The notes under the pieces are model-generated. The model worked only from the letters and a program-made list of their open reading frames with translations. It had not been told where the DNA came from and ran no database searches. The position numbers and the translations under genes were made by a program. This document shows, one piece after another, positions 1-16,717 of a DNA stretch of 16,717 bases. Every line of letters begins with the position of its first letter. The first letter of the stretch is position 1. Location of the stretch: contig CP063811.1 of NCBI GenBank assembly GCA_022818785.1, positions 254,212 to 270,928 on the forward strand, given 5' to 3'. Origin of the DNA: Bacteroides sp. (GTDB lineage: Bacteria > Bacteroidota > Bacteroidia > G022818785).

Positions 1-10187: not shown

Positions 10188-11438
10188 TCAATATTGATTT
10201 TTATCTTTTACATTGAGTGGCAATTGTTCTATTGAATTTAAATTTCTAATTATCGCATTTGTACGAGTAGTTATTAATTTTTCTAATTCTTCATTGGCTT
10301 CTATAATCTTTTTTTGAGTTTTTGTTAAAACAGAATCAAACTTTTCGAATTCATATTTAATAGCTTTTAAAAGATTCCATACTTCACTGCTTCTTTTTTG
10401 CAATCTTAAAGTTCTGAATCCAACTTGTAAACTATTAAGAATAGCTGCCAAAGTAGTAGGACCTGCAACAATTATTTTATAATTTCGTTGCAAATATTCT
10501 ATTATTCCAGGTTGATTAATAACTTCTAAAAATAAATTTTCAAAAGGTAAAAACATAATTGCAAAATCAGTAGTATAAGGAGGGTCTATATATTTATCAC
10601 ATATATCTTTTGCAAACTTTTTAATAGAATAATTTAACATTTTTTTTGTTTTGTTAATACCTTCAATATTTCCTATATCATATGATTTTTGTAATTTCGT
10701 ATATATTTCTTGAGGAAATTTTGCATCAATAGGCATATATAGTATGTCATCGTTATCATTATTGGGTAATTTAATTGCAAATTCAACGAAAAAATTACTG
10801 TCTTTTTTAGTACGTACATTAGAATCGTATTGATCTAAGGTCATAATTTGACTTAAAATATTTTTTAATTGCATTTCTCCTAGTATTCCTTTAGTTTTAA
10901 TATTGGATAATATTTTTTTTAAATCACCAACACCAGAAGCTAATGAATGTATTTGGCCTAACTCTTTTTGAATAGAATATATATTTTCATTAAATACTTT
11001 TAATGAATTAGAAAGTGTATTGTTTAATGTTTTTTCAAATTTTTTGTCAATTGATAATTCTAATTTGTCTATTCCAATTTGTATAGATTTGAAAAAATCT
11101 AATTGATAATTAGATATATTAGCAAATTTATCATTTTGTAAAATTTTAAAATCGTATAAATATTTTGATAGATTTTGATTAGTATCATTAATTAATTTAT
11201 TATTACTATCATATAATTTGTGTAAATTATTATTAAGAGTTAATTGTAAATTATTAATACTAATATTTAATTCTTCTCTATTGCTTTTTAAAAATTTTAA
11301 AATCTCTAATCTATCATTTAGAGCTTCTTTTTTTAATATAATATTAATATTATGAATGTTATTAAAATTAACATAAATAGATATAAATAATAGGATTATT
11401 ATAATTGAAAATAGACCAAACAAATAAAATAATATCAT
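10188..11438 (-). CDS. rmuC: DNA recombination protein RmuC family
   Basis: N-terminal TM helix, coiled-coil, LASGVGDLKKILSNIKTKGILGEMQL, PIDAKFPQE, KYIDPPYTTDFAIMFLPFE, AGPTTLAAILNSLQVGFRTL. Confidence 0.93.
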   Translation of the reverse strand: MILFYLFGLFSIIIILLFISIYVNFNNIHNINIILKKEALNDRLEILKFLKSNREELNISINNLQLTLNNNLHKLYDSNNKLINDTNQNLSKYLYDFKILQNDKFANISNYQLDFFKSIQIGIDKLELSIDKKFEKTLNNTLSNSLKVFNENIYSIQKELGQIHSLASGVGDLKKILSNIKTKGILGEMQLKNILSQIMTLDQYDSNVRTKKDSNFFVEFAIKLPNNDNDDILYMPIDAKFPQEIYTKLQKSYDIGNIEGINKTKKMLNYSIKKFAKDICDKYIDPPYTTDFAIMFLPFENLFLEVINQPGIIEYLQRNYKIIVAGPTTLAAILNSLQVGFRTLRLQKRSSEVWNLLKAIKYEFEKFDSVLTKTQKKIIEANEELEKLITTRTNAIIRNLNSIEQLPLNVKDKNQY

Positions 11439-11462
11439 AAGTTATTTACAATATAAATAAAA

Positions 11463-11762
11463 TACCTGGAGCGGGAGTTGAACCCGCACAATCATTCCTG
11501 ATTACAGGATTTTCATACTACTACAATTTTCATTGCATTTTATAAAAATAAAATTTTGTAGTCTGGACTATCTCTTCAATTTATATTATATAAATTGCTT
11601 CCCGTATAGTCTCTACACCTTTTTCAAAATATTAATTTTAAAAATTGGCTCGGGATTGCCATATTTACAAAAATTTAGGTTCCCCCGAATTTGAGAAGTT
11701 CTACCTTTTATTGGCACTCAAATTATTAAGTCCTGCGTGTCTACCAATTCCACCATCCAGGC
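11463..11762 (-). tRNA. tRNA-Leu(UAA) interrupted by an intron: exon 1 11762-11728 (35 nt), exon 2 11513-11463 (51 nt); CCA not encoded
   Basis: Joined exons GCCTGGATGGTGGAATTGGTAGACACGCAGGACTT|AAAATCCTGTAATCAGGAATGATTGTGCGGGTTCAACTCCCGCTCCAGGTA give an 86-nt class II tRNA. Acceptor GCCTGGA/TCCAGGT, anticodon arm CAGGA-CTTAAAA-TCCTG, long variable arm, discriminator A. Confidence 0.95.
11514..11727 (-). ncRNA. Group I self-splicing intron (IC3-like), 214 nt, no ORF
   Basis: P AAUUCGGGGGAA (11691-11680), Q AAUCCCGAGC (11657-11648), R GUGUAGAGACUAUA (11618-11605), S AAGAGAUAGUCC (11576-11565). P1 ACUU|AA pairs with UUGAGU, placing U.G at the 5' splice site. P3 CUUCUC/GGGAAG, P4 UUCGGG/CCCGAG, P7 GACUA/UAGUC, terminal G at 11514. 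Confidence 0.95.
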
Positions 11763-11771
11763 AATACTAAA

Positions 11772-11844
11772 AGCGAAAGACGAGTTTCGAACTCGCTACC
11801 TTCACCTTGGCAAGGTGACGCTCTACCAATTGAGCTACTTTCGC
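11772..11844 (-). tRNA. tRNA-Gly(GCC), CCA not encoded
   Basis: GCGAAAGTAGCTCAATTGGTAGAGCGTCACCTTGCCAAGGTGAAGGTAGCGAGTTCGAAACTCGTCTTTCGCT; anticodon GCC, discriminator U; 9 nt upstream of tRNA-Leu. Confidence 0.97.
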
Positions 11845-11965
11845 AAAGTAAGTAATAATACCATAAATATAAAAAAAGTATTTTTAATATATCAATTTTT
11901 AGTTAAAAAATAATATATTGTAGAATATATATAAACATCATATAAATATAAATATAAAAATAAAC

Positions 11966-12958
11966 ATGTGTAAATATATACCTATTCTTGATTATAAAAT
12001 ATATGCAAATTGGTATGAATCAATGTTATTGATGCGTAAATTTGAAGAAAAATCAGGCCAACTTTATGGTCAACAAAAAATTAAAGGATTTTGTCATTTA
12101 TATATAGGTCAAGAAGCAATAGTAGCTGGTAGTATGTCTGCAATAGATTTCAAAGATCCTGTTATCACATCATATAGAGATCATGCACATGCTATAGGAA
12201 AAGGAGTGGATCCTAAGCATATCATGGCAGAATTATATGGTAAAATAACTGGATGCTGTAAAGGAAAGGGAGGATCTATGCATATTTTTTCTAAAAAACA
12301 TTATTTTTTTGGAGGTCATGGCATAGTAGGAGGACAAATACCATTAGGAGCTGGAATTGCTATGGCTGCTAAATATAAAAATAGTAAGCAAGTTTGTCTT
12401 TGTTTTTTAGGAGATGGAGCAGTTCGACAAGGTGTTTTTAATGAAACATTAAATATGTCAATTTTATGGAAACTTCCAGTAATTTTTATATGCGAAAATA
12501 ATGGATATGCTATGGGAACTTCTATAAATAAGACTACCAATACTACTGATATTTATCAAATAGGAAAATATTATGGAATAAATTCTTTTAAAGTTGACGG
12601 AATGTGTTGTGAATCAGTACATTCTGTTATTAAAAATGTAGTTGATAATGCTAGATCAGGGGCTGGCCCTGCCTTAATAGAGGCTAAAACATATAGATAT
12701 AAAGGTCATTCAATGTCTGATCCAGCTAAATATAGAACACGTGAAGAACTCAATTTTTATAAAAATTTAGATCCTATTGAAAAAATAAAAAATATTATTA
12801 TAAATAAATTCAATAATGTTGACTTTATAGAAAAAATAGAAAAAAAAGTTATTAAAATAATTGAAGAATCTGTTTCTTTTGCTGAAAACTCTAGTATGCC
12901 TTCAGAAGAAGAATTATATAAAGATGTTTATGTACAAAAAAATTATCCTTTTATTTAA
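11966..12958 (+). CDS. pdhA: Pyruvate dehydrogenase E1 alpha subunit
   Basis: GFCHLYIGQEA, YRDHAH, GKGGSMH, GGHGIVGGQ, TPP motif GDGA...ENN, TYRYKGHSMSDP. Confidence 0.97.
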   Translation: MCKYIPILDYKIYANWYESMLLMRKFEEKSGQLYGQQKIKGFCHLYIGQEAIVAGSMSAIDFKDPVITSYRDHAHAIGKGVDPKHIMAELYGKITGCCKGKGGSMHIFSKKHYFFGGHGIVGGQIPLGAGIAMAAKYKNSKQVCLCFLGDGAVRQGVFNETLNMSILWKLPVIFICENNGYAMGTSINKTTNTTDIYQIGKYYGINSFKVDGMCCESVHSVIKNVVDNARSGAGPALIEAKTYRYKGHSMSDPAKYRTREELNFYKNLDPIEKIKNIIINKFNNVDFIEKIEKKVIKIIEESVSFAENSSMPSEEELYKDVYVQKNYPFI

Positions 12959-12996
12959 CAAAATAATTAATTTATCATTATAAAAGATATACAAAT

Positions 12997-14133
12997 ATGT
13001 CAGAAATTATCAAAATGCCTAAAATGAGTGATACCATGATAAGTGGAACTTTAGTTAAATGGCATAAAAAAATAGGTGATAACATAGTACCAGGAGATAT
13101 GATAGCTGAAATAGAAACTGACAAAGCTATAATGGATTTAGAATCTTATCATAAAGGAATTTTACTATATATAGGTGTAAAAGAAAATGAAAATGTGCCT
13201 GTAGATTCTATTATAGCAATTTTAGGTGATAAAAACGAAGATATATCAAGTATTATTAATCAAAATGATGTTAAAAAATGCAATAATACTCTTAGTGATT
13301 CAAAAAAAGACCAAATAAAAGCATCACCTTTAGCTAAAAAAATGGCTATTGATAAAAATATATCATTGAGAGATGTAATATCTAAAAATGAAAGAATAAC
13401 CAAAAATGATATTATTAATCATGAATTAAAACATTCTTATCAAGAAAAGAATGTAAATTATTATGATGTTCCTACTTCTAGTATAAGAAATATTATTGCA
13501 TTAAAATTATCAAAAAGTAAATTTACAGCACCACATTTTTATATTAAAATAGCTGTAAGAACAGATAAACTTAATAAATTAAAAAATGAAATTTTCAATG
13601 ATTTTAACATTAAAATATCTTTTAATAATTTTATTATAAAAGCAGTTAGTAATGCTATTAAATTACATCCTAATATTAATACATCATGGAATGATAGCTA
13701 TATAAGATATTTCAAAAATATTAATATTGGTGTTGCTGTATCTACCAATGAAAATTTATATACTCCTGTAATAAAAAATACAGAAAATAAATCATTATCT
13801 GATATATCAAATATTATGAAAGATTTGATATATAAAGCCCAAAATAATAAATTTAATAAAGAAGATCTTGAAAATAGTACATTTACAATATCTAATTTAG
13901 GTATGTATGGTGTTGAAGAGTTTACGGCTATTATTAATCCTCCTAATGCATGTATATTATCTATTGGTAGTATACAGAAAATACCACATGTAATAGATGA
14001 TAAAATTAAAATATGCAGTCAATTAAAAATGATATTATCATGTGATCATAGATTAGTAGATGGAAAAATAGGAGCTGAATTTTTATCTACATTAAAAAAC
14101 ATTATTGAAAATCCATTTAAAATACTTATATAA
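12997..14133 (+). CDS. pdhC: Pyruvate dehydrogenase E2 dihydrolipoamide acetyltransferase (single lipoyl domain)
   Basis: Lipoyl domain MPKMSDTM...IETDKA, binding domain KASPLAKKMA, catalytic TFTISNLG, AIINPP, SCDHRLVDG; follows pdhA. Confidence 0.94.
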   Translation: MSEIIKMPKMSDTMISGTLVKWHKKIGDNIVPGDMIAEIETDKAIMDLESYHKGILLYIGVKENENVPVDSIIAILGDKNEDISSIINQNDVKKCNNTLSDSKKDQIKASPLAKKMAIDKNISLRDVISKNERITKNDIINHELKHSYQEKNVNYYDVPTSSIRNIIALKLSKSKFTAPHFYIKIAVRTDKLNKLKNEIFNDFNIKISFNNFIIKAVSNAIKLHPNINTSWNDSYIRYFKNINIGVAVSTNENLYTPVIKNTENKSLSDISNIMKDLIYKAQNNKFNKEDLENSTFTISNLGMYGVEEFTAIINPPNACILSIGSIQKIPHVIDDKIKICSQLKMILSCDHRLVDGKIGAEFLSTLKNIIENPFKILI

Positions 14134-14136
14134 TAA

Positions 14137-14697
14137 TTAAATTTTTTCCAAATATATTTTATTTTTAGTATCAATAAGAATCACATCTGAACTTTTTATA
14201 AAAGCAGGTACTTTTATTTTAAGTCCTGTTTCTAGTTCAGCATATGTAAATATATTAGTAGCAGTATTACCCTTAACTGCTTTTTCAACATGTTTAACAA
14301 TATATTTATTTTTATTAGGAATTTGAATTAAAAAAGGATTTTTATTAGAGTCAAATAAAACTTTAATTACCATAAAATATATTAATAAATCTTTATAATC
14401 ATTAAATAGTTTTTCTTCAATTTCGTATTGTTCAAATGTTTCATTATCCATTAAAACATATGTTTTATTATTTTTATATATATATTGCATACTTTTACAA
14501 GTGATATACTCTATAATAACTTCTTCATTTGGTCTAAATCTGTAATTGACAATTTTATCATTTAAAACATTTCGCATTTTAGCACTATATGATGCTCTAG
14601 TTTTACATGGTGTATTATGTATAAATTCTATTATATGCAAAAGTTCATTTCTAAATCTTATGTAATTACCTATTTTTATATCTGATGCTTTATGCAT
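14137..14697 (-). CDS. efp: Translation elongation factor P
   Basis: 186 aa; ASDIKIG, MQYIY, LMDNETFEQ, AVKGNTA, AELETGLKIKVPAFIKSSDVILIDT...YLEK; loop HNTPCKTRA. Confidence 0.92.
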   Translation of the reverse strand: MHKASDIKIGNYIRFRNELLHIIEFIHNTPCKTRASYSAKMRNVLNDKIVNYRFRPNEEVIIEYITCKSMQYIYKNNKTYVLMDNETFEQYEIEEKLFNDYKDLLIYFMVIKVLFDSNKNPFLIQIPNKNKYIVKHVEKAVKGNTATNIFTYAELETGLKIKVPAFIKSSDVILIDTKNKIYLEKI

Positions 14698-15316
14698 AAT
14701 TATTTAAATTTAAAATATTTTCGCAAAACTTATATTCATTCTTATTATTTGAAAATATTATTATTAATTTTTTTTTATTTAAATATTTTATTAATTTTTC
14801 TTCATACCATATTAAGCCGTCCTTATCTAAATACATAGTTGGTTCATCCAATATGATTATACTAGAGTTAGTATTAAAAGCCAATAAGAGTTTTAGTTTT
14901 TGTTTGATACCATCTGACATATTTTTATATAAAATATTTTTGTATTGTGCCAAATTACATTGTTGTATATCTTGATCAATTTCTTTTTGAGAATATTTGT
15001 TTTTAAATATAAAGTGGAATTTAATTATATCTTTGTAATCGATATTTTCTATTAAACTAACGGAAGGCAATACTATAGATAAATGTTTATAAATAGTATC
15101 CAAAGAATAATGATATTTTAATATGTGATTATAATATTGTATATATCCTGTATTATATGAAGTAATTCCAATTAAAATTTTTGCTAATGTAGATTTACCA
15201 ATCCCATTTTTTCCTATTATTGCATAACTTTTATTATACTCAAAAACATAACTCAAATCTTTGAATAAGATCATATTATTATAAGATTTGCTAATCTTAT
15301 TTAGATATATATTCAT
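14690..15316 (-). CDS. Stand-alone ABC-type ATP-binding protein
   Basis: Walker A GKNGIGKST, signature-like MSDGIKQK, Walker B IIILDEPT. No permease is adjacent; overlaps the efp start by 8 nt. Confidence 0.85.
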   Translation of the reverse strand: MNIYLNKISKSYNNMILFKDLSYVFEYNKSYAIIGKNGIGKSTLAKILIGITSYNTGYIQYYNHILKYHYSLDTIYKHLSIVLPSVSLIENIDYKDIIKFHFIFKNKYSQKEIDQDIQQCNLAQYKNILYKNMSDGIKQKLKLLLAFNTNSSIIILDEPTMYLDKDGLIWYEEKLIKYLNKKKLIIIFSNNKNEYKFCENILNLNNYA

Positions 15317-15321
15317 GAAAT

Positions 15322-15789
15322 TTATGTTTTATTTTGTACTAATTTAACATTAAATTCAGATTCCGATGCAATTGAATTATTTATATATATTATTCCATAT
15401 ATGGTATATATATTTCTTTTAAGATTATTATTTATTTTACAATAAATCAACAAATTGTCATTTGGTTTTATTATCAATCTAAATTTAGCATAATTAATAG
15501 AAATTAAATAAATAAAGAAATTTTCAGGTTTTTTTCTATTATGTAATAATAGAAAATTAGCTGCTTGTGCCATCGATTCTATTTGCATTACACCTGGCAT
15601 AATAGACATCCCAGGAAAATGACCCAAAAAATCTAAATCTTTTTTATTAATTTCCTTTGTAGCCCATATATTATCTTTATCAATTTGTATAATTTTATCT
15701 AAAAAAAGAAAAGGAGACCTATGCTTCAAAACATATTTAATATCATTAATATGATAACAACAATATTCTCTTTTATATGGAAAGATCAA
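15322..15789 (-). CDS. fabZ: 3-hydroxyacyl-ACP dehydratase FabZ (non-AUG start; exact start uncertain)
   Basis: LKHRSPFLFLDKI, FLGHFPGMSIMPGVMQIESMAQ, AKFR..I.P.D.L hotdog-fold motifs. Confidence 0.92.
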   Translation of the reverse strand: MIFPYKREYCCYHINDIKYVLKHRSPFLFLDKIIQIDKDNIWATKEINKKDLDFLGHFPGMSIMPGVMQIESMAQAANFLLLHNRKKPENFFIYLISINYAKFRLIIKPNDNLLIYCKINNNLKRNIYTIYGIIYINNSIASESEFNVKLVQNKT

Positions 15790-15801
15790 AATGCAATAAT
15801 A

Positions 15802-16218
15802 TTACTTACAAAATTTTTTTATAGTTTCGCTAATGTTTTTCGATATTATTTCCTCATTATTTTTTTCAAAAAAACTTCTGTCCATTATAGAGACTATTTT
15901 AGAATTTACTAATAATATCAGTGAAGGAGATGATGAAAAATCATCATTTGCATAGCTTTTAACTGCTTTTGCTGCTTCAATGTCTATACCATCAAATACA
16001 GTAACTAGTTTTTCAGGAATAATTTTTAAATTTTCGATAGCATTTATTAATGAACTTCTAGTTTTAATTCCCACACATCCACATACAGAATTTATAAAAA
16101 TTAAAATACTTTTATGATTTTTAATAATTTGATGTATTTCTTGTGGATCAACAATTTCTTGAAATCCAGCTGATACTACTTCTTCTTTCATATAATTAAT
16201 TATATACTCAGGATACAT
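15802..16218 (-). CDS. BrxA/BrxB family bacilliredoxin (YphP/YqiW, DUF1094)
   Basis: MYPE...M.EE...AGF, INSVCGC active-site motif, LVTVF.G.D.EA, SSPS; 138 aa. Confidence 0.88.
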   Translation of the reverse strand: MYPEYIINYMKEEVVSAGFQEIVDPQEIHQIIKNHKSILIFINSVCGCVGIKTRSSLINAIENLKIIPEKLVTVFDGIDIEAAKAVKSYANDDFSSSPSLILLVNSKIVSIMDRSFFEKNNEEIISKNISETIKKFCK

Positions 16219-16396
16219 ATTTCTTCTATTTAAAATTAGTTAATAAAATACAATGATTTAATAATTAGATATAATTATACAAAATATTAATAATTATATA
16301 AAATATTCTATTATGCAAAATAACATTTAATTTCGTAATTTTAGTATCAATTGTTAAACAAAAAGAAATAAATTTACAGCATAAATATTATGTTTT

Positions 16397-16717
16397 ATGA
16401 AAAAGATAAACGAATATGAAAATATTATAATCATTGATTCTTTGTTAAAAGATCAAGAAATTCAAGAAACAATAAAACAATGTGAACTTTTTTTACTATC
16501 ACATAAAGTAGAAATTATTAATAAAGAAGACTGGGGATTAAGAAAATTAGCTTTTAAAATAAAAAACAGACATAATGGATATTATTATATATTCAGATAT
16601 AAAACCAATAGCATAAACATTGAAATTATCAATAAAATAAATAATAAAAATGATAAAATAATAAGATCTATGATAATAAAATTAGATAAAAATGCTATAA
16701 ATTTTTATAATAAAAAA
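16397..16717 (+). CDS. rpsF: 30S ribosomal protein S6, runs off window end (not in ORF track)
   Basis: Manual translation: MKKINEYENIIIIDSLLKDQEIQETIKQCELFLLSHKVEIINKEDWGLRKLAFKIKNRHNGYYYIFRY...DKIIRSMIIKLDKNAINFYNKK. The YE, WGLRKLA..I and GYY motifs are those of bS6. Confidence 0.93.
   Translation, partial: MKKINEYENIIIIDSLLKDQEIQETIKQCELFLLSHKVEIINKEDWGLRKLAFKIKNRHNGYYYIFRYKTNSINIEIINKINNKNDKIIRSMIIKLDKNAINFYNKK

Follow-up and report, generated by a model that had tools for sequence, protein, structure and literature searches.

A tRNA-Leu(UAA) gene that is interrupted within its anticodon raises the question of whether the interruption is a working ribozyme, whether the cell could do without it, and how it came to lie in a genome of only 489,825 bp (21.8% GC, single contig). 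The gene is found on the minus strand of the window, i.e. the whole stretch of 16,717 nucleotides analysed here. A preliminary description of this DNA had placed two tRNA halves there, separated by 214 nt, and its coordinates proved exact. The sections below consider the gene and the need for its product, the structure of the intron, its relatives in other genomes, and the readings that could account for it.

A split gene for the tRNA that reads UUA

Exon 1 (11762..11728, minus strand, 35 nt) comprises the 5' strand of the acceptor stem, the D arm, the 5' strand of the anticodon stem and C32, U33 and U34, and ends in GGACUU. It is followed by a group I intron of 214 nt (11727..11514, minus strand; 27.6% GC), which starts with AAUAAU, ends in UAUG and holds no ORF; the call draws on the Rfam model RF00028, ARAGORN with intron search (-i), covariation and the MFE fold. 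Exon 2 (11513..11463, minus strand, 51 nt) starts with AAAAUCC and runs from A35 and A36 through a long variable arm and the T arm to the 3' strand of the acceptor stem, with discriminator A73 and no encoded CCA. The insertion site lies between U34 and A35 (CUU/...g/AAAA), directly after U34 as had been proposed. Joining the exons in silico yields a canonical class II tRNA-Leu(UAA) of 86 nt with the loop CUU/AAAA, a G1.U72 pair and the same A73. Upstream of exon 1, across a spacer of 9 nt, lies tRNA-Gly(GCC) (11844..11772, minus strand; found by ARAGORN and by the Rfam tRNA model at 68.7 bits), and the two genes are probably co-transcribed. The downstream neighbour is rmuC (10188..11438, minus strand; Pfam RmuC, E 1.1e-64).

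The covariance-model check bore out the group I identity first proposed from the letters: the intron reaches 79.4 bits (E 4e-19) with RF00028, whose gathering score is 50, and this is the model's single match across the whole 489,825-bp genome. The ends of the match (11779..11545) are mis-set, the P1 of the model being placed on the 3' end of tRNA-Gly. By default, ARAGORN reports 31 tRNAs and a tmRNA in the whole genome and misses the split tRNA-Leu(UAA), an omission by standard annotation that had been foreseen. With its intron search, it gives tRNA-Leu(taa) i(37,214), in which each end lies one base too far outward; the exon ends of the preliminary description are preferred since with them U8 falls into place and the gene begins with GCC..., as in nine relatives. 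The same search also called a tRNA-Arg(cct) i(40,570) at genome positions 230811-231477, which was rejected because an ORF of 415 aa encloses it and Rfam shows no match there at E up to 1. ARAGORN -i by itself is not trustworthy in this genome, and the intron in tRNA-Leu(UAA) was accepted because two independent models concur.

The leucine tRNAs found by ARAGORN in the genome carry the anticodons CAA, GAG, UAG and, in the split gene, UAA; there are no others. UUA accounts for 8,830 of 12,363 leucine codons (71.4%) in 389 ORFs of at least 150 aa, which make up 86% of the genome, in line with the dominance of TTA that had been remarked on. With 62.9 occurrences per 1,000 codons (6.3% of the codons counted), it is the fifth commonest codon. 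Under standard wobble rules, the leucine tRNAs with anticodons CAA, GAG and UAG are unable to read UUA. Since the split tRNA is the sole reader of UUA, splicing has to work in every cell, and the intron-bearing tRNA-Leu(UAA) is probably essential.

This conclusion depends on the gene being single, as had been supposed. Searches with ARAGORN (default, -i and relaxed), Rfam and a regular expression gave no credible second, uninterrupted tRNA-Leu(UAA) gene in the genome as searched, which contains 40 masked blocks (2,392 N in total), and a tRNA cut by one of these would escape detection. Relaxing ARAGORN (-ps85) increased its calls from 32 at default to 72. Three extra 'Leu(taa)' calls at this setting were rejected; they have no Rfam tRNA match and are located in DNA of 17-21% GC that is mostly ORF. 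The regular expression for uninterrupted UAA anticodon arms found five hairpins in the genome, none of which is called a tRNA at the default threshold.

Intron structure and its conservation in a sister genome

The structure was modelled on an alignment of 11 Bacteroidota pre-tRNAs, the ORF-bearing introns L005 and L057 and those of genomes G202 and G297 being left out. The model comprises P1 to P9, including the P3/P7 pseudoknot, together with the tRNA cloverleaf, for a total of 93 pairs. Standard pairs occupy 95.8% of the cells, and 49 of the 93 pairs have changed on both sides. None of 500 shuffles attains the values of the model, and slid controls pair at 33-50%. Because the 11 sequences used for the count are also those from which the model was derived, the paired percentage is inflated and the compensatory changes are less so; those in P2, P3, P6, P8 and P9 are harder to dismiss. 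Against this model the window pre-tRNA has 74 positions paired and three failures, which represent a register shift in P8. The MFE fold of the intron alone (-43.1 kcal/mol, z -2.56, with 3 of 200 shuffles equally stable) recovers P2, P4-P5, P6, P7, P8, P9, P9a and P9b.

The 5' splice site lies within P1 (11716..11731; alignment columns 34-38/50-54), in which exon ACUU and intron AA face UUGAGU, with GAGU (11719..11716) as the guide sequence. The U.G wobble at the splice site, with its U at 11728, is found in 11 of 11 sequences (columns 36/52), and P1 is 98.2% paired. P2 (11703..11715), as read from the alignment and the MFE fold, has only three pairs and a loop of 7 nt. The conserved core of P3, P4, P6, P7 and P8, with its P3/P7 pseudoknot, is present. 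The 5' strand of P3, CUUCUC (11693..11698), is partnered by 11603..11598 in six pairs that are 100% paired, five of them changed on both sides. In the P4-P5-P4' domain (11650..11688), P4 (UCGGGG/UCCCGA) is invariant in 11 of 11 sequences and P5 carries a receptor-like motif, CCUAAA...UAUGG. P6/P6a (11618..11648) has a distal part of 5% GC; its two closing P6 pairs are invariant, and the distal P6 helix is 100% paired with five of six pairs changed on both sides. The catalytic core includes the R element at 11598..11613, formed by the 5' strand of P7 (GAGACUA) and the 3' strand of P3 (GGGAAG), and the S element, the 3' strand of P7 (UAGUCC), at 11565..11570; the six pairs of P7 are 100% paired, with one compensatory change. 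P8 (11577..11597) appears in the alignment and the MFE fold as an uninterrupted A-U helix of 5% GC.

The 3' part of the intron (11514..11562) contains P9 (ACUAC/GUAGU), P9a, whose pairs are all A-U, and P9b, which is capped by a GAAA loop; position 11514 is the terminal G. One column pair of this part (313/379) covaries, being C-G in six, U-A in four and unpaired in one of the 11 sequences. A final G is also found in 45 of 45 cleanly mapped introns at the same site. The U.G pair, the terminal G and the spliced loop named in the preliminary description are all present, in the sequence as well as in the 11-sequence alignment. Three U located 5' of the guide sequence may pair with the first As of exon 2 as a P10. 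As had also been noted, the window intron contains no endonuclease ORF, its longest sense-strand frame being 34 aa.

The order to which the window genome (G000) belongs has only one other genome (G001), each being of approximately 0.5 Mb, and in G001 the intron likewise lies downstream of tRNA-Gly(GCC). No 16S match was found in the G001 assembly, and RuvB was used as the measure of divergence instead; at 67% RuvB identity the two are, by this measure, old relatives with a deep split. Between them, exon 1 is identical at 34 of 35 positions and exon 2 at 48 of 51. Within the intron, identity is 20 of 23 in the P3-P4 block, 23 of 25 in J6/7-P7-P3', 22 of 22 in J8/7-P7'-P9.0 and 22 of 23 from P9b to the 3' end. 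P2, P5, P6a, P8 and P9a have many substitutions and indels. The core blocks of the G000 intron have 30-53% GC, and distal P6a, P8 and P9a have 0-5%, in a genome of 21.8%. A core that is kept under strong AT pressure, next to a decaying periphery, is the pattern that would be expected of a working ribozyme.

The periphery of the two small genomes also differs from that of their free-living relatives in two motifs. Among the nine free-living relatives in the alignment, P2 bears a GAAA loop (L2) in all and P8 contains a CCUAAA/..GG internal motif in seven; G000 and G001 lack both. The L9 GAAA loop (on P9b) and the receptor-like motif of P5 are retained in G000. These GAAA loops and CCUAAA motifs may be the tetraloop-receptor pairs of IC3 introns (L2 with P8, L9 with P5), in which case the L2-P8 clamp, one of two at the periphery, has been lost. 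As the L2 loop and the P8 motif are gone and the outer helices are almost pure A-U, unassisted folding may be weak.

Host, distribution and descent

The host had been called a reduced Bacteroidota symbiont. Assignment to the Bacteroidota is supported by the nearest Atlas clusters of RuvB, which are mostly Bacteroidota, and by the position of the intron in a clade with eight named Bacteroidota introns; the 16S of the window genome is 76-79% identical to that of sampled members of the class. The reduction also stands, at 490 kb and 21.8% GC. The word symbiont goes further than these data; the lifestyle is read from size and composition, and a 0.49-Mb genome of this GC content fits an obligate symbiont or parasite.

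Several other features of the genome were recorded. An ORF for FabZ (155 aa, 15322-15789, minus strand) has bifunctional LpxC/FabZ as its best NCBIfam match, at profile positions 319-463 of 464, and its LpxC half seems to be missing; the bifunctional LpxC/FabZ is typical of Bacteroidota. Two tRNA-Ile(GAU)/tRNA-Ala(UGC) pairs, at positions 525-703 of the window and 58817-58995 of the genome, imply two rRNA operons, which is unusual for a 0.49-Mb genome. The ORFs of pdxJ (6611-7339, plus strand) and fabI (7270-8118, plus strand) overlap by 70 bases, and the true start of fabI is probably further downstream.

The preliminary description implied that such an intron is a rarity, which is not borne out, as free-living relatives also carry it. 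Of 151 evenly sampled genomes of the same class, 10 gave a match to RF00028, and a split tRNA-Leu(UAA) was found in G000, G001, G005 (4.5 Mb), G019 (6.1 Mb) and G134 (3.5 Mb). Two further genomes, G297 (5.4 Mb; 71.4 bits with RF00028) and G202 (3.7 Mb; 46.2 bits with RF00028, just below the cut-off), came from a pattern search across 401 genomes of the class. The split gene is present in at least 7 of the 401 class genomes, and in at least 5 of 399 outside the order of the window; 7/401 is a lower bound, since the model scan covered 151 genomes and an intron with an insert in P1 escapes the pattern. The pattern (GGACTT-gap-TTGAGTGC) was too loose over the 401 genomes, matching in 47 of them, and a reversed control pattern matched many too. 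ARAGORN -i, run on 34 pattern loci, gave a split tRNA-Leu only in G000, G001, G005, G202 and G297. The other 20 pattern-matched places were judged by their printed strings alone, and one of them (G134) had already been confirmed. In genus g22 the pattern occurs in 1 of 12 genomes. Apart from G000 and G001, the 401-genome class sample consists of genomes of 1.3 Mb or more. Other group I introns of the same class (L127/G086, L129/G058, L003/G007, L132/G053, L006/G007) are located in tRNA-Gln(CUG) according to ARAGORN, in tRNA-fMet and, in one case, apparently within 23S rRNA.

An exact 23-base core pattern was further searched in 185,579 species genomes and gave at least 120 loci. Among the matches listed, at least 41 lie in tRNA-Leu(UAA) by ARAGORN -i, one of them (L036) with mis-set ends; they comprise 22 from Pseudomonadota, 8 from Acidobacteriota, 8 from Bacteroidota and one each from Planctomycetota, Binatota and Bdellovibrionota. 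The Bacteroidota among the matches listed are Saprospiraceae, Arcicella, Arsenicibacter, Emticicia and unclassified bins. Again among the matches listed, the same core pattern also occurs in tRNA-fMet and tRNA-Arg(CCU), with less certain ARAGORN calls for Ser, Thr, Phe and His; the hosts of the pattern in other tRNAs include Patescibacteria, Nitrospirota and Acidobacteriota. The same-site intron of G019 carries an HNH ORF (L005 1050-1529, 159 aa; Pfam HNH 28.7 bits against a cut-off of 21.4), and that of Arcicella an ORF of 178 aa (L057 422-958) whose HNH match is weaker and below the cut-off. Both ORFs are placed between the 5' splice site and the guide sequence. Mobile forms thus exist within the Bacteroidota intron clade, which fits its patchy distribution.

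A maximum-likelihood tree was built from 45 same-site introns, i.e. the exact 23-base pattern matches and the hits from the class sample; it is without the cyanobacterial/plastid intron, its bootstrap is not settled and nine rows have deviant composition. In this tree the 13 Bacteroidota rows (8 named Bacteroidota and 5 from the same class, including G000 and G001) are gathered in one clade (100/98). The sister of G000 is G001 (100/99), and both are nested with L060, G005 and G134 (100/99). In a survey of the locus such as had been suggested at the outset, tRNA-Gly(GCC) lies upstream of the split tRNA-Leu at 12 of 15 Bacteroidota loci, and the window gene therefore sits at an ordinary chromosomal locus. 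The best explanation accordingly includes inheritance of the intron within Bacteroidota, which would have preceded the divergence of the two genomes of approximately 0.5 Mb.

The closest known counterparts fall into a few groups. The introns of free-living Bacteroidota (Saprospiraceae, Arcicella, Arsenicibacter and Emticicia; G005, G019, G134, G202 and G297) belong to the same clade and share the P1-P9 model and the tRNA-Gly(GCC)-tRNA-Leu locus. Their length is 221-325 nt in the ORF-less forms and 723-739 nt in those that carry an HNH ORF, whereas the window copy has 214 nt. They are also GC-richer and carry the L2 GAAA loop and the P8 receptor-like motif, both of which the window copy has lost in its 0.49-Mb genome. 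The cyanobacterial and plastid trnL(UAA) intron (IC3, Leu.3Ug) interrupts the same tRNA at the same insertion point (CUU/a...g/AAAA), with the U.G pair and the terminal G, and is small and ORF-less like the window intron. The plastid copy, too, has become fixed in a reduced genome, where it interrupts the only trnL(UAA). The cyanobacterial and plastid intron belongs to another host phylum, and it is likened here by these features. One difference is in the P7 region, where the window intron has GGUGUAGAGACU and cyanobacteria have C; it is because of this difference that the pattern scan did not pick up the cyanobacterial introns. The IC3 intron of Azoarcus pre-tRNA-Ile(CAU), which PMC4033280 cites, is a compact anticodon-loop intron of approximately 200 nt, with a core motif (AAGGUGUAGAGACUA) similar to that of the window intron and with both tetraloop-receptor contacts kept. 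It differs from the window intron in the tRNA and in the position within the loop.

Persistence of group I introns in very small bacterial genomes has a precedent in the IOLA bacterium (303 kb), for which the passage on introns in PMC8155191 describes group I introns in the 23S rRNA, two of three with endonucleases. These provide an example of such persistence in the 0.3-0.5 Mb range, but they differ from the window intron in their rRNA location, in the endonucleases of two out of three and in their Rickettsiales-related lineage. In its passage on bacterial tRNA group I introns, PMC4033280 lists them only for cyanobacteria and for alpha- and beta-proteobacteria, and a 2014 review (PMC3984707) does not mention Bacteroidetes. 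A survey of 80,413 genomes by Williams (2020), in which 5,292 tRNA group I introns were mapped, named the type Leu.3Ug and gave counts by phylum (bioRxiv 10.1101/2020.01.27.920355). According to the preliminary description, such introns are otherwise known sporadically in Proteobacteria; the one at this site is found in named Bacteroidota and in five further phyla, and the survey by Williams (2020) covered tRNA introns across phyla. A full-text literature search found no report of a tRNA group I intron in Bacteroidota or its reduced symbionts, although the phylum counts of Williams (2020) may well include it. The claim that none had been described in a reduced Bacteroidota symbiont thus holds as far as that search reaches, while the intron type itself was already known, and same-class genomes of 3.5-6.1 Mb carry it, as do named Saprospiraceae, Arcicella, Arsenicibacter and Emticicia.

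Splicing, fixation and alternative readings

Taken together, the most probable reading, to which we assign a probability of about 0.85, is that a functional, ORF-less Leu.3Ug/IC3 group I intron splits the single tRNA-Leu(UAA) gene, was inherited and is now fixed. The structure is present in the sequence and the alignment, and the chemistry would be that of the family. The pre-tRNA would probably be transcribed together with tRNA-Gly(GCC), and the intron would fold as P1 to P9. Free guanosine would then attack 3' of the U in the U.G wobble of P1, and the freed exon 1 would in turn attack after the terminal G. This exon would be aligned by the anticodon stem and a short P10, in which the UUU 5' of the guide pairs with the first As of exon 2. 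The result would be the 86-nt tRNA-Leu(UAA), the only tRNA reading UUA. With neither an endonuclease nor an intron-less copy for recombination, the intron is expected to be fixed, which would be the same situation as that of the plastid trnL intron.

A reading that overlaps with this one accepts the intron as real and removed, and holds that it self-splices poorly alone and needs a protein or host cofactor, such as an RNA chaperone or an aminoacyl-tRNA synthetase-like protein. Many organellar group I introns depend on protein cofactors. The absence in G000 and G001 of both the L2 GAAA loop (9 of 9 free-living relatives) and the P8 motif (7 of 9), the 0-5% GC of P6a, P8 and P9a, and a fold with a z of only -2.56, equalled by 3 of 200 shuffles, point in this direction. 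The core is nevertheless intact, the L9 GAAA loop and the P5 receptor-like motif remain, and small IC3 introns are robust self-splicers, so that dependence on a cofactor is considered unlikely. A pseudogene reading would take the loss of peripheral tertiary contacts as decay of the split gene and would have UUA read via an imported tRNA, a gene within the 2,392 masked bases or an unconventional decoder. All tRNA and core helices are intact, however, and between G000 and G001 the exons and core are far better conserved than the periphery or the housekeeping protein RuvB. The leucine tRNAs CAA, GAG and UAG, moreover, could not take over UUA under standard wobble rules. This reading is very improbable.

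A different question is whether the reduced lineage itself gained the intron horizontally, e.g. by homing from a co-resident bacterium or phage, instead of receiving it from a free-living Bacteroidota ancestor. The sporadic occurrence of the intron (at least 5 of 399 class genomes outside the order, and 1 of 12 in genus g22 by pattern) and the HNH ORFs in the same intron of G019 (28.7 bits) and Arcicella (below the cut-off) are what such gains might leave behind. Against this, both genomes of the order share the locus and are sisters in the tree, which means that any gain predates their deep split (RuvB 67%). The intron also nests inside the Bacteroidota clade, and the window intron has no endonuclease remnant. 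Horizontal gain by this lineage is therefore judged improbable, although less so than a pseudogene, and inheritance of a functional intron remains the preferred reading.

The window intron is a real, well-preserved group I intron of a known type in an unusual, plastid-like setting. General knowledge of group I introns is unchanged by it, and introns of this type are spread widely over public genomes from several phyla. For annotation, default tRNA finders would show this genome without tRNA-Leu(UAA), and this could be misread as tRNA import or a change of the code. As a small and eroded IC3 variant, the intron could be useful for folding studies. Of most interest are the putative loss of a peripheral contact and the likeness to plastids, a ribozyme having become fixed, and apparently indispensable, in a bacterial genome of 0.49 Mb. 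A bolder proposal, which we put forward tentatively, is that this is, beyond plastids, a second independent reduced genome locked into a same-site trnL(UAA) ribozyme, which would have shed one tetraloop-receptor clamp under AT pressure, would retain a nearly all-A-U periphery and may need a protein or host factor. If true, this lineage would provide a natural experiment on how far a working group I intron can erode.
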